DNA from: a virus
Virus record (IMG/VR): IMGVR_UViG_3300032401_000690
Location: 32,001 to 96,000 of that record
Length of the DNA stretch: 64,000 bases
Direction: 5' to 3' (one strand)
Shown: positions 1 through 64,000 of the stretch, one piece after another
How the letters are laid out: the number at the start of each line of letters is the position of its first letter
Position numbering within the stretch: the stretch's first letter is position 1
Notes under the pieces: generated by a model
Seen by the model: only the letters and a program-made list of their open reading frames with translations
Told to the model about the DNA's origin: nothing
Database searches by the model: none
Program-made: the position numbers and the translations under genes

Positions 1-259
1 TATCAACACATTCTATAACAACATCTTCATATGTTCTATTATTATTATCGGCAACAAATCCTAAATGACACCTAGCATCAATTTCACCAAAAGAAAAGAA
101 TATATAATCCGAATTTTTGTTGATTGGGTTAGACAATAAAAAACTATCTATTTGTGAAATTTTTTTTATGTTTTGATATGCCGTTGGTGCCGTCAACCAC
201 AATTTAACATATGAATCATTAAATGATTGTACGTGGCTATCACCTACTAAATAAATCAT
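1..259 (-). CDS. SGNH/GDSL-like hydrolase (partial, runs off window)
   Basis: Manual translation from ATG at 259: MIYLVGDSHVQSF...FSFGEIDARCH; GDS block I motif. Not in ORF track because truncated. Confidence 0.55.
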   Translation of the reverse strand, partial: MIYLVGDSHVQSFNDSYVKLWLTAPTAYQNIKKISQIDSFLLSNPINKNSDYIFFSFGEIDARCHLGFVADNNNRTYEDVVIECVD

Positions 260-284
260 AATTTTTTTTATTTTTTTTTATTTT

Positions 285-887
285 TTATTTACCCCAAGAT
301 TCCCATACAAATGGATAATCAAAATTTATTTTAAATCCATTATCCAATAAATTATTACGGATTTTTTCTCTTCTTTCTATATCCCCCTCAATCCCCAAAT
401 GAAATTGTATTTGTATGTTTTTAAATTTGTTAATCGACCCTGTTAATATCATATTTTCTAAAAGTGGGTATTCATCACCTTCAATATTAATCTGTATAAG
501 ATCAACGTATTCTAAACCAAAATTATTTAGGATAGTATCAATGGTATTAAATTTAACATTTATCCCATTCCCATTAATTAAATTAGATGAACTACCATCT
601 CCTCCCATATAAATAATACCATCTTTATCTTCAATTCCAACACCAACATTTAATAATCTAACTTTGGAGTTATTCTCAAATTTGGAGACCATACCACCAT
701 AAAAACTATGAACAGGTTCTAAAATATAAACGTTTGGGTTATATTTTTCAATCATTTGTTGAGCCCAAACACCAGTGTATCCACCCAAATCCATAATGAT
801 TGAGTTTTCATTTAAATCATATGTTATGTTATGGGTATAATCTCCCCTATCATTAAACCATCTACCTATCTCATTACTATTACTCAT
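285..887 (-). CDS. FkbM-family methyltransferase
   Basis: MDLGGYTG SAM-binding motif, LEP, and LIQINIEGDEY (variant of KxDxEG). Confidence 0.8.
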   Translation of the reverse strand: MSNSNEIGRWFNDRGDYTHNITYDLNENSIIMDLGGYTGVWAQQMIEKYNPNVYILEPVHSFYGGMVSKFENNSKVRLLNVGVGIEDKDGIIYMGGDGSSSNLINGNGINVKFNTIDTILNNFGLEYVDLIQINIEGDEYPLLENMILTGSINKFKNIQIQFHLGIEGDIERREKIRNNLLDNGFKINFDYPFVWESWGK

Positions 888-1299
888 TTGTTATAAATTT
901 TTTATCAAGTGATTGACCCTCATATGGTCCTGTTTTATATTCATAAACAATCGTATCTTCCTCAAGTATTTCATATGTGTGACCACCATAAAGGGTAAAA
1001 CTCGCATCTCCAGCATATAAAATTGGAGTTGCTATAATTTGATCATCAATATCAAACAAAATACATTTAACACTACCTTTAATAACAACCCAAGATTCTT
1101 GAGCTATTTGTTCCGCATAGTGCCTATCTTTAGTAATATGTTTATGTGGTGGAAATGTTTTATCTTTTTCCATCTTTAATGTTGCACATTGAATAAAATT
1201 ATTTTCAGGTATAACTTCTGTTCTACCATTAATATCATCCAATCTATTAATTACGTGTAATAGTTTTTTTGTTTCTACTTTTGAGTATATTTTTTCCAT
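880..1299 (-). CDS. Cupin-fold protein (WbuC-like, sugar-nucleotide associated)
   Basis: PPHKH...QESWVVIKG...GGHTYEILE cupin motifs; glycan gene context. Confidence 0.65.
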   Translation of the reverse strand: MEKIYSKVETKKLLHVINRLDDINGRTEVIPENNFIQCATLKMEKDKTFPPHKHITKDRHYAEQIAQESWVVIKGSVKCILFDIDDQIIATPILYAGDASFTLYGGHTYEILEEDTIVYEYKTGPYEGQSLDKKFITNE

Positions 1300-1302
1300 C
1301 TT

Positions 1303-2103
1303 TTAAATTTTAATCCAACTCTCAGGTATTATATCGTTGGTGTTATGTTGTATGTTTGATCCAAACCATTTTTTTGGTCCAACCACTATTTTATTATCAT
1401 TATTATTTAACCATGCTCCCCACCAAGAAAATGATGAATTAGATATTATATTATTATTACATAACGACATTAAATATAACTCAATGTAATCTTTTTCATT
1501 TTCAATGTAAATAATATTATCTAAAATTAGATTGTCTTTACACCATTGAATGTCGTCACTAAAAACAATAAAAATATCAGTTTTATCATTTAACATTTTA
1601 ATACTTTTTTTGTAATATTCTATAGATTGTGTTGGGTGATGATTTGGATAATTAATATAATCACCTCTCCTAACGTGGATACTGGTCGTTTTTTTATTTT
1701 GGTCAAAATTGTATTTTTTTTGTATATAATCTTCAGGTATAAAATTAAAATCTAAAAATTCTAAAATTGATTCTCTATTATGTTTGAAATATTTTTCACT
1801 TTGGAAAAACCCATCAATTTGTATATCCCCATTTATTAATGGGGTGTCAACGTATTCAAATGGATACACTCTTAAGGGAATACTTTTAGTGATTGGTGAT
1901 GTTATAATATTTTTAAATAATTTTAAATATTCGTGACTATAATCCAAAATAGGGTTATGGGTTTTATCTGAATTCAAATAATTTAAATGTGTAATAAGAT
2001 TAGGAAAACTACATTCAGTATTATTATCTATTGATAACGATTTTGTCGCCGCAATTTGAAATAGCACATTACCTATGCCTCCTTTTAAATTACAATAAAT
2101 CAT
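1303..2103 (-). CDS. Alpha-1,2-fucosyltransferase-like (GT11)
   Basis: GGIGNVLFQ, HVRRGDY, FSDD and SNSSFSWWGAWL motifs. Confidence 0.9.
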   Translation of the reverse strand: MIYCNLKGGIGNVLFQIAATKSLSIDNNTECSFPNLITHLNYLNSDKTHNPILDYSHEYLKLFKNIITSPITKSIPLRVYPFEYVDTPLINGDIQIDGFFQSEKYFKHNRESILEFLDFNFIPEDYIQKKYNFDQNKKTTSIHVRRGDYINYPNHHPTQSIEYYKKSIKMLNDKTDIFIVFSDDIQWCKDNLILDNIIYIENEKDYIELYLMSLCNNNIISNSSFSWWGAWLNNNDNKIVVGPKKWFGSNIQHNTNDIIPESWIKI

Positions 2104-2827
2104 TTTTATTTAATTTATCATATGGTTTATACGACCTGATTTTGTTTACGACATTACTGATTTTATCCATATTAACTTTGTGATCATTGATTGGGTTACC
2201 TTCATTATATATGTAATTAATTTCAGTCATAAATTTATAATTGGTTGGTCCACACATTTCAACCATAGGATACATAAACGCAACATCTCCCGCAACAGAC
2301 CAATAATTACCGTTTTCATCTTTTAAATCGTCAACTTTAATTTTCTTCCATAAAAAAGATTTCCAAGTTCTTAAATGAGTTAAAGTAAATGGTTGGTACC
2401 TAATATTTTCAAAAGTTGTATGAGGTTTTGCAAATCCAATCCTACCATCGTGATATAAAAAACTACCATTTGCCAACCAAATATCACCACTATTATATGT
2501 TTTAATTACTCTATCAAAAACCTCATTGTCGGGTAACCAATCGTCACCATCAACCTCAATACAAATATCTTCGTCTAAAACATTATAATTACCTCTAATT
2601 ACTTGATCGTAATTTCCAGGTTGATACATTTTTAATTTATTTTCAATTAAAATAAATCTATCATCATTTTTTATAAAATCTTTAATTTTATTTACGGTAT
2701 TGTCGGTTGACATATCATCAGTTATAAAACATCTAAAATTTTTATATTTTTGATTCATAATTGATGACAGGCATTTTTCAATATAATTTTCACAATTATA
2801 GGATGTTGTTAATATAATTAAGTTCAT
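2090..2827 (-). CDS. Glycosyltransferase family 2
   Basis: YNCENYIEKCLSS, DDMSTD, VDGDD motifs. Confidence 0.85.
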   Translation of the reverse strand: MNLIILTTSYNCENYIEKCLSSIMNQKYKNFRCFITDDMSTDNTVNKIKDFIKNDDRFILIENKLKMYQPGNYDQVIRGNYNVLDEDICIEVDGDDWLPDNEVFDRVIKTYNSGDIWLANGSFLYHDGRIGFAKPHTTFENIRYQPFTLTHLRTWKSFLWKKIKVDDLKDENGNYWSVAGDVAFMYPMVEMCGPTNYKFMTEINYIYNEGNPINDHKVNMDKISNVVNKIRSYKPYDKLNKNDLL

Positions 2828-3702
2828 AATATTTTTATATATTCTTCTTTTATTTTTTTTGCCACTTCCATACCATCAAATTTACTTATGTCGGAAGGTA
2901 CCTCAAAACGATCTTTACTAATTATTTCCCCAAGTGAATTTACATTATAAATCCATCCAGGTTTTCCACACATCCACCCCTCAATAGTTGTTCTACCTAA
3001 AAGGATACCTGCAGTCTCACTACAATTTTTAACAAAATCCTCAACATTATATGTGTCTTCGTAATACTTAACGTGAGAATTTTCTAACAGACCAGACAAA
3101 TAATATGATGAGTTTTTACCTACTAACCATAATTCTTTACCAATATTTTTTGTATACTCTACCAAATCTTCAATTGATTTTTGTCTTAAATAATCAATTG
3201 TCCCTACAAATAGAACATAACCATTATCTGTAGTATTGGTTGGGTTAAATCTATTAGAATCAATAGGGTTATAAATAACTTCAATTTTATCTTTTGGTAT
3301 GTTAAAATTATTTATTAAATGGTCTTTAATTTCAGGTCTAATGGCAATGTATTTTAGAATACTATTATCCATTACAGGATTTTCTAAAGATATCACTTCA
3401 GAATGGATTGTAGTTATTTTTTTAATATTTGGAAATGCTTTAACCAACGCTTCTGTGATTGGTTTATGTTGTGTATGTATTATATCAAATATTTGAGTAA
3501 GAAGTTGTGTGTCAAAATTATGTATTTTTATACCATTTTTTTGAGCTAATGAAACTAAAGGATCTCCAAGATTTGGTGATGTTATAGTGACATCACAATC
3601 AAGTTGTGTTAAATATTTAGATAATTCGTAAATATACATTTCAGATCCCGTGAAATTTTTAAAGGATAAACACCCAATTAATATTTTTATTTTATTTGAC
3701 AT
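2824..3702 (-). CDS. Glycosyltransferase, GT4-like (GT-B)
   Basis: TGSEMYIYEL, VIYNPID, LFVG, EGWMCGKP. Confidence 0.75.
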   Translation of the reverse strand: MSNKIKILIGCLSFKNFTGSEMYIYELSKYLTQLDCDVTITSPNLGDPLVSLAQKNGIKIHNFDTQLLTQIFDIIHTQHKPITEALVKAFPNIKKITTIHSEVISLENPVMDNSILKYIAIRPEIKDHLINNFNIPKDKIEVIYNPIDSNRFNPTNTTDNGYVLFVGTIDYLRQKSIEDLVEYTKNIGKELWLVGKNSSYYLSGLLENSHVKYYEDTYNVEDFVKNCSETAGILLGRTTIEGWMCGKPGWIYNVNSLGEIISKDRFEVPSDISKFDGMEVAKKIKEEYIKIL

Positions 3703-3714
3703 CAGTTTTATTTA

Positions 3715-5223
3715 TTAAATGTAATAAAGGTTATTTTTTATTTTATCAAAATTTAATTTAATTAATGGTAATAAAATTTTATTGTATTCCATAATAATTT
3801 CCCCCATTTCTAAATCAATATTTCTTGTTTTAGATTCATAATGGTACGCAACACAATTACTACTAATAATGTTATTGTAATCTTTAATTTTAAATTGTAA
3901 ATTAAGTTCAACATCCTCCCAACAATATTTATAATTTTCACTAAACATTCCAAGTTTATTAAAAATATCTTTTCTAACCATCATTAAAGCCGCGGTATTA
4001 CCAACCACATTTGATTGATCACTAGTATAGTTAAAATACGACTCTTTATTTTTATGTGTTACACTTATTGATTTATTTGTTTGATTAACATATATAGATA
4101 TTCCATCATGTTGTAGTGTGTTATTTGGATAATGTAGTCTAGCACCAACTGTCCCAACTTTATTTGTTGTTTTAAAAATTCTTAACATTTCATAAATAAC
4201 ATTGTTAAGAACTTTAATATCGTTATTACAAAACAATAAAAATTCGTAATCATCATTTATGTGATTTTTAACAACATCGTTATTAATTTTTGCAAAATTA
4301 TAATAATCGTATTCAATTAATCTTATGTTGTTATTTAGTTGGATATAACTTTTTATGATTTCCTTTTCATCATCTGTTGATCCCGTATCCGCAATAAAAA
4401 TATCAAATAGTTTTTCATTACAATGTTCATAAAATGAATTAATACAATCCAATAACATTTCCACATTACCTTTTGTTGGGATTATAATTGCAACCTTACC
4501 AATATTTTTTAAAGGTTTTTCTTTAATTACCGGAACATAAACCGATTCAGGTTTTAAATCTAATGGTAATTCACTTCCCCATTTCTCAACGAACTTATCT
4601 TTGCTTTCCCAAAACTCTTGGTTTGGTCTACCAACAGATTGATGTGTTATCTCAAATGATGAGGTTACACCAATCTTAACTCCCGATAAGTAATTTGGTA
4701 CACAGAATAGATGATCGTAGAAGTGGAACTTACCAATGGTTGTATCAAACATATGATTACATTTTGTTTTATCAAACGACATAAACAAACCATCAATTGT
4801 TACAACTGGAACTAAAAAAGGTAATTTTGGAGAATATTTACTTAAGAATTTTTTTTGACCATCAGGGTGATGATAAACTTGCCCGACCATTGTTTGGTTC
4901 ATTCTGTCCCAATAAACTCCTGACTCGGGAAAATAACAAGAACCTGCTTTGCCTATAATACCATAGTCGGGATTATCCTCAAAATCTTTTAATAATTTTT
5001 TACCCCAATTTTTCTCAAGTTTAATATCGTTATGACAACAAACAATTATATTATAAATTGATTCAGTAATTCCGGAGTTATAAACATTTGATAATGAATG
5101 TTCATTATGATTTTCATATTCTAATATCTGAGGATCTTTAACCCCAACAGTTTGTAACAAATGTTGTCTAAATTTGTTATTATATTCTTGATCTTTATGT
5201 GTTGAATATATTATTGTTATCAT
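3715..5223 (-). CDS. Two-domain glycosyltransferase (GT-A/GT2 x2)
   Basis: N-domain CCHNDI...IDGLF...FHFYD; C-domain IIIPT...DTGSTD...FCNND...EDVEL...HYES. Confidence 0.8.
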   Translation of the reverse strand: MITIIYSTHKDQEYNNKFRQHLLQTVGVKDPQILEYENHNEHSLSNVYNSGITESIYNIIVCCHNDIKLEKNWGKKLLKDFEDNPDYGIIGKAGSCYFPESGVYWDRMNQTMVGQVYHHPDGQKKFLSKYSPKLPFLVPVVTIDGLFMSFDKTKCNHMFDTTIGKFHFYDHLFCVPNYLSGVKIGVTSSFEITHQSVGRPNQEFWESKDKFVEKWGSELPLDLKPESVYVPVIKEKPLKNIGKVAIIIPTKGNVEMLLDCINSFYEHCNEKLFDIFIADTGSTDDEKEIIKSYIQLNNNIRLIEYDYYNFAKINNDVVKNHINDDYEFLLFCNNDIKVLNNVIYEMLRIFKTTNKVGTVGARLHYPNNTLQHDGISIYVNQTNKSISVTHKNKESYFNYTSDQSNVVGNTAALMMVRKDIFNKLGMFSENYKYCWEDVELNLQFKIKDYNNIISSNCVAYHYESKTRNIDLEMGEIIMEYNKILLPLIKLNFDKIKNNLYYI

Positions 5224-5522
5224 ATCCCAGTACTCCCGAATCCTTTCTCTCCTCGGTCTTTATTGTTTATGTTATCAACCTTTGTTAATTTAATCCACTT
5301 ACCTGAAACCACGGGTGAAATAACTGCTTGTGCGATTTTCTGACCTTTTTTAATTATAACATTATTTTTTGTTGTATTAAATAGTATAACTTGAATTTCT
5401 CCTGTATATCCACAATTATGTATTAGATGGTCATTACAAAAAAAGTTATGATTATTAGATACCGTAATATCATAAGTTTGGTTTTTTGATTTTGAGATTT
5501 TTTTTATTTTAGTTGTTTTCAT
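5220..5522 (-). CDS. dut: Split-intein C-fragment (36 aa) fused to dUTPase C-extein
   Basis: Basic IntC with YDITV..NHNF...IHN then +1 Cys; extein CGYTGEI (motif III), KIAQ (IV), RGEKGFGSTG (V). Confidence 0.92.
   Translation of the reverse strand: MKTTKIKKISKSKNQTYDITVSNNHNFFCNDHLIHNCGYTGEIQVILFNTTKNNVIIKKGQKIAQAVISPVVSGKWIKLTKVDNINNKDRGEKGFGSTGI
5415..5522 (-). mobile_element. Split intein IntC coding segment
   Basis: Blocks F/G ending His-Asn (Asn codon 5415-5417) before the Cys codon at 5412-5414. Confidence 0.88.
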
Positions 5523-6393
5523 TTATAAAAGTTTTTAAATCATTAACACTATAAAATATTTTATAGTTTTTATATATCTGTTTTGTATAATATTCCTTAA
5601 CGTCAACCTCTTCAGTATTCCACCCCTTCATTTCAATAATATAGGATAATCCGTTATTAAATTCAACCAAAAAATCAGGAACATAGTGTCTATTTATGTC
5701 GTTATAAAAATATTTTATTCTAATCCCATGTTTATTTGTCCATGTTTTTACTAAAGTAGAGGAATCGAATAATTTCATAGACTCTAATTCGTAAGAGGAT
5801 GCGTACATAAAAATTTCATTATTTTTTGAAGTATATTTACCGGTCTTATATTTATTAGATTGATTACTGATTATTCCATCGGCATATAGTTGAGATATTT
5901 TTTTAGACATATTTTCTCTATATTCTAATGATTTCTCACATCTTCCGTCGTTTAACGACTTTTTTATTGATTCTATTGTTTTTTCTCTATACTCATTATT
6001 TTTCCACTTTTCTTTTGACGTTTTAGATATTTTTTCAATTCTTTCGTCAGATATTACCCATTTTTTAAACTCTTCCGACGATTTCCAATTCGTAAATCCA
6101 GAAAAAATTTCAGGAGTTTCCTTATGAATTTTTTTAATCTTTTCAGACATACTTTTCCTAAATTCAGGATTTTTATGTGTTATATTTCTAATTTTTATTT
6201 GTTTGTCTCTATAGTCGGGGTCTGACCAATTTTTTTTTGATCTTTCCGATATTTTTTTTAACTCATCATTTGATTTCACTTGAGAACCTACAAACATTAA
6301 TTTATAGTCCGAACTATTCATTTTATGTTCAAATTTTAAGTGCTCAACAATTGAACACTTTTTTTCCACACCACAAATTAAACATTTCACCAT
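5509..6393 (-). CDS. Free-standing putative homing endonuclease (TnsA-like PD-(D/E)XK C-domain with NUMOD3-like repeats)
   Basis: YASSYE...YVPDFLVEF...IIEMKGW; N-terminal CxxC..H..H; repeated basic helices; lies between the two dut halves. Confidence 0.75.
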   Translation of the reverse strand: MVKCLICGVEKKCSIVEHLKFEHKMNSSDYKLMFVGSQVKSNDELKKISERSKKNWSDPDYRDKQIKIRNITHKNPEFRKSMSEKIKKIHKETPEIFSGFTNWKSSEEFKKWVISDERIEKISKTSKEKWKNNEYREKTIESIKKSLNDGRCEKSLEYRENMSKKISQLYADGIISNQSNKYKTGKYTSKNNEIFMYASSYELESMKLFDSSTLVKTWTNKHGIRIKYFYNDINRHYVPDFLVEFNNGLSYIIEMKGWNTEEVDVKEYYTKQIYKNYKIFYSVNDLKTFINENN

Positions 6394-6431
6394 AATACCC
6401 CTTATCTATATTGATAAATAGTATGCTGGTG

Positions 6432-7124
6432 TTAAAAAATTATGATTTCATCGTTTTCGGTTAAATTTTTTGCCAACTTAATCCCGTCTTTAGTGTAAAC
6501 CTCACTATTAAGGGTAACCTCAAGAATTCCATGTTCGGTGTCAATTAATAATATTTCTTGGACTCCAGTATCAAAAATGGATGATATGACATCTTTCTCA
6601 ATCTCTAAAGAATCTTCATTAAATGAATAAACGATATCCCCAATCCTCAGTTCTTTGATTGTCTTATCTCCGTCAATGGTTAATATCTTCATGTTTTCAG
6701 AAAAACAATCCACCGTCCCCGGAGAATTTAATACCATAAGCCCTTGTTTTAAAGCCAAACCACTCTTAGGCCTCACCTGTACCTCATACCCGTCAGGAAT
6801 ATCAATATGTAACCCCGTTGGAATTAATGATCTACCAAACGATTCTATTTCAATTTCTTCAGTTGAAAACAAATCAAATCCAGAATCTGTTGGGTAAGCA
6901 TATGATGGGTCAATAGAATCAACGTTGGATTGAGAATACTCAACTTTCATTTTTTGTTCAAAGTTTGCCATATCTCGTTCAAGTTCGGCAACATCAACAC
7001 CAAAAATATCCATTATGTTTTGGTAGTCAGGTTCTTCATCACCAAACATATCCTCAAGTTCTTGGAGATTTTCTAGTTGATTAAGTAAGTCCCCAAGATT
7101 TTCTTCTTCTTCCTCGTTAATCAT
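6432..7124 (-). CDS. dut: dUTPase N-extein fused to split-intein N-fragment (91 aa)
   Basis: DSGFDL (motif I), RPKSGLA (II), GTVD (start of III), then intein block A CFSENMKILT..GDK.IKEL.IGD.VYS. Confidence 0.92.
   Translation of the reverse strand: MINEEEEENLGDLLNQLENLQELEDMFGDEEPDYQNIMDIFGVDVAELERDMANFEQKMKVEYSQSNVDSIDPSYAYPTDSGFDLFSTEEIEIESFGRSLIPTGLHIDIPDGYEVQVRPKSGLALKQGLMVLNSPGTVDCFSENMKILTIDGDKTIKELRIGDIVYSFNEDSLEIEKDVISSIFDTGVQEILLIDTEHGILEVTLNSEVYTKDGIKLAKNLTENDEIIIF
6435..6707 (-). mobile_element. Split intein IntN coding segment
   Basis: Cys1 codon at 6705-6707; HINT N-terminal pattern ending G.KLAKNL..NDEI then stop. Confidence 0.88.
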
Positions 7125-7840
7125 TTTAATTCCTTTAATTTTTTAATAGTATCAACCAATACCACAACATCTTTTTCACAGTAATCTGATATCTCTTTTA
7201 ACATATTTTTATTCCAATAGTAGTCGTGAACTTTATCTCCCGTCACTTCACCATCTTTTGGTGTTGGTATATCCAAACAAGTACACATAAGATCCAACGA
7301 TCCGATGGAAGTATAAGAACCATATTGCCAAATCTCTTTGGTATCAATTGCCTTAACTTCCCAAGGTTTTGTATCATACGATGGTAAAAGTTTTGATGGC
7401 ATAATCCCATTTATAATCATTCGTTTTGCCATCATCGGTATATCAAAATTCTTTAGGTTATGACCACAAAGATAAAAATCTAATTTTTGGCAACGATCCA
7501 ATAGATTTCTTACTTGTAATAAAACTTCTTTTTCATCATCACCTGAGAATGTTTGTTTCTTGATATCACCATTGTCCATAACGAACGCCAATGAAACACA
7601 AACAATCTTTGCAAATTCAGGAACAAGTGCCGCCCTTTTCTTAAACACCTCATTTTTCCATTCCATTTCAGATTCCCCAATCATAGTATCTTCGGGAAAT
7701 CTTTTTAGGAACCAATCAAAGTATTTATTAAACTGATCGGCAACTGAACTATTTAAAGTTTGGCATACCTCAAAGTCAGGACAACAACCTACAGTTTCTA
7801 TATCAAGAAACAAAATTTTTGTAATTGGAATATTAATCAT
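7121..7840 (-). CDS. DnaQ-superfamily 3'-5' exonuclease (PolB exo-like, stand-alone)
   Basis: ExoI LDIETV, ExoII GHNLKNFDIP, ExoIII YCEKDV. Confidence 0.85.
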   Translation of the reverse strand: MINIPITKILFLDIETVGCCPDFEVCQTLNSSVADQFNKYFDWFLKRFPEDTMIGESEMEWKNEVFKKRAALVPEFAKIVCVSLAFVMDNGDIKKQTFSGDDEKEVLLQVRNLLDRCQKLDFYLCGHNLKNFDIPMMAKRMIINGIMPSKLLPSYDTKPWEVKAIDTKEIWQYGSYTSIGSLDLMCTCLDIPTPKDGEVTGDKVHDYYWNKNMLKEISDYCEKDVVVLVDTIKKLKELK

Positions 7841-7845
7841 ATTAT

Positions 7846-8679
7846 TTAATTATTTTTTATTTTATCTACAACTTCCCACCCTTTATTTTTTCCATAAGAT
7901 TTCAAAGTAGTAACACTAACTAATAGGTTATTTTTTTTTACGTAATCTTTAAATGAATTATAACCTAAAAAATTTAAAATATCACCTTTAGGTGTTTTTA
8001 TTATCCAAATCATTTTATTTGATTCAGATTGTTTTTTCTTTGATAACTCACTTCTTTTATACCCAACCTTACTTATTGACATTTTTTTTCTTATGTCTTC
8101 ATTATATTTTTTACCTTTATTTGGTGATGGAACCCCTTTTTTAATTTTAGATAATTTTAATTTAGTTTCATCATTCATAGGAATTCTTTTTTTACCTTTA
8201 AGTGACTCGCTTATTTTTTTTCTTGTATTGTCACTAACAATTCTACCTTTAGATGTTTCACTAATTTTTTTTCTAAAATTTTCAGACATTTTTAACCCCC
8301 TATTCCATCCACCTAAAGTCCTATTTTGTTTTTTCGCAGTTTCGGACATTTTAAGTTTTGTTTTACTACTATGATTTTTCCCAAACATAGGAGATCCCCC
8401 ATCACCACCATTGGTTAAATTAACCAATTTAAATCCCCATACTTTAAATTGAGATATCCAATACATTTCAACCTCATTTGAGTCTTTATCGTCACATACA
8501 TCTAAAATTTCTATAATAATTTTTCCCCCATTTAATAAAGTATTATTAATCCATTTTTCTTTATATGTTTTTTTATTTTTACTTTGATTTATATGTGCAG
8601 AGTATCTTTTATTTATTGATTTAGTTTTACCAATATAACGAATTTTAATCTCATCACTAAGTGTGTAAATATATGTCAT
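7846..8679 (-). CDS. GIY-YIG homing endonuclease with NUMOD3 repeats
   Basis: YIYTL...RYIGKT..R...H, E..WI, NLTNGGDG, repeated KKISE/KMS motifs. Confidence 0.88.
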   Translation of the reverse strand: MTYIYTLSDEIKIRYIGKTKSINKRYSAHINQSKNKKTYKEKWINNTLLNGGKIIIEILDVCDDKDSNEVEMYWISQFKVWGFKLVNLTNGGDGGSPMFGKNHSSKTKLKMSETAKKQNRTLGGWNRGLKMSENFRKKISETSKGRIVSDNTRKKISESLKGKKRIPMNDETKLKLSKIKKGVPSPNKGKKYNEDIRKKMSISKVGYKRSELSKKKQSESNKMIWIIKTPKGDILNFLGYNSFKDYVKKNNLLVSVTTLKSYGKNKGWEVVDKIKNN

Positions 8680-8707
8680 AATAATAAATATTACGACATT
8701 AATAAAG

Positions 8708-9925
8708 TTACCTAATAATACTCAAATAAAAATCTTTTCGGTCAATGGTTACTTTATTAAGGTCGTAACGATCCTTTACCGTTTCATATAGTCTTTCACC
8801 CATATCGGTAATCATATTTGGGTTATCAACCAACTTCTTAATATATTTTGCCCAATCACTATGGTTATTATTTTTATTAACCAATAACGCATTACCATCA
8901 GTAAAATTACCATTATTTAACGAATGTTTCAAATCAATCGTGTATGGTCCAACATTAGATGCAATCAATGCCTTTTTATAAAATCCTGCTTCAATAACTT
9001 TAAGTTGTGATTTCATTCTGTTAAATACGTGATCAACAATTGGTGATAAAGAAATATCAAACTTAGAATAGTTCTTAGCGTATGTTGTTGTTGGTTTTGT
9101 CCATACTCTAACATAGTTTTCATTTTGCCACCCAGGATATTCACCATCCTCAAACTTATCCAAATATTCCTTATATTTTGGTGTAACGATTTTATATTTG
9201 TCGGTAAAAATTTCTTCATACTTAACCCAAACAGTTTCTTCAGGTTTAATTGCCCGTTTTGTTTCTTGATTTGTTTGTTTGTTAATTTCGGTAACTGTAC
9301 CTCTTGTATCAAAACCACAAACATAATATTGTAGTTTATCTTTAACGGACGATAATTTTGAAACCATACCATCTAACAATTTTAAATCGTGTAAATGTGA
9401 TGATCCACCCAACCAACCAACTCTTACTTTATCAGATGGTAATGTTGGTTCATTAAATTGAGCCTCCCTTGGGTCAATAGCGTTTGGAAACACAAAAACA
9501 TTTTTATTAAATTTTTTAATTTCAAATGCAAAAATATCAGTTGTTGTTGTAACGTAAGAAGCAACTTTAAGATTTGCAATAATTTTTTCGTGAATTTTGT
9601 TATTTAAAATCAATTGTTGAATTGGATGTTCCTTTGTTGGTAACCAATAATCGTCAATGTCTGCAACAACAATAATTCCCATAGATTTAAGTTTCTCAAT
9701 CAATGCAGGACATTTATCATAATCATTTCCAATTGTTCTATGGAAATGAACAATATGATATTGTGACCAATAATTCATATCATCCACCTTTGGTGCATAG
9801 TCAATATCAACGTGAAAATCATCAGGATATAGATTTTGTAGTTTAACATGGGGGTCGACAGATCTATACCGACCAACTCCTGACGAATCTGAGGGGGCGA
9901 CTAATACTCTAATTTTTTCTTTCAT
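8708..9925 (-). CDS. GT-B fold glycosyltransferase
   Basis: GVGRYRS, DIDDYW, FPNAID, VGWLGGSSH, FNRMKSQLKVIEAG. Confidence 0.75.
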   Translation of the reverse strand: MKEKIRVLVAPSDSSGVGRYRSVDPHVKLQNLYPDDFHVDIDYAPKVDDMNYWSQYHIVHFHRTIGNDYDKCPALIEKLKSMGIIVVADIDDYWLPTKEHPIQQLILNNKIHEKIIANLKVASYVTTTTDIFAFEIKKFNKNVFVFPNAIDPREAQFNEPTLPSDKVRVGWLGGSSHLHDLKLLDGMVSKLSSVKDKLQYYVCGFDTRGTVTEINKQTNQETKRAIKPEETVWVKYEEIFTDKYKIVTPKYKEYLDKFEDGEYPGWQNENYVRVWTKPTTTYAKNYSKFDISLSPIVDHVFNRMKSQLKVIEAGFYKKALIASNVGPYTIDLKHSLNNGNFTDGNALLVNKNNNHSDWAKYIKKLVDNPNMITDMGERLYETVKDRYDLNKVTIDRKDFYLSIIR

Positions 9926-10673
9926 ATTTTTTTATAATTTTTTTTAAATAGGTAAGATCGTAAAAATCACTTTCCCATATTACTTCTAAATTATAACCAT
10001 ATTCTTTTATTTTATCAACTCTAAATTTATCCTCATCCCAAATATTCTTTGCGGTTTTTTTTTTATGGGGGTGAAAATAATCACTATCGTATTTTAATGG
10101 GTTACAATGCCAATAATCACCATTAAATTCTATAATTAAATTATATTTTTCAATATAAATGTCACAAACATATCTACCAACAGAAAAAGATCCTTTAGGG
10201 TTTTGTTTCATTTTTTTTAATTCTGTTAAAAGTTTTTTTTCTTTTTTAGAGACAGGTCCTTGTTTTGGAAAATTATTAGATATTTTTTCAGATATTTTTT
10301 TTAATGTTTCTTTAGTGTGTTTTTTACCAAAAAATGGATTTGATTCCCCCTTTTGTTGGTCATTACTACATTTTTTACATAACGAATCTTTTAATTTGTA
10401 ATAATTTCTACAAGTAATTGATGAGTTATTTGATGACACAACCACATCAGTCCCACATTTAGGGCATTTCCTCATAATAACATATTTATCATCATTTTTA
10501 ATAATCTTTAAAGATTTACATCTATCTCGTTTCCTGATAAGATTATGTTTGTTTAAAATGGTAAGTATTGTTGGTTTTGAAACATTTAACATTTTTCCAA
10601 TCTCTATGGAGCTTTTTCCTTTATTATATTCACTAATAATAAAATTTTCATTAAGGGTTAATTTTGGTGGCAT
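9909..10673 (-). CDS. Putative homing endonuclease (Vsr/DUF559-like with HTH and NUMOD3)
   Basis: NPFFGKKHT NUMOD3; CDIYI...IIEFNGDYWH...IWESD nuclease motif. Confidence 0.8.
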   Translation of the reverse strand: MPPKLTLNENFIISEYNKGKSSIEIGKMLNVSKPTILTILNKHNLIRKRDRCKSLKIIKNDDKYVIMRKCPKCGTDVVVSSNNSSITCRNYYKLKDSLCKKCSNDQQKGESNPFFGKKHTKETLKKISEKISNNFPKQGPVSKKEKKLLTELKKMKQNPKGSFSVGRYVCDIYIEKYNLIIEFNGDYWHCNPLKYDSDYFHPHKKKTAKNIWDEDKFRVDKIKEYGYNLEVIWESDFYDLTYLKKIIKKYERKN

Positions 10674-10730
10674 AAAGAACAGTTTAATATAAATATCATA
10701 GGTCCTATCAAAAGGTAAAATATCAATAAC

Positions 10731-10760
10731 AAAAAACCCCCAATCTTAAGAATGGAGGTT
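10731..10760 (-). terminator. Possible intrinsic terminator
   Basis: Minus strand AACCTCCA...TGGGGGTT imperfect stem followed by T run, downstream of ORF 10793..11413. Confidence 0.4.
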
Positions 10761-10792
10761 AGCCGATGTAATAAAATACAAAGGGGTGCGTA

Positions 10793-11413
10793 TTATTCTG
10801 AAACTTTACGAACTCTTAAAAGTTTTCCCTCAAATATATGTTGGCCAACTCTAAATTTAAAAACCTCATTTGATTTTTTTGTGGATTCTACTAACAGACC
10901 ATTTTCTTTAAGAACGTCTTGTACTGTTTCTCTAACGATACTTCTAATATCATCTGCAGATATTGATACTGATGGTTGTGTTTGTTGTGTTTGTTGTGTT
11001 TGTTGTGTTCTTTTTGGAACGTTTTCATTAATTAAATCACCATTTGCCTTTGTGTTCATTAAACGAGATGCTTTCTCAATTAGATCACTTGATAACACTG
11101 AACTATTTACCGATGAGTTTGGTTGTTGTATTGGGTGTTCCATCATTAACCTTTTAATTTCATCTGGTAGTTTTGAATTTGCTATTCTATCTGCCGATGG
11201 AACTTCTGTATTCATTTTTTGTATTGGAGCTTCTGTTAGGTATTCCTGTGGTAAATTATAATTTGCCGATACTGGTGCGAAGTCCTCAACCATTGGTGAT
11301 GACATTGATTGTGATGGAATTGATTGTGATCCACCTCTACCCATTGTATCATGCTTTTGCATGATTTGTTTGGATATAATTAACTTATTTATTAAATCTT
11401 GTTCTGCTGACAT
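10793..11413 (-). CDS. Hypothetical phage protein
   Basis: 206-aa ORF in a compact operon; contains a QQT microrepeat. Confidence 0.7.
   Translation of the reverse strand: MSAEQDLINKLIISKQIMQKHDTMGRGGSQSIPSQSMSSPMVEDFAPVSANYNLPQEYLTEAPIQKMNTEVPSADRIANSKLPDEIKRLMMEHPIQQPNSSVNSSVLSSDLIEKASRLMNTKANGDLINENVPKRTQQTQQTQQTQPSVSISADDIRSIVRETVQDVLKENGLLVESTKKSNEVFKFRVGQHIFEGKLLRVRKVSE
10976..11009. repeat. 9-bp coding tandem repeat (TTGTGTTTG x~3.8; TQQ)
   Basis: Seen directly in the sequence. Confidence 0.8.
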
Positions 11414-11414
11414 A

Positions 11415-11822
11415 TTAAACTATATTTTGTTCTTCATTATTATCAAAGACTGCGTTAACGATAACACTATTCATACTTTTATCCCCATTTGGGTTATACC
11501 CTTGTCTTGGTTCGTTAAATGTATCTGCGGTTGGTCTAAAGGAAACAATTTTATCTACTCTAAAAAATCTCCAACTTGGTAGAGGTTTTTTACCTAAATA
11601 CGCTTTATGTGAAGCTCCTTCTAAATCCCACGCTCTTAACACAGGATTACCCGCTTTACTATAACCAAAACACACAGGTTCTATGGTTCTTAACCCATTT
11701 CCCCCAGGTTCATCACCTTGGTAATATATTACAACCTTTTGTCTTTTCTTAATTGCATCAACGATTGAGTCTATTGATGCTACCTCAAGAATAAGTTTTT
11801 TTAAAGAGTTGTAAAGTTTCAT
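11415..11822 (-). CDS. Stand-alone WYL-domain protein
   Basis: VVIYY...RTIEPVCFG...LRAW...WRFFRVDKI matches the WYL pattern. Confidence 0.75.
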   Translation of the reverse strand: MKLYNSLKKLILEVASIDSIVDAIKKRQKVVIYYQGDEPGGNGLRTIEPVCFGYSKAGNPVLRAWDLEGASHKAYLGKKPLPSWRFFRVDKIVSFRPTADTFNEPRQGYNPNGDKSMNSVIVNAVFDNNEEQNIV

Positions 11823-12109
11823 TATACTGAAGGTGTGGTATAAGGTTTATCTATTTGGAATTCATTAATTTTAATTTCATTTTTTCTTTCCAAAGTATCT
11901 ACCGATGAACCACCTTTGCTTGTATCCAAGAAAGATCCTGTTCCTTTACCGAACTCATCACCATCTGACATTGCATCTTTGTTTGTTGATGAATATTGGT
12001 TAACGGTTTTATAATCATTTTTTGGGATTAATTTTTGTCTTTGTTGTTCTGCTATTTGAGATAATTCATTATCTGGTTGTGCAAAATCTAATCTTTCTGT
12101 TTGTGCCAT
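11822..12109 (-). CDS. Hypothetical protein
   Basis: ORF translationally coupled to neighbours. Confidence 0.65.
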   Translation of the reverse strand: MAQTERLDFAQPDNELSQIAEQQRQKLIPKNDYKTVNQYSSTNKDAMSDGDEFGKGTGSFLDTSKGGSSVDTLERKNEIKINEFQIDKPYTTPSV

Positions 12110-12110
12110 A

Positions 12111-12578
12111 TTAAATTAATTTTTTCATTATTTCGTTTATTCTTTTAAGGCTTTCCGTGATTTTAATATCATCATTATAACCCGAATGACTTTTGGCGTC
12201 TCTATTCATATTTGACAACCATCCCATATCATCAACCAATTGGTCGTTTATATCTTCTGGCATTACATCTTTAACTTCTTGATTTGTATGAGTATTGTTT
12301 CTCATATGGTCAATTGTTGTTGTGATCCAATTGCTCATATAATCACCACCATTTAATATAAATGGGGCATCTTCCTTTTCTCCCTCATAATGTTTAAACC
12401 AATTCTGTATTCTTTCTAACTGTTGGAAGGTAACTTTGCCATTATCTCTTAAGAAATTATTTCTTTTGTGTCCTTCAATTGTTGCATCAGAATTTGGAAC
12501 TTGATCAAAGCAATGATGTAAATGTTTAATTACTTCTTCTGGTAATTCAACAACTTGTCCGTATAATTCTTTATTCAC
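12111..12578 (-). CDS. Hypothetical protein
   Basis: ORF in operon. Confidence 0.65.
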   Translation of the reverse strand: MNKELYGQVVELPEEVIKHLHHCFDQVPNSDATIEGHKRNNFLRDNGKVTFQQLERIQNWFKHYEGEKEDAPFILNGGDYMSNWITTTIDHMRNNTHTNQEVKDVMPEDINDQLVDDMGWLSNMNRDAKSHSGYNDDIKITESLKRINEIMKKLI

Positions 12579-13548
12579 CTACTTTAAGTATTTTAATTAA
12601 TTGATTTATATTGATCCCTTCTTTTTCTGCAATTCTTTTAATTGATTGTAAGTTTCTTTTCAATATTTTTGTTACGGGTGTTTCATCATCACCATCTTTA
12701 TTTATAACGTCTTCAGAATTCTTTTTTTTCTTTAAAAGAATTTCATCAATCATTTTAATCATTTTTTCTTTTTCAACTTCGGACAATCTTCTTTTGGTGA
12801 AACAATTTTTACATATTCCTCGTTTCTTTTCTCTTTTCAATTGATCGTCAAGTTTTGGATCAAATCCCATCGTTTCCAATCTATCGTTTCTTTCAAACGG
12901 ATCTTCAATACCCATTTGTTGTAATACCTCATCGGCATCATCATATGTTTCTAAATCTTCTGTTTCTTCATATCCAAACGCATCGGACATATTAATTTCG
13001 TCAAGTAATTTTTCATCTTCACCTTCAAGTGACTCACCATAAAAAACTCTATAACCACGAACAAAAGGATTGTTTGTTTGTCTTGTTGCTATTACGGTTT
13101 GATCTTGAGTTTTTCTTGGGTGTAAACCTAATTGTAAAATAGGAATTGCTGAACCACCAAAGGTACCATCTGAATCAACAAGTTCGGTCATTTCACCATC
13201 CGTTGTCTCTTCTCCCTTATTTTTATATTTTTCAGGTATTTTTGTATTTAATTTCATTCCCAATTTTTCACCTAACTTCACAATAAATGGTGTTGCAATT
13301 GTTGAACCTGGTATGATTTGAAAGGCAATAAGTGGTATTAATTTTAAAAGGTCGGATGATTGATCTTTAATAAATTCTTTATCCTCCTTATCTATTCTAA
13401 AATCTTTATTTTTTAAATATTCTTTTGCCGAAGACATTAGTATTCTTACTAATAGTCTTGTTTGTTTTACCTCACTAACGGCAATATTTTTATACCTCTT
13501 AATATCAGAAGTAACCTTATCTGTTGTTTTATTTTTTGTTTCGTCCAA
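12571..13548 (-). CDS. Hypothetical protein (start uncertain)
   Basis: 325-aa ORF, TTG start in the ORF track. Confidence 0.65.
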   Translation of the reverse strand: MDETKNKTTDKVTSDIKRYKNIAVSEVKQTRLLVRILMSSAKEYLKNKDFRIDKEDKEFIKDQSSDLLKLIPLIAFQIIPGSTIATPFIVKLGEKLGMKLNTKIPEKYKNKGEETTDGEMTELVDSDGTFGGSAIPILQLGLHPRKTQDQTVIATRQTNNPFVRGYRVFYGESLEGEDEKLLDEINMSDAFGYEETEDLETYDDADEVLQQMGIEDPFERNDRLETMGFDPKLDDQLKREKKRGICKNCFTKRRLSEVEKEKMIKMIDEILLKKKKNSEDVINKDGDDETPVTKILKRNLQSIKRIAEKEGININQLIKILKVGE

Positions 13549-13641
13549 AATGTCGTAGGTTTTATTCCATTTTTAATTATGAATAATCATAAGTTATTTT
13601 TACAATAAATACTTTGTTTTGTTGTATTTATTTAAAAAAAG

Positions 13642-15864
13642 ATGGCTCAACAGAATATTAATCAATACGTGTATCCGAAATTACGATTAAATGTCGTAAA
13701 TGAGTGTATGGATATGTCCTTGGCGTCCGATGAGGTGAATTATAATCAAGAGGTAGTTTTCTCACCATATTTGATTGCAGAAACTTTTGGAGATAGATTA
13801 CCAATAAATATAGATATTAATAATTCGGGAACAACCCAACCATTAAATCTATTTTATAAACAATATGATTATAATAATATTTTTGTTTCTCAAAACTATT
13901 ATAACCCAGATAATTTAGATTTATCTTGTTTTTCCTCATCAACGGCTTGTGATATTGGTTTAACGGGTATTGATAATGGTTTGGTAACTTCTATGACGGG
14001 AGAGACGATTTATTTTACAAATGGGTTATACGATGAAAGTTTAAAATTTGAACGATTATATTTTGATAGAAGATTTAAAATGTTCCAAGTAACGGGATAT
14101 ACATCTCAAAATGAAAGATTTTCGGCAATACCTGACACAACACTATATGAAGTGGTTAGTAAGTCGGGAACAACTGTTGGTAGATATCACGAATTATATG
14201 GTGGGTTCTACCAAGGATTTTATAAATTATTTGGATATGATTACAATATTTTTCCTGAACGGATGAATAAAGGTTGGGCAGTTGAGATGTTATTAAAACC
14301 AAGATTAATTAATGAATATTTTCCATCGTCAGGTGAAACAACTCTAAATGAAATATACCCACAAAATAAGGACATTTTCTTTTATTTTGGTGCAAGGGCT
14401 GAGAATAAATTTTATCATCACGCTGACGGAAATCCAAATTGTTTTACGGGATATACTAGGGTTACCAGTGGTTTAGAGAATTGTGTTGAAACTTGTGGTT
14501 GTTGTAATAGAACAGTTACAAATAGTAGATGTATATATGTTTATCCACCAAGATCTGTAAATAATCAACACGATCCTCATTTAAATTATGGTTGTGATAT
14601 CTGTGGTGGAACTACGGGTAAGACAATGACTTGTGGGTGTGATTGTAATGAACAACCTTGTGAGATATGTGGGTGGGAATGTTTTACACATACTTGTGGA
14701 ACAATAATAGAACCAACACCAACACCGGTTCCAACACCTGAACCAACACCAACGTGCAATACTTTAACTCCTGTTTGTACTCCAACTGTTTGTGTTACTT
14801 GTACGGGGTGTACTGAATGTATTGATTGTGTAACGACAGGATTTACATCGGTTGAGAATACTTGTGAGACAGATCCATTATTTGATTCAATATCAAATGC
14901 TTTATCCGTAAAATTATGTGGTGATCATAACAACCCACAGATTGGTGTTAAAGTTTTAAGATGGACTGGTGAATGTGAAACAACAGGAACTTGCGTTACA
15001 GGACAAACTTATGTTACCGGATATACGATAGATGAATATTGTTCTCCTCCGATATATCCTTACTGTTTATTAAAAAATCCTCCGTATTTGTTATTGGAAC
15101 ATTGGTTTCAAGTTGATGTGGTATGGGAAAGATATACTTGGTTGGATATTTGTGATTTATGGTGGAGAGGTGGTCTTGGAGATATTACCAAAACGGAATA
15201 TTTGGATTCACTTTCAAACAATACTGTTGCATTAATTAAACCACCGATCACTAATGGTAAGGAAGTTGCTGAAACAATTGACCTTGTTAATTTGGATCAA
15301 CCTTGGTTAAATGATGTTAATTTTAGAATGGGTAGATTAAAAATCTATGTTAATGGAAAGATACATTATACGATAGAGAATTTTGAGGAGATTATACCTA
15401 GAGCGTTAAGTACCGATAAGGAAAGACAATTGGGTGTTCCATTTAACATATCTTGGGGTGGTGGAACTCAGGGTCTTCGTGAGAATTTAACATTCTCTGC
15501 TTGTTCTGCAACCACGGGTCAATACATTCAAGATCCTGAATCATTTCCAAATAATGTGTTAAGTGGTTCATCGTTATCAGGACTTAATACCAATATTTTA
15601 ATTGAACAAAATTTTGCCGGAACATTTGAAGGTGGAATCTCACAATTTAGAATGTATACAACACCTTTATCAGCACCTGAAGTTAAACATAATTTTCTTT
15701 TATTAAAAGAAAAATTTAATATGTTTAACCCTGATTGTCCTGATTGTAGTACAACAATATGTCTTCCTAACGATTTTACATACGTTTTGGTTGATCTTAA
15801 CTATTTAATAACTCAACAAGGTTTTTACATAACAACACAAAATTATGAGAATTTAGTTGCATAA
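13642..15864 (+). CDS. Putative virion protein, LamG/concanavalin-like fold with Cys-rich and PT-rich insertion
   Basis: LKIYVNG and FEGGISQFRMYTTPLSAPEVKHNF LamG-like end; central CxxC clusters and PTPTP. Confidence 0.55.
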   Translation: MAQQNINQYVYPKLRLNVVNECMDMSLASDEVNYNQEVVFSPYLIAETFGDRLPINIDINNSGTTQPLNLFYKQYDYNNIFVSQNYYNPDNLDLSCFSSSTACDIGLTGIDNGLVTSMTGETIYFTNGLYDESLKFERLYFDRRFKMFQVTGYTSQNERFSAIPDTTLYEVVSKSGTTVGRYHELYGGFYQGFYKLFGYDYNIFPERMNKGWAVEMLLKPRLINEYFPSSGETTLNEIYPQNKDIFFYFGARAENKFYHHADGNPNCFTGYTRVTSGLENCVETCGCCNRTVTNSRCIYVYPPRSVNNQHDPHLNYGCDICGGTTGKTMTCGCDCNEQPCEICGWECFTHTCGTIIEPTPTPVPTPEPTPTCNTLTPVCTPTVCVTCTGCTECIDCVTTGFTSVENTCETDPLFDSISNALSVKLCGDHNNPQIGVKVLRWTGECETTGTCVTGQTYVTGYTIDEYCSPPIYPYCLLKNPPYLLLEHWFQVDVVWERYTWLDICDLWWRGGLGDITKTEYLDSLSNNTVALIKPPITNGKEVAETIDLVNLDQPWLNDVNFRMGRLKIYVNGKIHYTIENFEEIIPRALSTDKERQLGVPFNISWGGGTQGLRENLTFSACSATTGQYIQDPESFPNNVLSGSSLSGLNTNILIEQNFAGTFEGGISQFRMYTTPLSAPEVKHNFLLLKEKFNMFNPDCPDCSTTICLPNDFTYVLVDLNYLITQQGFYITTQNYENLVA

Positions 15865-15900
15865 CTAAAAATGTAAATATTTATAAAAAAAAACAAAATT

Positions 15901-18414
15901 ATGTCAGACGCTAGAATAACCGATTTACCATTAATATTATCAGGAGATATTAGATCTAATAACGTCCTACCAATTGTTGATATTGATAATGATATCACAG
16001 ATAAAATCACATTAGACCAACTTAGAACTTATGTTAATAGTGGTGAAACATTTTTATATGAAGTGGGTTCAGGAACTTGCTCAACTCAAAGAGTTGGTGT
16101 TAGTGGATCCGCAATTGGTGATTATTCTATAGTTGCCGGGGGATTAAATAACACATCAAGTGCGCCTTATTCAACCGTAAGTGGTGGTTATTATAATACA
16201 AGTTCGTCTGACTACGGATCAATCGGAGGTGGGGCAAACAATACAATATCAACATATTCTCGTTATGCTACAATTGGTGGTGGTGACGATAACACAATAC
16301 TTCCAAATAGTGAGGTAGGAACAATATCAGGTGGTGAAAATAATACACTTAGCGGTTGTTACTCATTTATTGGTGGGGGGTATAATAACAACATATTTGG
16401 CAATTATTCAACCGTAAGTGGGGGTTATAGAAACACATCAAGTGGAAATAATTCAACCGTAAGTGGGGGTTATAATAACACATCAAGTGGTTATAACTCA
16501 ACAATAAGTGGAGGTTATAATAACACATCAAGTGGTAATTATTCAACCGTAAGTGGTGGATATTATAACACATCAAGTTCTTACCAATCAACGGTAGGTG
16601 GAGGTTATAGAAACACAATTAATCAATTCTCAACTTGTTCTGGAAAATATATTATTGCCGGTAATACAGTTGGTGGTGGAAATAATAACTTAATTAATTC
16701 AAATAGTGCATATTATGGAGATGCTGGTGGTGTAACAATTAATGGTGGTTACCTTAATAGAACAAACTCAGGTTATTACGGATTTAACACAATAGGTGGT
16801 GGTGTAGGTAATGATGCAAACCTTGAATACTCAACAGTAGGTGGGGGAACGTTTAACTCATCAACACAATCATTTACAACAGTAGGTGGTGGAGCGTTTA
16901 ACACTAACTCATCATATGTTTCTACAATTAGTGGTGGTTATTGTAATACAATCGGAACTTTATCTTCTTATTATGGTCCTATTATAGGTCAAACTATTGG
17001 TGGTGGTTCTTGTAATACAATTTCATCATATAGTGGGCAATATTGTAATGGTGGGTCAACAATAAGTGGTGGATATAGAAACACAACAGTTTCTTCTTAT
17101 TATGGTGGACAAACAATTGCCGGGGGATGGTGTAATGTAACGTCAAGTAATTATTCAACCGTAAGTGGTGGTCGTCTTAACACATCAAGTGGTCGTTATT
17201 CAACGGTAAGTGGTGGTGGTGGAAACACATCAAGTGGTTATAATTCAACAGTAAGTGGTGGTTATAGAAACACATCTAGTGGTCGTTATTCAACCGTTGG
17301 TGGTGGTAGAAATAATTTGGTGGAAAACACACTTGATACAATTGGTGGTGGTTGTTGTAATACAACAATGTTAAGTGGTGGTTTTGTCGGAGCATCAACA
17401 GTATCTGGTGGTTATAGAAACACATCAGGAAATTATTATACATTTAATGGTGGTGGTATTAATAATATTACACTTGGAGAATATTCATCAATAGTTGGTG
17501 GACAAAATAACGTAAACTATGGTGGATATGTTACCTCCATTAGTTTTAATTCTGGTAGTTTATCTGGTATCACAGATAACACATATACCGTTAACCCAAC
17601 TAATTTAGGTGGTTATGGGTTAAACTTACAAATTAGTTTTGATGTTAATAGTGGTGTTTTAAGTAACATAATAATTTTAAATTCAGGTGTTAAATATGAA
17701 AATGGACAACAAGTTTTAGTTTCTGGTAACACTATTGGTGGTTCTTCACCAGAAAATGATTTAACTTTTAATATAGACGTTGCTGTTTATTCAGATTACT
17801 CAACCATTGGTGGTGGTCAAAATAACACATCAATTGGAAATTATACAACTATTGGTGGGGGTTCATTTAATATTGTTAATGGTAATGGGGCTACTGTTGG
17901 TGGTGGTGGTGGATCTTGTTCATTGTTTGGTAATAAGGCTTTGGGGGATTATTCAACTGTGGGTGGAGGTCGTAGTAACACATCAAGTGGGGATACCTCA
18001 ACCATAGGTGGAGGTCGTAGTAACACATCAATTGGGGATTATTCAACCGTAAGTGGAGGGATTTTTAACACATCAAGTTGTGATCTTTCAACGGTAAGTG
18101 GTGGATATAGAAACACATCAAGTGGGTTTAGTTCAACCGTAAGTGGTGGTTTAAATAACACATCAAGTGGTCGTTATTCAACGGTAAGTGGTGGTCGTCT
18201 TAACACATCAATTGGTTTATACTCAAGTGTTTTAGGTGGTTCTGGAAATACAGTTTCAAATGACTGTTCATTTATTGTTGGAGATAGTATTATATCCAAT
18301 AGAATTTGTTCAACATTTGTTAATAATTTATCAATTATGAATATACCAACAAGTTCCGCTGGATTACCAACAGGTTCAGTTTGGAGTAATCTTGGGATAT
18401 TAAATATTGTTTAA
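15901..18414 (+). CDS. Fibre/adhesin-like beta-helical repeat protein (14-aa YSTVSGGxxNTSSG repeats)
   Basis: Dozens of GGxxN repeats; phage fibre-like N-terminus (ARITDLP) and C-terminus (PTSSAGLPTGSVW). Confidence 0.7.
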   Translation: MSDARITDLPLILSGDIRSNNVLPIVDIDNDITDKITLDQLRTYVNSGETFLYEVGSGTCSTQRVGVSGSAIGDYSIVAGGLNNTSSAPYSTVSGGYYNTSSSDYGSIGGGANNTISTYSRYATIGGGDDNTILPNSEVGTISGGENNTLSGCYSFIGGGYNNNIFGNYSTVSGGYRNTSSGNNSTVSGGYNNTSSGYNSTISGGYNNTSSGNYSTVSGGYYNTSSSYQSTVGGGYRNTINQFSTCSGKYIIAGNTVGGGNNNLINSNSAYYGDAGGVTINGGYLNRTNSGYYGFNTIGGGVGNDANLEYSTVGGGTFNSSTQSFTTVGGGAFNTNSSYVSTISGGYCNTIGTLSSYYGPIIGQTIGGGSCNTISSYSGQYCNGGSTISGGYRNTTVSSYYGGQTIAGGWCNVTSSNYSTVSGGRLNTSSGRYSTVSGGGGNTSSGYNSTVSGGYRNTSSGRYSTVGGGRNNLVENTLDTIGGGCCNTTMLSGGFVGASTVSGGYRNTSGNYYTFNGGGINNITLGEYSSIVGGQNNVNYGGYVTSISFNSGSLSGITDNTYTVNPTNLGGYGLNLQISFDVNSGVLSNIIILNSGVKYENGQQVLVSGNTIGGSSPENDLTFNIDVAVYSDYSTIGGGQNNTSIGNYTTIGGGSFNIVNGNGATVGGGGGSCSLFGNKALGDYSTVGGGRSNTSSGDTSTIGGGRSNTSIGDYSTVSGGIFNTSSCDLSTVSGGYRNTSSGFSSTVSGGLNNTSSGRYSTVSGGRLNTSIGLYSSVLGGSGNTVSNDCSFIVGDSIISNRICSTFVNNLSIMNIPTSSAGLPTGSVWSNLGILNIV
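16400..16620 (+). repeat. 42-bp coding tandem repeats (further blocks ~17150-17300 and ~17945-18210)
   Basis: Recurrent ATTCAACCGTAAGTGG...AACACATCAAGTGG unit; boundaries approximate. Confidence 0.8.
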
Positions 18415-18426
18415 TATATTTTTAAT

Positions 18427-18888
18427 GTGAAAAGAATTGTTAAATACGACGGTAATGATGAATTACGTAAAAAAATAATTGAGTTTTGGGTTAGTGAGAA
18501 TGCAATTAACTTAGAAGAATCTGAACGTAGAGTTGATAATGTTATTTTTGTTGATTTTTATAATGATGAGATTATTGGGTTATGTTCTGGAATCCAAATG
18601 AATGTCCCTGAGTTATCCGGTAATTTTTTATATTACCGAACATACACTTCACCCAAATGGAGGAATCTGAAAATAGCACAAGGATTATTTAATGAGACGT
18701 ATAATTTATTAAACAATTCTGAAACAAATTTATCGGGAATATATGTGGTATTTGAAAGTCCGATCTTGAATGAGTTTAATAAAGAATATGTTCTTAAGGG
18801 TTATTCTAACTTAACATTAATTAAAATTAACGAACAAGGTCAACAAGTTAGGGTATCATATTTTGATAATAAAACCATAACACAATAG
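18427..18888 (+). CDS. GNAT-like acyltransferase
   Basis: EIIGLC and YRTYTSPKWRNLKIAQGL resemble GNAT motif A. Confidence 0.5.
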   Translation: MKRIVKYDGNDELRKKIIEFWVSENAINLEESERRVDNVIFVDFYNDEIIGLCSGIQMNVPELSGNFLYYRTYTSPKWRNLKIAQGLFNETYNLLNNSETNLSGIYVVFESPILNEFNKEYVLKGYSNLTLIKINEQGQQVRVSYFDNKTITQ

Positions 18889-18928
18889 GTTCAATTCACT
18901 TTAACAAATATCTTAATATATTTCAAAT

Positions 18929-19675
18929 ATGTTTGTAACTGTTTGTAATAAAGAATATCTTATTGGGTTTGAGGTGATGTTAAAATCATTAATTGATAAT
19001 AACCCAAGGGTTGTGAATGAAAATATACCAATCACAATTATAAGTAATGATATTAGTGAGGACGATTTGTTTGTTAGTAAACAAATTCATAACAACATCA
19101 CCCTTAAAAATTTCAATCAAACAAAATATTATGAAATTGATGGATTAAAGAAACAACAAAACTTTTTCGGAGATTATTTTAAATATGAAATTTTTTCTAT
19201 TGATGGTGTTGATAAGATAATATATTTGGATTCCGATGTTGTTATTTTGGGAAACATAGATTACTTAATTGATTATGATGGAGATTTTGGTGGAGTTAGA
19301 GATTTATATATTGACCAATACAATACCGGGGTTTTACTAATTGGCAAAAAATACTTGAACACAAATATCACAAATGATCTTATCAGTCAGACATTAATTT
19401 ATGGAATTACAGAACATTCGGATCAAGATATTATAAATAAATATTTTTATGACGTAATAACCGAAATCCCAATTTCTTATAATTATTTAAAGACATATTC
19501 AAAATCTTTATTCCAAAACACCGGATTACCAAACCATATTAAGATTTTACATTTTATTGTTAAAAAACCTTGGCAAAATAAACCATTAGTTTTATTGGAA
19601 GAAGGAACATTATGGCAAGAAAGATATTGGTTTGAATACCACTCAAAGATATTAAAATTAAAATATAATGGTTAA
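18929..19675 (+). CDS. Glycosyltransferase family 8
   Basis: IYLDSDVV, YNTGVL, DQDIIN, ILHF..KKPW. Confidence 0.88.
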   Translation: MFVTVCNKEYLIGFEVMLKSLIDNNPRVVNENIPITIISNDISEDDLFVSKQIHNNITLKNFNQTKYYEIDGLKKQQNFFGDYFKYEIFSIDGVDKIIYLDSDVVILGNIDYLIDYDGDFGGVRDLYIDQYNTGVLLIGKKYLNTNITNDLISQTLIYGITEHSDQDIINKYFYDVITEIPISYNYLKTYSKSLFQNTGLPNHIKILHFIVKKPWQNKPLVLLEEGTLWQERYWFEYHSKILKLKYNG

Positions 19676-20579
19676 ACGACATTATGATGAAAGTGAGTTG
19701 TTGGATTATGTTGAGTTGGAACCAAAGACGGAAACATTAGTTGATAAAACAATCTTACTTCATTTTGATTCTTTTTGTTTGGGCGATACAATTTGTTTTG
19801 CTTCATTAATAGAACCATTTATTGATTTCCACAAACCAAAAAAAGTTTTAATCTCAACATTTTTTCCCCATCTTTTAAAATCAACCAACTTAAGTTATGA
19901 ATTTATTAATGCAAATCAAAAGAAAAAGATTGTTGTAGATAAACTTATTAATGTTGGGTATGATAAGGGTAGTTTATCTCATACATTAGGTGGAATGTTT
20001 TATGCGGCAAAGGAAAAGTTAATGATACCCCAAAACACAAAACCCGTTAAACCACCGATGATATTAAAATTTAGGAACCCAAAACCTAATAAAATAACAA
20101 TTGCACCTGAATCATTAAAAGATATTGCCAAATGGACGAAGGATGGTTGGCAATCGGTTGTTAATAAATTGGTTGATCATAAGTATGATGTTTATAATGT
20201 ATCATATGAGAATACGATGAACTTACAAAATGTAACACCAATTCACGGAAATGATGATATTAATATTTCAATAGACCATATTTTGGATTCAAAATTTTTT
20301 ATTGGTTTATCTTCTGGTCTTGCTTGGGTTGCATGGGCATATGGTGTTCCCGTTGTTATGATCTCAGGTTTTACAAAAGACCATAACGAGTTTGATTGTT
20401 TTAGGGTTAGAAACCACAATGTTTGTAATGGTTGTTTTAACGTTGTTCAAAATATAAAAACAAAATGTCCGATATTTTTGGGAACAAACCGGGAAAATGA
20501 ATGTCATAAGACAATAACATCTGATATGGTTATAGATCAAATTAATAATGCAATCAAGTTTACAAACAACGAAAAATAA
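19668..20579 (+). CDS. Autotransporter heptosyltransferase-like (Aah/TibC-like, GT9-related) glycosyltransferase
   Basis: LGDTI; FFIGLSSGLAWVAWA..VPVVMISGFT..EF; C-terminal CNGC..CP..GT.R..EC.K.I Cys cluster. Confidence 0.75.
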   Translation: MVKRHYDESELLDYVELEPKTETLVDKTILLHFDSFCLGDTICFASLIEPFIDFHKPKKVLISTFFPHLLKSTNLSYEFINANQKKKIVVDKLINVGYDKGSLSHTLGGMFYAAKEKLMIPQNTKPVKPPMILKFRNPKPNKITIAPESLKDIAKWTKDGWQSVVNKLVDHKYDVYNVSYENTMNLQNVTPIHGNDDINISIDHILDSKFFIGLSSGLAWVAWAYGVPVVMISGFTKDHNEFDCFRVRNHNVCNGCFNVVQNIKTKCPIFLGTNRENECHKTITSDMVIDQINNAIKFTNNEK

Positions 20580-20593
20580 CTATAATTTTTTAT

Positions 20594-21481
20594 ATGGAAA
20601 AAAAATATTCATTATTTCATATTGAGGGTGGTTTAGGTAAACACGTTTGTGCAACGGCAGTTGCTAAATGTATTAAAAATAATCACCCCGATAGAGAATT
20701 GATTGTTGTATGTGCATATCCTGAAATATTTTTAAATCTACCATTTGTTGATAGAGTTTATCGGATTGGTATTACCCCTTATTTTTATGAAGATTATGTT
20801 GAGGGTAAGGATACTTTAATTTTTAAACACGAACCTTATTTCACGGACGAACATATACACAAAACATTACCACTTATTGAGAGTTGGTCAAAATTGTTTA
20901 ATTTAAACTACCAAGGAGAAACACCTGAACTTGTTTTTAATGTAAGACAAAAACAGATTGGATACAATAAATGGAAGAGGGAGAGACCAATTATGGTTAT
21001 CCAAACCAATGGTGGTCCGTTAAATGAACAACCATACCCTTATTCTTGGACTAGAGACATCCCTTATGAAGTTGCCGAACAACTTGTTAAAACTTTTGAG
21101 AATGATTACCACATCATCCAAATTTGTAGAGACAAGTCAAATGGAATACCAGGAACTGAAGTAATAACAGAACAAATGTCCAATATGGAATTGTTTTGGT
21201 TGCTAGCAATGTCAGATAAAAGAATTTTAATTGACTCTTGTTTGCAACACGCATCAATGGCAATGGGATTACCATCAACGGTATTGTGGGTTGGAACATC
21301 ACCAAAAACATTTGGATATAACATCCATAAAAACATCATTGCAAATATTCCTAAAACCGTTAAGTCACCAGATAGTTATCTTTTTGATTTTAATTTTAAT
21401 GGACTGACTCACGAATGTCCGTTATTAGATTTTAACATATTTGATATTAATGAAATAATTTACGAAACAAAAACAACTTAA
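20594..21481 (+). CDS. GT9-like glycosyltransferase
   Basis: GGLGK, LIDSCLQHA..A.GLPSTVLW..TSP..FGY..H. Confidence 0.65.
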   Translation: MEKKYSLFHIEGGLGKHVCATAVAKCIKNNHPDRELIVVCAYPEIFLNLPFVDRVYRIGITPYFYEDYVEGKDTLIFKHEPYFTDEHIHKTLPLIESWSKLFNLNYQGETPELVFNVRQKQIGYNKWKRERPIMVIQTNGGPLNEQPYPYSWTRDIPYEVAEQLVKTFENDYHIIQICRDKSNGIPGTEVITEQMSNMELFWLLAMSDKRILIDSCLQHASMAMGLPSTVLWVGTSPKTFGYNIHKNIIANIPKTVKSPDSYLFDFNFNGLTHECPLLDFNIFDINEIIYETKTT

Positions 21482-21482
21482 T

Positions 21483-22301
21483 ATGGTACAAAAGATATTC
21501 TTTCAAAGTTCCCTACCAAGAGCGGGATCAACATTACTACAAAATGTTATGGGACAAAATCCTGACTTCTATGTAACCCCAACATCGGGTGTTTTAGAGT
21601 TGGTATATGCGGCAAGAAACAATTATACAAATTCACCTGAATTTAAAGCTCAAGACACAGATCTAATGAAAGACGGGTTCCTTTCTTTTTGTAAGAATGG
21701 GATGGAAGGGTTTTTTAATGGTGTAACAGATAAACCTTATGTTATAGATAAAAGTAGAGGTTGGGGAGTTCATTATGGATTTTTAAATTCATTTTATCCA
21801 AACCCTAAGATCATTTGTATGATTAGAGATTTAAGAGGAGTTTTTGCTTCTATGGAAAAAAACTTCAGAAAAAATCAACATATGGATTCAGGTTTGGTAA
21901 ATCATGCAACTATGGTTGGTACCACAACAGAAAAAAGAATTGATACTTGGGCTCAAAGTCAACCCGTTGGTATGGCAATTGAGAGATTACAACAAATGTT
22001 TAAAGAGGGTGTTGATAAAAAAGTGTTGTTTGTTAAGTTTGAAGATTTCACTTCCAACCCGGCAAGTGAGATGAGAAGAATATATGAATATTTGGAACTT
22101 CCTTATTTTGAACACGACTTTAATAATGTTGAACAGATGACCAAAGAAGATGATAGTGTTTATGGTATCTATGGTGATCACAAGATAAAAAACAAAATAG
22201 AACCATTAAGAAATGATTTTAACGATGTTTTGGGTATTAATGCTAGTAACTGGATTAAAACAAACTATAAATGGTATTACGATCAATTTTTATATTTTTA
22301 A
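21483..22301 (+). CDS. Sulfotransferase
   Basis: 5'-PSB loop SLPRAGSTLL, 3'-PB RDLRGVFAS, KFEDF..NP. Confidence 0.88.
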   Translation: MVQKIFFQSSLPRAGSTLLQNVMGQNPDFYVTPTSGVLELVYAARNNYTNSPEFKAQDTDLMKDGFLSFCKNGMEGFFNGVTDKPYVIDKSRGWGVHYGFLNSFYPNPKIICMIRDLRGVFASMEKNFRKNQHMDSGLVNHATMVGTTTEKRIDTWAQSQPVGMAIERLQQMFKEGVDKKVLFVKFEDFTSNPASEMRRIYEYLELPYFEHDFNNVEQMTKEDDSVYGIYGDHKIKNKIEPLRNDFNDVLGINASNWIKTNYKWYYDQFLYF

Positions 22302-22304
22302 TTT

Positions 22305-22745
22305 ATGATTTATTGGTTTACAGGACAACCGTCCCATGGAAAAACAGTTTTGGGTGAAATGATGAAAAATCATCTTGAGAAAACACAAGAACAACCATAT
22401 AGAATTGATGGTGATGATCTTAGAGATTTATTTACAAATAAAGATTATTCTATGAAAGGTAGGGTAACAAATGTGGATGCCGCTCAAAAGATTGCACATT
22501 ATTTACATAACCAAGGATATACTGTAATCGTAACTTTGGTTTCACCTTATTTAGATCAACGAGAAGAGTTTAAACAAATGCTCGGTGAAGATATTAAGGA
22601 AATTTACATTCATTGTAATGAACCAAGAGAGAGAGATAGTTTTGCGGTTGAAGGTTATCAACCACCACAAAAAAATTTTATTGATATTGATACAACAAAC
22701 GACACACCTGAAGAATCATTAAAACTAATATTAAAAAATATATGA
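22305..22745 (+). CDS. cysC: Adenylyl-sulfate (APS) kinase
   Basis: WFTGQPSHGKT P-loop, DGDDLR, VSPY, YQPP; short version. Confidence 0.85.
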   Translation: MIYWFTGQPSHGKTVLGEMMKNHLEKTQEQPYRIDGDDLRDLFTNKDYSMKGRVTNVDAAQKIAHYLHNQGYTVIVTLVSPYLDQREEFKQMLGEDIKEIYIHCNEPRERDSFAVEGYQPPQKNFIDIDTTNDTPEESLKLILKNI

Positions 22746-23206
22746 ATTGGGAAGTAAAAAATCACGGTGGGGAACCAACAAATAATTCGGATAAAAAATA
22801 TGCGATTTTTATTGGGAGATATCAACCACCACATTTTGGGCATTTAAATCTTATAGACCAAAAATTAAATGAAGGTATTCCGGCACTTATAATGGTTAGA
22901 GATATTGCTCCTGACGATAAAAATCCTTTTACCACAGAACAAACTGTTTCTATGTTAGAGAAATATTATCATTCAAAGAATAAAGATGTTAAGGTTATGG
23001 TTATTCCTGATATTGAGTCCGTTAATTATGGTAGAGGTGTTGGTTATGAAATAAATGAATTTACACCACCAGACAATATCGGGTTTATTTCAGCAACAAA
23101 GGTGAGAGAATCAATAAAAAATGGTGATGATGGGTGGAGATCAATGATTGATGAGTCCATTCAAGACGATGTTATTAATTATTTATCATATGAAATCACA
23201 AAGTAA
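22742..23206 (+). CDS. HxGH nucleotidyltransferase (cytidylyltransferase-like)
   Basis: FIGRYQPPHFGH and ISATKVR motifs. Confidence 0.8.
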   Translation: MNWEVKNHGGEPTNNSDKKYAIFIGRYQPPHFGHLNLIDQKLNEGIPALIMVRDIAPDDKNPFTTEQTVSMLEKYYHSKNKDVKVMVIPDIESVNYGRGVGYEINEFTPPDNIGFISATKVRESIKNGDDGWRSMIDESIQDDVINYLSYEITK

Positions 23207-23630
23207 AACTTATCAAATAAGATTCAATACCGTATCAATAGGTGAAAACGATAGATGGAGATTAATTGAGAACGGAAATGAGACATTAGTTTCTGACGTT
23301 TATATTGATGGTCGCACTTACACAACAAAAGATTGGATAGAAGATATTCAAGATTATAAATGGCACATCAGTTGTATTGGTCATTGTAAAGTTAGAAGTA
23401 ATTGTGCCTACATTACAACAATAAAAGAAGAGTCAGTATTATTAAGACATATTTTAAAAACAATTAGTTATAGATTGTTAGGGACATTAACTACTGTTAT
23501 TGTTGCTTTAAGTTTGGGGGTAACCACAGAAGTATCCACATTATTAGGTGTTGGTGAATTGTTAATTAAACCTGTAATTTATTTCTTCCACGAAAGACTA
23601 TGGTATAAGTTTATTAAGATTAAAAAATGA
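23190..23630 (+). CDS. DUF2061-like membrane domain protein with N-terminal extension
   Basis: RHILKTISYR...K..IYFFHERLW; ATG at 23190 preferred to the track start at 23148. Confidence 0.65.
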   Translation: MKSQSKTYQIRFNTVSIGENDRWRLIENGNETLVSDVYIDGRTYTTKDWIEDIQDYKWHISCIGHCKVRSNCAYITTIKEESVLLRHILKTISYRLLGTLTTVIVALSLGVTTEVSTLLGVGELLIKPVIYFFHERLWYKFIKIKK

Positions 23631-23659
23631 TTTGAGGTTGTATTTATAGTCTAAGAACT

Positions 23660-24439
23660 ATGGATCAAACAATAACAATTCAAAGTATAAATTATTCTGG
23701 TGAAAGTGCTGAAATAATTTTTAATCCTGACAATGAAACTATTGTCATTAATCTGGGTGCACATATATTACCTTACGCTTTTGATTCATCATTATTGGAT
23801 CCACCAAGAGAAATTTACGGCACTTATACGATATTAGTTAATAATTGTCCATACTTCCTTAACGTTCCAAGGTTAACACCAACACCTACACCGACGAGAA
23901 CTCCAACGAGAACTCCGACACCAACAGTTACACCAACACCAACGGTAACACCAACATATGATCCGTGTTCGGTAACACAAACACCATCGGTTACTCCGAC
24001 GAAAACACCAACAAGAACTCCAACGAGAACTCCGACTCCAACACCAACAATAACGTGTTATGCGACACCTACACCAACACCAACGGTGACACCATCATCG
24101 TTACCGTCATTACCTGGTGTTTATTACGGTAAATTTAATAGTACGTTAATAACTTCTGCAGATACGTCATCATTAACATTTGTAACAACAAATGATATAA
24201 CAAATACGTATGTGACGTTCTCTGCGGGGACTGGTTTTGGATATGTATTAATACCACCATCTTTACCTCAACCTATTAACTTTAAAGATAGTGATACTGG
24301 ATGTACGGGTAATGATGTCCCTGTTAATAACATAGGTACTGTGGTTGTATTGGATACAAATGGATTTGCAATAACATATAACATATATAGAACATTCTTC
24401 CCATTCAATGGACAATTATTCTGTTGGTTGTGTGGTTAA
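23660..24439 (+). CDS. Putative virion protein with Pro/Thr-rich linker
   Basis: Long (PT)n tracts; TATTTATA upstream. Confidence 0.6.
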   Translation: MDQTITIQSINYSGESAEIIFNPDNETIVINLGAHILPYAFDSSLLDPPREIYGTYTILVNNCPYFLNVPRLTPTPTPTRTPTRTPTPTVTPTPTVTPTYDPCSVTQTPSVTPTKTPTRTPTRTPTPTPTITCYATPTPTPTVTPSSLPSLPGVYYGKFNSTLITSADTSSLTFVTTNDITNTYVTFSAGTGFGYVLIPPSLPQPINFKDSDTGCTGNDVPVNNIGTVVVLDTNGFAITYNIYRTFFPFNGQLFCWLCG

Positions 24440-24455
24440 AAACAAATAAATAATT

Positions 24456-27400
24456 ATGATGAGTTTTAGTCTTTCAGGGGGAGTTGAAGTTTTCGGGTTT
24501 ATATCACCATCGGAACCAACTGATACATATCCCGTTATAGATCCAATATATGGTATTGACGGTTTAAGAAACGTGGATACCCTTTCAGATTTAGACAATA
24601 TTCCTGAACTACGAAGACGTGCAGGTATGGTTGTGGGGGTTAGTGGTGGAACTGAATATTATAAACTAAATCCTCCTCCGTGGAATCTTGATTTTACCGA
24701 TTGGTCTGTTTTTAATTCTGGTGGTAGTGGTTTATCTTCATACACATATAATAACAATACTTTCACAATTTTAGATCTTACAGGTGGAACATATAGTGCA
24801 ACAATTAATGAAGTGACTGGATTAACCGTTAATGGAATTTTATCGGCAATGACATATGAAAACTTACCTATTGATGTTTTTGTTACGGGGGGAACTTATT
24901 CTGCGGGAACAAGTACTTTTGTTAATAACACCGGAGGAACATTTGATGTCACGGGATTCTATACAGGTGACACCGATGATAACACATATATCACAGGTTT
25001 TACATATTCGGCAAACACATTTACTATATCCGACAATTCAGGAACTACATTTAATTCAACTATTAATGAAGTAACAGGACTAACAGTTAATGGTATATTA
25101 TCGGCAACAACATATGAGAATTTACCTACCGATGTTTATGTGACTGGAGGGACTTATAATAACGGAACAAGTACCTTCACAAATAATACCGGAGGTACAT
25201 TTAATGTTAATGGGTTCTATACGGGAGCAACAGATGTTTTTGTTACGGGAGGAACATATAATAATGGGACAAGTACTTTTACGAATAATACCGGAGGAAC
25301 ATTTGATGTTACTGGGTTCTATACTGGAGAAACTGATGATAATCAATATGTTACAGGTTTTACATATTCCGCAAATACATTTACAATATCAGACAATTCA
25401 GGTAATACGTTTAATTCAACAATAAATGACGTTACAGGGTTAACCGTTAACGGAATATTATCTGCAACCACAATAAGTGGTGGGACATTCTACGGTAATG
25501 GTCTTGAACTAACAAGGGTTGAGAATTTAGTAACCGTTGGTTTAAATGGTACTAATTGTGACTTTGGGTCAATTAACTCTGCAGTTGATTATTTAATATC
25601 TTCGGGTAATACTTCATCAACAAATAGATATGTTATTACCGTTGGGCCTGGTGTATTTTATGAAAATGAAATTGATTTAACAAATATACCATATGTTAGT
25701 ATTGTCGGTAGTAGTGTCCAAACAACACAAATCCTACCAAACACCAATACCCAACATATTGTTAAAATAGGGGCTAATAATGAAATATCGTTTTTAACTT
25801 TTAGTGGGGCACCTTTAGGGTATTCGGCAATTTATTGTTACGATATTGGAGATTATGCTCAAGCTCATAAAATTTCATTTTACGATTGTGATATAAATGT
25901 GTGGGTTGAATCTAATAGTCAGGACACAAAATTCTATGGTGAATATTTAGATTATAATGGTACATATACTTATGGAACAAAAGTTATAGGAAACAATGGT
26001 TATGAGGCGTTAGCCAATATGGAGAACTATTATAACTTCCCAACGGGAGGAAATATAACTTATTGTAATTATGCGACAGGTAGTGGGGCAACATTAAGTG
26101 TTTTTGTTGGTGATAATCAAAGTAATGGAGTTTCAGGTAGTACTGCATACTTTGCTCAAGATGGTGCTGGATTATATTGTAGTACAATTACGATAAATGG
26201 TTTCACATATGGTATTAGAAATCCAAATGTGGGAGATCCGATTAGATTTGATATTGATAATGCTAGTATTGTAGGTGGAGAATGGGATTTATATATTGAA
26301 CGTATTACCACCTTTGGTACATTTGGAGGTAGTGCCAATAGCCAAAAAACATATTCGGTTAGTCCTGACATATATTGGGCATTTTTAGATATTGAGGATG
26401 GTCAGTTTGATATAACAAGAAAGGCTTCTGTAACATTTACCGATGGATCACATACCGACTTTACTACTTTAATTTTTGATGGGGGACCCATGGGTCTTTT
26501 AAGTGGTGGTACACTTACAACCGTTAGTGGAACAACAATCCAAACCGATAGGGGTTTCGGGTATGTTGAGAAATCAGATAATAGTGGGATTGTTAGAAGA
26601 ATTAATTGGGACAATAGTGAAATAACTCTATCTGAAAATACTAACACCTATATCTTTATTAACGAAAATGGTAATTTAGGGGGTTCAGGAACTAGACCAA
26701 ACTCTTTTTATAACATAATTTTAGGTAGGGTTGTTACTAATTCTACCGAGGTATCATTTATTGATTTAACACCATTTAATGCCGAACACACATCAAATAG
26801 GTTTGGTAGTTTGTTTAGAGAAGCCTTAGGACCAATATATTCATTAGGGTCAATAGTAACAGAAGGAACACCAACATACACCTTGGATGTAACTGATGGG
26901 GAGTATTATTTCTCAACCACAGAAATTTTACCTTCAGGTGGAACAGGAATAACATTTAACCAATATTATAGAAACGGTTCTGGTGGTTGGATAACAAGTG
27001 GAACAACAACCGTAGTTAACGGTTATGACGATAATAGTGGTACAATATCACCACTACCTTTATCTGCATATACAAAACATACATTATATTTAGTTGGTGA
27101 TGGAATTTACGAGAACTATTTTTTAGTATTAGGTCAAAACCAATATTCAACTTTAATTGAGGCTGAATTAGGTCTTTTACCAACACCACCAACATATTTT
27201 ACAGATTCTGTAGTTCAGGTTGCAAACATTTATATACGACAAGGATCATCAGGAATAACCCAAATTGAGGACATTAGACCTATTATTGGTTTTAAATCTG
27301 GTGGTGTAAACGCATCCTCAGTTCACGGTAATCTTTTAGGATTATCTGCCGATGACCATATCCAATACTTGTTGGTTAATGGTGGTAGACCTATGAGTGG

Positions 27401-28457
27401 GAACCTTGATATGGGAACTAACAACATTACGAATGTTGGGACTGTTGATGGTGTTACGGTATCCGCACACGCAACAAGACATCAGTTTGGTGGTTTAGAC
27501 CCTGTTGGTTCAACAACTCCAGGACCTAATTACATTCCATATGCTGACGTTAGTGGAACATTAAATGATTGGGTATCAACCGCATCAACCACAACATTTG
27601 GTAAAGTAATAACATCAAGTTCAAGTACTACAGTTGTTAGTGATAATGACCCAAGATTTTTAAATTCATTTACGGGTGGAACATATTCGGGAGGGACGTT
27701 ATCTTTAAATAATAATAGTGGGGGGACTTATAATATATTAGGATTTTATACGGGAGCAACTGATGTATTTGTTACGGGGGGAACTTATAATAATGGGACA
27801 AGTACATTTACAAATAACACCGGAGGAACATTTAATGTGTCGGGGTTTTTGTCTAATGCAACAACGGCAGTTACATTATCATCTAATGTGTTAAGTGTAA
27901 CTTCAAGTGGTGGAACACCAACAACAACTACGATTAATGCGGCAACGGGAGGAACATATTCAAACGGTACAATAACACTTGATGGTACAGGAACGTTATC
28001 AACAATAACTGGGTTATATACAGGAAGTACTGATGTTTTCGTAACTGGAGGAACTTACTCTAATGGAACAAGTATTTTTACAAATAATACCGGAGGTACA
28101 TTTAATGTCACAGGGTTCTTATCTACAGACACATACGTGACAGGTGTTACATATTCGGCAAATACTTTAACGGTACAACAAAATCAAGGTCAATCAAACA
28201 TAACAACAACGATTGGTTTAAATATAAAATCTAACACAATTACTGCGGGAAGTTTCGCAGGTAACCCCAAGAAAAATACCGTCACATTTACAACCGCGTA
28301 CCCTACCGATAATTATACTATTGGTATTACAGGTTCTGATAATAGAACTTTTACTTACGAATCAAAAACCGTTAATGGGTTTACAATAAACACAAATGCA
28401 AATACCGTACTAACAGGAAATGTGGATTGGCAAACTACCCAAATAGGTGAATCATAA
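24456..28457 (+). CDS. Long tail-fibre-like protein with VTGGTY repeats and a beta-helix region
   Basis: Repeated DVFVTGGTYxNGTSTFTNNTGGTF; pectin-lyase-like start (SINSAVD...ITVGPGVFYE); H-type-lectin/gp53-like C-terminus. Confidence 0.65.
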   Translation: MMSFSLSGGVEVFGFISPSEPTDTYPVIDPIYGIDGLRNVDTLSDLDNIPELRRRAGMVVGVSGGTEYYKLNPPPWNLDFTDWSVFNSGGSGLSSYTYNNNTFTILDLTGGTYSATINEVTGLTVNGILSAMTYENLPIDVFVTGGTYSAGTSTFVNNTGGTFDVTGFYTGDTDDNTYITGFTYSANTFTISDNSGTTFNSTINEVTGLTVNGILSATTYENLPTDVYVTGGTYNNGTSTFTNNTGGTFNVNGFYTGATDVFVTGGTYNNGTSTFTNNTGGTFDVTGFYTGETDDNQYVTGFTYSANTFTISDNSGNTFNSTINDVTGLTVNGILSATTISGGTFYGNGLELTRVENLVTVGLNGTNCDFGSINSAVDYLISSGNTSSTNRYVITVGPGVFYENEIDLTNIPYVSIVGSSVQTTQILPNTNTQHIVKIGANNEISFLTFSGAPLGYSAIYCYDIGDYAQAHKISFYDCDINVWVESNSQDTKFYGEYLDYNGTYTYGTKVIGNNGYEALANMENYYNFPTGGNITYCNYATGSGATLSVFVGDNQSNGVSGSTAYFAQDGAGLYCSTITINGFTYGIRNPNVGDPIRFDIDNASIVGGEWDLYIERITTFGTFGGSANSQKTYSVSPDIYWAFLDIEDGQFDITRKASVTFTDGSHTDFTTLIFDGGPMGLLSGGTLTTVSGTTIQTDRGFGYVEKSDNSGIVRRINWDNSEITLSENTNTYIFINENGNLGGSGTRPNSFYNIILGRVVTNSTEVSFIDLTPFNAEHTSNRFGSLFREALGPIYSLGSIVTEGTPTYTLDVTDGEYYFSTTEILPSGGTGITFNQYYRNGSGGWITSGTTTVVNGYDDNSGTISPLPLSAYTKHTLYLVGDGIYENYFLVLGQNQYSTLIEAELGLLPTPPTYFTDSVVQVANIYIRQGSSGITQIEDIRPIIGFKSGGVNASSVHGNLLGLSADDHIQYLLVNGGRPMSGNLDMGTNNITNVGTVDGVTVSAHATRHQFGGLDPVGSTTPGPNYIPYADVSGTLNDWVSTASTTTFGKVITSSSSTTVVSDNDPRFLNSFTGGTYSGGTLSLNNNSGGTYNILGFYTGATDVFVTGGTYNNGTSTFTNNTGGTFNVSGFLSNATTAVTLSSNVLSVTSSGGTPTTTTINAATGGTYSNGTITLDGTGTLSTITGLYTGSTDVFVTGGTYSNGTSIFTNNTGGTFNVTGFLSTDTYVTGVTYSANTLTVQQNQGQSNITTTIGLNIKSNTITAGSFAGNPKKNTVTFTTAYPTDNYTIGITGSDNRTFTYESKTVNGFTINTNANTVLTGNVDWQTTQIGES

Positions 28458-28469
28458 TAATTATATATA

Positions 28470-28928
28470 ATGGGAAATTTTATAACAGATAATATAATAT
28501 CCGAAGGTAGTATATCAGGAGTTACCATAAGTGGTAATACATTTTACGGTAATGGATCAGGACTTACAAATGTTTCTGCAACATTTTCTAAATCGTGGGA
28601 TGCTGGTGGAGGATTTATTACAACAGGTAATACACGATATTTAATATCTAATACTACTTGTACAATCAATCGATGGAGTATAATTGCAACAGGAACAAAT
28701 CCCACCTGTACGATTGATATATGGAAGGTAGGTACAGGAACATCTTTACCTACAGTATCTAACACTATAATGGGAACTAAACCTATACTATCAACAGGAA
28801 ATGCGGTTCGTTCAACTATTACAACTGGTTGGACTACATTATCAATTACTGAAGGAGATATCATTGCATTTAATATTGATAGTGTAAGTAACACATTAAC
28901 ATTAACATTCACATTAGAAGTTGCTTAA
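28470..28928 (+). CDS. Putative virion/fibre-associated protein
   Basis: TISGNTFYGNGSGLT motif shared with the preceding fibre; beta-rich. Confidence 0.55.
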   Translation: MGNFITDNIISEGSISGVTISGNTFYGNGSGLTNVSATFSKSWDAGGGFITTGNTRYLISNTTCTINRWSIIATGTNPTCTIDIWKVGTGTSLPTVSNTIMGTKPILSTGNAVRSTITTGWTTLSITEGDIIAFNIDSVSNTLTLTFTLEVA

Positions 28929-28959
28929 ATATAAAAAAATAAATTAAAAATAATCAATT

Positions 28960-31089
28960 ATGCCTATAATAACAGTATCAAATACAGGAGGAAATTGGAA
29001 CGCAGGAACAACTTGGGTTGGTGGGGTAGTTCCTAGTGCTACATTAGATACTGTGGCATTTACATCTACATCGGGACAATTAACAGTTAACGTTCCATCA
29101 ACTTGTATTGGGATAAGATTTACCAACTATGTAAATACAATTACATTTACAACTACACTTACTATAAATGGTCCAATAAATCTAGGTACGGGTGGATATA
29201 CACAAGCAGGTGCAAGTGGATTAATAGCAGGTGCAACATCAACATTAACATCGGGAGGAGTAACTTGGTCTAGATTATTTACATTTGCGGGTGCATCCCA
29301 AACTTTTACATTAGCAGATAACTGGACGATAAGTGGGAATATAACAATAAATGGTACAACATCAGTTATTATAAATGGTAATACTTTAAATATTGGTGGT
29401 AACTTAACCCAAACCACAACTGCAATTGTTTCAGGAACAACGGCATTCAACTTTAACGGTACAGGCACTTGGAGTAATTCAAGTACTGGATCAATTAGAA
29501 ATAATACCACAATAAACACTACAGGTACTTTAACTATAGGAACCAATGTTTATTACGATACAGGTACATTAACTAGAACATCTGGAACTGTAATAACCAC
29601 AGGTTCAACATTAAATATTGGAGCCGCAACAACATTAACTACTAATGGTATTACTTGGAATAATATTAATACAACCACAGGAGTAGTTATAACATTAGGA
29701 AGTAACTTAACTTTAACAGGAACATTAAGTTTAGGAAATGGTGTAACAAGTTTTACTTTAGGTGGATTTAATTTAATAAGTACAAATGCTAATTTAACTA
29801 TGTTGGGAGTAAATGCAATTTTTACAATGCCAGCAAATCAAACGTTTAAATCATTAACTATAACAGGTACAAATGCAACTCTGAATGCAAATACTTTAAC
29901 TATAACAGGAAATCTCACAATTAATGCTGGTGTATCTGGAACAACTACAATAGTTTATGGTGGTACTGGTACTTGGACTGCTTTAAATACTACTTCTTTA
30001 ATAAGTAATATTCTAACTATTAACACACCAGGAACACTTACTATTTCGGGAATAGTTTATAAACAATTAGGACTTTTTACTTATACGACTGGAACAATTA
30101 TAGACACAACGGGTACTGTATCTGTGCAATCAATAACTTTAAACTTATCAGGATTTACATTCAGAAAATTACTTGTAAATAATACAATTACTTTAACGAG
30201 TAATATCAACGCAACTACTTTTGGTACTTGGGGTGCTAATGTAATAACCTTTACATTAGGTGCTTTTTCACTTAATTTTACAAATCTTGAATTGGGTAAT
30301 ACAGGTATAACCACATTACCAACCGCTTGGGTATGCCAAAATATAGAATTTGCAAATGGTGGAACTGGTACATTAAATACTAATTCTATTACTATTAACG
30401 GTAATATTTTACAATCATCTATTGGTATTTATGGAGGAACTACAACTTTTACATATGCAGGAACTGGTAGTTGGACATCAACGAGTACAGGATATTTTAG
30501 TAATACGTTTAATATCAACACTGCCGGTACATTAACTTTTATAAGTGGTAATATTGGAGGTGGGACATTTACTTACACATCAGGTACCGTTGTAACTACG
30601 AGTTCAACTTTGACTATTAACGTATCAACAACATTAAATACTAATGGTATTACTTGGAATAATGTAACTTTATCTAATACAGCAATATATACATATACAA
30701 TAAATTCTCCATTTGTTGGGACAGGGACTTTAACCATAGGAACAAGTACATCAACAATATTTGCAGGTACTGCAGGATTTACTTTTGGGATATTAACTAA
30801 TGCATCAACCGTGGCAACATCAGTAACACTTGTTAATGGATTAACATACACCATAACATCATCATTAAATTGTTTTACAACTCGTAATGGGTCTTCATTA
30901 TTATTTACATCTAATCACGCTACATTAACATCTAATTTAATATTTTCTGGGGGTGCTACTTGTAATGTCTTAGCAAATTTTACACGAATAAATGCAAGTG
31001 GTGGAAGACCTATAATGACTTTTAATGGAACATTAGTAGGTTGTTCTAATATTATTGAAAGACACGATTTTGTAACATATGGATATTAA
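28960..31089 (+). CDS. Thr/Gly-rich beta-helix (autotransporter passenger-like) protein
   Basis: GGNWNAGTTWVGGVVP start; repeated GTGTW...TINTxGTLT units. Confidence 0.6.
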   Translation: MPIITVSNTGGNWNAGTTWVGGVVPSATLDTVAFTSTSGQLTVNVPSTCIGIRFTNYVNTITFTTTLTINGPINLGTGGYTQAGASGLIAGATSTLTSGGVTWSRLFTFAGASQTFTLADNWTISGNITINGTTSVIINGNTLNIGGNLTQTTTAIVSGTTAFNFNGTGTWSNSSTGSIRNNTTINTTGTLTIGTNVYYDTGTLTRTSGTVITTGSTLNIGAATTLTTNGITWNNINTTTGVVITLGSNLTLTGTLSLGNGVTSFTLGGFNLISTNANLTMLGVNAIFTMPANQTFKSLTITGTNATLNANTLTITGNLTINAGVSGTTTIVYGGTGTWTALNTTSLISNILTINTPGTLTISGIVYKQLGLFTYTTGTIIDTTGTVSVQSITLNLSGFTFRKLLVNNTITLTSNINATTFGTWGANVITFTLGAFSLNFTNLELGNTGITTLPTAWVCQNIEFANGGTGTLNTNSITINGNILQSSIGIYGGTTTFTYAGTGSWTSTSTGYFSNTFNINTAGTLTFISGNIGGGTFTYTSGTVVTTSSTLTINVSTTLNTNGITWNNVTLSNTAIYTYTINSPFVGTGTLTIGTSTSTIFAGTAGFTFGILTNASTVATSVTLVNGLTYTITSSLNCFTTRNGSSLLFTSNHATLTSNLIFSGGATCNVLANFTRINASGGRPIMTFNGTLVGCSNIIERHDFVTYGY

Positions 31090-31109
31090 AATATATGTGT
31101 GATTCAACA

Positions 31110-31218
31110 TTCACGTATTTTATGTTTGACCTTAATTTTTTAATAACACAAAATTATGTATATTTTGTTATATAACTTAAAATGTAAATATTTATAACAA
31201 AACAAAATTATGTCAGAC
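31110..31218 (+). repeat. Degenerate direct-repeat copy of ~15780-15909 (gene end, promoter motif and ATGTCAGAC start)
   Basis: AAAATGTAAATATTTATAA.AAAACAAAATTATGTCAGAC and upstream AACACAAAATTATG are present at both loci. Confidence 0.75.
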
Positions 31219-31293
31219 ATTTTATTGTTGTTGATAATTTTATTGATTTACTTAAAAGATTAACTAATTTATAAGAGTATAGTATAAATTAAA

Positions 31294-32652
31294 ATGCCAC
31301 ACACAATAGAAATAACAGGAGCAACCGGAACACCACCATATTCAGTATATGTGTGTGATTCAACATTCACGTATTGTTATGTAGTAACAGGATCAACAAT
31401 GATCCCCCCAACATTTATCTTTGATGTTCCATCACCATTAGATGTTGCTTCTTCAGTTATTGTTAAAATTGTTGATGCGAATGGTTGTGAAACGTTTGAA
31501 CCATATTCTTGTCCTCCGACACCAACACCAACACCAACAATTACACCAACACCATCATCAACACCAACGGATCTGTGTTATTGTTTAATGGCAGTTAATT
31601 CGTCTATGGTTGCCGGTTCGTTTGATTATATTGATTGTGATGGTGTTTTACAAAAAAATATACCAGTACCAATTGGTGTGACGTATTATGCGTGTGGTTG
31701 GGCACCTACCAATTTGGTTAATGTGAGTGTTGGAATTGGGAACTTATGTTCTTTGAGTAGTTGTGTTCCCCCATTACCAAGTATGTCGGCAACACCTACA
31801 CCTACACCAACACCTACACAAACACCATTACCTGTTGCCTTTGTAAGTCTTTGGAGAACATCAAATACGTCAGCAGGATCAAGTACAAGTACTCAAGTAA
31901 CATTACCGTTAAACTCGTCAGGAACATATAACTTTGTTGTTGATTGGGGTGATGGTGGTCCAACAGACACAATTACCGTTTGGAATGATCTTGCAACAAC
32001 ACACACATATGGAGTATCTGGTGACTACACAATTACAATTACGGGAATTATAAATGGATTTAGGTTTAATAATGTTGGTGACAAATTAAAACTATTAAAT
32101 GTTACACAATGGGGACCACTTAATGTTGGTAATCTTGGTAATTATTTTAGAGGTTGCTCAAATTTAGATTTAAGTAGTGTTTCGGATGTTTTAGATATGG
32201 TTGGGACAACTAATTGCATTGAGTTCTTTAGAGGTTGTAGTTCATTAACATCAATAAATAATTTAGAGTTTTGGGATGTATCGTCAGTAATATTTATGAA
32301 TGGTATGTTTAGTCAATGTACTACGTTTAATCATAATATCTCAACTTGGAATGTATCTTCAGTAACAAATATGAATAGTATGTTTGTTGTAAGCACATCA
32401 TTTGATCAAGATCTAGGTTCGTGGGATGTTTCATTAGTAACCACTATGTTATTAATGTTTGGTTCGGCAACGTTATCAACACCAAATTACGATTCACTTT
32501 TAAATGGTTGGGCATCACTCGGAGGTTCATTACAAAGTGGTGTATCGTTTAACGGAGGAAATTCTGTTTATACGATTGCAACATCCGGTGTTAGTAGAGT
32601 ATACCTTACTGGTACCAAATTATGGACAATAAGTGATGGTGGTGGAATTTAA
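31294..32652 (+). CDS. Surface/virion protein with PT linkers, PKD-like domain and DUF285/BspA-like repeats
   Basis: VDWGDG...HTY..SGDYTITI (PKD); WDVSSV..M..MF repeats. Confidence 0.75.
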   Translation: MPHTIEITGATGTPPYSVYVCDSTFTYCYVVTGSTMIPPTFIFDVPSPLDVASSVIVKIVDANGCETFEPYSCPPTPTPTPTITPTPSSTPTDLCYCLMAVNSSMVAGSFDYIDCDGVLQKNIPVPIGVTYYACGWAPTNLVNVSVGIGNLCSLSSCVPPLPSMSATPTPTPTPTQTPLPVAFVSLWRTSNTSAGSSTSTQVTLPLNSSGTYNFVVDWGDGGPTDTITVWNDLATTHTYGVSGDYTITITGIINGFRFNNVGDKLKLLNVTQWGPLNVGNLGNYFRGCSNLDLSSVSDVLDMVGTTNCIEFFRGCSSLTSINNLEFWDVSSVIFMNGMFSQCTTFNHNISTWNVSSVTNMNSMFVVSTSFDQDLGSWDVSLVTTMLLMFGSATLSTPNYDSLLNGWASLGGSLQSGVSFNGGNSVYTIATSGVSRVYLTGTKLWTISDGGGI

Positions 32653-32704
32653 ATTTCTTATTTAGTTTTTTAATTAGTTTTTTATTTTTATCTAAAACTA
32701 ATTA

Positions 32705-33952
32705 ATGAAGATTTTTATTCAAATCGCTTCCTATCGTGATCCCCAACTTAACTTAACAATCAAAGATTGTATTGAAAATTCTAAACACCCAAAAAATTTA
32801 GTATTTGGGATAACTAATCAATACCACCCTGACGATAATTTTAATATTGACGAATTCCAAAATGATAAAAGATTTAGGATAGAAAATGTTTTATATTCGG
32901 AATCCAAAGGGGCTTGTTGGGCTCGGAATTTACTACAACAAAGATATGGTGGTGAAACGTACACACTACAAATTGATTCTCACATGAGGTTTGCCCCTAA
33001 TTGGGATGTTGAGATGATAAAAATGATTAAACAACTCCAAAAGAAGGGACATAAAAAACCTTTATTGACGGGGTATGTTTCTTCGTTTGACCCCGATAAT
33101 GATCCTGAAGGTAGGGTACAAGAACCTTGGAGAATGTCTTTTGATAGGTTTATACCTGAATCACCAATTTTTTTCTTACCCGAAGTAATTCCAAATTGGA
33201 AATCATTAACCGAACCAATACCATCAAGATTTTATTCCGCACACTTTTGTTTCACACTAGGACAATTTGCTTATGAAGTTCAGCATGATAAAAATTATTA
33301 TTTTCACGGTGAAGAAATATCCATAGGTGTTAGAGCATTCACCCACGGTTACGATCTGTTTCATATACATAAAGTTTTAATTTGGCACGAATATACCAGA
33401 AAAAATCGTATAAAATCTTGGGATGATGATAAGGTATGGTACGAAAAAAACAACAATTCACATTTAAGAAATAAAAAATTATTCTCAATGGATGGTGAAG
33501 TTTATAACTCAGAAGAATTTGGGATCTATGGTTTTGGAACTGAAAGAACATTAAAAGATTATGAACAATATTCTGGTGTTTTATTCTCAAAACGAGCAGT
33601 TCAACAATATACAATTGATAAACAATACCCCCCAAACCCATATACATACAACACAGAAGAAGAATGGTTAGATAGTTTTACGTCGGTATTCAAACATTGT
33701 ATTGACGTATCATTTAGTAGTGTTCCTGAAACTGATTATGATTTTTGGGTTGTAGCATTTCACAACGAAAAGGATGAAACATTACATAGACAAGATGCCG
33801 ATGTGAATGAAATAAACAGAATGAAACAAGACCCTGATGGATATTGTAAAGTATGGAGAGAGTTTAATACAACAGAAAAACCAAAGTATTGGGTTGTTTG
33901 GCCACATAGTTTATCAAAGGGGTGGTGCGAAAGAATAACAGGAAATTTATAA
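32705..33952 (+). CDS. GT60-like polypeptide N-acetylglucosaminyltransferase
   Basis: IFIQIASYRD, GACWAR, QIDSHMRF..WD, FHGEE...RAFTHGYD. Confidence 0.8.
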   Translation: MKIFIQIASYRDPQLNLTIKDCIENSKHPKNLVFGITNQYHPDDNFNIDEFQNDKRFRIENVLYSESKGACWARNLLQQRYGGETYTLQIDSHMRFAPNWDVEMIKMIKQLQKKGHKKPLLTGYVSSFDPDNDPEGRVQEPWRMSFDRFIPESPIFFLPEVIPNWKSLTEPIPSRFYSAHFCFTLGQFAYEVQHDKNYYFHGEEISIGVRAFTHGYDLFHIHKVLIWHEYTRKNRIKSWDDDKVWYEKNNNSHLRNKKLFSMDGEVYNSEEFGIYGFGTERTLKDYEQYSGVLFSKRAVQQYTIDKQYPPNPYTYNTEEEWLDSFTSVFKHCIDVSFSSVPETDYDFWVVAFHNEKDETLHRQDADVNEINRMKQDPDGYCKVWREFNTTEKPKYWVVWPHSLSKGWCERITGNL

Positions 33953-33955
33953 GGT

Positions 33956-34633
33956 ATGGAAATATTAGGAATTAAAATATCTAATAGAGGTTATTTTATT
34001 AATCTACCTGAAAGTATTGATAGATTGGAGAATGTTAATCAACAAATCATTAAATACGAATTAAAAAATTTAGAACGGGTTGAGGCAGTTACGGATCCTT
34101 GGCATCAAACATCTTGTACCAAAAGTCATAAAAAAGTTTTTGAGATTGCAAAATCAAGAAACGAAGAAATAATTACAGTATTTGAGGACGACTTTCAAAT
34201 TAACGATAAAATTAAATATTATAAAAATCAGGTTGATTTGTTACCAAAATTAGAAATGGTATTTAATGATTTAAAAATGGTTGAATGGGATGTTCTTTTG
34301 TTGGGTTGTAATCCAAAGTCGGATATCACCCCAATTACAAAACATTTAGGTGTTATTGATAAATGTTCTGGTGGGTGGGCATATATCATCAAAAAGAATG
34401 CATATGAATATATTCTAAATAATTTTGATTATAATAGAGATAGATTAGCAATTGATGATATTTTACCTTTATTAAACACTTGTGGGTTTAAAACAATAAC
34501 AACAATACCCATGTTGGTTCATCACGCAATTGGTTTTGAATCCACATTAGAACGAAAAGGCCCTGTTAATTACACCATTTGGATTGAGGGTAGTTGGGAT
34601 AAACATTATTATGGTATAACCAAAGAAATATGA
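33956..34633 (+). CDS. Glycosyltransferase family 25-like
   Basis: FINL...DR, CTKSH, VFEDD, WDVLLLG, AYII, IDD. Confidence 0.75.
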   Translation: MEILGIKISNRGYFINLPESIDRLENVNQQIIKYELKNLERVEAVTDPWHQTSCTKSHKKVFEIAKSRNEEIITVFEDDFQINDKIKYYKNQVDLLPKLEMVFNDLKMVEWDVLLLGCNPKSDITPITKHLGVIDKCSGGWAYIIKKNAYEYILNNFDYNRDRLAIDDILPLLNTCGFKTITTIPMLVHHAIGFESTLERKGPVNYTIWIEGSWDKHYYGITKEI

Positions 34634-36312
34634 TAACATTAGTAACAGGTTTATGGGATATAGGTAGAGGAGACCTTGATGAAGGTTGGTCAAGATCATA
34701 CCAACATTATTTGGATAAATTCAAAGAGTTGTTAAGTGTAAACAATAACCTCATCATTTTTGGTGATCAAGAGTTAAAAACTTTTGTGTCTCAACATAGA
34801 GACGATAATAATACCCAATTTATTTTGAGGGATTTAAGTTGGTTTAAAAATAATGAATACTACCCAATCATACAATCAATACGAACAAACCCAGAATGGT
34901 TTAACCAAGTTGGTTGGTTAGGTGGATCAACACAATCAAAATTGGAAATGTATAATCCTTTAGTTATGTCTAAAGTGTTTTTACTTAACGATGCAAAAAT
35001 ATTGGATAAGTTTAATTCTGATAAATTGTTTTGGATTGATGCTGGTTTAACAAATACCGTTCATCCAGGGTATTTTACTCACGATAAAGTATTGGATAAA
35101 ATTGATAAGTTATCTGATAAATTTTTATTTGTTTCTTTCCCATATGATGCGGAAACTGAAGTTCACGGGTTTAACTATAATGAAATGAAACGACTAACAA
35201 ATGCAACACCTAATATTGTTTGTCGTGGAGGATTTTTTGGTGGAGATAAGGATACAATATCACAAATGAATAGTTTGTATTATGGAATATTATTGGATAC
35301 CCTTAAACGGGGATTTATGGGAACAGAAGAAAGTTTATTCACAATACTTACTTATCAATATCCAAGTTTAATTGATTATTGTGAAATCAATTCAGATGGT
35401 TTAGTGTATAAATTTTTTGAGGATGTTAAAGATAATACAACAAATGTTAAAAATTTTAATTCAAACCCCATTGTTAATAAAACCAATAATAATAGGTTAG
35501 ACACTTCAAAAGTTGGTCTTTACGTTATAACATTTAATTCCCCAAAACAGTTTGAAACTTTAATTCAAAGTATGTTAGATTATGATCCTAATTTTATTAC
35601 ACGAACCAAAAAGTTTTTACTTGATAATTCAACCGACTTAACAACAACACCAAGATATATTGAACTATGTGATGAGTATGGGTTTGAACATATAAAGAAA
35701 GTTAATTTAGGTATTTGTGGGGGGAGACAATTTGTTTCAGACCATTTTAATGATTCCGATTTGGAAGTCGGAATATGGTCAGAAGATGATATGTTTTTTC
35801 AGAATAAACCGGGTGAAACTTGTCGTAATGGTTTTAATCGTTACACACCAAATTTATATCAAAAGTGTTTAGAAATATTAAAAAAAGAAAATTTTGATAT
35901 GCTCAAGTTAAATTTCACCGAATTTTACGGTGATAATTCAGTTTGTTGGCCGTGGTATAACACACCCCAAGATTTTAGACAAAAACATTGGACAAACAAT
36001 CCTACATTACCGGTGCAAGGGTTAGACCCTAACGCACCTTTAACAGAATTTAAAAATATTAAATCACATAAAGGTTTACCTTACGCGACAGGTGAAATTT
36101 ACTATTGTAATTGGACTCATTTTATTACAAAAGAAGGTAATCGTAAAATGTTCCAAGATACAAAATTCCAACATCCTTTTGAGAATACTTGGATGTCCCA
36201 CATTTATCAAGAAACCATAAAAGGAAAAATTAAGTCAGGATTGTTGTTATTAACACCAATAGAACATAAAAGATTTGATCACTATGACGGATCATTAAGA
36301 AAAGAATGTTAA
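34630..36312 (+). CDS. HtrL/WlaTC-like glycosyltransferase fused to a second GT-A-like domain
   Basis: TLVTGLWDI.R, FWIDAG, GGFFGG, GTEES; second domain LLDNS...NLGICGGRQ...SEDD. Confidence 0.7.
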   Translation: MITLVTGLWDIGRGDLDEGWSRSYQHYLDKFKELLSVNNNLIIFGDQELKTFVSQHRDDNNTQFILRDLSWFKNNEYYPIIQSIRTNPEWFNQVGWLGGSTQSKLEMYNPLVMSKVFLLNDAKILDKFNSDKLFWIDAGLTNTVHPGYFTHDKVLDKIDKLSDKFLFVSFPYDAETEVHGFNYNEMKRLTNATPNIVCRGGFFGGDKDTISQMNSLYYGILLDTLKRGFMGTEESLFTILTYQYPSLIDYCEINSDGLVYKFFEDVKDNTTNVKNFNSNPIVNKTNNNRLDTSKVGLYVITFNSPKQFETLIQSMLDYDPNFITRTKKFLLDNSTDLTTTPRYIELCDEYGFEHIKKVNLGICGGRQFVSDHFNDSDLEVGIWSEDDMFFQNKPGETCRNGFNRYTPNLYQKCLEILKKENFDMLKLNFTEFYGDNSVCWPWYNTPQDFRQKHWTNNPTLPVQGLDPNAPLTEFKNIKSHKGLPYATGEIYYCNWTHFITKEGNRKMFQDTKFQHPFENTWMSHIYQETIKGKIKSGLLLLTPIEHKRFDHYDGSLRKEC

Positions 36313-36348
36313 AATGTATTATTGATATATTTATAGTAAAAACTATAA

Positions 36349-36765
36349 ATGGAATTCTACCTTAAACGAAATGCTACGTTACCCGTTTTAAAACTCCAAA
36401 TAACGAAAGACGGAAGAAGTGACTATAATAAATTTATGGATATGATCGAAACCTCGGCGATTTTCTTTTCTATGGTAAATACTGAAACGGGAATACCCAA
36501 GATCACAACAAGGGCTGCCGGGTTTGTTGAAAAAATACAACTTGAACCAAATGCAACACCCGAATATTATATCTATTATAAATTTACATCAAGGGATACA
36601 AATAAGGTTGGTAGATATGAAGGTCAATTCTTATTAAGAAATGATGAGGGAACATTAATTTTACCGATCAGAGAACAATTATTTATCAATATCCAAGAAA
36701 GTTTTATTGCTGATGACCTACCTTATGAGAGTTGTTATGTTATTGAATTTCCTTGTTGTAATTAA
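36349..36765 (+). CDS. BppU N-terminal-like virion protein
   Basis: F.LK.N.TLP.L...YKF...DT..VG.Y.G.F pattern. Confidence 0.5.
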   Translation: MEFYLKRNATLPVLKLQITKDGRSDYNKFMDMIETSAIFFSMVNTETGIPKITTRAAGFVEKIQLEPNATPEYYIYYKFTSRDTNKVGRYEGQFLLRNDEGTLILPIREQLFINIQESFIADDLPYESCYVIEFPCCN

Positions 36766-36824
36766 AAACATTCACTAAAATCGGTATATTTATATAAAAA
36801 CATAAAACAAACAAAACAAAAAAA

Positions 36825-37061
36825 ATGAAAGTAGAAATTGCGAACCCAAAAACTATGGTTGTTGTTGCTGAACAAACAAAAACATTTAACTCATTAACAA
36901 TCAGACGTATGGTTGATTTCCCAGGACAAAAAAAGGTTATCGTTCATATTGAGGAAGCAAACGAACCTGTTGTATTATGGGAAGGTGCCTCTTATGACGC
37001 TATTGGTGAATGGACAAATGCTGATGTTATTGCTAAATTAAACACACTTTACACGGCATAA
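36825..37061 (+). CDS. Small hypothetical protein
   Basis: ORF with upstream TATTTATA and downstream hairpin. Confidence 0.65.
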   Translation: MKVEIANPKTMVVVAEQTKTFNSLTIRRMVDFPGQKKVIVHIEEANEPVVLWEGASYDAIGEWTNADVIAKLNTLYTA

Positions 37062-37070
37062 GAAATATTT

Positions 37071-37107
37071 AATATCCCCCGATGTTATTTAATGTTGGGG
37101 GGATATT
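37071..37107. terminator. Hairpin / probable terminator
   Basis: AATATCCCCC...GGGGGATATT inverted repeat. Confidence 0.55.
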
Positions 37108-37197
37108 GATAACCAACCTTTTTTATAATATATTTAAGTGTATAAGGTAAATGTCGGCAAGTACGACAGATAATGAACCAAACTTAAATATATTAAA

Positions 37198-40128
37198 ATG
37201 ATATCAGCAGAAGAAATTAAGGCCTTTCTTGAGGGGTCTGATCCTGAACAACACATTGTTTCAGTGGAATTTGATTACGCATCCAATTGTGTATATAAAA
37301 TCAAAGAAGTTCCCGGTCAAGGGAAAACAATACAAAAAGAAAGTTTTATTGCATTTGCTTGGGTAGGAGATCTACGTGGGTTAAATTTTTATGGTTCATC
37401 AAAAGATAACCAAAAAGAGGCGATGACCAAATATGGTATTGTGATTGAGAAATTACGAACCGATGGTAATGAACGATTAGAGAATGGTTTAACATTTTTG
37501 GTTAAGTCATTAAAAGGATATAGAGAACTTATACAATTCTTTAAAGATGGTGGTTTAGATCCTTGGGGTGAGAAATGTAAGGATAAGATAACGGTTTTAT
37601 CACCGGTGGAACAATACCTTGTTTCAAAGGAGAAAAGATTATTTAAGGGGTTTGAGGAATACAACGATATTACCAGATTTGGATTTGACCTTGAAACGAC
37701 CTCTTTGGAACCAAAGGATGGTCGTATCTTTATGATTGGGATGAAAACCAATAAAGGGTTCAAAAAAGTAATAGAATGTTCAAATGAAGATGAGGAGAGA
37801 CGAGGTCTTGTGGAATTCTTCAGAACAATAGATGAACTTAAACCATCAATTATTGCGGGATATAACTCAGCAAACTTTGACTGGTTTTGGATATTTGAGA
37901 GATGTAAGGCTCTGAATTTAGATATTAAGAAAATTGCAATATCATTAAACCCAAAGAAAACAATATCCCAAAAGGAATCAATGTTAAAACTTGCAAATGA
38001 GGTTGAAAGATTTAATCAGGTTCAATTGTGGGGTTATAATGTAATTGATATTATTCACTCAGTTCGTAGATCACAGGCAATCAATTCAAACATTAAAGAA
38101 GCGGGTTTGAAATACATCACAAAGTTTATTGATGCCGAAGCCAAAGATCGTATATATATTGACCACACAAAGATTGGTCCTATGTATGCCGACAAAGATG
38201 ATTATTGGCTAAACATAGAAAATGGTAATTACCGTAAATGTGGTATTGATTCCAAGATTGATGAGGTTTGTTTTAGACGAGGAGACACTTACATAAAAAC
38301 AACGGGGGATGATATTGTTGAGAGATATCTTGACGATGACCTTGAGGAGACATTGATTGTTGATGACGAATTTAACCAAGCAACGTTTCTATTGGCATCA
38401 TTGGTTCCAACAACTTATGAACGAGTTTCAACCATTGGAACTGCATCTCTTTGGAAGATGGTTATGTTAGCATGGTCATATAAACATGGGTTGGCAATTC
38501 CAAAGAAAGAAGAGAAAAGAAACTTTGTTGGTGGTTTATCACGTTTATTAAAGGTGGGATATTCTAAAGATGTATTAAAACTTGACTACTCTTCACTATA
38601 TCCATCAATTCAGTTAGTACACGATATATTTCCTGAATGTGATATTACAGGGGCAATGAAAGGATTTTTAACATACTTCCGTAATTCTCGTATTATGTTT
38701 AAGAATTTGGCGGCAGAATATAAAAACACCGATAAAAAGAAATCAACGTCTTATGACCGTAAACAATTACCTATTAAGATTTTCATCAACGCATTCTTTG
38801 GATCGTTATCGGCACCTCACGTATTTCCTTGGGGTGATATAAATATGGGGGAAGAAATAACCTGTACGGGGAGACAATATTTAAGACAAATGGTTAAATT
38901 TTTTACAAAACGAGGATATACCGCATCAGTGTTAGATACTGATGGTGTTAACTTTTCACTACCTGAAGGGGGTGTTGATGATAGGGTTTATATTGGGAAA
39001 GGAAATAACCCATTAATTAAAGAAGGTAAAGAATATACAGGATATGATGCGGATGTTGCAGAATTTAACGACATCTTTATGAAACGGGAGATGTTTTTAG
39101 ATTGTGATGGGACTTGGGATTCTTGTATTAACTTGGCTCGTAAGAACTATGCAACGATGGAACATAATGGTAAAGTTAAATTGACGGGTAATAGTATTAA
39201 GTCCAAAAAAATGCCAAAATATATTGAGAAGTTTTTGGATAAGGGTGTTAAACAATTACTTAAAGGTGAGGGTAAGGAATTTATTGAGTGGTATTATGAG
39301 TATATCCAAAAGATTTTTGATCAAAGAGTTCCATTGGCAGAAATTGCATCAAAGGCAAGAGTTAAAACAAGTGTTGATGGTTATATTACACGTAGTAAGC
39401 AAACAACAAAGTCGGGTAGTTTAATGTCCCGACAAGCGCATATGGAACTTATCATTAGAGATAAAATACAATCAAATCTTGGGGACACAATTTTTTATGT
39501 GAATAACGGAACTAAAGCGTCTCACGGAGATGTTCAGAAAGTTAATAAACCAAAGGCCGGTTGGAATAATGATCAGATAAATTTATTTTTTTCTGATTCT
39601 ACAAAATCTAAAGTATCTTTTAAAGAAAAGGAAACTTTTCTACTTAACAATGGTTGGGAGCAATCTTGGTCTGACGATAACTGGGTACGTAGTAATTCTA
39701 AGTATAAAGAGGCGAATAGTGGAACACCAACAGATATCGCATATAAAATGTCTAGTGCGGATTCTGTTGTTCAATTAAATTGTTATCGTATTGAACCATC
39801 TGATTTAGAAAACAACCCTGAGATGTTAGGTGAATATAATATCCAAAGAGCAATTGCAACTTTTAATAAACGAGTTGAACCATTACTAATTGTTTTTAGT
39901 AATGAGGTTAGAGATTCGTTATTAGTTAAAAATCCGGAGGATAGATGTTTTTATACTTCGGGGCAATGCGTATTAACAAATGGTAACCCATTTAAACCTG
40001 AAGATCAAGATGATTTGGTTGATCTATTAACTGTAACACCAGAAGAATTGGATTTCTGGACTAATGTTGGTATTAGCCCCGACCATATATATGACTTAGC
40101 GGAAAATGGGTGGGAAGAACATATATAA
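37198..40128 (+). CDS. Family B DNA polymerase
   Basis: Exo FDLETT, YNSANFD; pol LDYSSLYPS, KIFINAFFG, DTDG, KNYA. Confidence 0.95.
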   Translation: MISAEEIKAFLEGSDPEQHIVSVEFDYASNCVYKIKEVPGQGKTIQKESFIAFAWVGDLRGLNFYGSSKDNQKEAMTKYGIVIEKLRTDGNERLENGLTFLVKSLKGYRELIQFFKDGGLDPWGEKCKDKITVLSPVEQYLVSKEKRLFKGFEEYNDITRFGFDLETTSLEPKDGRIFMIGMKTNKGFKKVIECSNEDEERRGLVEFFRTIDELKPSIIAGYNSANFDWFWIFERCKALNLDIKKIAISLNPKKTISQKESMLKLANEVERFNQVQLWGYNVIDIIHSVRRSQAINSNIKEAGLKYITKFIDAEAKDRIYIDHTKIGPMYADKDDYWLNIENGNYRKCGIDSKIDEVCFRRGDTYIKTTGDDIVERYLDDDLEETLIVDDEFNQATFLLASLVPTTYERVSTIGTASLWKMVMLAWSYKHGLAIPKKEEKRNFVGGLSRLLKVGYSKDVLKLDYSSLYPSIQLVHDIFPECDITGAMKGFLTYFRNSRIMFKNLAAEYKNTDKKKSTSYDRKQLPIKIFINAFFGSLSAPHVFPWGDINMGEEITCTGRQYLRQMVKFFTKRGYTASVLDTDGVNFSLPEGGVDDRVYIGKGNNPLIKEGKEYTGYDADVAEFNDIFMKREMFLDCDGTWDSCINLARKNYATMEHNGKVKLTGNSIKSKKMPKYIEKFLDKGVKQLLKGEGKEFIEWYYEYIQKIFDQRVPLAEIASKARVKTSVDGYITRSKQTTKSGSLMSRQAHMELIIRDKIQSNLGDTIFYVNNGTKASHGDVQKVNKPKAGWNNDQINLFFSDSTKSKVSFKEKETFLLNNGWEQSWSDDNWVRSNSKYKEANSGTPTDIAYKMSSADSVVQLNCYRIEPSDLENNPEMLGEYNIQRAIATFNKRVEPLLIVFSNEVRDSLLVKNPEDRCFYTSGQCVLTNGNPFKPEDQDDLVDLLTVTPEELDFWTNVGISPDHIYDLAENGWEEHI

Positions 40129-40129
40129 G

Positions 40130-40486
40130 TTAGTTTAACTTTAGACCATCAGAACTGATAATGTACCAATTTCCCTCAACAAAACTTAAATGGACACACG
40201 CACCTTTATCTAATTGTAGTTCGTCCCATTCTTCATCAATTTTACCTAAATCGGGTTTTATCAGGGTGGTAGTTAAAGATTTAATTATCACCGACTGATT
40301 TACCTCAGAATTTAATACAATTTCTGAAGATTCAATATCTTTTACGATCACCAACATTTCTTCACCTGTTGTGTAATTTTCCTCTTTAACCACTTTTTCG
40401 GTAACCACATTTTTAGATGGTATAACTACGTGGGTTTGATATCTAACCACATTTTTTCTTTGTGATATATTTTCTATTTTTATCAT
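40130..40486 (-). CDS. Hypothetical virion protein
   Basis: ORF coupled to the neck gene. Confidence 0.6.
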   Translation of the reverse strand: MIKIENISQRKNVVRYQTHVVIPSKNVVTEKVVKEENYTTGEEMLVIVKDIESSEIVLNSEVNQSVIIKSLTTTLIKPDLGKIDEEWDELQLDKGACVHLSFVEGNWYIISSDGLKLN

Positions 40487-41610
40487 ATTACATAAATTTG
40501 TCTTGGCATTGCTCGGAATTTTAATGATTTATTTAAATTCTCAGCAATTAATGCTTCTCGTTCCATTACTTTGTCAGGTCTTAACCTTGTTAATTTACCT
40601 TCCACTCCGATTAGTTCCTCAATTAATTTTGTTTTTTCATCTTTTCCTTCAGTTGCTAGTGATGCATAATCCATAGTTAATTCAGAGTCAGGTGTTTTTA
40701 AGTTACCACTATATTTACCTCTAACTTTAGCAAGTGTTTCTTTACAATATGCTATAAACCAATTTCTAACCCAAACTTGTGCAGGGTGATTTAGATCCGT
40801 CCAAGAGATACTATCTAAAGGAACGTCAGATGGTAATTTAATTATGTCGGGATTATCTTTTAAACATTTGTCTCTACCACCTTCAGTAGTGTCATAATAC
40901 CAATACCAAACTTTACCTCTTGTCATTGTTCCATTACCAAAATCAAATTTACCTCCGGGAGTATTCATTAAGTGAATTGCCTTTTTACCTCCGGGTAATG
41001 CGGTGATTCTATATGTTAAATCTCCGGCAATAACTCTTCTTTGGATATTAATTTCTTGTGCTCTTAATAACATATCAAATACGGGCATCATAAAATAACT
41101 TCCACCACTACCACCCATTTGTGCAAGACCTCCACCTCCTCCGAGACCTCCACCATATCCTAACGATCCGAACGACCAAGGATCAAACATTGTATTATTT
41201 AATGTTGCTGGTGTAAACCATAGAAGTTCATTAATTTCTCTACCTGCAGGTATTTCATAAATTTGTTGGTTATGAACTAATTGGATATAATCCTTTTTAA
41301 GTTCCCACTCACCACCGGCTTGTAGACCAACAATTTTTGAATATGCGTATGTGTATCTTGTTTCGTAATCTAAACTTTTAGTAACGAATGCTCTTGCAAC
41401 TGATTGTGTTTCAATATTTAAATTATGAAGACTTGTCCATTGAGATTCTATTAACCAATCTTGAACATATTGAGAATATTGGTCAATAGAGAATTCTAAC
41501 AACGTATCCATTTGTTCGTCCTCCAATTCTATACCTCTTAATGGGGCACCAAGTACGTGTTTAACTTGTGTGTATAGTTTGGATCTTTCTGGCTCTGGTA
41601 TGATTGACAT
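40483..41610 (-). CDS. Neck/head-tail adaptor protein (T4 gp13-like)
   Basis: LGAP...IELEDEQ N-terminus; WV..W..A.CKE.L..VRGKY C-terminus. Confidence 0.65.
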   Translation of the reverse strand: MSIIPEPERSKLYTQVKHVLGAPLRGIELEDEQMDTLLEFSIDQYSQYVQDWLIESQWTSLHNLNIETQSVARAFVTKSLDYETRYTYAYSKIVGLQAGGEWELKKDYIQLVHNQQIYEIPAGREINELLWFTPATLNNTMFDPWSFGSLGYGGGLGGGGGLAQMGGSGGSYFMMPVFDMLLRAQEINIQRRVIAGDLTYRITALPGGKKAIHLMNTPGGKFDFGNGTMTRGKVWYWYYDTTEGGRDKCLKDNPDIIKLPSDVPLDSISWTDLNHPAQVWVRNWFIAYCKETLAKVRGKYSGNLKTPDSELTMDYASLATEGKDEKTKLIEELIGVEGKLTRLRPDKVMEREALIAENLNKSLKFRAMPRQIYVI

Positions 41611-41664
41611 AGTGTTGGTTTTTATTATAAATATCCAACTAAATAAAAACTATTTATTTATGGG

Positions 41665-41753
41665 TTAAATTATAGGTTTCCTCCGACTGTTATTTTTATA
41701 TCATACGAGACACAACTGGTGGGTGTCCCCCCAAATTATAGGTATCTTCCAAC
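41665..41753 (-). CRISPR. CRISPR-like mini-array 3 (degenerate): repeat 41718-41753, 30-bp spacer, truncated repeat ~41665-41687
   Basis: GTTGGAAGATACCTATAATTTGGGGGGACACCCACC plus half repeat GTCGGAGGAAACCTATAATTTAA. Confidence 0.55.
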
Positions 41754-42007
41754 CATATACTGAGTATATCCCTTGTTTGTGAGTCATCTAACCCAAAAAT
41801 GTTTTTAAAAAACGACCAAAGTCTTTCTCTATTTATAAACACAAACCCATTTTTAATATTATGACGATAGAAAAATAACGGTCTTAGGTCTCTATCAACA
41901 TAAAATGTTTTATCACCTTTAACCTCCGGAGTTAAATCACCAAACTCTTTGTGTAACCACTTAAACACCAATCTGTCCCTACTACTTTCAGTTATTATTA
42001 TTTTCAT
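41696..42007 (-). CDS. Array-associated small protein, paralog 3 (MKIIITES family)
   Basis: Paralog of 42286..42624; ends WLEDTYNLGGHPP, encoded by the repeat. Confidence 0.75.
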   Translation of the reverse strand: MKIIITESSRDRLVFKWLHKEFGDLTPEVKGDKTFYVDRDLRPLFFYRHNIKNGFVFINRERLWSFFKNIFGLDDSQTRDILSIWLEDTYNLGGHPPVVSRMI

Positions 42008-42015
42008 ATCATTTT

Positions 42016-42370
42016 AAATTATAGGTCTCTTCCAACCTTAGGTACGCTTGATTTGAATGGAAGAAACCATGTGTGAGTCCCCTCAAATTATAGGTCTCTT
42101 CCAACTTTTACTATTAATAAAAACATCCTATTCTGGGTGTGAGTCCCCTCAAATTATAGGTCTCCTCCAACTACGCCAAGCTTTGCAAAGGAGACCAAGT
42201 AGGTGTGAATCCCCTTAAATTATAGGTCTCCTCCAACTATAGAGAGAAAAGTAGAATAGCCCAAGTTGGTGTGAATCCCCTTAAATTATAGGTCTCCTCC
42301 AACGGAATTGGAAATGTAAAGGGTTGCCCAAGTTGGTGTGAATCCCCTTAAATTATAGGTCTCCTCCAAC
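42016..42370 (-). CRISPR. CRISPR-like mini-array 2: five 36-bp repeats plus truncated terminal repeat, five spacers
   Basis: Repeats at 42335-42370, 42268-42303, 42202-42237, 42136-42171, 42070-42105, half at 42016-42036; spacers 31, 30, 30, 30, 33 bp; consensus GTTGGARGAGACCTATAATTTRAGGGGAYTCACACC. Confidence 0.75.
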
Positions 42371-42624
42371 CATATAGTCAGAATCTCCTTTGTTTGCAAG
42401 TAACTCAGACCAAAAATAGAATCAAAAAATACCCAAATTCTGTCGTAATTTATATAAACATCCCTATTTTTTGAATCCTGGTAATACACAAATAACGGTT
42501 TTCGGTCCTCATCAACATAATATGTTTTATCATCTTTAACCACCGGAGTTAGATCACCAAACTCTTTGTGTAACCACTTAAACACCAATCTGTCCCTACT
42601 ACTTTCAGTTATTATTATTTTCAT
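42286..42624 (-). CDS. Array-associated small protein, paralog 2 (MKIIITES family)
   Basis: 112 aa; reads through repeat 1 (LEETYNLRGFTP) and spacer 1, stops inside repeat 2. Confidence 0.75.
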   Translation of the reverse strand: MKIIITESSRDRLVFKWLHKEFGDLTPVVKDDKTYYVDEDRKPLFVYYQDSKNRDVYINYDRIWVFFDSIFGLSYLQTKEILTIWLEETYNLRGFTPTWATLYISNSVGGDL

Positions 42625-42632
42625 ATCATTTT

Positions 42633-42786
42633 AAATTATAGGTCTCTTCCAACCAATTTACAGAAACTTGACGGTATATAATTGGGTGTGAGTCCCCTCA
42701 AATTATAGGTCTCTTCCAACGGGATTTGCATAATCACCTGCCCATGCACTGGTGTGAGTCCCCTCAAATTATAGGTCTCTTCCAAC
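42633..42786 (-). CRISPR. CRISPR-like mini-array 1 within the 3' end of the SOD-fusion gene
   Basis: Repeats 42751-42786 and 42685-42720, half repeat 42633-42653; spacers 30 and 31 bp. Confidence 0.7.
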
Positions 42787-44129
42787 CATACCTTCAGAAT
42801 CTCCTGTGTTTGCGGGCGTTTCAGACCAAAAATAGAATCAAAAAATACCCAAATTCTGTCGTAATCTACATAAATAAACCCATTTTTTTCATCCTGGTAA
42901 TACACAAATAACGGTTTTCTGTTCTCATCAACATAAAAGGTTTTATCACGTTTAACTACGGGTGTTAGATTTCCAAACTCTTTGTTTAACCACTTTAATG
43001 CGGATTTAAATTTAGGATCAACCGATTCGTTAATTGATTCTTTTTTACTTGTTCTCAAGTCATAAAGACTAGTAACGAATTCCCAATTAATATGGTTCCA
43101 AAATTTATTAATATATTGGTCTCGTTTATTTTTATATCTTAAATAATATGCGTGTTCCCAAAGATCTAATCCAAGGATTGGATATCCACCATTAACATCA
43201 TTCATTAATGGGTTATCTTGGTTTGGTGTTGTAATAATTTTTAATCTATTAGTTTTTGTTAAAACCAACCATACCCAACCTGAACCAAAACTATCCAAGG
43301 CGGCCTTATTAAATTCTTCTTTAAAATTTTTAAATGATTTGTATTGGTTTGTTATTTTATCTAAAAGATCCCCTTTTAAAGTTTGTTTTTTTGGGGTTAA
43401 CATTTTCCAAAACAATGCGTGATTAAATGCACCACCGGCATTATTTCTGACCTTTGTATTAAATTTAGTGATAGTTTTAATGATGTCCTCAAGTTCTATA
43501 TCACCTTTTCTACTTGATAATGCATCATTTAATTTTTTAACATAACCTTTATAATGTTTGTTATAATGAACATCCATTGTTTCAGGATCAACAAATTGTT
43601 TTAATGCCGAATATGAATAGGGTAATTTCTCAATACCAATTTTTTTCATTTCGGTAATGAATTCTTTTTGAATGTTAATTTTGTCTGTTAATACGATTTG
43701 TTCTGTTAAGATATCAATTCTATTTGAAATGGGTTTTAACCCCTCATAAACAATATTAACCATTTCGGGGTGTTCTTTTTCAAACATTTTAATTAATCGT
43801 CCAGCACCAGCATTTGCTTCATCCTCATTTTTTCCACCAATATCTTGACCAATTTCCCGTTTTAATATGGTCATTTGATGTTCGTGAATCCATTCGTGTG
43901 CAAGAGTTCTTAAGATATCTCGGTTCAACCGACCTTTAGTTAAAATTTTAATACCAAACTCATCACTTCTACTACCAGTCGTCATTTGACCTGTGCGATC
44001 ACCCAAGAAAGAAACTAATATATCATTCTTTAATGGATATTTTTCATTTAAAAACTTAATAAATTTTTTGGCAAGATCCTTACTTTCTTGGGACATTGAG
44101 CATTTAATATGTTTAATAGATACTTTCAT
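42636..44129 (-). CDS. sod: Fe/Mn superoxide dismutase fused to an N-terminal HExxH domain and a C-terminal array-associated domain
   Basis: HYNKHYKGYV, NNAGGAFNHALFW, FGSGWVWL, DLWEHAYY; N-term LAHEWIHEHQ...NEDEANA; C-term KWLNKEFG...WLEETYNL. Confidence 0.9.
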   Translation of the reverse strand: MKVSIKHIKCSMSQESKDLAKKFIKFLNEKYPLKNDILVSFLGDRTGQMTTGSRSDEFGIKILTKGRLNRDILRTLAHEWIHEHQMTILKREIGQDIGGKNEDEANAGAGRLIKMFEKEHPEMVNIVYEGLKPISNRIDILTEQIVLTDKINIQKEFITEMKKIGIEKLPYSYSALKQFVDPETMDVHYNKHYKGYVKKLNDALSSRKGDIELEDIIKTITKFNTKVRNNAGGAFNHALFWKMLTPKKQTLKGDLLDKITNQYKSFKNFKEEFNKAALDSFGSGWVWLVLTKTNRLKIITTPNQDNPLMNDVNGGYPILGLDLWEHAYYLRYKNKRDQYINKFWNHINWEFVTSLYDLRTSKKESINESVDPKFKSALKWLNKEFGNLTPVVKRDKTFYVDENRKPLFVYYQDEKNGFIYVDYDRIWVFFDSIFGLKRPQTQEILKVWLEETYNLRGLTPVHGQVIMQIPLEETYNLRGLTPNYIPSSFCKLVGRDL

Positions 44130-44158
44130 TGTTTATAAATATCAATCAATCTATTCTT

Positions 44159-45922
44159 TTACATTCTTCTATTAATAGAATTTAACATTTCCTCAACAAT
44201 ATCCCCACCATTCTCAAGTAGATCATCACCCATAACGGTATTAATGATCTTTTTCTTGTGGTTTAAAATGTTATAAATTGCTCCCTCAATAGTATTTTCA
44301 AATAATGGATAATAAATTAACACATTATTTTTTTGACCATAACGATACGCCCTATCTTCTGCTTGAGCATGTTCGGCAGGAACAAAAGATAAATCATTCA
44401 TAATAACAACCTCAGCGGCAGTTAATGTTAACCCAACACCAGCAGCCTTTAAATTTCCAACGAACACCTTAATCTTATCGTTTTCTTGGAATTCATCAAT
44501 TGCGTGTTGTCGTTTTGGTTTTGAACAACTACCATCCAAATAAACGGATTGTTTCCCAAAATGATTATGTATTAATTGTAAGGTGTCAGTAAAGTTGGTG
44601 AATATAATAACTTTCTTACCCTGTTCAATAATATTCTCAACAATCTCAATAGTATGTTTTACTTTTTCGTTGGCAATAATTTTTCTAACCTTCATTAATT
44701 TACTGAACTGTATTGTAAGTGATGTAGATTCCTCCGACTTCTTTTCAAACCAATCATAATACTCACCCATCATCTCCTCATAATCTTTTGATTTTAAATT
44801 AAGATAAATTGGGGATATGATTTTTTCGGGTAGATCCAACACGTCGTCTTTTAATCGTCTCAACATTTGTTTTGATGTTCTATCTCTTAGTTCTTCCAAA
44901 TTAGACGCCCCCTGAACATTCCATATCTTTCTTTTACCCGCCATAAATTGATAACCCTGACAATAACGTATCGCATAAGCCATCCAATTCTGAGCAACGG
45001 GACTCTCAATAATATTTAATAAATTAAAATAATTCATTGGTCTATTGGTCATCGGAGTTCCCGTTAATAACCAAACCCTTTTAATTTTTTTAACAAATGA
45101 ATTGATGATTTTTGTTCGTTGAGCTTGGGGATTAGAGATCATATGAGCTTCATCCATTATAACCAAATCAAATTCAGAATTCTCCAATAAAGATTTCTCT
45201 TTTACCTTTGGATCATAAAAGTTTTTAAGGATGTCGTAATTAATGATTACAAAGTCGTGGTCAGTTGAAAACTTTTTACCCTCACAAATAAAAATACTAC
45301 GATCAGTGTAGTTCTCAATTTCTCGTTGCCAATTAATCTTTAACGATGCGGGACAAATAATTAATATCTTCTTAACACCAGTCTCTAATGCGGCAATAAT
45401 AGTTGCGGTTGTTTTACCCAACCCCATATCGTCAGCAAGAATAAATCTTCTTGACCCAACCAATTTCTCAATTGCCTCTTTTTGGTGATTAAGTGGTGGT
45501 CGGTTATCGTATTTGGAATAATCAACATCAACCTTCTCAATGGTGTGGGTTTTTATTAATGATGATTTAGGTACCCAAAATTCGGTTATCTCATCTTTTT
45601 CAAAAAACTTACCCCAAATATGATACGATTTTTCTTTCTCAACCAAAAGTTTTTCAATATAGATTTTATCTGGAACCTCTAAAAGGTATTTTTCTTCAGC
45701 AAATTTCTTTGCAAAGTAAGTGTCCAAATCAACCCACTTACGAGCAACTTTTGGTGTTACATCGTGATAGTTGTTAATATAATCAGATTGTGTTCTTGTT
45801 GGAAAGAATTTTTTATTCTTCTCTTTTTTTGTTTTTAACGAAAGGATATAGTTATTTGCCCCCGAGTAAACTTCAAGTAATTCTAATGCCTTATGTTCTA
45901 TCATTGTAGACGTGTTCTCCAA
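44159..45922 (-). CDS. SNF2-family (HARP/SMARCAL1-like) helicase
   Basis: LADDMGLGKT, DEAH, LLTGTP, RRLK, GVGLTLT, QAEDRAYRYGQ. Confidence 0.92.
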   Translation of the reverse strand: MENTSTMIEHKALELLEVYSGANNYILSLKTKKEKNKKFFPTRTQSDYINNYHDVTPKVARKWVDLDTYFAKKFAEEKYLLEVPDKIYIEKLLVEKEKSYHIWGKFFEKDEITEFWVPKSSLIKTHTIEKVDVDYSKYDNRPPLNHQKEAIEKLVGSRRFILADDMGLGKTTATIIAALETGVKKILIICPASLKINWQREIENYTDRSIFICEGKKFSTDHDFVIINYDILKNFYDPKVKEKSLLENSEFDLVIMDEAHMISNPQAQRTKIINSFVKKIKRVWLLTGTPMTNRPMNYFNLLNIIESPVAQNWMAYAIRYCQGYQFMAGKRKIWNVQGASNLEELRDRTSKQMLRRLKDDVLDLPEKIISPIYLNLKSKDYEEMMGEYYDWFEKKSEESTSLTIQFSKLMKVRKIIANEKVKHTIEIVENIIEQGKKVIIFTNFTDTLQLIHNHFGKQSVYLDGSCSKPKRQHAIDEFQENDKIKVFVGNLKAAGVGLTLTAAEVVIMNDLSFVPAEHAQAEDRAYRYGQKNNVLIYYPLFENTIEGAIYNILNHKKKIINTVMGDDLLENGGDIVEEMLNSINRRM

Positions 45923-45972
45923 AATAGTTAGTTTGTGTTAATAATAATCAATAAATAGATATTTATCAATAT

Positions 45973-46935
45973 ATGAGTAAATTTGAATTATATGGTTTGT
46001 ATTGTCCGTTAACCAACGAAATAAAATATGTTGGTATAACAAAAAATGGATTAAATAAAAGATTAAATAGTCATTTAAGAAAACCAACTAACGAATTTAT
46101 TGGTAAATGGTTTAAAGATTTAAAAAACAATAATAACAGACCAATTATTAAATTAATAAAAGAGTGTGACTCTTACGAAGATTTATTACTTTCCGAATAT
46201 AATGAAATAAAAAAACTTAGGGAATTAAAAATAGATATTTATAATTTAACTGACGGTGGGGATATTAATCCAATGTTGGGTAAATCACACACTTCCGAGT
46301 CTAAACTTAAAATGTCTTTATTCCATAAGGGGAAAATAATAAGTGACGAACAAAGACAAAAACAAAAAGAAACGTTAAATAGGTTGTGGTCAAATAAATT
46401 ATGGTCTGAAAAAATGAAACAAAAAATGTCGGAAAATACATCGGGGAGTAATAACCCAAATTGGAAGGGAGGGGTAACTAATGAGAAATGTTTATGTGGT
46501 AATAAAAAGAGTTTTGGTAGAAAAACTTGTATGTCTTGTAGGGACGTAAATGGAATTAAAAATCCGTTTTTTGGTAAAAAACACAGCGAAAAAACATTAA
46601 ATATATTAAGAGAAAAAAGTAAAAAATATGGGAAGGAAAACCCTAATTTCAAATACGATATTAATGAAGAAGAATTATATAATTTATATATTAAAAATAA
46701 TAAAACAGTAGTTGAGATTAGTAATCAATTTAATTGTGCGATAAACACAATAAATAAAAAATTAAGACAATATAATATATATAAACCAAAATCTAATATT
46801 TATAATTTAGTGATTGATGATGTAAAAAATTATTTACTAAATAATTTAAACTATATTCAGATTGGTTATATCTATGGGTGTAGTAATAAAATTATACATA
46901 AATTTGTAAAAAAACATAACTTATATGTCAAATAA
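45973..46935 (+). CDS. GIY-YIG homing endonuclease with NUMOD3 and HTH
   Basis: LYGL...KYVGIT...R...H, NLTDGG, GKSHT, NPNWKGG, NPFFGKKH. Confidence 0.85.
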   Translation: MSKFELYGLYCPLTNEIKYVGITKNGLNKRLNSHLRKPTNEFIGKWFKDLKNNNNRPIIKLIKECDSYEDLLLSEYNEIKKLRELKIDIYNLTDGGDINPMLGKSHTSESKLKMSLFHKGKIISDEQRQKQKETLNRLWSNKLWSEKMKQKMSENTSGSNNPNWKGGVTNEKCLCGNKKSFGRKTCMSCRDVNGIKNPFFGKKHSEKTLNILREKSKKYGKENPNFKYDINEEELYNLYIKNNKTVVEISNQFNCAINTINKKLRQYNIYKPKSNIYNLVIDDVKNYLLNNLNYIQIGYIYGCSNKIIHKFVKKHNLYVK

Positions 46936-47441
46936 TAAAGTGCCTATATCAAGGCTTGGTAAGTTCTTCTCCGAAGAAGATTTTTTTTTTAGAGGTGGCC
47001 CTTGGTCAGGAATGGTTACACGGTGATATGAATTTTACGTGTGTCCTTTATCGTATTGATAGATATAAAACAAAAACTGACGATGTTTATGGTGAAGCCC
47101 TTGAAGATGGTATAAAATATTTACCACCCGTTGAGTTTAATGGTTATGTTCAGATCACTGCCCCTGAAAATAAACTTATGGGATCCACTCGTATTGAGCA
47201 AATGGAACCAGGAAATATTAAAGTATCTGTTTATCAAAAAACATTGGATGATTTGGGTATTGATATTAGTTTTGGGGATTATATTGGTTATTATGAAAGT
47301 GAAACGGTAGTTAGATACTATACGGTAAATAACGATGGTCGTGTTATTTCGGATAACAAACATTCGTATGGGGGCTATAAACCATTTTATCGCACTATTA
47401 GTGCATCACCTGTTGGTCCAAACGAATTTAGAGGATTATAA
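46925..47441 (+). CDS. Head-closure/neck protein-like; frameshifted at T10 run (46981-46990)
   Basis: ATG 46925 gives MSNNKVPISRLGKFFSEEDF; removing one T joins it to FLEVALGQEW... of the track ORF 46956..47441; DDVYGE motif. Confidence 0.65.
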
Positions 47442-47452
47442 TATATATTAAT

Positions 47453-48490
47453 ATGGGATTACCTAAAAAAATAAAAAAGACATTACCATTAACACAACCA
47501 AGAACTTTATATCCTAGAAGACAGGAATTAAAGGAGATGATTGAACGCGATGGAACTTATCTTCCCAAATCATTACTTCACGCAGATCTTGATCGTGGAT
47601 TTTTGGATTTTGTTAGGGATGAATTAAAATGTGTTGTTGAGGGAAAAACGGTTCCAATGGTTGATATTTTAATATCCACACAAAATTGGTCTCAATTTGT
47701 TGAAACTTGGGATTTCCAAAATATTGATAAAAATACCGAACCACCCCTTATTACTGTCATTAGAACACCTGAAGTTAAATACGGAACAAATCCGGCATTA
47801 AGGTATAATATACCAAATAGAAGGCAATATTATTATGCTCAAGTACCAACTTGGGATGGTCAAAGACACGGTATGGATATCTATAAAATACCACAACCCG
47901 TTCCTGTTGATATAAAATATACTGTTGCAATTATTTGTAATAGAATGAGAGAACTCAATAAGTTTAACCAAATCATATTGGAGAAATTCTCATCAAGACA
48001 AGCATATCAAAACATTAAAGGACACTACATTCCAATTGTTAACGACGATATAACAGACGAATCAGTGTTAGATCTTGAGAAAAGAAAAGTATATATTCAA
48101 AAATACACATTCACAATGTTGGGATTTTTAATTGATGAAGATGAGTTTGAGGTTCAACCTGCGGTTACAAGAATTTTTCAAATGTATGAAGTTGATACAC
48201 AAATAAAAAAGAAACGACAAAAAAGGGAAGAACCAAATATACCATCGGATTATATTCCAACATATCCATCAGGAGTAACGGAATCTATCCAAACCTTTGA
48301 ATATACTGTTAATTTAACTTTAGGTGAAACAACTAATGTTGATAATTTTAGTGTATACATTAATGGTGACTATTATGGTGATAATATTGAGTTTATACAA
48401 ATCAATACAAATGATGTATTAAGGATAACAGTTGTTAAACCAAACGAGTCTGATGGTACCAAAATTATATATAACCAAGAGTTATTATAA
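47453..48490 (+). CDS. Tail terminator/sheath-stabiliser-like protein (T4 gp15-like)
   Basis: PVPVDIKYTV..IC..M.ELN...E motif; position before the sheath gene. Confidence 0.55.
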   Translation: MGLPKKIKKTLPLTQPRTLYPRRQELKEMIERDGTYLPKSLLHADLDRGFLDFVRDELKCVVEGKTVPMVDILISTQNWSQFVETWDFQNIDKNTEPPLITVIRTPEVKYGTNPALRYNIPNRRQYYYAQVPTWDGQRHGMDIYKIPQPVPVDIKYTVAIICNRMRELNKFNQIILEKFSSRQAYQNIKGHYIPIVNDDITDESVLDLEKRKVYIQKYTFTMLGFLIDEDEFEVQPAVTRIFQMYEVDTQIKKKRQKREEPNIPSDYIPTYPSGVTESIQTFEYTVNLTLGETTNVDNFSVYINGDYYGDNIEFIQINTNDVLRITVVKPNESDGTKIIYNQELL

Positions 48491-48655
48491 TCAATCTTCC
48501 CCATAAATATCTTTTTTCTCCTTACACTTTTCAAATATAAGGTTTTCCAAAAAACGATACATTTTGATCCCACGTTTATCACAATAACGTTTTAAAACTT
48601 CGTGCGACTCAACTGAAATCTTTAAATTCTTTATTTTTTTAACATCTTCACTCAT
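48491..48655 (-). CDS. Small ribbon-helix-helix-like DNA-binding protein (54 aa)
   Basis: Manual translation MSEDVKKIKNLKISVESHEVLKRYCDKRGIKMYRFLENLI...; TATTTATA upstream on minus strand (48691-48698). Confidence 0.65.
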   Translation of the reverse strand: MSEDVKKIKNLKISVESHEVLKRYCDKRGIKMYRFLENLIFEKCKEKKDIYGED

Positions 48656-48734
48656 AGGTAGAAAAAAGGTAGAATAAAATCATACCATAATATAAATAGT
48701 TTCATATAAGTAAAGTTTTTGCTTAAAACTCCAA

Positions 48735-48742
48735 TATTTATA
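48735..48742 (+). promoter_or_regulatory. TATTTATA candidate late-promoter motif (representative; recurs before many genes)
   Basis: Also on + at 13625, 15878, 23641, 36328, 36787, 45960, 52668, 55216, 56765, 58621 and on - at 6414, 8684, 10688, 41626, 44134, 45951, 48691. Confidence 0.6.
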
Positions 48743-48774
48743 TAATAAAATAAATCTATAAACAAACAAACAAA

Positions 48775-51700
48775 ATGGCAACTAACAGTAAAGTATTTGT
48801 ATCACCAGGTGTATATACTTCAGAAGTAGACTTAAGTTTCGTTGCACAAAGCGTTGGTGTTACCACTTTAGGTATTGTGGGGGAGACTTTAAAAGGACCT
48901 GCTTTCGAACCAATCTTTATCAGAAACTTTGATGAATTTACGGCTTTTTTTGGTGGAACATCTGCTGAGAAATTCGTAAATACTCAAATCCCTAAATATG
49001 AAGCGGCTTACATCGCAAAATCATATTTACAACAATCTAACCAATTATTCGTAACAAGAGTATTGGGATTATCAGGTTATGATGCAGGACCATCTTGGTC
49101 TATCGTAACTGTGGCAAACGTTGATCCAACAACAATCGGATTTGATTGTGCTAGTGGTGAGACAGTAGATTGTAACTTTGTATGTACATCAGCACATACA
49201 TTTGATATTAATGTTGATTTTACGGGATGTACTAATAACATATCATCTGTAGGATTTACAAGTAACTTCCCAAGTCAAATTCAATCAATCTTAAATAATT
49301 CTTACCAACAATTTAATGGTGGGACATCAACTTTAAATGATGATATAACAGGAACAATATATGATATCATCACATTAGATAATCCTGGCGCAGGTCAAAC
49401 AGTAATTGATTATTTCGGTTCTATTGATACCGATGATTATAATGTTTTACATCCAATTTTTTCTGCTGGAACTGAGAATAATAATTTTAGTGTTCCCTCG
49501 GTCTCTTTAGATGCAACTAATCTTGAATCACCATTAAATGATTCTTGGTATTATGCATTATTTGATAATACAGGAAATGGTAATTATACAGGTTTCTCAT
49601 TCTATTCTTATGTAACGGGAACAACTGCCACATCAACATCAAGTAATTGTGCGTCATTCTACTCACTTAGTGTTGGAGGGTCGGTTACTTCATTTGATCC
49701 TATTGTTTCAGGAGGTACAGGTTATACGGCATCAACAACAGGTTTAACAACAGTTAACATAAGTGGTGTTGGTTCAGGATTAACGGTAGATGTGTCAGTA
49801 AGTGGTACTGGTGTTGTTACAGGGGTTACAATTAATTGTGAAGGTTCAGGGTATGAATTGGGAGACATTGTTCAGATAGTTCAGCCAGGTTCAGGTGGAG
49901 ATGCGACCTTATCGATTATTGTCGGTGCAACTACTAATGGTATCATTAATTATAATACAAATACAATAAATGTATGTTTACCATCTGGGACATCAACTTG
50001 TGTATTATCTACGTTGGTTCCTACATTCAGTGCTTGTACGAGTGGTGTTAGTGTTAATTCAGTAATACAATCAAGTGGTGGAACCGCAAATAATTTCACG
50101 TCAGGTTCAGTAACATATGTGTTAACATCTGAAGATAGTACTTTAACAACAACTTGGACGGTTAATGTTCAAATAAATGATCCTTGTAATCCTTGTTCTT
50201 TCGCTAGTGGTGGAACACAAAATACAGGAGAAATAACAACTTGTTATTCAGGTCAAGTAGTAGGTAAATTATATCTATATACAGGTAATTCATTTACTGA
50301 CTATGATGATATGGTAGTTGGAACATTAAGATCAAGAGGTATATCTGATTATGTTGATGGTACAAACCCAACATATGAAATAACAGGAGTTACTGATGTA
50401 ACACTTGATATGACAGGACCTTACTCAGGAGTTGCAAAAAATCCTTATATGTCATTTGTTGTAAATGCAACAAATTATGAAGGAACTAATTATTCTTTTG
50501 AAACTTCTTTCACTGCGAGTGATGCTAAATACATACCTAAAGTGTTTGGAACTTCCAATTTTGGAAAACCAAGAAACGTTGTTCCATTAATGATGGAAGA
50601 AAGATTCCAAAACTTGTTAAATTACGCATACAAGAAAGGATACATTAGAGGTTTAAGTAATAACCTAATTTCTTTGAATTCTGCTCAAAGTGAAGAATCA
50701 ACATCAATTGGATGGTACTTGGATAAATACCAATCACCAAGTTCTCCTTGGGTTGTATCTGAATTAAGAGGTACTAAAATTTATAACTTATTTAAGTTCT
50801 ATACTATATCAGATGGTAATACGGCAAATACTGAAGTTAAAATATCAATTTCTGATATATCATTCGCAAATCAAACATTTACTGTATTGGTTCGTGATTA
50901 TTATGATAACGATTCTGCACCTACAGTATTGGAGAAATTCACAAACTGTACGTTGGATCCAAGTCAAAATAATTTCATTGCGAAGAAAGTAGGAACACTT
51001 GATGGTGAATATGAATTGAATTCTAAATACATAATGGTTGAAATGAATGAAGATGCTCCGGTAGATGCGTTACCTTGTGGATTTGAAGGATTTAACTTTA
51101 GAGAGTATTCAGGAGCAATTCCTCCATTCCCAATTTATAAAACAAAATACGATTTCCCAGGTGAAGTAATTTATAACCCACCATTCGGTTTACCTACAGG
51201 TGGAGACAATTCTACAACAACAGGTGGTGATAACATAAGAAGAACTTATCTTGGGATGTCAAATTTCTGGGGTTATGATAGTAACTTCTTTGAATATAAA
51301 GGTAAAAGAAACCCAATTTCATCTTGTAATTTAGAAGGTGGTGAGTGGTCTTACAGAACAAAAGGTTACCATATGGATAAAAACGCAAGTGGTCTTACGA
51401 TCTCAAGTGCGTTTGCTACAAGTGGGACACCAAGATTCTTTGTTGGAGACGCACCATTTGCATCTGAACCAACAAGTGAGTTAAGTCCTTATTATAGAAT
51501 ATTCTCAAGAAAATTCACTTTGTTTGTACAAGGAGGATTTGACGGATGGGATATCTATAGAGAATTTAGAACTAACGGTGATAAATATGTTTTAGGTAGA
51601 ATAGGTTTCCTTAATGGGGCTTGTCCTACAGATAGATACCCAACGGCATCTGGATGGGGAGCGTTTAAACAAATCTCTATTGGTGATGGAACACGTACTT

Positions 51701-52599
51701 GGGCAAATACTGACTACTACGCATACTTGTTAGGTATTAGAACATTCTCTAACCCTGAAGCAGTTAATATTAACGTATTTGTTACTCCGGGTATTGATTA
51801 TATTAATAACTCTGATTTAGTTGAATCAGCGATTGATATGGTTGAGAACGAAAGAGCGGATTCGTTGTATATTACAACAACTCCAGATTACAACTTGTTC
51901 TTACCAACAACAACAGGTATTGATGGATTAATCTACCCACAAGAAGCGGTTGATAATTTAGATGGTACGGGTATTGATTCCAACTACACGGCAACTTACT
52001 ACCCTTGGGTATTAACTCGTGATAGTGTTAATAATACACAAATCTACATTCCACCAACTGCTGAGGTGACGAGAAACTTAGCATTAACCGATAATATCGC
52101 GTTCCCTTGGTTCGCAGCGGCGGGTTACACTCGTGGTATTGTAAATGCGGTTAAAGCACGTAAGAAGTTAACTCAAGAAGATAGAGATACACTTTACCTT
52201 GGAAGACTTAACCCAATTGCTACCTTCTCTGATGTTGGTACCGTAATTTGGGGTAATAAGACACTTCAATCAAGAGAATCAGCACTTGATAGAATCAACG
52301 TAAGAAGATTGTTATTACAAGCACGTAAGTTGATATCTTCAGTTTCAGTTAGATTGTTGTTTGATCAAAATGACGAACAAGTAAGACAAGATTTCTTAAA
52401 TGCGGTTAATCCAATTTTAGACTCTATCAGAAGAGACCGAGGTTTATATGATTTCCGAGTAACAGTTTCAAGTGATACTGCGGACTTAGACAGAAATCAA
52501 ATGACGGGTAAGATCTATATCAAACCAACTCGTTCGTTAGAATTTATTGATATAACGTTCTATATTACACCAACAGGTGCATCGTTTGAGAATATATAA
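48775..52599 (+). CDS. Contractile tail sheath protein with large insertion
   Basis: VSPGVYTSEVD, G.T.KGP; C-terminal PWFAAAG..RG, NPIATF, WGNKTL, RINVRRL, IKPTRSLEFI. Confidence 0.93.
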   Translation: MATNSKVFVSPGVYTSEVDLSFVAQSVGVTTLGIVGETLKGPAFEPIFIRNFDEFTAFFGGTSAEKFVNTQIPKYEAAYIAKSYLQQSNQLFVTRVLGLSGYDAGPSWSIVTVANVDPTTIGFDCASGETVDCNFVCTSAHTFDINVDFTGCTNNISSVGFTSNFPSQIQSILNNSYQQFNGGTSTLNDDITGTIYDIITLDNPGAGQTVIDYFGSIDTDDYNVLHPIFSAGTENNNFSVPSVSLDATNLESPLNDSWYYALFDNTGNGNYTGFSFYSYVTGTTATSTSSNCASFYSLSVGGSVTSFDPIVSGGTGYTASTTGLTTVNISGVGSGLTVDVSVSGTGVVTGVTINCEGSGYELGDIVQIVQPGSGGDATLSIIVGATTNGIINYNTNTINVCLPSGTSTCVLSTLVPTFSACTSGVSVNSVIQSSGGTANNFTSGSVTYVLTSEDSTLTTTWTVNVQINDPCNPCSFASGGTQNTGEITTCYSGQVVGKLYLYTGNSFTDYDDMVVGTLRSRGISDYVDGTNPTYEITGVTDVTLDMTGPYSGVAKNPYMSFVVNATNYEGTNYSFETSFTASDAKYIPKVFGTSNFGKPRNVVPLMMEERFQNLLNYAYKKGYIRGLSNNLISLNSAQSEESTSIGWYLDKYQSPSSPWVVSELRGTKIYNLFKFYTISDGNTANTEVKISISDISFANQTFTVLVRDYYDNDSAPTVLEKFTNCTLDPSQNNFIAKKVGTLDGEYELNSKYIMVEMNEDAPVDALPCGFEGFNFREYSGAIPPFPIYKTKYDFPGEVIYNPPFGLPTGGDNSTTTGGDNIRRTYLGMSNFWGYDSNFFEYKGKRNPISSCNLEGGEWSYRTKGYHMDKNASGLTISSAFATSGTPRFFVGDAPFASEPTSELSPYYRIFSRKFTLFVQGGFDGWDIYREFRTNGDKYVLGRIGFLNGACPTDRYPTASGWGAFKQISIGDGTRTWANTDYYAYLLGIRTFSNPEAVNINVFVTPGIDYINNSDLVESAIDMVENERADSLYITTTPDYNLFLPTTTGIDGLIYPQEAVDNLDGTGIDSNYTATYYPWVLTRDSVNNTQIYIPPTAEVTRNLALTDNIAFPWFAAAGYTRGIVNAVKARKKLTQEDRDTLYLGRLNPIATFSDVGTVIWGNKTLQSRESALDRINVRRLLLQARKLISSVSVRLLFDQNDEQVRQDFLNAVNPILDSIRRDRGLYDFRVTVSSDTADLDRNQMTGKIYIKPTRSLEFIDITFYITPTGASFENI

Positions 52600-52614
52600 A
52601 CTCACTAACAACAT

Positions 52615-52652
52615 AAACAAAATCCCCCTAACATTAGGGGGATTTTGTTTTT
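52615..52652. terminator. Bidirectional intrinsic terminator
   Basis: AAACAAAATCCCCCTAA / TTAGGGGGATTTTGTTT perfect inverted repeat. Confidence 0.8.
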
Positions 52653-52715
52653 TATAATAATTCGTTATATTTATAATGTAGATACGTATTAATAACATAT
52701 ATAAATATTTTACCA

Positions 52716-54236
52716 ATGAAAATAGAACTTAAATGTACCCATTGTAATCAATTATTCACAACGGATTATAAACACAGAGATAAACAATTTTGTGATAGAA
52801 CTTGTTATTTTAATTATGCAAGAGAAAATAAATTACTCGGTAAAACAAAGGATCCTAATGTTAGAGAAGAAAGAGAGTGCGTTCAATGTGGAATTAATTT
52901 TACTGAAAGAATAAAATATGAACGTAAACTATGTTCCAATGAGTGTAGAGAAAATTGGCAATTAATTGAATCTAATAAAAACAATAGAATAGATAAATCA
53001 AAAAAGAAACTATTGGAAAAATATGGTGTTGACTCAATATTCAAATTAGATGATTTTAAAAAAAATAAATCTCCAAGGTTTTTTGAAAAATATGGTGTTT
53101 ATCACCCAATGCTTGTACCAAAATTTGTTTCAAAACTTCAAGACACAATACGGAAAAAACATTTAATTAATTTAATACCAAAATTAGAAGATAAAAAAAT
53201 TGAACTATTAGATGATTATGTGACAAATAAATGTGGTAGTACTTCATATGTGTACAATTTTAAATGTAAGATTTGTGATAATATCTTTAGTAGTACCGTA
53301 ATGGGTTCGGGTAAAATCCCCATATGCCGTAAATGTTATCCAATAATTAAAAATTCAAATTTAGAACAAATCATTAAAGATTTTTTAAATAAAAAAAACA
53401 TTAAACACATAGATGGTGATAGGACAATATTAGAAGGGAAAGAAATTGATATTTTTTTACCTGAATTTAATTTAGGTATTGAAATTAATGGTAATTACTT
53501 TCATTCAGAGTTAGGTGGGGATAAAACAAAATTTTACCACATTAATAAAACAACTTTATCAAATAATAAAAACACAACATTAATACATTTTTATGAAGAT
53601 GAGATATTGTTAAAAACGGATATTGTGATTTCAAAATTATCAAGTAAATTAAATTTAAATAACACAATTTACGGTAGAAAGTGTGTTATTAAAGAAATCA
53701 CTAAAAAAGAATCAACTTTTTTTTTAAATGAAAATCATTTACAAGGTAATACAATTGATAAAATTAGATATGGACTTTTTTATGAAAATAATTTAGTGTC
53801 GGTAATGACGTTTGGTAAAAAAAGAAAATCGTTAGGAAATAAAATTAAAAATGATGGGGAATACGAGTTGGTTAGATTTTGTAATAAAAAATTCATAAAT
53901 GTGGTGGGGGGATTTTCAAAAATTTTAAAACATTTTATAAAGTTACATTCCCCAATCAAAATAGAAACTTTTGCCGATATTCGTTGGTCAGGGGTTAACT
54001 CATTAAAAACAGTTTACCACAAAAATAATTTTACATATGTAAGACAAACACCACCCAATTATTGGTATATTAAAACGGATAAATATATTAATAGACAACA
54101 TAGATTCTCATTTAGAAAAGATGTATTAGTAAGAGAGGGGTACGATAAAGAATTGACTGAATGGGATATTATGAAATTAAAAGGTTATGATAGAATATGG
54201 GATTGTGGGTCATTAAAATATGAACTTATTTTATAA
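52716..54236 (+). CDS. Putative homing endonuclease (Hef-like, Zn-finger N-terminus)
   Basis: CxxC..FC..C repeats, EKYGV repeats, EIDIFLP...IEINGNYFHS, NH.QG, IWDCG. Confidence 0.8.
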   Translation: MKIELKCTHCNQLFTTDYKHRDKQFCDRTCYFNYARENKLLGKTKDPNVREERECVQCGINFTERIKYERKLCSNECRENWQLIESNKNNRIDKSKKKLLEKYGVDSIFKLDDFKKNKSPRFFEKYGVYHPMLVPKFVSKLQDTIRKKHLINLIPKLEDKKIELLDDYVTNKCGSTSYVYNFKCKICDNIFSSTVMGSGKIPICRKCYPIIKNSNLEQIIKDFLNKKNIKHIDGDRTILEGKEIDIFLPEFNLGIEINGNYFHSELGGDKTKFYHINKTTLSNNKNTTLIHFYEDEILLKTDIVISKLSSKLNLNNTIYGRKCVIKEITKKESTFFLNENHLQGNTIDKIRYGLFYENNLVSVMTFGKKRKSLGNKIKNDGEYELVRFCNKKFINVVGGFSKILKHFIKLHSPIKIETFADIRWSGVNSLKTVYHKNNFTYVRQTPPNYWYIKTDKYINRQHRFSFRKDVLVREGYDKELTEWDIMKLKGYDRIWDCGSLKYELIL

Positions 54237-54241
54237 TTAAC

Positions 54242-54270
54242 AAAAAAGGGAGACAAGTTCTCCCTTTTTT
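54242..54270. terminator. Bidirectional intrinsic terminator
   Basis: AAAAAAGGGAGA / TCTCCCTTTTTT inverted repeat. Confidence 0.8.
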
Positions 54271-54277
54271 TATTTAT

Positions 54278-55192
54278 ATGATATTTATTAATATGAATTA
54301 TAAAATCTTAACCAGACAAATCATTACCGAAATGGTAAATGAAATAGAAGAAAAACAATATGTTTTAAAGTATTATGCTTTTGATTGGGACGATAATCTA
54401 ATGAAAATGCCAACACAAATTGTTCTAAAGAATGAAGAAGGTAATGAAGTTGGTATGTCAACTGAAGACTTTGCGGAATATAGAACCGAGATTGGTGAAA
54501 AACCATTTAATTATAATGGTGAGACTATTATTGGTTTTGGTAATGATCCGTTCAGATATTTTAGAACTGCGGGTGATCAAAAATTCTTACGTGATATAGA
54601 AAACGCACCATTAGTAAGAGGTCCTTGGATGGATTTTGTTGAGGCGATTAACAACGGATCAGTATTCTCAATTATTACCGCTAGAGGTCACAACCCAAAT
54701 ACCCTTAAAAAAGGTGTGTATAAATTAATAATGATGGGTCGTGGTGGTTTAGATAAAGAACAACTAGTTGATAGTTTAAATATTTATAGACAAAAAATGG
54801 GACTTAAACCAATGTCTGATGAAAATACCTTAATTAAAGATTATTTAGATAGATGTAAATTTTATCCGGTAAGTTTTGGTGAAGGATCTGCAACCAACCC
54901 TGAAGAAGGTAAAGTTCGTGCAATGGAAGAATTTATAAGTTATGTGAAAAGATTATCACTTAGATTACAGAAAAAAGAATATCAATTTGTAAATGATGTG
55001 AGTAATAAATTTGTTCCAGTTTCACCTATGGTAGGATTTTCAGATGATGATATAAGAAATGTTGATGTTATGAAAAAACATTTTGAAAAAGAACCAGATA
55101 ATATATTAAGAACTTATCATACTAAAGATGATGAAAAAACTATGATAGAGCAACTAATTAATAGAACAATATTAAAAATTAAGTCAAAGTAA
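54278..55192 (+). CDS. HAD-superfamily phosphatase-like protein
   Basis: FDWDDNL (motif I), ITARG (II), K (III), FSDDD..N (IV). Confidence 0.7.
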   Translation: MIFINMNYKILTRQIITEMVNEIEEKQYVLKYYAFDWDDNLMKMPTQIVLKNEEGNEVGMSTEDFAEYRTEIGEKPFNYNGETIIGFGNDPFRYFRTAGDQKFLRDIENAPLVRGPWMDFVEAINNGSVFSIITARGHNPNTLKKGVYKLIMMGRGGLDKEQLVDSLNIYRQKMGLKPMSDENTLIKDYLDRCKFYPVSFGEGSATNPEEGKVRAMEEFISYVKRLSLRLQKKEYQFVNDVSNKFVPVSPMVGFSDDDIRNVDVMKKHFEKEPDNILRTYHTKDDEKTMIEQLINRTILKIKSK

Positions 55193-55260
55193 ATAGAAAA
55201 ATTATTACTCCGGTATATTTATAATAAAAACAATAAACTAAAAATTAAAATAAAAAAATT

Positions 55261-55749
55261 ATGGCTGATTTATTAATGAAAATGCCAGTTCCTTACGAAC
55301 CGAAAAGACAGAACCGATTTATAGTAAGATTCCCATCATCGTTGGGGATAAACGAGTGGTTTGTTGAAAGTGCTGCAAGACCATCAATTAAAATCGGTTC
55401 AACAGAAATTCAATTCCTAAATACTTCAACATTTGTTGCTGGTAGATTTAACTGGGATCCAATTACTGTTAAATTCCGTGATCCAATTGGACCATCTGCT
55501 TCTCAAGCATTAATGGAATGGGTTCGTTTATGTGCTGAATCTGTTACGGGACGTATGGGATATGCCGCAGGATACAAGAAAAATGTTGACATTGAGATGT
55601 TAGATCCAACAGGTGTTGTTGTTGAGAAATGGATATTAGAGGGTACATTCTTAACAGATGTGAATTTTGGTTCATTAGGTTATAGTACTGACGCATTGGC
55701 TGATATTAGTGCAACTTTACGAATGGATCGTTGCATCCTCGTGTATTGA
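55261..55749 (+). CDS. Tail tube protein (T4 gp19-like)
   Basis: EPKRQNRF, W..ITV.F.DPI, EW..L, MLDPTG..VEKW.L.G.F; downstream of the sheath gene. Confidence 0.88.
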   Translation: MADLLMKMPVPYEPKRQNRFIVRFPSSLGINEWFVESAARPSIKIGSTEIQFLNTSTFVAGRFNWDPITVKFRDPIGPSASQALMEWVRLCAESVTGRMGYAAGYKKNVDIEMLDPTGVVVEKWILEGTFLTDVNFGSLGYSTDALADISATLRMDRCILVY

Positions 55750-55769
55750 AATTTATACTTAAAAATAAT

Positions 55770-55808
55770 AAAAACCTGCAAGATTTACAATAGTCTTGTG
55801 GGTTTTTT
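55770..55808 (+). terminator. Probable intrinsic terminator
   Basis: ACCTGCAAGA / TCTTGTGGGT stem (with G-U pairs) plus T tract. Confidence 0.6.
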
Positions 55809-55854
55809 ATTTACTATGGTCTAATGTGAATTATTTTTTAATAAAAAGAATTAT

Positions 55855-56619
55855 ATGGAAAATGATGCGTCACAATATGGACAAATGGATTTTAATTTAC
55901 CACACGATGTGGTACAACTTCCTTCAAGAGGAGTATTTTATAAATCTAAAAAGAAAAGTGTAAAAGTTGGATACTTAACGGCATCTGATGAAAACATTTT
56001 ATCAAATATAAATTCCAACAAAACAATTAAGGAATCAATAGTTTTACCATTATTAAGAGGTAAAATATATGAATCTGATCTTAGGCCCGAAGATTTGTTA
56101 GATGGTGATGTTGAGGCGTTGTTATTATATCTAAGAAATACTTCATTTGGTCCTGAGTATGTTGTGACACTTAAAGATCCTGGAACGGGAAAAGAATTTG
56201 AGGCAACAATTCTTCTTGACGAATTAAATATTCAAAAAACTGAAGAACAACCTAACGATGAGGGTTATTTAAAAACTACTTTACCTAGAAGTAAGTCAAG
56301 TGTTACTTTGAAGTTTTTAACTATGAGAGAAAATATTGAGATTGATCACATTCTTGAGTCGTATCCTTCAGGGATTATACCACCAACGCACACATTAAAA
56401 TTAAGTAAAATGATTGTTGATATTGATGGTAATAGTGATAGAGGTGATATCTCAAAATTTATTGAAACAATGCCAATTATGGATTCAAAACATATTAAAA
56501 AATTTATGTCCAATAATGAATCTAGATTAGATTTAAATAAAGAAGTTATCGCCCCATCAGGAGAAAGAGTGAACGTAAGTATCGCTTTTGGGGTGGAGTT
56601 TTTTCGGCCTTTCTTCTAA
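55855..56619 (+). CDS. Tail assembly chaperone / baseplate hub assembly protein (gp26-like)
   Basis: V.LPSRG.FY, LTASDE.IL, LL.GD..ALL..LR..SFG; lies between tube and tape measure genes. Confidence 0.7.
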   Translation: MENDASQYGQMDFNLPHDVVQLPSRGVFYKSKKKSVKVGYLTASDENILSNINSNKTIKESIVLPLLRGKIYESDLRPEDLLDGDVEALLLYLRNTSFGPEYVVTLKDPGTGKEFEATILLDELNIQKTEEQPNDEGYLKTTLPRSKSSVTLKFLTMRENIEIDHILESYPSGIIPPTHTLKLSKMIVDIDGNSDRGDISKFIETMPIMDSKHIKKFMSNNESRLDLNKEVIAPSGERVNVSIAFGVEFFRPFF

Positions 56620-56758
56620 TCACACCGCACATATATTAGATGAATATTATCTATTAGCAAAAATTTTGAGAACTTCTTATACCGAATTTATGAAAATGCC
56701 AACATATATTCGTAGATATCTTATTGATAAAATTGTTGAGGAACATAAAAAACAATAA
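56588..56758 (+). CDS. Short overlapping ORF in the +1 frame (probable frameshift extension of the chaperone)
   Basis: LGWSFFGLSSNHTAHILDEYYLLAKILRTSYTEFMKMPTYIRRYLIDKIVEEHKKQ*; overlaps GAGTTTTTTCGG. Confidence 0.6.
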   Translation: MGWSFFGLSSNHTAHILDEYYLLAKILRTSYTEFMKMPTYIRRYLIDKIVEEHKKQ

Positions 56759-56790
56759 GAAAACTATTTATTGTAAAATATTGATTATTT

Positions 56791-58590
56791 ATGATGGCAG
56801 ATGAAAAGGCTCCCAGTGTTGATTCAGGAAATGATTACCTAGGATTTGATGTTGTTTCACAACTAAGTACATTATGGCAAAAACCCACAAATGTACTTAA
56901 TCAAATTGGAACTGTTATGGAGGGTGCTTTAAAAGCAATACCCAAAGCCATTGCGGATTTAGATTCAAAATCGGCAGTTTTAATAAATGCTCTTGGTGTT
57001 GGTAGTGGTAGAGGTGCGGAATTAACACAAACACTTGCTAGGGCAATTCCACAATATTTAGAATTAGGTTTAAAATCTGGTAAAGTTGTTGAAGATCAAC
57101 AAAAATTAATTGAGGCATTTAATGTTAATTTAAGATTGACTGATAAGCAACTTGTTGAATTGGCAGCAACGGCAATGGTTACGGGTCAGGCTGGTGAATT
57201 AATGGGTAAAAGTTTCATGGATGTTGGTATTCCATTATCAATGGTTGGTGATAGAATGAAAGAAGTTGTTGAGGTTGCAAACCAAGCGGGGGTAACTGTT
57301 AAGTCAGTTTCGGCTGGTGTTGTTAAGAATCTTGACAAAATGAATATCTACAATTTTGAAGGTGGTGTTAAAGGTTTGGCAAAAATGGCGGCACAGGCAT
57401 CAAGGTTAGGTATTGATATGGAAAAAATATTCACTGTTACTGAGAAGGTATTTAATCCTGAAGGTGCTATTGAGATGGCGGCCGGACTCCAAAGATTAGG
57501 TGTTACATCAAGTGAAATGTTAGATCCATTGAGATTAATGGATTTGGCTCAAAATGACCCTGAAGAATTACAAAATCAAATTGTTAATCTTGGTAAAGAA
57601 TTTACTGTTTTTAACAAACAAACCAACTCATTTGAAATATTACCAGGGGCTAAGAGAAGAATGCAGGAAATTGGTAAGGAACTTGGTATGACAGGTGGGG
57701 AATTCCAAAAAATGACTCTTAATGCCGCAAATTTTGATATGAAATTAAAATCAATCAAATTTGCTACTGGAGTAAAAGATGAGGATAAGGAATTAATTGC
57801 GACTATGGCACAGATAAATAAGTCGGGTGTTGCGGAGATTAAAGTTCGTCAAATGGTTACCGATAAGGAGGGTAAAGAAACTTGGACGGGTAAATATGAT
57901 GTAAAAGATGTTGATAAACTAACTCCTGGTGATATAGAAGCATTAAAAGAGGAAGAAATGCTTCAGGGAGCAACTATGGAAGATATTGCTAAACAACAAT
58001 TATCGCAATTAGTAACATTAAATGGGGCAATTGATAGATTAGGTGGTAGTGTTGCTTATGGTGTTGCGGGAAGTAAAACTGTTCAGGATAAGTTTAAAGG
58101 TGGAGTAAAAGAGGCAACAGAGGGAATAAATAAACTTAAACCATCTGTTACTACCGAAACTGTTGGTGATAATTTAGATGGTACTATGAAGTCAATAATG
58201 AGTTATATAGATACATTAAATTTAAATATGGGTACTATAACTACAGGTTTAGGAACTATTTATGACTATGTTAGTGATTATATTAAGGATCTTGGGGTTA
58301 AATTCCCAACATTAACAACATCAACCGCGACACCGGCAGGAACTACAACAAGTTCTGCAAGTAGTTTAGCGGCCGCTGCCGGAACCACTACACCTCCACC
58401 ACCAACAACAACGACAAATATTGCAATGACACATACATTTGATTTTAAAAATTTACCATCAAATGCTAATACTGCGGATATAAAGACAATGGTAGAGAAG
58501 GCAATAGTGGATGGTTTTAAAGATATCTCACAAGATCAGGCTCAAAACATTATTAAAGTTGGTAGTGGGTCTAATTATGGTTTAACCTAA
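56791..58590 (+). CDS. Tape measure-like protein
   Basis: Ala/Gly/Met-rich helical protein following tube and chaperone genes. Confidence 0.65.
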   Translation: MMADEKAPSVDSGNDYLGFDVVSQLSTLWQKPTNVLNQIGTVMEGALKAIPKAIADLDSKSAVLINALGVGSGRGAELTQTLARAIPQYLELGLKSGKVVEDQQKLIEAFNVNLRLTDKQLVELAATAMVTGQAGELMGKSFMDVGIPLSMVGDRMKEVVEVANQAGVTVKSVSAGVVKNLDKMNIYNFEGGVKGLAKMAAQASRLGIDMEKIFTVTEKVFNPEGAIEMAAGLQRLGVTSSEMLDPLRLMDLAQNDPEELQNQIVNLGKEFTVFNKQTNSFEILPGAKRRMQEIGKELGMTGGEFQKMTLNAANFDMKLKSIKFATGVKDEDKELIATMAQINKSGVAEIKVRQMVTDKEGKETWTGKYDVKDVDKLTPGDIEALKEEEMLQGATMEDIAKQQLSQLVTLNGAIDRLGGSVAYGVAGSKTVQDKFKGGVKEATEGINKLKPSVTTETVGDNLDGTMKSIMSYIDTLNLNMGTITTGLGTIYDYVSDYIKDLGVKFPTLTTSTATPAGTTTSSASSLAAAAGTTTPPPPTTTTNIAMTHTFDFKNLPSNANTADIKTMVEKAIVDGFKDISQDQAQNIIKVGSGSNYGLT

Positions 58591-58643
58591 TGTTGGTTAA
58601 TAAAAAAAATACATCTAAGGTATTTATAAGATAAAGGTTAAAT

Positions 58644-61600
58644 ATGTCAGATAGTATATTATCATTTGCGTCATCGTCATCATTTAGAAACAAATTAATT
58701 GCGAGGAATTTAGCACCTTATCAGGTGCAAGGTGCGTATACTGCCCCTTCTGGAAATGTAACTTATGAGGCAACACCATTAGCGGATAGTAATGTAATTG
58801 ACTCACCTGATACGTTAATTTCAACAAATCAAGGGGCAAATCAACTTTATACGTTAAATGAGTATGGTCCTGAAGGTGGGTATAGTGGAAAATATAATGT
58901 ACCGGGAGCACCTTACCCTGTTGAACCAAATAAAGGACCTTACGATCCAAATGATACGATATTAGATTTAATTAACGAATTTTATATTGATACCGCATAT
59001 ATTCAAAATAAATATGGACCTGAAGGTGGGTATAAAGATTTGGTCGTTGTTACAGATGTTATTACATCAGGTAAGATGTATTTACCATATTGGGATCCAT
59101 CAATTTTTGTTCCATCATTTTATTCTCCGTATGAAATATTAAGTAGTAGTAATCCAAATGGATCTAGTGGGTCTTTATCACAAGATTCATATCTTGCAAA
59201 GATTGGAGCGGCACAACTAAAGGGGTATTTTGAGGATAGGATTGCATTAGAAATCCAACAAATGACAATTGGGTCAATTAATTTGGATACGTTGTCTGAT
59301 CCGTTCAGTGCGAGTTTATTGGCATCAGGACAACAACCATTTTTCATTAAAAATTGGAAAATTACGGTACCTGAAAGTCCGGTATTTGCCGCAATATCAT
59401 TTGCAAATAGATTAACGGGGACATATTTTCCTGTTTCATTTATTCCTGGTGATTATTTTGATGAGAATGATCCTGTTGGTAATGTTCCATCATCATTAAA
59501 TACGGCTAATAATTTAACGGGTGGTGCTTTAGGACCTATATTAAATAAATTTAGAAATCCGTCAGAGATATTTTTGGCAAATACGGGTAATGGACAACAA
59601 TCAGTATTGTTTGCAACATTAGATTATAATATATATAGACCACAATACCAAAAGAACCTCATCCAAGGGGTGTCAAGTGCAATCAATAACTTATTTGGTG
59701 GAGGGTCGGCATCTGTTGGTGGTTATTATGTTGGTAGTGTTGATTCGGAACCAAGTCAAATTACAACACCCGCAAATGAAGTTGCCGTTGATAGATTTGG
59801 TAAACAGGTTGGAACTATTGTTTATGGTCCTGATGAACTTGCCAAACTATATGAAGGCAATGAGGATAAAATAAATTTTGGATTAAAGGCGAAATCATAT
59901 ACTGATGGTGATGGTACGGATGGTAAATTTGTATGGACATCACCAAAATATAAAGACAATGCAGGATTTAAGGTTGGACCTGGTGGGCAGAACTTCCAAA
60001 AAGATGAAGAGTTTAACATTATTGAAAGTCAATACGGACAAAACCTTTCAACGGGTATAGAATATAAGGGAGGATCTATTTTAGATAACACCCAACGAAT
60101 TGTACAGGCCGCGGACAATGTCCAAGGTGCAAAAAGATTAAAACACGTTGGTAACGCAATTAATCAAGTGTCAAAAGTATTCAACGATGGATATAAAGAG
60201 ATGACTAAAGGATCACAAGTTATTGCATATTACGATCAAAGTACGGGTGAAAATACAATTGGTGTTAGTGGTTTTGAAGTTGGTAAAGAATATTGTAGAG
60301 TATTCCAAAAAGACACACCATATTTAACATACGCCGATTTACAAAAAACTGATGGTATAACAACATCAGGTAGAAAGTTTAGTTATTCTATCTTTGATAA
60401 TACCTATAACTTGAATATTGCACCAATAAGAAATCCGGGATCAACAAATATTGTTGATGGTAAAGTTAAAAAATATATGTTCTCATTGGAGAATTTGGCG
60501 TGGAGAACATCAGATCAACCAGGTTTTACATATGATGATTTACCTACTTGTGAAAAAGGTCAAAATGGGGGTAGAATAATGTGGTTTCCACCTTATGATA
60601 TAACATTTAGTGAGGATAGTAAGGCAAATTGGAACCCTACATCATTTTTGGGTAGACCTGAACCAATATATACCTATAAGAATACGACAAGAACGGGAAG
60701 TTTAAGTTGGAAGATAGTTGTTGATTCACCCGCGATGATGAACACAATTGTTGAAAAACAATTAGCAAATAGAAGTTCTCAAGAGATAAATTCTATTATG
60801 GATTCATTTTTTGCGGGATGTGTTAAATACGATATCTATGATTTGGCAGCAAAATTTAATACAATACCGACAAGTGAGTTATATACATATCAACAAATAC
60901 TTAATGACCCAAGATTAACACCTGAAGAATATAATAATATAATAAAAGAAGTTCCGGTGGATAAGGAAAGTGGTACGGTTACTGCTCCTGGTAAAGGAGC
61001 TGACGATGGTCCTGGAACTAAAACCGACAATAAAGATACGGTAGTTGCGAATGCTACTGATCCAATATCATTAGATGTGTTAAATGCATATTTAGGTTAT
61101 GGGTTTTATTTTGAAAATGATTCACCATATTATAATCCAAACATTAAAAACCCTTCGGCTGATGATGAATGGAAAATTCAAGGACCATTAGGAAGACCAC
61201 CGGCATCACAAGTTGATGGATCATCATTCACTTATGTTGATTACTATAATTATTATATTGGATTACAGGGGACATATAATACTAAGGCACCTGAAATTGT
61301 TTGGGCATCAACTGGATCAACTTTAGATCAAGGAACAACATTTACTAAAAGTGCTATTGACCCATTCTTTTCTGATGTTGTTAAATATAATTTTGAAACA
61401 TTACAAAAGGATTTTATTACATCATTAACAAAAATTCTTGTGGATATGAAAGGTAGTGTTACTATTACGATGGAAGGATCCGCATCACCAATTCAAAATG
61501 AGACCTATAATAAATTTCTTTCTGATAGAAGAATTAATTCAGTTATTGCGTGGTTAGCAAGTTTAGATTTTGGGGAACTTAAAGGTCAAAAATATATTGA

Positions 61601-63743
61601 TGATAAAAAATTAAATGTTATAGCATCAAGTTTGGGTGAAGTTGCAAATGTTACACCAAAAACAAAAAATGGTCCTTTTTCGTCAATTAATTGTCACGAA
61701 AATGTTCGTAACGATAGTAAAACCGGAAAGGTTGTTAATACTGGTGGTCAGTGGTATTCGGCACCGGCAATGGCTTGTAGAAGAGTTTATATTAAGACCA
61801 TTGTTGCAACCGGAATACCTGAAAGTCCTGTTGTTGATGATCCTGTTGTTATTGAACCAATACCTGTCGTTGTTATTGAGGGTACAGTAATAGGTAATAC
61901 AGACCCGATATATGTACCCCCACTTAAAGTTGCTCCAGTACCTGATATTAAACAATCGGTTAAAGATGGGATATCAAAAAAAGTATTGAGACATATGTTT
62001 TCTGAATGTGATTATTTTGAGGTAATAAAGGAAACTAACCCTATGGTGTTTGATAGTATTAAAGATAAAATTAAATACTTTAATCCGGCATTTCACTCTA
62101 TGACACCTGAAGGTTTAAATGCTAGATTAACATTCCTTAATCAATGCATGAGACCGGGTCAAACAATACCTGTTATTGGTCCTGATGGTAAACCAAAGTA
62201 TAACGATGCGTTAAATACATCGTTTGGTGCACCACCCGTTTTGGTATTAAGAATTGGGGATTTTTATAATACAAAAATTATACCTAACTCACTTGGTATT
62301 ACATTTGATCCGTTGGTATTTGATATTAACCCTGAAGGTATTGGTGTTCAACCGATGATTGCAAAAATTAGTTTGGGGTTTGATTTTATTGGTGGTCACG
62401 GAATTGCGGGACCTGTTAAGGAACTTCAAAACGCATTGTCTTTTAATTATTATGCGAATACCGAAATATATGATGAAAGATCGGTTGCAACGGAGAATAC
62501 TTCTGAACGAGATAATACTTTAGTGAAGGCAATTATTAAAGATGGGTCAGTTAATGGTAATCCACTTATGGCAAACCAAGTTGATAATCAAATTCCACAA
62601 AAGGGTGGAAGTACTGTTGGTACCATATTATCAACAACAACATCATCTGACGGATCTTTTGCTGAAGGAGATATTGAATATAAAACATTAATGAGTGATT
62701 TATCAACAGGAACTCAAACTTATTTTAAAACAATATTTAATCAGTTGAAAACACTTACTTCAACCACAAATGGCGGTATAATGTCATTATCAAGTACTGA
62801 TATGGAATTTAATAATGGTGTTTTTAATGAATATGATGCGGTACCAACTAATGTGGATATATACGGTAAGTCAAATAGTGTTGAAAAATACATTGAAAGT
62901 TTGGTTAAACAAACAAAAAAAGATGTTAATGATGAGGTGTCTCCGATAATTTCTGATATTGTTGGTAGTAGTAAGGGTTATCAAAGTTCATTAAAAAGAG
63001 AACTTAAAGACAATATGGGAAAAGAGGTTGAAAAGGCGGAAACTGAATTAAATGGTATTGTTATTGGACCAATAAATGAAATGACTTCCTATCAAGAAGG
63101 GTTTAATTATACGTTAAGAAAGTTGGACGTAATATGTGATGGTATTGACGGTATTAAATTGGGTACGGGAGATTATAAAGTTTATTCGTTAAGTGGTGAT
63201 AGTGTTATAAGTAATATAAAGGATGTATATGTATTTACCGCTGGAACACAGATTACAAGTTTTTTAAATGATTTTCTAAGAGATAAACTTTTTGAAAAAT
63301 TAGTATATAAAAAAGATGAAAATAATTTTGTTGGGATTACCGCAATGTCGATTCCTGAAAGTAGATTTTATATGGCAATGTCCCACATATTTTTGGATGA
63401 TAATAAATATAATGCATTTGTTACGTCATTAACGACAAGTAAAAAAATTAAAGAATCTGAAACAACAATTGTTGATGATATAAAAAAATATTGTGAAATT
63501 TTTAAGGTTAAATGTAAAGCAGAACACGATGCTGAAATAAAATTATTTAATGATATAGAAACATCTGAAGAGTATAAAAAATATGAAACCTTTAAACTTG
63601 TGGAGTTTGATAGTAAAGTACAATATACTACAGAAAAAACCGGAAATAATTTACAGAAGATAAATAGAATTAAAAATTTATATCTTGATGTGAATGTTAA
63701 GACAAGTAATAAAACATATAATGGTAAAGTTAAATTTAATTAA
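58644..63743 (+). CDS. Large baseplate/tail protein with OmpA-C-like domain
   Basis: FPPYD..FSE..W....FLGR.EP.YTY (tube-initiator-like); GSAS....YN..LS.RR..SV...GE...RRV (OmpA-like); PP...LRIGDFY. Confidence 0.6.
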   Translation: MSDSILSFASSSSFRNKLIARNLAPYQVQGAYTAPSGNVTYEATPLADSNVIDSPDTLISTNQGANQLYTLNEYGPEGGYSGKYNVPGAPYPVEPNKGPYDPNDTILDLINEFYIDTAYIQNKYGPEGGYKDLVVVTDVITSGKMYLPYWDPSIFVPSFYSPYEILSSSNPNGSSGSLSQDSYLAKIGAAQLKGYFEDRIALEIQQMTIGSINLDTLSDPFSASLLASGQQPFFIKNWKITVPESPVFAAISFANRLTGTYFPVSFIPGDYFDENDPVGNVPSSLNTANNLTGGALGPILNKFRNPSEIFLANTGNGQQSVLFATLDYNIYRPQYQKNLIQGVSSAINNLFGGGSASVGGYYVGSVDSEPSQITTPANEVAVDRFGKQVGTIVYGPDELAKLYEGNEDKINFGLKAKSYTDGDGTDGKFVWTSPKYKDNAGFKVGPGGQNFQKDEEFNIIESQYGQNLSTGIEYKGGSILDNTQRIVQAADNVQGAKRLKHVGNAINQVSKVFNDGYKEMTKGSQVIAYYDQSTGENTIGVSGFEVGKEYCRVFQKDTPYLTYADLQKTDGITTSGRKFSYSIFDNTYNLNIAPIRNPGSTNIVDGKVKKYMFSLENLAWRTSDQPGFTYDDLPTCEKGQNGGRIMWFPPYDITFSEDSKANWNPTSFLGRPEPIYTYKNTTRTGSLSWKIVVDSPAMMNTIVEKQLANRSSQEINSIMDSFFAGCVKYDIYDLAAKFNTIPTSELYTYQQILNDPRLTPEEYNNIIKEVPVDKESGTVTAPGKGADDGPGTKTDNKDTVVANATDPISLDVLNAYLGYGFYFENDSPYYNPNIKNPSADDEWKIQGPLGRPPASQVDGSSFTYVDYYNYYIGLQGTYNTKAPEIVWASTGSTLDQGTTFTKSAIDPFFSDVVKYNFETLQKDFITSLTKILVDMKGSVTITMEGSASPIQNETYNKFLSDRRINSVIAWLASLDFGELKGQKYIDDKKLNVIASSLGEVANVTPKTKNGPFSSINCHENVRNDSKTGKVVNTGGQWYSAPAMACRRVYIKTIVATGIPESPVVDDPVVIEPIPVVVIEGTVIGNTDPIYVPPLKVAPVPDIKQSVKDGISKKVLRHMFSECDYFEVIKETNPMVFDSIKDKIKYFNPAFHSMTPEGLNARLTFLNQCMRPGQTIPVIGPDGKPKYNDALNTSFGAPPVLVLRIGDFYNTKIIPNSLGITFDPLVFDINPEGIGVQPMIAKISLGFDFIGGHGIAGPVKELQNALSFNYYANTEIYDERSVATENTSERDNTLVKAIIKDGSVNGNPLMANQVDNQIPQKGGSTVGTILSTTTSSDGSFAEGDIEYKTLMSDLSTGTQTYFKTIFNQLKTLTSTTNGGIMSLSSTDMEFNNGVFNEYDAVPTNVDIYGKSNSVEKYIESLVKQTKKDVNDEVSPIISDIVGSSKGYQSSLKRELKDNMGKEVEKAETELNGIVIGPINEMTSYQEGFNYTLRKLDVICDGIDGIKLGTGDYKVYSLSGDSVISNIKDVYVFTAGTQITSFLNDFLRDKLFEKLVYKKDENNFVGITAMSIPESRFYMAMSHIFLDDNKYNAFVTSLTTSKKIKESETTIVDDIKKYCEIFKVKCKAEHDAEIKLFNDIETSEEYKKYETFKLVEFDSKVQYTTEKTGNNLQKINRIKNLYLDVNVKTSNKTYNGKVKFN

Positions 63744-63745
63744 TA

Positions 63746-64000
63746 ATGGCATTACAATATTATAATAGATACAATCAATTTTTACAAGATGGACAACAAA
63801 CAGTTGTTCCTTATATTAACTTGCCGATAAAATCGTCTGATAAACTCTATATATATAAAGTTGGAATTTCAAGGTTGGATAAAGTATCTCAACAATTTTA
63901 TGGAACACCCTTTTTTGGTTGGTTAATACTACAAGCAAACCCACAATTTACGGGTTTTGAGTTTAACATACCTGACGCGGCTATCTTGACAATTCCATAT
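63746..64000 (+). CDS. LysM-like/baseplate wedge (gp53/tail X-like) protein, partial
   Basis: Manual translation MALQYYNRY...RLDKVSQQFYG..FFGWLILQANP...IP. Confidence 0.65.
   Translation, partial: MALQYYNRYNQFLQDGQQTVVPYINLPIKSSDKLYIYKVGISRLDKVSQQFYGTPFFGWLILQANPQFTGFEFNIPDAAILTIPY

Follow-up and report, generated by a model that had tools for sequence, protein, structure and literature searches.

The dUTPase gene of a large uncultured phage is very likely a fractured gene of the kind first described in 2009 by Dassa, London, Stoddard, Schueler-Furman, and Pietrokovski (PMC2677866), interrupted in motif III by a mobile split intein with a nuclease gene between its halves. The 64,000-nucleotide window (the whole stretch of DNA analyzed here) carries the locus as three minus-strand genes in three different frames. 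The N gene (6432-7124; 230 aa) encodes dUTPase residues 1 to 139 fused to the N-terminal intein half, IntN, and ends 91 aa past Cys1. It is followed by a free-standing nuclease gene (5509-6393; 294 aa) and by the C gene (5220-5522; 100 aa), which encodes the C-terminal intein half, IntC, fused to dUTPase residues 140 to 203.

The broken dUTPase gene

An earlier note on this DNA had placed the break in motif III exactly at GTVD/CGYTGEI, between an N gene ending in an acidic 91-aa IntN and a C gene opening with a basic 36-aa IntC that ends in HN, and had read the two as halves of a split intein with a 294-aa nuclease open reading frame in between. All of these elements were recovered. The N-extein (6708-7124), delimited with PF00692 and intein-less alleles, ends in ...NSPGTVD, and the N gene continues directly with CFSENMKILT.... 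From this Cys1, IntN (6435-6707) runs for 91 aa to ...NDEIIIF, with a net charge of -12 and a pI of 4.2; its stop codon lies at 6432-6434. A 38-nt spacer (6394-6431), defined in an alignment of 11 loci, leads from this stop to the ATG of the nuclease gene, whose product carries PD-(D/E)xK residues. IntC (5415-5522), located with Pfam Intein_splicing and a profile search, reads MKTTKIKK...YDITVSNNHNFFCNDHLIHN, with a net charge of +4 and a pI of 9.7, and it begins before the nuclease gene has ended, with 14 nt shared between the IntC start and the nuclease stop. The 36 residues end in ...HLIHN and are followed by CGYTGEI..., the beginning of the C-extein (5220-5414, delimited with PF00692), which comprises Cys+1, dUTPase residues 141 to 203, and the stop codon.

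Profiles of the two intein halves match the corresponding ends of one solved mini-intein, Spl DnaX (7cfv), IntN over chain residues 5 to 91 (E = 3.3e-8) and IntC over residues 106 to 137 (E = 1.3e-7). IntN also matches the Npu DnaB mini-intein 4o1r in a phmmer search (E = 6.5e-5), the IntC profile matches gp41-1 (6qaz; E = 3e-7), and DnaB and NrdJ-1 inteins are among the further matches of the profiles. Pfam Intein_splicing matches IntC at the C terminus of the profile (E = 1.1e-4), with single Pfam intein matches falling under the gathering thresholds.

The exteins together make up a complete dUTPase. The N-extein consists of an acidic extension of about 64 aa and then dUTPase motifs I to III, with the break directly past the conserved Asp of motif III, while the C-extein (GYTGEI...) carries motifs III to V and ends in ...GFGSTGI. 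PF00692 matches residues 71 to 131 of the N gene at profile positions 4 to 64 (E = 2.8e-9, 37.3 bits) and the C gene at profile positions 71 to 129 (E = 2e-14, 53.9 bits), both above the Pfam cut-off of 22 bits; these spans are consecutive, indicating that the halves are parts of one dUTPase domain. The lengths of 139 and 64 aa add up to 203 aa, intein-less alleles being 202 to 204 aa long, and the N-extein is 94 to 99% identical to the N-terminal part of such alleles. One of them, the 203-aa P0033, aligns over residues 67 to 202 with the solved dUTPase 8y1q (E = 1e-35), including motif III G-T-V/I-D-x-x-Y-x-G-E, and the joined exteins present the full conserved motif set of a trimeric dUTPase (PF00692). 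No phage in INPHARED (GenBank phages) covers the N gene at 80% or more. A match to Bacteroides phage DAC16 across the junction proved to be an ordinary intact dUTPase (...GTIDSDFRQE).

The same fractured layout appears in many independent metagenome contigs, and for this reason we discount chance or assembly error. Of 16 distinct intein pairs compared, 12 have a nuclease gene between the halves after a short spacer, and the arrangement is maintained across alleles that are 53 to 99% identical. It is common rather than rare in metagenomes. In public annotation, the half-genes are called "dUTP pyrophosphatase" or left unnamed, and the nuclease is a "hypothetical protein."

An empty site is available for comparison in a syntenic relative (L003) that has the same exonuclease and glycosyltransferase neighbors. 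Relative to L003, the window carries a 1,293-bp insert and a CAA-to-TGT (Gln-to-Cys) change at +1; the C-extein DNA is collinear with the empty-site allele starting at GGATATACAGG, and empty-site DNA of this type reads ...GGGACGGTGGATCAAGGATATACAGG.... The +1 residue is Gln, Asn, or Ser in intein-less alleles, whereas in occupied loci it is Cys (15 of 16 diverse loci) or Ser (L044), a difference expected only if the +1 nucleophile is in use.

The nuclease and mobility of the cassette

The 294-aa nuclease opens at its N terminus with a CxxC...H...H zinc finger, continues with helical repeats, and closes with a PD-(D/E)xK domain at about aa 156 to 294, in which E202, P239-D240, and E254-x-K256 are invariant in 30 homologs. 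An AF2 model (pLDDT 87) gives TnsA 1t0f as the best structural match (Foldseek E = 2e-4; VIA Z of 10.1, with an rmsd of 3.8 over 128 residues), and the top structural matches are TnsA, VRR_NUC, Bax1, and Hjc. Weak Pfam matches of the family are to Tn7_TnsA-like_N, DUF1064, Phage_endo_I, and ROS_MUCR. The nuclease pairs a C2H2 zinc finger with a TnsA-like PD-(D/E)xK domain. Neither the nuclease nor its family members have a Pfam match to GIY-YIG or Vsr, and Vsr and I-Bth0305I are absent from the structural matches listed, with a distant kinship within the superfamily being possible. A sequence search of the PDB returned nothing usable for the nuclease; its top profile match, an odorant-binding protein (E = 0.01), is a chance match to the Cys/His-rich N terminus.

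All five parts of the locus are under purifying selection, with median dN/dS values of 0.13 to 0.22 for N-extein, IntN, nuclease, IntC, and C-extein. Between the window and one occupied relative (L001), dS is 0.32 to 0.39 in the cassette versus 2.1 and 1.2 in the exteins, and IntN is 95 to 96% identical between alleles whose extein core is only 60 to 68% identical. Phages differ much less in the cassette than in the exteins on either side of it, which shows that IntN, nuclease, and IntC move as a unit. Conservation extends to the spacer, in which the 11 aligned loci share a TATTTAT motif and a short inverted repeat, TTATC-N6-GATAA; the predicted fold of the spacer is weak (-1.6 kcal/mol), and a promoter scan found sigma-70-like sites only at the number expected from shuffling.

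The nuclease is single copy within the genome record (about 49% complete). In another contig (L107), a free-standing homolog with 31% identity lies directly downstream of an intact intein-less dut, which links the nuclease family to dut. We propose that the nuclease is a free-standing homing-type enzyme that presumably cuts intein-less dut alleles during coinfection; when the break is repaired, such an allele would acquire a copy of IntN, nuclease, and IntC together. The evidence pointing to such a homing function is indirect and consists of the empty/occupied polymorphism, the low dS of the cassette, and the free homolog beside dut.

Splicing residues and the block B position

Across 15 diverse copies, IntN residues C1, G13, S28, N30, E37, and T65 are invariant, as are IntC residues D18 (the block F Asp), H35 (the penultimate His), and N36 (the terminal Asn). 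IntC reads YDITV..NNHNFF...LIHN over blocks F and G, with the block F His replaced by Ser in 2 of the 15 copies. Of the features that mark a class 1 intein, Cys1, Cys/Ser at +1, and the block F and block G residues are present; of block B T-x-x-H, the Thr is invariant and the His is absent.

The broken enzyme is most likely repaired by protein trans-splicing. Two polypeptides would be made, dUTPase(1-139)-IntN and IntC-dUTPase(140-203), and the acidic IntN and basic IntC would associate into one HINT domain. This domain would join Asp139 to Cys+1 by class 1 protein trans-splicing, in the order of a Cys1 N-S acyl shift, transfer to Cys+1, cyclization of the terminal Asn, and an S-N shift. The predicted product is a 203-aa dUTPase with the junction ...SPGTVDCGYTGEIQ.... 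Its sole difference from intein-less alleles would be a Cys in place of Gln at that position.

In most inteins, the block B His catalyzes the first splicing step, and it is normally considered essential. Block B of IntN reads T-L-N-S; aligned with TGNH of 4o1r and 7cfv, it has Ser where these have His, and the same position is Ser or Thr in all 15 aligned copies. We classified relatives among the best 150 matches, where the dUTPase-hosted set amounts to roughly 38 representatives at 50% identity. The His position is S/T (or K/Q) in 38 of 38 dUTPase-hosted representatives, whereas the His is kept in 100 of 101 non-dUTPase relatives. In a quick tree, the S/T clade forms one group (SH-aLRT 91); the K/Q group stands apart from it, the branches between the two carry no clear order, and the His may have been lost once or independently. 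Every dUTPase-hosted member classified has Asp preceding the intein (-1). In intein expression systems, Asp at -1 can favor N-terminal cleavage over splicing; the literature searched offered nothing relevant on how -1 Asp might act in intein thioester chemistry. The extra His and Cys of IntC (NNHNFFCNDHLIHN) were considered as compensators for the missing His, but not every member of the clade has them. L071 carries Val and L104 Tyr in place of the extra His of HLIHN, and L044 has Ala instead of the Cys.

The dUTPase inteins classified among the best 150 matches are alike in being split. None of the 38 dUTPase-hosted representatives is contiguous, and in all 38 the protein ends with IntN or no more than about a dozen residues beyond it. 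Candidates longer than 403 aa for a contiguous dUTPase intein were limited to an ADP-ribosylglycohydrolase-dUTPase fusion and an unrelated HINT protein. These observations weakly suggest that the family is always split.

Natural class 1 inteins without the block B His, the Tko CDC21-1 orthologs, are described in PMC6333167 as compensated, and the compensation is attributed there to the -1 residue and other intein residues. Since the block B His is S/T/K/Q in the dUTPase-hosted clade, splicing could nonetheless be slow, conditional, or absent. Splicing that is real but slow, or that responds to redox, temperature, pH, or substrate, would make the cassette a posttranslational switch on dUTPase. 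Such a switch would fit a clade-wide loss of the His that is kept under purifying selection, as well as a compensation that depends on -1 and other intein residues; however, there is no positive sign of any regulator, and the account of the Tko CDC21-1 orthologs in PMC6333167 is of compensated rather than conditional inteins. We regard a switch as unlikely. More doubtful still is that the halves act as high-affinity docking domains that do not splice, leaving an unspliced heterodimer that works or fails. A whole clade lacking the His is compatible with this, and PMC3045599 describes a precedent in Aeh1 NrdA, the product of a phage gene broken by an endonuclease, which reassembles noncovalently. 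A docking module would not need Cys1, the block F Asp, the penultimate His, and the terminal Asn, which are nevertheless invariant across deep divergence, and the replacement of Gln, Asn, or Ser by Cys at +1 of occupied alleles likewise argues against docking alone. Moreover, a 127-aa HINT domain directly past the motif III Asp would probably block the active site.

It is also very improbable that dut is dead, having been broken by a selfish cassette in a phage that relies on the dUTPase of its host. A few relatives are visibly decayed, one with an internal deletion in the nuclease and a C-extein cut short (L019) and one with a truncated IntN (P0031), but in occupied alleles purifying selection acts on both exteins (dN/dS of 0.15 and 0.22), the Pfam dUTPase domain is covered over both halves with the motif III to V residues visible, and the layout persists across the divergent alleles described above. 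With repair by trans-splicing as the preferred reading, we offer a broader proposal, to which we give slightly less than even credence: the dUTPase-hosted split inteins may be a distinct and widespread class 1 variant that is efficient without the block B His, with a first step re-tuned to the -1 Asp, and that travels with an undescribed homing endonuclease family combining a C2H2 finger, helical repeats, and a TnsA-like PD-(D/E)xK domain. The re-tuning could be substrate assisted or could act via the conserved T-x-N-S/T (or P-x-x-K) block.

Comparison with known inteins and fractured genes

The earlier note had recognized a fractured-gene layout already known in phages and knew of no description of dUTPase as a host of split inteins. 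The layout indeed matches the arrangement of Dassa et al. (PMC2677866), and our literature search agrees on the host: no split intein paired with dUTPase was found in it, the matching papers describing inteins in other genes. New relative to the literature searched are the dUTPase host, the nuclease type, and the clade without the block B His. Natural split inteins are tools for protein ligation, labeling, and cyclization, and fast or orthogonal ones are scarce; the dUTPase family adds a new and diverse set, roughly 38 representatives among the best 150 matches, with halves defined by nature. The absence of the His together with a constant -1 Asp makes a long-standing question, how extein and intein share in activating the first peptide bond, directly testable. 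In the model of 2009, fracturing arises once a free-standing endonuclease gene invades an intein (PMC2677866), and a nuclease family found both beside intact dut and inside a split intein bears on that model.

Among characterized inteins, gp41-1 (6qaz), NrdJ-1 (8ubs), Npu and Ssp DnaB (4o1r, 1mi8), and Spl DnaX (7cfv) share with the dUTPase inteins the HINT fold signature, Cys1, the block B Thr, block F YD..V..NHNF, and block G HN, and the split falls between blocks B and F, where inteins usually carry their endonuclease. The dUTPase inteins differ in having T-x-N-S/T in place of T-x-x-H and, at -1, the conserved Asp of the host motif III. The Tko CDC21-1 type, as described in PMC6333167, is likewise natural, class 1, and without the block B His, and so provides a precedent for compensated catalysis. 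That type is contiguous, archaeal, and located in a helicase; its -1 residue is reported to be a bulky Leu, and a residue of the intein itself to compensate. In the dUTPase inteins, which are split and phage borne, -1 is Asp and the His is replaced by S/T (or K/Q).

The nuclease shares the restriction endonuclease-like fold and E/PD/ExK motif with TnsA of Tn7 (1f1z, 1t0f) and with I-Ssp6803I, a PD-(D/E)xK homing endonuclease. The two proteins have no more than about 15% of their sequence in common, the nuclease differs from TnsA in its N-terminal zinc finger and helical repeats, and its gene stands free within a split intein or beside dut rather than belonging to a transposon.

The closest parallel is with the fractured genes of 2009 (PMC2677866). 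Both have the same three-gene order on one strand, oppositely charged halves, and insertion at an active-site motif of a phage nucleotide metabolism enzyme, and the dimensions agree: the spacer before the endonuclease is 38 nt here and 27 to 51 nt there, IntN is 91 aa versus 88 to 105 aa, and IntC is 36 aa versus 33 to 54 aa. Set against that work (PMC2677866), the locus differs in its host, dUTPase being absent from the types listed; in its endonuclease, which was GIY-YIG or Vsr-like in 2009 and here is a zinc finger and TnsA-like PD-(D/E)xK protein that is not recognizably Vsr-like; and in the block B His, kept in the 2009 inteins and absent from the dUTPase clade.

Organization of the fractured dUTPase gene

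Three minus-strand ORFs, each in its own frame, lie within window positions 5220-7124. The first (6432-7124, 230 aa) encodes an acidic extension of ~64 aa and the N-terminal part of a dUTPase to ...LMVLNSPGTVD, then CFSENMKILT...NDEIIIF and a stop. A nuclease ORF (5509-6393, 294 aa) starts 38 nt after it and overlaps by 14 nt the start of the third ORF (5220-5522, 100 aa), which reads MKTTKIKK...NNHNFFCNDHLIHN, then CGYTGEIQVILFN...GFGSTGI. The Pfam dUTPase profile (PF00692) is matched at positions 4-64 in the N ORF and 71-129 in the C ORF, indicating that the two genes are consecutive parts of one dUTPase domain. The N-terminal split-intein half (IntN; 91 aa) is acidic, with a net charge of -12 and a pI of 4.2, and the C-terminal half (IntC; 36 aa) is basic (+4, pI 9.7). 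ORFs, charges, and Pfam matches thus bear out every detail of the earlier note: a break in motif III, both intein halves as described, and the 294-aa nuclease between them. The fused dUTPase parts (exteins) total 203 aa, matching the joined length of ~203 aa that it expected.

The acidic extension (6933-7124, minus strand) falls outside the Pfam match and keeps the pattern DY..I...G.D...LE..M among relatives. The 38-nt spacer 5' of the nuclease gene (6394-6431) is kept across diverged loci (CACC..ATACTATTTATCAATAnAGATAA..GGGTATTATGGTG) and holds a small inverted repeat, TTATC-N6-GATAA, with a weak predicted fold; it may act as a promoter or control translation, travelling with the nuclease gene. 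Just upstream of the exonuclease/dut block is a free-standing GIY-YIG + NUMOD3 endonuclease gene (7846-8679, minus strand, 277 aa), a second homing-type nuclease <1.5 kb from that of the dut cassette. The source virus record is 144 kb and an estimated 49% complete, and relatives are found on contigs up to 318 kb.

Insertion point and movement of the cassette

An IMG/VR contig with an empty site, L003, shares the window's upstream exonuclease and downstream glycosyltransferase genes and carries an intact dut of 202 aa reading ...NSPGTVDQGYTGEIQ.... The window DNA is collinear with it to GGGACGGTGGAT and resumes at GGATATACAGG, the extra 1293 bases running from TGT (Cys1) through AAT (Asn). The codon after the insert is TGT (Cys) in the window versus CAA (Gln) in L003. 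The end-to-end alignment of an intein-less allele to solved trimeric dUTPases (8y1q, E 1e-35) places the insertion directly after the motif III Asp, between G-T-(V/I)-D and x-x-Y-x-G-E. By established dUTPase enzymology, this Asp is the catalytic residue. Among 129 related proteins, 104 combine dUTPase-N with IntN, with GT(V/I)D joined to CFS in every one, and some 30 lack the intein and have Gln at +1. The +1 position is Asn or Ser in other empty dut alleles and varies among A, N, or S in solved dUTPases. One intein-less allele, P0119 (204 aa), has Cys at +1 (GTVD-C-GYTGEV) rather than the usual Gln, perhaps the scar of a precise cassette loss.

None of the five parts shows decay: median dN/dS over eight loci is 0.15 for the N-extein core, 0.14 for IntN, 0.20 for the nuclease, 0.13 for IntC, and 0.22 for the C-extein. 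Between the window and a related locus, L001, dS is 0.39 for IntN, 0.36 for the nuclease, and 0.32 for IntC, versus 2.1 for the N-extein and 1.2 for the C-extein. Several alleles are 95-96% identical to the window in IntN and just 60-68% in the extein core, and others show the opposite pattern. IntN, nuclease, and IntC have therefore been transferred together, as a single unit, among diverged dut genes, as expected under homing. There are also some decayed cassette copies (L019 and P0031); in L019:542-2246, an internal deletion reduces the nuclease to 277 aa and the C-extein is cut to ~20 aa.

An intein lacking the block B histidine

The window IntN alone matches the Npu and Ssp DnaB mini-inteins (phmmer; 4o1r, E 6.5e-5). 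A profile built from 15 diverse IntN copies matches residues 5-91 of the Spl DnaX mini-intein (7cfv, E 3.3e-8), and one built from their IntC partners aligns to residues 106-137 of the same chain (E 1.3e-7) and also matches gp41-1 (6qaz) and NrdJ-1 (8ubs). By these profile matches, IntN and IntC belong to one HINT domain, an intein, and the residues covered put the split at the usual site, between blocks B and F. Cys1, the block B Thr, the block F Asp, the penultimate His, and the terminal Asn are invariant in 15 diverse copies; the +1 residue is Cys at 15 of 16 diverse loci, the exception having Ser.

Individual loci vary. L044:1739-1846 has Ser at +1 and NFFAN rather than NFFCN, and L035:5088-5198 and L104:3378-3488 have Ser in place of the block F His (NNSNFF). 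In L004:3422-5351, a related IntN/IntC pair splits a helicase-like gene, its N half ending ...TLMVDE before the intein Cys1; this IntN is 34% identical to that of the window and has the block B His, and the halves are only 46 nt apart, with no endonuclease gene between them.

T-G-N-H of 4o1r and 7cfv aligns to T-L-N-S of the window IntN, and the His position is Ser or Thr in 35/35 close and 15/15 diverse copies. Searched exhaustively with phmmer, 1.8 billion representatives yielded 301 matches to IntN; among the best 150, 139 could be classified at this position. Thirty-eight of the 139 lie behind the dUTPase motif III Asp, all of them N-halves in which IntN reaches the protein end or stops within about a dozen residues. 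These carry S/T (31) or K/Q (7), and inteins of other hosts in the same set keep His in 100 of 101 cases. The S/T group forms one clade (support 91) in a quick tree in which the branching of S/T versus K/Q is not settled. The K/Q subgroup (P0277, P0296, P0298, P0301, P0306, P0325, and P0287) has P-x-x-K, or T-E-N-Q, in block B. The block B His has been called essential in many inteins, natural His-less inteins being a very small subset, Tko CDC21-1 orthologs only, and the -1 residue can compensate for its absence (PMC6333167). Since the -1 residue is Asp in every dUTPase-hosted copy, we infer that the His loss may be an adaptation to this neighbor.

The nuclease and comparison with known fractured genes

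Homologs of the 294-aa nuclease fall into 77 clusters, none with an informative name from any source. In 30 aligned sequences, E202, P239-D240-F241, and E254-x-K256 are invariant, and an N-terminal C4-x2-C7...H18...H23 is near-invariant. In the AF2 model, which is of high confidence (pLDDT 87), the C-terminal domain best matches TnsA of Tn7 (Foldseek E 2e-4; by VIA, Z 10.1, rmsd 3.8 over 128 residues), followed by VRR_NUC, Bax1, and Hjc, all PD-(D/E)xK enzymes. Individual family members weakly match Pfam Tn7_TnsA-like_N, DUF1064, and Phage_endo_I, and ROS_MUCR at the N terminus. The nuclease is not of the GIY-YIG type, and none of the Pfam and structural matches listed links it to the Vsr-like family of Dassa et al. 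2009.

Distant homologs (31-35% identity) also sit between split-dUTPase halves of other lineages (L106 and L108), and at L107:2004-3367 a free-standing homolog (31% identity) lies 53 nt downstream of a 147-aa dut that is intact and has no intein. These loci tie the nuclease family to dut, with and without an intein. The L107 arrangement could be a precursor state of the fractured layout or a separate dut-targeting lineage. The nuclease domain alone occurs in other free-standing phage genes, e.g., between primase-like and SbcD-like genes.

Dassa et al. 2009 (PMC2677866) defined the fractured-gene layout, whose endonucleases are there of the GIY-YIG or Vsr-like type; the hosts listed are gp41, IMPDH, DnaE, NrdA, NrdJ, DNA ligase, terminase, and one unknown protein. 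The main texts of openly searchable papers contain no pairing of "split intein" with dUTPase; papers that mention both intein and dUTPase do not pair them in title or abstract, and some of them describe inteins in other genes. The suggestion that dUTPase is an undescribed split-intein host agrees with this, and dUTPase is absent from the 2009 host list as well. The split-intein dUTPase is real, and sequence evidence supports the reading first proposed for it, with trans-splicing and nuclease homing as its predictions. As the earlier note recognized, the window locus has the known fractured-gene layout; it differs from the genes of Dassa et al. 2009 in host enzyme (dUTPase), endonuclease type, and block B chemistry.

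Follow-up and report, generated by a model that had tools for sequence, protein, structure and literature searches.

The repeats and spacers described here are genuine CRISPR-type repeat-spacer arrays carried by jumbo phages that lack cas genes, and each array begins inside a protein-coding gene. Repeat 1 forms the 3' end of a gene for a domain of about 90 amino acids, and the spacers behind it are under translational selection in that gene's reading frame. The arrays grow and turn over at their gene-proximal end, and each spacer bears the mark of former translation as the C-terminal tail of the protein. As far as could be found, there is no earlier description of a gene-array coupling in which an added spacer becomes a protein tail, nor an earlier case of a protein-coding gene acting as the leader of an array, nor one of spacers with an imprint of translation.

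The window analysed is a stretch of 64,000 nucleotides (positions 32,001 to 96,000 of IMG/VR record IMGVR_UViG_3300032401_000690) from a 144-kb contig, G000, that is about 49% complete. A 21-nt repeat core occurs in 11 copies on the minus strand between 41665 and 42786, where 100 shuffles predict none, and this region resolves into eight full 36-nt repeats, three truncated terminal repeats and eight spacers, all unique. They form three modules of two, five and one full repeats, each set followed by one truncated repeat, with spacers of 30 and 31 nt in module 1, of 31, 30, 30, 30 and 33 nt in module 2 and of 30 nt in module 3. The repeat starts with GTTG and, in the window, ends with CACC. Repeat 1 of each module is the end of an ORF (42636-44129, 42286-42624 and 41696-42007, minus strand) and encodes (W)LEETYNLRG.TP. 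An earlier note on this DNA had proposed these counts and coordinates and recognised the first repeat as C-terminal coding sequence, and all of this holds; its tally of three modules is right for the window, to which a fourth gene and array must be added at the contig end (G000:C1:143982-144147).

A small gene of about 100 amino acids had been expected in every module, which is true of modules 2 and 3, but in module 1 the domain is the C-terminus of a superoxide dismutase fusion. This 497-aa ORF (42636..44129, minus strand, as are all features that follow) comprises an N-terminal region with an HExxH motif, an Fe/Mn superoxide dismutase (Sod_Fe_N, E 7.5e-21; Sod_Fe_C, E 1.1e-39) and the array-linked domain at aa 376-460 (domain HMM match), and it continues through both repeats and both spacers to end in the terminal repeat. 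Repeat 1, within the ORF (42751..42786), encodes LEETYNLRGLTP and is followed by spacer 1 (42721..42750, 30 nt), repeat 2 (42685..42720), spacer 2 (42654..42684, 31 nt) and a truncated terminal repeat (42631..42653) that retains only the first 23 nt and leads into the module 2 start codon. The module 2 gene (42286..42624) encodes 112 amino acids, the domain being followed by a tail that derives from spacer 1, and has its stop codon within repeat 2. Its array (42014..42370) has full repeats at 42335-42370, 42268-42303, 42202-42237, 42136-42171 and 42070-42105 and a truncated terminal repeat at 42014-42036; as had been noted for modules 1 and 2, this too leads into the following ATG. Three module 2 spacers have similar beginnings. 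The module 3 gene (41696..42007, 103 aa) again consists of the domain and a spacer 1-encoded tail, and its array (41665..41753) has repeat 1 in the ORF (41718-41753), a single 30-nt spacer (41688-41717) and a terminal repeat that is both truncated and degenerate (41665-41687).

Beyond the window, 76 distinct arrays with 154 spacers were collected across 96 related phage and metagenome loci; sequencing runs carrying matching DNA come from sediment, wetland and freshwater metagenomes. The spacers are 29-33 nt long with a mode of 30 nt, are mutually unrelated and, with two exceptions, unique (152/154). On a point that the earlier note had proposed to check, homologs of the gene do bear arrays with different spacers. 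At nearly all positions the identity of internal repeats to repeat 1 exceeds 90%, dropping to 84-87% at positions 28-29, and the terminal repeat matches repeat 1 only up to about position 23. Such truncation is also found in bona fide host arrays, and orienting host arrays by it gave an inconsistent outcome. When 59 testable repeat chains were picked by repeat sequence alone, repeat 1 proved to be the 3' end of a gene for the domain in 57. Arrays also accompany homologs as distant as about 30% identity, where the repeat has diverged jointly with the gene's own 3' end. A 3' CAAC repeat end is seen only in some lineages (L058, L060 and L027).

Generic CRISPR arrays consist of near-identical direct repeats of 23-47 nt and unique spacers of uniform length. 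The phage arrays have this form, with 36-nt repeats more than 90% identical separated by unique spacers of uniform length, and they show polarised growth, with gain at the leader end, older spacers held in common and a degenerate terminal repeat. What they lack is a non-coding AT-rich leader: upstream of repeat 1 stands a conserved protein-coding gene, which takes the leader's role because the array starts within its last 12 codons. The module 1 array of the window is identical to the L087 array with one additional gene-proximal unit; spacer 2 is common to both and spacer 1, being missing from the otherwise identical L087 array, is the newest unit. Similarly, the fourth array of G000 has spacer 2 in common with L082 and a different spacer 1, and near-identical lineages have old spacers in common and differ at the gene-proximal end. 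In 9 of the 11 arrays that vary, repeat variants are grouped into contiguous blocks; in module 2, the gene-proximal R1-R3 show the variant of the gene itself and the distal R4-R5 the older one. Array variants are not separable in metagenomes where contigs break at the repeats. Arrays reach seven spacers, with at least four arrays per genome and at least nine in G001, a complete 296-kb relative. Unique spacers, ruler-like lengths, turnover at one end and homologs with different spacers therefore bear out the CRISPR-like reading that the earlier note had put forward.

The arrays also flag a large, unannotated phage domain family. The array-linked domain is restricted to viruses and falls into 1,779 clusters at 50% identity, with up to 16 copies per genome; the module 3 gene has 41 homolog clusters. 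Pfam, PHROGs and PADLOC gave no match for the small array-linked protein, and BFVD and the ESM atlas solely uncharacterised viral relatives. An AF2 model of module 2 protein aa 1-97 reached a pLDDT of 87, and fold searches of the PDB with the array-linked protein returned nothing better than Foldseek E>0.3 and VIA Z <=4.4. A helix-turn-helix-like fold was considered for the domain and rejected, the rows in its favour being weak and within the noise range. Fusion partners are uninformative: superoxide dismutase, a cyanophycin-synthase-like N domain, or none. The second option of the earlier note, a small protein partnered with its own guide RNAs, thus gains no support from these searches.

Stop codons in the spacers carry the evidence for translation. 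The earlier note had pointed to in-frame stops in the distal spacers of module 2, and these are real, but in each spacer's own frame stops are strongly depleted: they make up 40/1447 codons in the gene's frame, compared with 220/2929 for the remaining sense frames (p=4e-11). The depletion is restricted to the gene's reading frame, is present in both repeat lineages and holds in spacers that ribosomes now cannot reach (0.029 vs 0.075, p=5e-5), which agrees with polarised growth; it is not seen in 1210 host spacers. The in-frame stops that remain lie at spacer codons 6-9. The ORF tail measures 16.5 codons, against 10.3 predicted from shuffled spacers. Spacers have neither the codon usage nor the base composition of genes and show no gene-like periodicity, and with a codon log-odds of 0.085 against 0.52 in real genes the proposal that they are native coding tails was rejected.

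The explanation considered probable is that a host integrase adds spacers in trans and that selection on the protein tail then filters them. New spacers of 29-33 nt would be inserted singly at the junction of gene and repeat 1 (TG|GTTGG), with repeat 1 duplicated each time, by a putative Cas1-Cas2-type integrase supplied by the host. Its likeliest source would be the adaptation module that II-C and VI-B systems of Bacteroidota have in common; the repeats of these systems resemble those of the phage. Every insertion would swap the tail-encoding sequence of the protein, and insertions bringing a stop within about five codons of ...RGxTP would be weeded out by selection. The gene's mRNA would extend into the array and might provide a host effector with crRNA-like units. 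There is precedent for the in trans step: II-C Cas1-Cas2 adds spacers to VI-B arrays even though leaders and repeats differ between the two (Hoikkala et al. 2021, PMC8092290). In that case the host chromosome carries the acceptor array, whereas here it would be on an infecting phage, inside a gene.

Searches for Cas13b (NF038190) and Cas1 (PF01867), in which positive controls were detected, found none in G000 (about 49% complete) or in the complete 296-kb G001, no other cas gene was found in them, and PADLOC had no match among the large phage ORFs; the earlier note had likewise seen no cas1, cas2 or HEPN protein in the window. The link that it drew to Bacteroidota is also supported: phage ORFs contain T9SS, SprB and Por domains, which make a Bacteroidota host likely. 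Several findings count against integration in trans as set out above, including the lack of significant RNA structure in the repeats and of extra synonymous-site conservation in repeat 1, both described below. Another is that no host array with the phage repeat was found in the genomes searched: a strict pattern gave none in 185,579 species genomes, and about 1,604 Bacteroidota genomes with three mismatches allowed gave five single matches, equal to the control rate, and no host array. Among the matches listed in a GTTG-N28-CANC scan, the closest host repeats have 23-26 of 36 positions in common with the phage repeat. A further one is that a first integration into the gene end would predict a full terminal repeat, and the terminal repeat is truncated instead. 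Because it is not a full copy, an alternative origin was considered, and the arrays may have arisen by recombination with a host array or in a single ancient event.

A fairly unlikely alternative accepts the integrase and denies the arrays any RNA function. The gene end would mimic the leader-repeat junction of the host, Cas1-Cas2 would mis-integrate there, at most being diverted from the host array, and selection would only preserve the protein. Much fits this account of a by-product or integration decoy: the repeats are unstructured, a stop-codon filter is the product expected of pure protein-level purifying selection, G001 alone offers 16 target copies, and adaptation machinery acting in trans tolerates non-cognate leaders and repeats (PMC8092290). 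Furthermore, synonymous sites of repeat 1 are no more conserved than upstream codons and so give no sign of nucleotide-level selection on repeat 1. The origin of the spacers argues the other way. Prespacers would be expected to come mainly from the replicating phage, and in inert arrays self-derived spacers would be neutral and common, yet 0/12 spacers match the complete G001 genome and 0/10 the G000 contig (144 kb, about 49% complete), and the spacers are therefore not self-derived. This suggests that such crRNA-like units have consequences, for example the targeting of rival elements. Arrays have also been kept across lineages diverged to about 30% protein identity, and the truncation of the terminal repeat is at odds with a first integration into the gene itself.

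The reading offered in the earlier note, that the arrays provide a host Cas13b with guide or decoy RNAs, is unlikely. The transcript would be cleaved behind every repeat to give 66-nt spacer+repeat crRNAs that target competitors or soak up Cas13b as an RNA anti-CRISPR. VI-B direct repeats are 36 nt long with spacers of about 30 nt, have complementary 5'-GUUG and CAAC-3' ends and form a stable hairpin (Smargon et al., 10.1101/092577). The phage arrays resemble them in repeat length, GTTG 5' end, modal spacer of 30 nt, a T-rich stretch followed by GA(A/G)GGG, an ACA(A/C)C 3' end and a locus without its own Cas1/Cas2 (10.1101/092577). The match to a Cas13b repeat at about two thirds of positions, given in the earlier note, proved accurate, the phage repeat being identical at 24/36 positions to the sense-orientation consensus of repeats beside verified Cas13b genes (z=3.1; gapped score 20.5 vs 16.2±1.4 in shuffles; best single pair 24/36), with the gene-sense strand the better match in 78% of phage repeats. 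Type II-C repeats are complementary to a tracrRNA anti-repeat and adjoin cas9; on similarity only, Flavobacteriaceae-type II-C repeats compare at z=2.2 and the main II-C/Cas9 class at about 0. A Bacteroidota host and the missing self-derived spacers, expected of active crRNAs, also suit Cas13b use, and a survey of solitary repeats that masked ORFs before searching, and found none for type VI (PMC10651486), could have missed such arrays.

The VI-B architecture thus stands for repeat length, start and spacer size, with a sequence match that is suggestive, and fails on the hairpin and on the CAAC end, which is CACC in the window. Folding of 83 phage repeats gave a mean MFE of -3.9 kcal/mol (z +0.2), no significant RNA structure and no stable VI-B hairpin, against -9.7 (z -2.7) for 12 Cas13b-linked repeats; the unstructured repeats therefore argue against Cas13b loading and, together with the missing CAAC end, make guide or decoy use doubtful. 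Rfam returned only CRISPR-DR8, on the opposite strand and, at 22 bits, below its gathering threshold of 39. The genomes searched yielded no near-identical host repeat. The spacer search proposed in the earlier note yielded no protospacers in 762 kb of four related jumbo-phage genomes, about 1 Mb of related loci, INPHARED, or IMG/VR (exact 24-mers, four spacers), and comparison of 1233 host spacers with phage DNA and of phage spacers with host loci gave only chance-level matches of <=24 nt. The phage also differs from VI-B loci in having no Cas13b gene and in carrying its array inside a gene (10.1101/092577).

Far less probable is a cassette system unrelated to CRISPR, in which repeat+spacer units are silent alternative C-terminal tails swapped by repeat recombination. 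Open spacers in the gene's frame, the lengthened ORF tail, stop codons supplied by the next repeat in the two other frames (read from sequence) and the similar beginnings of the three module 2 spacers speak for it. Against it stand spacers without gene-like codon usage or periodicity, lengths that peak ruler-like at 29-33 nt rather than at multiples of three, spacers that are unique and unrelated, change by polar gain at one end, and no apparent recombinase or template. Decayed tandem duplications of the gene end, or a protein-level repeat, are scarcely credible: some arrays with 30-nt spacers do read through in frame (for example L010), but the spacers are dissimilar while repeats retain over 90% identity, spacers of variable length disrupt the frame, and 152 unique spacers in the survey of 76 arrays, with the L087 and L082 comparisons, refute the idea.

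Virus-borne mini-CRISPR arrays without cas genes are already known (Medvedeva et al. 2019, PMC6858448; review PMC11656645). Like them, the present arrays lie in cas-less viral genomes with presumed reliance on host Cas proteins (PMC6858448; PMC11656645), and related viruses have different spacers at the same position, indicating active turnover (PMC6858448). Unlike the mini-arrays (PMC6858448), they have a protein-coding gene as leader and coding sequence as repeat 1, they reach the spacer and array numbers given above, their repeat is identical to no host repeat found (the host may be unsampled), none of their spacers targets a related virus in the DNA searched here, and their spacers are filtered for translatability. 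RNA anti-CRISPRs and solitary repeat units (Camara-Wilpert et al. 2023, PMC10651486) likewise mimic CRISPR repeats in phage genomes and are unaccompanied by cas genes. Racrs, however, are non-coding, usually solitary and close mimics of the host repeat (PMC10651486), whereas the phage repeats are located within ORFs, build up into growing arrays and have no repeat structure.

If spacers are indeed added in trans by a host integrase, host adaptation complexes would act on infecting phage genomes in nature, and the junction of gene and repeat would be a compact, testable integration substrate. It would also mean that a class of repeat mimics, the first to resemble type VI, is invisible to current tools, because these mask ORFs before searching. 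A broader reading is offered tentatively, as possible rather than probable: a widespread jumbo-phage gene family has become fused with CRISPR arrays, host integration machinery writes into phage coding sequence, and each acquisition yields a new crRNA unit and a new C-terminal peptide, both selected. In this way phages would turn the CRISPR adaptation of the host, and possibly its interference, to their own use, and this, if true, would be a new kind of gene-array coupling.

The 21-nt repeat core occurs 11 times on the minus strand of the window at 41665-42786 and in none of 100 shuffles, and these copies parse into three modules, each a domain gene followed by a repeat-spacer array. Module 1 runs from repeat 1 (R1) through a 30-nt spacer, R2 and a 31-nt spacer to a truncated repeat, module 2 comprises five full repeats and a closing truncated one, its spacers measuring 31, 30, 30, 30 and 33 nt, and module 3 consists of R1, a 30-nt spacer and a degenerate truncated repeat. 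In all three, the last 12 codons of the ORF, (W)LEETYNLRG.TP, are repeat 1; the three-module description in the earlier note is thus correct. A fourth gene and array, on the plus strand beyond the window (G000:C1:143982-144147, equivalent to L011 4983-5148), is cut by the contig end. The 497-aa ORF of module 1 (42636-44129, minus strand) is a fusion containing an Fe/Mn superoxide dismutase; its N-terminal ~160 aa match no Pfam family and carry an HExxH motif (LAHEWIHEHQ, window 43850-43910, ~aa 75-90), which is typical of zinc metalloproteases.

The exact repeat is also present in 2 other IMG/VR contigs and 38 metagenome loci; searches with the small protein gave 41 close clusters and 56 viral loci, with identity down to 27%, and a profile search for its domain retrieved 1,779 clusters at 50% identity. 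It has no match in Pfam, PHROG or PADLOC. The structure prediction proposed in the earlier note gave a confident AlphaFold model (60-sequence alignment, pLDDT 87) with a predicted alpha-beta4-alpha-alpha fold that resembles nothing in the PDB; its only counterparts in BFVD and the ESM atlas are uncharacterised proteins from viruses. De novo repeat detection revealed that arrays begin at the 3' end of the gene in distant homologues too, where the repeat has diverged in step with its gene, and 57 of 59 testable repeat chains, located from repeat sequence alone, begin in a domain gene. At least one downstream repeat copy was found at 78 of 125 distinct domain copies, an undercount because some "natural" tails proved to consist of a spacer and, after it, a degenerate terminal repeat. 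The complete 296-kb related genome, G001, has 16 domain copies (L231-L245, e.g. 238.8-242.3 kb), including a tandem cluster of six, and at least nine arrays; one short spacer is common to two paralogous arrays, indicating that whole modules are duplicated. At four loci (L009 2239-4044, L084, L091 and L019) unrelated proteins of 550-600 aa carry domain and array at their C-terminus, joined via a conserved linker, E[ST]INESV[DN]PKFKS, which suggests that domain and array move as one unit, landing at gene ends.

The earlier note had asked whether homologues carry arrays with different spacers, and they do: among 76 distinct arrays, 152 of 154 spacers are unique, with lengths of 29 (22 spacers), 30 (69), 31 (37), 32 (23), 33 (2) and 27 nt (1). 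Internal repeats match repeat 1 at >90% at nearly all positions (84-87% at positions 28-29), and the terminal repeat agrees with it only up to ~position 23, a truncation comparable to that of bona fide host arrays. Some bona fide Cas13b arrays (L132, a host Prevotella MAG) carry their partial repeats at the other end from the one that cas13b orientation would predict, as Smargon et al. likewise described, making terminal-repeat truncation unreliable for orienting VI-B arrays. Turnover occurs at one end in two pairs of near-identical lineages; module 1 is the L087 array plus one additional gene-proximal unit, and the fourth array shares spacer 2 with metagenome locus L082 and differs in spacer 1. 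In 9 of 11 variable arrays the repeat variants lie in contiguous blocks, and the proximal repeats of module 2 carry the gene's own variant. This anatomy and these dynamics are best explained by polarised acquisition, in which an integrase-type reaction would insert spacers directionally at the junction of the gene and repeat 1.

The earlier note proposed that the arrays are guides or decoys for a host Cas13b. A search for arrays of 36-nt GTTG...CANC repeats gave at least 120 loci, nearly all Bacteroidota among the matches listed, and the verified effectors adjoining the listed host arrays were Cas13b, Cas9 II-C and one Cas13a. When the cas13b strand sets the orientation of the host repeats and the phage repeat is taken in gene sense, 24 of 36 positions are identical to the Cas13b repeat consensus; the gapped alignment scores 20.5 and shuffled controls 16.2 (z=3.1), compared with z=2.2 for Flavobacteriaceae-type II-C repeats and ~0 for the main II-C class. 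The canonical hairpin forms in real Cas13b repeats (MFE -9.7, z -2.7), whereas it is missing from the 83 phage repeats (MFE -3.9, z +0.2), and the window's repeat ends in CACC, not CAAC. Since a hairpin and a CAAC end are among the features that define VI-B repeats (10.1101/092577), two of these are lacking, and the missing hairpin weakens the case for Cas13b guides or decoys. No host array with the phage repeat was found by strict pattern in 185,579 species genomes or, with 3 mismatches allowed, in ~1,604 Bacteroidota genomes. The earlier note saw no cas1, cas2 or HEPN protein in the window, and neither the whole 144-kb record (G000), estimated to be ~49% complete, nor the complete G001 contains Cas13b or Cas1, although positive controls were detected; large phage ORFs had no PADLOC match, while a Cas13b control was recognised.

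T9SS, SprB and Por domains in phage ORFs point to a Bacteroidota host. Outside the window, large ORFs at G000:C1:10488-12929 and 128368-130614 (L226, L229) carry a T9SS-associated galactose-binding domain, SprB repeats and a Por secretion C-terminal sorting domain, possibly reflecting surface-adhesin mimicry. Within the window, an 837-aa ORF (15901-18411, plus strand) without a Pfam match contains long 45/90/135-nt tandem repeats (16373-18215) and resembles a repetitive fibre protein or adhesin, and the last ~300 aa of a 1274-aa ORF (48775-52596, plus strand), unusually long for a sheath protein, match phage tail-sheath domains.

With the exception of one spacer that has a copy in a paralogous array, no spacer matches its own genome (0/10 in G000, 0/12 in G001), and the spacer search suggested earlier yielded no protospacer in 762 kb of related genomes, ~1 Mb of related loci, INPHARED or, for four spacers searched as exact 24-mers, IMG/VR. 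Mean GC is 34.5% in spacers and 30.5% in phage loci. A crude synonymous-site test detected no extra nucleotide-level constraint on repeat 1. Two observations make it less likely that the arrays are an inert by-product or integration decoy: self-derived spacers are completely absent, and the arrays are retained across deep divergence. The closest precedent is the cas-less viral mini-arrays (PMC6858448; PMC11656645), but in those the leader is non-coding, the repeat is identical to that of the host and the spacers are aimed at related viruses, whereas here repeat 1 lies in a coding gene, no such host repeat was found and no protospacer was present in the DNA searched. Surveys of solitary repeat units, in which ORFs were masked prior to the search, report no type VI cases (PMC10651486), so arrays like these would be invisible to them.

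The spacers also bear a translational imprint. The ORF tail past repeat 1 has a median of 16.5 codons, against 10.3±2.3 for shuffled spacers, and stop codons are depleted ~2.5-fold only in the frame continuing the upstream repeat (40/1447 codons in the gene's frame versus 220/2929 in other sense frames, p=4e-11). This depletion is present in both repeat lineages and in first spacers as well as in later spacers now beyond ribosomes (0.029 versus 0.075, p=5e-5); 1210 host spacers show none, and most residual in-frame stops fall in codons 6-9 of the spacer. Neither codon usage nor base periodicity resembles that of genes (codon log-odds 0.085 versus 0.52 in real genes), and such non-coding-like spacers, together with their ruler-like lengths, contradict a pure tail-cassette system. 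The simplest reading of these sequences is that spacers are arbitrary DNA, each screened for an open tail while adjoining the gene, and that the protein needs at least ~5 residues past RGxTP; screening at that position lends independent support to gene-proximal acquisition. By analogy with Flavobacterium, where VI-B arrays use II-C Cas1-Cas2 despite differing leaders and repeats (PMC8092290), the integrase would most plausibly be supplied in trans by the host.

Follow-up and report, generated by a model that had tools for sequence, protein, structure and literature searches.

A stretch of phage DNA in which three related genes follow each other, each of them with repeats behind it whose first copy belongs to the gene itself, raises the question of how an array that resembles a CRISPR array can begin inside a protein-coding sequence. 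Does such an array grow at the gene, as a CRISPR array would grow at its leader, or is it the product of recombination between neighbouring genes, and what is the end of the gene selected for besides the protein?

The window (the whole stretch of DNA that was analysed, 64,000 nucleotides) corresponds to bases 32001-96000 of a 144-kb IMG/VR phage contig, which is 49% complete according to CheckV and whose genes include those for a tail sheath, a family-B DNA polymerase and an SNF2 helicase. The contig codes, in addition, for proteins containing SprB repeats and T9SS-associated domains. SprB repeats, Por secretion tails and T9SS-associated domains are hallmarks of Bacteroidota surface proteins, and the presence of SprB/T9SS-type proteins points to a host among the Bacteroidota; the source of the contig is an uncultured giant phage of Bacteroidota. 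Outside the window (loci L122 and L123), there are large phage proteins with SprB repeats, a Por secretion tail and a T9SS-associated galactose-binding domain.

Gene ends that are also first repeats

The three modules lie in tandem on the minus strand, and a fourth module (L008) runs off the contig end. A fuzzy search with the 36-nt repeat, in which module 2 spans 42016-42370, gives matches on the minus strand only. The features are the following.

41652-44129, minus strand: three tandem modules, each consisting of a gene of one family followed by repeats
42636..44129, minus strand: superoxide dismutase (SOD) fused to the family domain (ORF list; Pfam Sod_Fe_N and Sod_Fe_C; fusion also in relatives)
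42633..42786, minus strand: array of module 1 (fuzzy search for the 36-nt repeat and array anatomy)
42751-42786 and 42685-42720, minus strand: repeats of module 1, exact variant A
42721-42750 (30 nt) and 42654-42684 (31 nt), minus strand: spacers of module 1
42633-42653, minus strand: terminal repeat of module 1, truncated, 21 nt
42286..42624, minus strand: gene 2, 112 aa, family domain (ORF list; AlphaFold model; homologues)
42335-42370, 42268-42303 and 42202-42237, minus strand: repeats 1-3 of module 2, variant B (three differences from the module-1 repeat)
42304-42334 (31 nt) and 42238-42267 (30 nt), minus strand: spacers 1 and 2 of module 2
42172-42201, minus strand: spacer 3 of module 2, which precedes repeat 4
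42136-42171, minus strand: repeat 4 of module 2, hybrid (one difference from the module-1 repeat)
42106-42135, minus strand: spacer 4 of module 2
42070-42105, minus strand: repeat 5 of module 2, variant A except for a changed last base
42037-42069, minus strand: spacer 5 of module 2, 33 nt
42016-42036, minus strand: sixth copy of module 2, truncated to 21 nt, abutting the start of the next gene
41696..42007, minus strand: gene 3, 103 aa, family domain; its embedded repeat, at 41718-41753, is decayed (ORF list, repeat search)
41652..41717, minus strand: module 3, one spacer (41688-41717) and a degenerate terminal repeat (41652-41687)

The last 12 codons of the domain of gene 2 (LEETYNLRGFTP) are repeat 1 of module 2, and the tail of the protein consists of spacer 1 followed by the start of repeat 2, which is read out of frame. 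The ORF of the SOD fusion stays open across the first two repeats and the first two spacers of module 1. The fusion between an Fe/Mn superoxide dismutase and the family domain is kept in several relatives (L015, L026 and L047), and in some loci the sequence is free of stops across array units and on into the next family domain. The single spacer after gene 3 is also present in L020 and L015.

The repeat (that at 42268-42303, for example) has stop codons in both alternative frames, so that a spacer of 29, 31 or 32 nt brings the ORF to an end within the first few codons of the repeat that follows; these out-of-frame stops are the reason why many database homologues are exactly 112 residues long and end in VGGDL or VGRDL. 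As for the truncated terminal repeats (42016-42036 and 42633-42653), they read in frame ...YNLK-stop and overlap the ATG of the next paralogue. The terminal repeat puts stops within about 12 nt of this ATG in all three frames, so that translational coupling through the array to the next paralogue would be possible.

Related loci were gathered from IMG/VR (68, with the gene), from JGI metagenomes (27, with the repeat) and from a genome collection (1); they yielded 85 arrays and between 116 and 150 unique spacers, according to how these were detected. The repeat is the 3' end of the family domain, which has about 95 residues; it is always 36 nt long, and in arrays its first copy always consists of the last 12 codons of the domain. 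At least one further repeat, and hence an array, is found behind 77 of the 112 unique family genes (about 69%). Arrays reach seven spacers, with several short arrays per genome. The spacers measure 29-33 nt (mode 30, one of 35), only about 37% of them having 30 nt while 29, 31 and 32 are common; their GC content is about that of the phage, and they show no mutual similarity beyond shared descent (116 unique spacers). Degeneration beyond about nucleotide 21 is a constant feature of the most distal repeat. Direct repeats of constant length separated by unique spacers of similar length are what is expected of CRISPR arrays in general, and so is the polarity that is visible here in the degenerate distal repeat, in the extra proximal spacers of locus L018 and in an imprint of stop codons, the last two of which are described below.

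The small protein belongs to no family of Pfam or PHROGs, its fold has no significant Foldseek match in the PDB, and its matches in BFVD are only uncharacterised proteins of one uncultured phage. In the AlphaFold model of the gene 2 protein (pLDDT 82), the part encoded by the repeat forms the end of a helix and the last strand; the latter comprises residues 96-100 and runs three residues into the tail, across the boundary between repeat and spacer. A related protein, P0002, is identical to that of gene 2 up to residue 92, but its repeat end is decayed (KGFTE) and its tail unrelated. This allele probably lacks an array, and would then show that arrays are gained or lost between near-identical genes.

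The end at which the arrays grow

The preliminary description of this locus had reported that the three gene-proximal repeats of module 2 are of variant B, that the fourth is a hybrid and that the distal ones are of variant A, as in module 1; it took this order as a sign that new units are copied from the gene-embedded repeat, and expected relatives to have distal spacers in common and different proximal ones. The order itself is borne out by the fuzzy search. The two variants differ at positions 7, 22 and 29 of the repeat, and the hybrid repeat 4 is of B type at position 7 and of A type at positions 22 and 29. In the frame of gene 2 (ORF 42286..42624), two of the changes are synonymous (GAA/GAG, Glu, and TTG/TTA, Leu) and the third (CTC/TTC) exchanges Leu and Phe, in agreement with what had been stated. 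Each variable site switches only once along the array, which has a chance of about 0.02 (1/10 x 1/5) if identical copies are randomly placed. The array is not an artefact of the assembly of a single record, since the Logan-derived locus L092, an independent assembly, contains an identical one.

The B/hybrid/A order can be explained equally well by a single crossover and by a stepwise change of the embedded repeat from A to hybrid to B. Variant B fills the whole array of the orthologue of gene 2 in L077, and the local gradient of module 2 may result from a crossover between a B-type array such as this one and an A-type array. The stepwise path is also realistic, to judge from the sequences of the relatives, because the hybrid is the native first repeat of genes in L089. 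For module 2 taken by itself, the gradient does not tell polarised growth from recombination, as one B x A crossover would give the same order.

The family as a whole, on the contrary, favours growth beside the embedded repeat, and the strongest line of evidence comes from stop codons. Each spacer was read in the frame that continues from the preceding repeat, and compared with the other two frames: stops are found in the repeat frame of 31 of the 150 spacers, versus 71 and 70 in the other frames. The depletion is confined to codons 1-5 and is gone after codon 5. Over these five codons, the spacers that are reached by the ORF of their gene today have 2 stops versus 31 and 28 in the other frames, and the 64 spacers that are not translated have 3 versus 29 and 30 (binomial p about 1e-7). 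Of the trinucleotides read in phase in spacers, TGA and TAA show the strongest depletion. In 36 spacers from arrays with other repeat types the signal is seen again (4 stops versus 14 and 18), whereas a bona fide Cas13b array (30 spacers) has no such frame (6, 8 and 14 stops). All ten spacers of the phage genome are open over their first five codons, and tails shorter than five residues are found in only 2 of the 77 array genes. That the spacers are coding sequence captured in phase was considered and ruled out, as they have no codon-position composition. The simplest reading of the imprint is that every spacer was once located directly after the embedded repeat and translated, which requires entry at the gene-proximal position; its cause would be a filter on the length of the tail. 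Such an imprint is a way to infer the insertion end of an array using only its sequence.

Comparisons between arrays are in line with this reading. Arrays of four to eight repeats are usually uniform and match the variant of their own gene, even when three variants are present on one contig (L077), which is what copying from the embedded repeat would produce. Of the four spacers in the array of L018, only the distal one is common to the single-spacer arrays of L011, L095 and L099 (the shared spacer is 87% identical, the gene 88% and the downstream flank 98%); the three extra spacers are proximal to the shared one, as had been predicted from polarised gain. The last 110 nt of gene 2 and its repeat 1 are 100% identical to those of L077, yet none of five spacers is common to the two, so that spacer turnover must be far faster than point mutation. 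Taken with the stop-codon imprint and the degenerate distal repeat, these results favour proximal growth as a general rule in the family. The first repeat does not diverge significantly more often than the internal repeats (12/33 versus 8/35).

The stretch is present in sediment metagenomes, in which Logan contigs break into pieces of 70-160 nt at every repeat; loose ends that lead to different spacers come from co-occurring relatives (L021-like and L077-like), and none could be read as a variant array of the same strain. Another observation concerns the start of the spacers. Five spacers in three independent arrays (window 42172-42334, L014 and L047) begin with (A/T/G)ACTTGG, which reads Thr-Trp after the repeat, and the second position of the tail is enriched for Phe, Trp and other hydrophobic residues across all spacers. 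It may be that these preferences reflect selection on the first residues of the tail, or else a preference of integration.

Constraints on the embedded repeat and its likeness to the Cas13b repeat

The preliminary description had also proposed that the embedded repeat is constrained twice, as protein and as RNA. The 112 unique family domains were codon-aligned, and distant pairs (20-40% identity over the rest of the domain) were compared. Among array-bearing pairs, the amino-acid identity is 0.53 in the 12 repeat codons versus 0.27-0.34 in the rest of the domain, and the same-codon identity is 0.67-0.68 versus 0.57-0.61. Among array-less pairs of the same divergence, the corresponding values are 0.27-0.32 versus 0.25-0.34 for amino acids, and 0.54-0.59 versus 0.55-0.59 for codons. 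The repeat codons are thus conserved in excess in array-bearing pairs and not in array-less ones, an effect which could in part be one of ascertainment, since arrays can form only where the site is intact.

The residues W85, L86, Y90 and L92 are conserved in genes with and without arrays; this is a constraint on the protein, and it fits the AlphaFold model. On the contrary, the conservation of R93, G94 and T96 as residues is limited to array-bearing genes. The choice between synonymous codons also depends on the presence of an array: codon identity in array-bearing and array-less genes is 1.00 and 0.50 for TTG (Leu86), 1.00 and 0.47 for AGG (Arg93), 0.98 and 0.64 for ACA (Thr96), and 0.96 and 0.75 for AAT (Asn91). 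The nucleotides that are fixed in this manner, GTTG, AAT, AGGGG and ACA, are those common to the Cas13b repeat, and positions 7, 22, 28 and 29-31 vary freely. Since variation is limited to the free positions, the differences between A and B (7, 22 and 29) are located exactly where neither constraint holds. In the eight codons that precede the Trp, where a leader-like constraint was looked for, there is no clear excess of synonymous conservation.

As a reference for the Cas13b repeat, the canonical pattern was searched in 101 Flavobacteriaceae genomes; an array of 32 repeats in one of them (G034) adjoins genes called Csx27 and Cas13b by NCBIfam. The phage repeat and that of this csx27-cas13b locus are identical at 24 of 36 positions without gaps (z about 6 against shuffles), the phage repeat has the GTTG...TTTGgAGGG...CACAAC pattern of VI-B repeats, and its orientation to the upstream gene is the same as that of the bacterial repeat relative to cas13b. 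The structure is different. The repeat RNA of G034 folds with -11.2 kcal/mol (z -3.4), forming a closing stem and a 7-bp hairpin, whereas the phage repeats fold at about -2 to -6 kcal/mol (z -1.2 to +1.8), no better than shuffled sequences, and keep only about 3 of the 7 stem pairs. The VI-B hairpin is absent because the codons for Glu-Thr-Tyr take up the 5' side of its stem. In the bacterial array (L130 7880-8170), two repeats are "long" variants with an insertion of about 50 nt, and the last repeat, far from cas13b, is slightly degenerate. The only Rfam match, to the family CRISPR-DR8, is on the opposite strand and below threshold (22 bits versus a gathering score of 39, E 0.07), and was not used.

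The codon analysis therefore upholds the dual constraint at the level of the protein and at that of the nucleic acid, and the part of the earlier proposal which concerned RNA is not supported, the Cas13b-type hairpin being lost. We argue that, the hairpin being missing, the second constraint would most simply be that of a DNA sequence recognised at integration rather than that of an RNA.

In Flavobacterium columnare, the II-C and VI-B arrays have repeats of 36 bp and acquire new spacers of 28-32 bp (mode 30), and the VI-B array, which has no cas1 of its own, depends for adaptation on the II-C cas1 in trans (PMC8092290). The phage arrays are similar to these VI-B arrays in that they have a 36-nt repeat, spacers of about 30 nt (28-32 there, 29-33 here), polarised growth at the 5' GTTG side and no cas1/cas2 of their own. 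They are different in that they are carried by a phage without cas13b, their first repeat is coding, the gene body is in the position of the "leader", the repeats have no hairpin and there are several short arrays per phage genome. The spacer lengths of the phage are also less strict than those of the bacterial array of G034, whose 30 spacers all have 30 nt.

The mini-arrays described in viruses have repeats identical to those of the host, and spacers mostly directed against related viruses (PMC6858448; review PMC11656645). Like them, the phage arrays are viral, devoid of cas genes and presumed to depend on the machinery of the host; unlike them, they have neither a matching host array nor a target that we could find, they have up to seven spacers, and their first repeat is inside an ORF. 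RNA anti-CRISPRs (Racrs), which are non-coding and mimic the structure of the repeat (PMC10651486), have in common with the phage arrays, as do solitary repeat units, the mimicry of a CRISPR repeat by a virus, but the first repeats of the phage are coding and unstructured, and do not qualify as Racrs. The published finder of repeat mimics masks ORFs and requires at least 90% identity to known repeats (PMC10651486), so that it could not detect arrays embedded in genes.

Origin of the arrays and their possible role

We propose, with a probability of roughly 0.55, that these are CRISPR-type arrays which are seeded in the 3' end of a phage gene and grow at this gene end, the insertion being performed in trans by the Cas1-Cas2 of the host. 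The gene body would stand in the place of the leader, and the last 36 coding bases would be the first repeat. New spacers of 29-33 bp would enter directly after the embedded repeat, which would be duplicated each time; this is the part of the mechanism that is shown or strongly indicated by the arrays themselves. The new spacer would become the C-terminal tail of the protein, and would survive only if its first five codons or so are open, because the last strand of the domain runs into the tail. Older units would be pushed away from the gene and keep the imprint. The protein would fix W, L, Y, N and L, and the nucleic-acid role would fix GTTG, AAT, AGGGG and ACA through the choice of codons, a double constraint which would confine variation to the free positions listed above. 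The B/hybrid/A order would result from the stepwise change of the embedded repeat (A, hybrid, B) between insertions, and homologous recombination between repeats and inside genes would also delete, swap and stack units. That the Cas1-Cas2 of the host acts in trans, like that which serves the 36-bp II-C/VI-B arrays of Flavobacterium, is what we infer by analogy with F. columnare, since the phages have no cas genes.

A similar process has reportedly been observed in the bacterial chromosome: Nivala et al. are said to have described, in 2018, rare off-target ("neo-CRISPR") events in which Cas1-Cas2 integrates spacers into non-CRISPR sites, and the target is duplicated as a new repeat. The anatomy of the phage arrays is consistent with such an integration site, in both cases a non-CRISPR and perhaps coding sequence that becomes the repeat. 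What is different here is that the arrangement is conserved across a large gene family, that the site is conserved at the nucleotide level and that translation filters the spacers.

Searches for the partners of such arrays were negative. Neither Cas1 nor Cas13b was found in the 144-kb contig or in a complete array-carrying relative of 296 kb (G402), using a search that picks up the positive control G034, and no integrase was found for the arrays. No bacterial array with the repeat consensus was found among 185,579 species (exact pattern, one genome per species), and no host array in 401 Flavobacteriaceae genomes when three mismatches were allowed. The sole match in this search for a host is a phage-like contig of 1.8 kb (L106) binned with a Flavobacterium MAG, which is either a weak hint to the host or a binning artefact. 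This contig contains structural genes, a family gene and a three-repeat array, the spacers of which give only chance matches in the MAG. Five spacers scanned in IMG/VR gave no protospacer, nor did about 22 spacers blasted against the 50,697 phage genomes of INPHARED, databases in which this sediment virome is thinly covered. No spacer has a match outside the arrays in the 144 kb of the phage or in related loci, and the possibility that the spacers are self-derived is ruled out for the contig, since 0/10 of its spacers match its 144 kb. The search for a tracrRNA-like anti-repeat in the contig gave nothing beyond 12-14 nt.

Recombination between modules is demonstrably active, judging from the segments that they have in common. 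Between L088 and the array at the contig end, the segment from repeat 2 over spacer 2 to repeat 3 is 100% identical, with genes that are just 84% identical and a different repeat 1 and spacer 1; modules 1 and 2 are both followed by the same truncated 21-nt repeat and the same stretch, of about 80 nt, of the next gene; and the database proteins P0001, P0002 and P0004 are four-way mosaics, in which two N-halves are combined with two C-halves and their tails. It may therefore be asked whether unequal crossing-over and gene conversion between paralogous gene-plus-repeat modules, within one genome or of co-infecting phages, could have stacked, swapped and deleted the units without any integrase. 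In that case the hybrid repeat would be the point of crossover, and indeed it is B-like on the gene side and A-like distally, as a single crossover predicts, variant B being present throughout the array of L077; the stop-codon imprint would also be obtained by stacking units each of which was first in its donor gene. However, recombination gives no source for about 150 unrelated spacers that have a set length (29-33) and no 3-base periodicity, and it accounts neither for long arrays that are uniform for the variant of their own gene despite several variants on one contig, nor for the complete turnover of spacers between gene ends that are 100% identical. We consider it unlikely that recombination is the whole explanation. 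Another view, according to which the units chiefly encode a C-terminal tandem repeat or a store of cassettes (12 conserved plus 10 hypervariable residues) with no CRISPR-type biology, would account for units with a period of 66, or 22 codons, for ORFs that read through several units, for the listed spacers of L042 and L048:2995, all seven of which have 30 nt so that the units stay in frame, and for the avoidance of stops in the repeat frame. It is very improbable, since with about 37% of spacers of 30 nt the frame is lost in most units, stops occur in both alternative frames of the repeat and 64/150 spacers are not translated; the avoidance of stops ends after codon 5, there is no codon-position composition in spacers, and synonymous codons are fixed only in array-bearing genes.

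As to the function, the arrays could produce guide or decoy RNAs for a Cas13b-type effector of the host, in a conflict between viruses or as an RNA anti-CRISPR, in which case it is a role of the RNA that would constrain the repeat. The 24/36 identity to a real Cas13b repeat, the orientation in crRNA sense with the gene and the occurrence of several arrays per genome are compatible with this idea, for which viral mini-arrays and repeat mimics are established precedents (PMC6858448, PMC10651486, PMC11656645). We find it less likely still than recombination as the whole explanation: the Cas13b-type hairpin is not kept, no host array with the phage repeat was found, and no tested spacer has a target. 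Both the loss of the hairpin and the failure to find targets speak against a guide or decoy for Cas13b, and fit either a role at the DNA level or a tolerated by-product of host adaptation. Our order of preference for the role of the arrays is a by-product or sink of host adaptation, then a crRNA decoy or interviral guide, and last the diversification of the tail. A more specific possibility, to which we give rather little credence, is that the phage keeps look-alike leader-repeat junctions, placed where the copies of a multicopy gene end, as integration sinks that blunt the immunisation of the host, or that it exploits host adaptation to rewrite the tail of its protein. As a sink, the junctions would, in the course of infection, lead the Cas1-Cas2 of the host to load new spacers into the many copies of the phage genome instead of the host array, and the arrays would be the scars.

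Viral arrays without cas genes are already known, but we found none described in which the first repeat is the end of a protein-coding gene. The papers on viral mini-arrays, repeat mimics and CRISPR elements of mobile elements describe non-coding elements, with repeats identical to those of the host (PMC6858448, PMC10651486, PMC11656645). Finders of repeat mimics which mask ORFs (PMC10651486) are blind to arrays embedded in genes, and yet these are common among the genes that we collected (77/112). In the phage, the first repeat being the end of the gene, each incoming spacer is first read as protein. If it is really the Cas1-Cas2 of the host that inserts the spacers, then phage DNA is a regular target of adaptation, the body of a gene could be a leader, and the birth of an array from a non-CRISPR sequence could be observed in nature. 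Whether as a sink or as a means to rewrite the tail, if either is true, a coding sequence would function as a CRISPR integration site, in which translation filters the spacers that survive.

Follow-up and report, generated by a model that had tools for sequence, protein, structure and literature searches.

We find that genes of one protein family in a large phage end in a repeat-spacer array whose spacers bear the imprint of translation. In our best reading this is a gene-anchored, translated, cas-less CRISPR-like mini-array, for which we infer both the inserting enzyme and the function. The window (the whole stretch of DNA analysed, 64,000 nucleotides) comprises bases 32001-96000 of a 144-kb IMG/VR virus record with an estimated completeness of about 49% and a GC content of about 31%. 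Phage-typical genes surround the arrays, including those for a family-B DNA polymerase, an SNF2 helicase, a head-tail adaptor and a GIY-YIG/NUMOD3 homing endonuclease. These genes mark the contig as phage and rule out an ordinary bacterial CRISPR locus. A search of GenBank phages returned no similar record. The homing endonuclease gene (45973-46935, plus strand) adjoins the SNF2 helicase gene and lies about 2 kb from the arrays.

On the minus strand of the window, three modules are arranged in tandem, each consisting of an ORF of about 100 aa from a single family and a repeat-spacer array. In each module, a 36-nt repeat has its first copy in the last 12 conserved codons of the ORF. This first repeat is followed by 1 to 5 further repeats with spacers of 30-33 nt between them, and the final repeat is truncated at about 23 nt. 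The features are as follows.

42636-44129, minus strand: 497-aa ORF with a metallopeptidase-like N-terminus (HExxH), an Fe/Mn superoxide dismutase (SOD) and family domain copy 1
about 42751-43049, minus strand: family domain copy 1 of the 497-aa ORF; its last 12 sense codons are repeat A-R1
42631-42786, minus strand: array A, whole
42751-42786, minus strand: array A, R1
42721-42750, minus strand: spacer A1
42685-42720, minus strand: array A, R2
42654-42684, minus strand: spacer A2
42631-42653, minus strand: truncated repeat of array A
42286-42624, minus strand: ORF2, family copy 2, 112 aa; its core ends at Thr-Pro inside R1
42335-42370, minus strand: repeat B-R1, the last 12 conserved codons of ORF2
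42172-42334, minus strand: spacers B1-B3 with the intervening repeats R2 and R3
42304-42334, minus strand: spacer B1, 31 nt
42268-42303, minus strand: repeat B-R2
42238-42267, minus strand: spacer B2, 30 nt
42202-42237, minus strand: repeat B-R3
42172-42201, minus strand: spacer B3, 30 nt
42014-42171, minus strand: older part of array B
42136-42171, minus strand: repeat B-R4, 5' part like R1-R3 and 3' part like R5
42106-42135, minus strand: spacer B4
42070-42105, minus strand: repeat B-R5
42037-42069, minus strand: spacer B5
42014-42036, minus strand: truncated repeat of array B
41696-42007, minus strand: ORF3, family copy 3, 103 aa, the most diverged copy
41665-41753, minus strand: array C
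41718-41753, minus strand: degenerate R1 of array C
41688-41717, minus strand: spacer C1
41665-41687, minus strand: truncated repeat of array C

The last 15 residues of ORF2 come from spacer B1 and the start of R2, and spacer C1 is kept in three relatives. Beyond the window, the end of the contig cuts off a fourth module (G000 143749-144147). The second spacer of this module is the same as spacer 2 of the seven-spacer array in L118, so this array probably continues and broke the assembly.

The original prediction had proposed looking genome-wide for more copies of the repeat, and these exist: the layout of gene end and array occurs four times in the 144-kb contig, and the complete 296-kb relative G001 has at least 12 copies of the gene with it. 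We further find the layout in 20 IMG/VR contigs (searched by the repeat core), at 41 loci (searched via the family protein) and in 26 metagenome stretches from freshwater and marine samples. In the metagenome scan, all arrays lie behind a family ORF, bar two that are cut by contig ends; none stands alone and none is near cas genes. The non-redundant set comprises 105 gene ends with 0-7 spacers each and 151 unique spacers, with lengths of 30 nt (39 spacers), 31 nt (23), 29 nt (20) and 32 nt (10). Across these 105 non-redundant arrays, the short direct repeats are regular and the spacers unique and uniform in size, as in CRISPR arrays. Array size shows a trend with the closeness of R1 to the consensus that is confounded by the many loci found via the repeat pattern and is given no weight here. 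Two arrays (L059 and L064, about 1408, plus strand) have the look of fossils, in that a repeat, one spacer and a decayed truncated repeat are kept in both contigs as one continuous coding tail with amino-acid substitutions.

The repeat codes for the last 12 conserved residues of the protein, Leu-Glu-Glu-Thr-Tyr-Asn-Leu-Arg-Gly-x-Thr-Pro. The 163 close homologues are alike up to Thr-Pro and then continue into unrelated tails of 10-11 residues. From the ORF2 array alone, the original prediction had read each unit as a different short C-terminus; the peptides it listed are correct, each unit being read in its repeat's frame. The protein reading is further supported by the observation that, in the repeat's frame, first and inner spacers alike have almost no stop codons among their first five codons. 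First spacers (n=78) have 2 stops there against 27-30 in the other sense frames (P = 2e-10), and inner spacers (n=72) have 6 against 25-34 (P = 2e-7). From codon 6 onward the stop rate is normal. This imprint suggests that every spacer has been translated as the protein's tail, and it provides a simple sequence test of each spacer's entry next to the gene. The inner spacers carry the same imprint and lie mostly outside the ORF frame, which suggests that each of them once adjoined the gene or can be brought there. Beyond the tail, the next repeat is read in a frame set by the spacer length: frame 0 gives the 12-residue motif again, frame +1 gives VGGDL-stop and frame +2 gives WRRPII-stop.

The protein thus appears to need a few residues of any sequence after Thr-Pro, so that about five codons must at least stay open. 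Neither particular residues nor hydrophobic ones are preferred in the tails, and spacer lengths do not favour in-frame values; nothing shows that the identity of the tail matters beyond the requirement for about five open codons. Ordinary coding DNA in the repeat's frame was considered as a source of the spacers and rejected, as they lack a codon-position signature. Their coding potential is intermediate between that of shuffled sequence and that of phage DNA and does not differ from that of reversed genomic DNA, and their strand bias amounts to a slight T excess with no G/C skew. The first base of the spacer, which is the wobble position of the Pro codon closing the repeat, is G in just 6% of the 151 spacers; codon bias or a bias of the insertion step could account for this rarity.

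Members of the family number 163 close homologues and 687 cluster representatives at E values up to 0.001. No Pfam or PHROG model covers the protein, and the Atlas places the family in viral clusters. A confident AF2 model (pLDDT 82) consists of a helix, four strands, two helices and one final strand, and this strand 5 falls on residues 96-100, that is, on Thr-Pro and the first three tail residues. Foldseek and VIA-align searches found no relative of the fold in the PDB (Z below 4). Each genome holds from 4 to 13 or more copies of the gene. The SOD fusion seen at 42636-44129 is also present in G001 (507 aa), and many metagenome homologues are about 697-710 aa long.

Comparison of related arrays indicates where new units arise. 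Two loci whose ORFs are 99.3% identical (L068 and L071) differ by one gene-proximal unit. The near-identical contig L121 matches the window at 100% from A-R2 onward over 778 nt and is without spacer A1. The four-spacer array L024 and the one-spacer array L064 have the distal spacer alone in common, and L118 differs from the contig-end array in spacer 1 and shares spacer 2. The same gene-proximal pattern of difference is found in the protein pairs P0054/P0060 and P0014/P0036. All six comparisons thus differ at the gene end and have distal spacers in common, with no instance of the opposite. This points to polar growth, here at the leader-proximal repeat as in CRISPR arrays. Repeat variants in array B change gradually from R5 via R4 to R1-R3, the order that successive copies of R1 should leave; the mosaic R4 is compatible both with stepwise mutation of an R1 that was copied again and again and with a crossover.

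These patterns are consistent with a mechanism in which the array would grow at its gene-proximal end by a new segment of 29-32 bp, the 36-bp gene end being copied along with it. Every such segment would be translated as the C-terminal tail of the protein, and only inserts free of stops in about the first five codons would survive, leaving the imprint on all spacers, the inner ones included. The inserting enzyme is most likely a host CRISPR adaptation integrase acting on a gene end that resembles the 36-nt, type VI-B-like repeat of Flavobacterium, and array transcripts could then load host Cas13b as decoys or guides. Cas1-Cas2 integration makes a fixed 36-bp duplication, adds a new segment of ruler-like size and always inserts at the upstream end. 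We know of no other mechanism with these three properties. The combination of 36-bp duplication, ruler-sized insert and upstream-end insertion therefore makes host adaptation enzymes acting on a repeat-like gene end our first choice, although we hold it at somewhat less than an even chance. Against it stand the lack of cas genes, host repeat, protospacer and hairpin in the searches described below, the weak assignment of the host, and the 66-nt period in B1-B3.

Off-target integration by Cas1-Cas2 is documented in experiments with E. coli, where it yields neo-CRISPR arrays. To our knowledge, these have been seen solely upon laboratory over-expression in a bacterial chromosome. The phage arrays resemble them in that a repeat-like site at a non-CRISPR locus is duplicated around a spacer-sized insert, and differ from them in being natural, recurrent, located in phage genomes and anchored on a gene family. 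By the same route the arrays might be functionless scars, left by host Cas1-Cas2 acting off target at the repeat-like gene end and tolerated where the protein is not cut short. The insertion evidence serves this proposal as well as it does a functional host-integrase reading, and the small size of the arrays (0-7 spacers), their fast turnover, the missing protospacers and the lack of RNA-level constraint on the repeat agree with it. Scars are hard to reconcile, however, with a layout kept in many lineages, in freshwater and marine samples and in many copies per genome, or with the lack of self-derived spacers, given that spacers gained in an infected cell should come mainly from the DNA of the phage itself. 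We regard such scars as very unlikely. An insertion of the spacer type (36-bp duplication plus a segment of about 30 bp) that is used or tolerated on the 3' end of the gene family, or machinery of the phage's own that is unrelated to Cas1, appears to us unlikely but deserves a place among the candidates.

Recombination at the repeats is also visible. The ORF body of L121 is about 8% diverged from that of the window while the part downstream of the repeat is identical, and L068 has a junction at a repeat where the SOD-fusion gene's array runs straight into the terminal unit of an array of the ORF3 type, the intervening genes being missing. The original prediction had suggested that recombination between the direct repeats swaps C-terminal peptides; L121 and L068 bear out the recombination. 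A recombination or cassette system independent of Cas is our second choice. In such a system the copied gene ends would act as homology tracts and the array as a store of alternative tails, with units stacked, lost and exchanged by homologous recombination among family copies and co-infecting phages; B1-B3 would then be the tails of three ORF2 alleles with the same start. Besides the two junctions, the equal imprint on inner and first spacers, the joint-like structure of R4, the 4 to 13 or more gene copies per genome, the start of tails with Thr-Trp in three independent arrays (those of the window, L023 and G001) and the failure of all searches for cas genes, host repeats and protospacers are as a cassette system would have them. 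Recombination moves units, however, and creates no new 30-nt segments, whereas the 151 spacers are mutually unrelated and their narrow range of 29-32 nt points to a ruler. The clean one-unit change between L068 and L071 leaves the ORF unchanged, none of the six comparisons has an internal deletion or a distal difference, and the indifference of the tails to residue and in-frame length gives no sign of selection for tail identity. On balance we consider the cassette system possible but doubtful. The original prediction had set the cassette against a guide-RNA model, but a cassette is compatible with a role of the same units as guide or decoy RNA.

The case for host adaptation enzymes draws on the likeness of the phage repeat to those of Flavobacterium. 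A Flavobacterium array, L106, has 17 repeats of 36 nt with a period of 65-67 nt, and 17 of 37 alignment columns are invariant between its repeats and those of the phages, including both ends, the T-run and the GGG core. The CRISPR-2 array of F. columnare likewise has a similar 36-nt repeat and 30-nt spacers (PMC5395568), and the phage repeat is identical to the published one at 23 of 36 positions by hand count. Type VI-B arrays of Flavobacteriia and the phage arrays agree in repeat length (36 nt), spacer length (29-31 nt) and period (65-67 nt). In both, the repeat starts with GTTG, ends in CACA-x-C and runs from a T-run into a GGG core, the spacer-repeat orientation of the phage arrays being inferred from the GTTG start. 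In both, new units are found at the upstream, or 'leader', end and the last repeat is degenerate. In contrast to type VI-B loci, the phages are without cas genes, a protein-coding gene serves as 'leader' and first repeat, the spacers are translated, with a stop-codon imprint, and the repeat has no conserved hairpin.

Indeed, no consensus hairpin is found across 99 repeat variants, and single repeats fold no better than shuffled ones. Variation in the repeat sits at codon wobble positions, so that selection on the protein together with recent copying suffices to explain its conservation. A general phage promoter motif within the repeat was rejected, as the core occurs at chance level outside the arrays, and neither sigma-70 nor terminator signals rise above shuffled sequence. 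Rfam gives only sub-threshold matches to CRISPR-DR8, on the opposite strand.

Searches for the machinery of a CRISPR system gave no positive result. Five phage records, one of them complete, contain no Cas1, Cas2 or known defence protein, PADLOC returned no match in the large proteins of G001, and the phages have no tracrRNA-like anti-repeat. Pattern scans for near-exact repeats found no host array with this repeat in 185,579 GTDB species genomes, in 401 Flavobacterium genomes or in metagenome contigs; these scans recovered phage arrays only, and no host with the same repeat beside cas13b. The sole genome match to the repeat is a phage fragment binned in the MAG of an uncultured Flavobacterium. 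This binned fragment, together with a twofold excess of the Bacteroidota promoter motif seen in G001 only, points weakly to Flavobacterium as the host. The phage records thus hold no cas genes, a conserved ORF takes the place of a non-coding leader upstream of spacers with a translation imprint, and no host repeat matches, for which reasons we do not file the arrays as a member of the CRISPR-Cas systems.

Protospacer hunts were likewise empty or at chance level, with none found locally, in GenBank phages or, for four spacers, in IMG/VR, and the two large genomes contain no match to any of their own spacers, approximately 24 in all. Full-length protospacers for each spacer had been named in the original prediction as evidence that would speak against alternative tails. 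None was found for B1 in IMG/VR or for the whole array in GenBank phages. Pairs of spacers with cores of 12-14 nt at different offsets number 3 against 0.6 expected, which is not significant. The third spacer of one array (L129, about 5487, minus strand) matches the antisense strand of the SOD part of the fusion gene in G001 (240762-240784) over 21 of 22 nt; the other 9-10 nt of the spacer are at odds with the conserved SOD motif, and IMG/VR contains no exact source for it.

Among known phage-borne elements, RNA anti-CRISPRs (Racrs) are non-coding, have their own promoter and match the host repeat by at least 90% (Camara-Wilpert 2023, PMC10651486). Like Racrs and virus-borne mini-arrays, the phage arrays are cas-less copies of CRISPR-like repeats in phage genomes. 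Unlike Racrs, they have their repeat inside an ORF and up to 7 spacers, with no host repeat at 90% and no promoter signal above chance. The survey of viral solitary repeats was made with ORFs masked and lists no type VI case (PMC10651486), and a class of arrays anchored on genes would therefore have been missed. A role as decoys is plausible, since extra crRNA titrates Cas13b and its over-expression lowers Cas13b defence about 1000-fold (PMC13187072). Should host Cas13b take part, the arrays would be the first case of RNA-level counter-defence or guide hijack to be proposed for type VI-B; should no Cas protein take part, the phages would hold CRISPR-like arrays made by an unknown mechanism.

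The arrays also share with diversity-generating retroelements the confinement of variation to the C-terminal end of a phage protein. Unlike those elements, they have no template repeat and no reverse transcriptase (RVT_1) in the five phage records, the spacers are unrelated overall, and whole segments are replaced in place of adenine-specific substitution. With spacers under translational selection and a gene as 'leader', the line between coding sequence and CRISPR array is blurred. If the unlikely reading holds in which spacer-type insertion is used or tolerated on the gene ends, an adaptive-array mechanism would continually rewrite the C-terminal tail of a protein and archive past tails. Under this reading, and equally under that of phage machinery unrelated to Cas1, these would be the first natural arrays both translated and CRISPR-like, with possible use as a model for the origin of arrays from coding sequence.

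One array departs from the rule that spacers are unrelated. As the original prediction had noted, the three consecutive spacers B1-B3 have a common start: B1 equals B2 over the first 9 nt and B3 agrees at 7 of the 9, and past this prefix the three are unrelated to one another. Two 30-mers would agree over 9 nt at a fixed position with a chance of about 4e-6. Among the 151 unique spacers, the first 6 nt are the same in 16 pairs, where 5.0 are expected and 300 shuffles gave at most 12, and suffix sharing in the same set is at expectation (6 pairs against 5.0). The fixed-position probability and the shuffle counts rule out chance as the source of the common prefix. Prefix sharing inside one array is seen in 1 of 159 within-array pairs, which belongs to the array of ORF2, and the B1-B3 prefix is thus an exception confined to this array, with no bearing on the array family as a whole. 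The same five spacers as in the ORF2 array recur in L121.

The prefix codes for Thr-Trp-Ala/Ser at the position of the predicted last strand of the family protein. B1-B3 are the three gene-proximal units and the sole ones behind the R1 repeat variant; B4 and B5 lie behind older variants, and their starts are unrelated to the prefix. The start ACT TGG (Thr-Trp) also occurs in two unrelated arrays, in the second and last spacer of L023 and in the only spacer of an array near 241.8 kb of G001, whereas about 0.07 occurrences are expected from composition. B1 and B2 further have the same Pro wobble base and the same third codon, beyond what selection for Thr-Trp would require, so the 9 nt look inherited. 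We suggest that B1-B3 are the three newest units of the ORF2 array and that their prefix may have been inherited, re-selected, or both. Since they share one repeat variant and the same first three tail codons, the conserved unit here is 45 nt long and not 36. Their period stays at 66-67 nt despite these 45 conserved nt, and a shifted Cas1-Cas2 cut would give about 75 nt. B1-B3 fit either of two histories: an extended unit of 45 nt was copied and the new part was shorter, or a tandem duplication was followed by replacement of the distal 21 nt.

For these three units, the duplication proposal holds that a 66-nt first unit was duplicated in tandem and its distal 21 nt or so were replaced fast, the rest being held by selection on the protein. 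The retained period of 66-67 nt with 45 nt conserved, the single repeat variant across the three units and the departure of B3 at 2 of 9 prefix positions, as for drifting inherited sequence, are what such a history would leave. The distal parts of B1-B3, however, show random-level identity directly beside 45 identical or near-identical nt, which point mutation cannot produce, their differences are not restricted to one base, and the case is unique among the 159 within-array pairs. Nor was mutagenic machinery found, the five phage records containing no reverse transcriptase. We rate this history as quite improbable even for B1-B3. As a general rule, duplication followed by hypervariation of about 21 nt, as once proposed, is not supported, since spacers in all other arrays are new over their full length of about 30 nt and share no prefix with their neighbours.

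Some members of the family extend the module beyond a single domain. The family profile matches two long proteins at several separate places, P0306 (1868 aa) at 9 and P0268 (760 aa) at 5; these may be multi-domain forms or arrays read in frame. At L017 (about 8155 and 7804, minus strand), the truncated last repeat is joined in frame to the next family domain through the linker Ser-Glu-Ser-Ile-Asn-Glu, giving a beads-on-a-string reading frame across modules.
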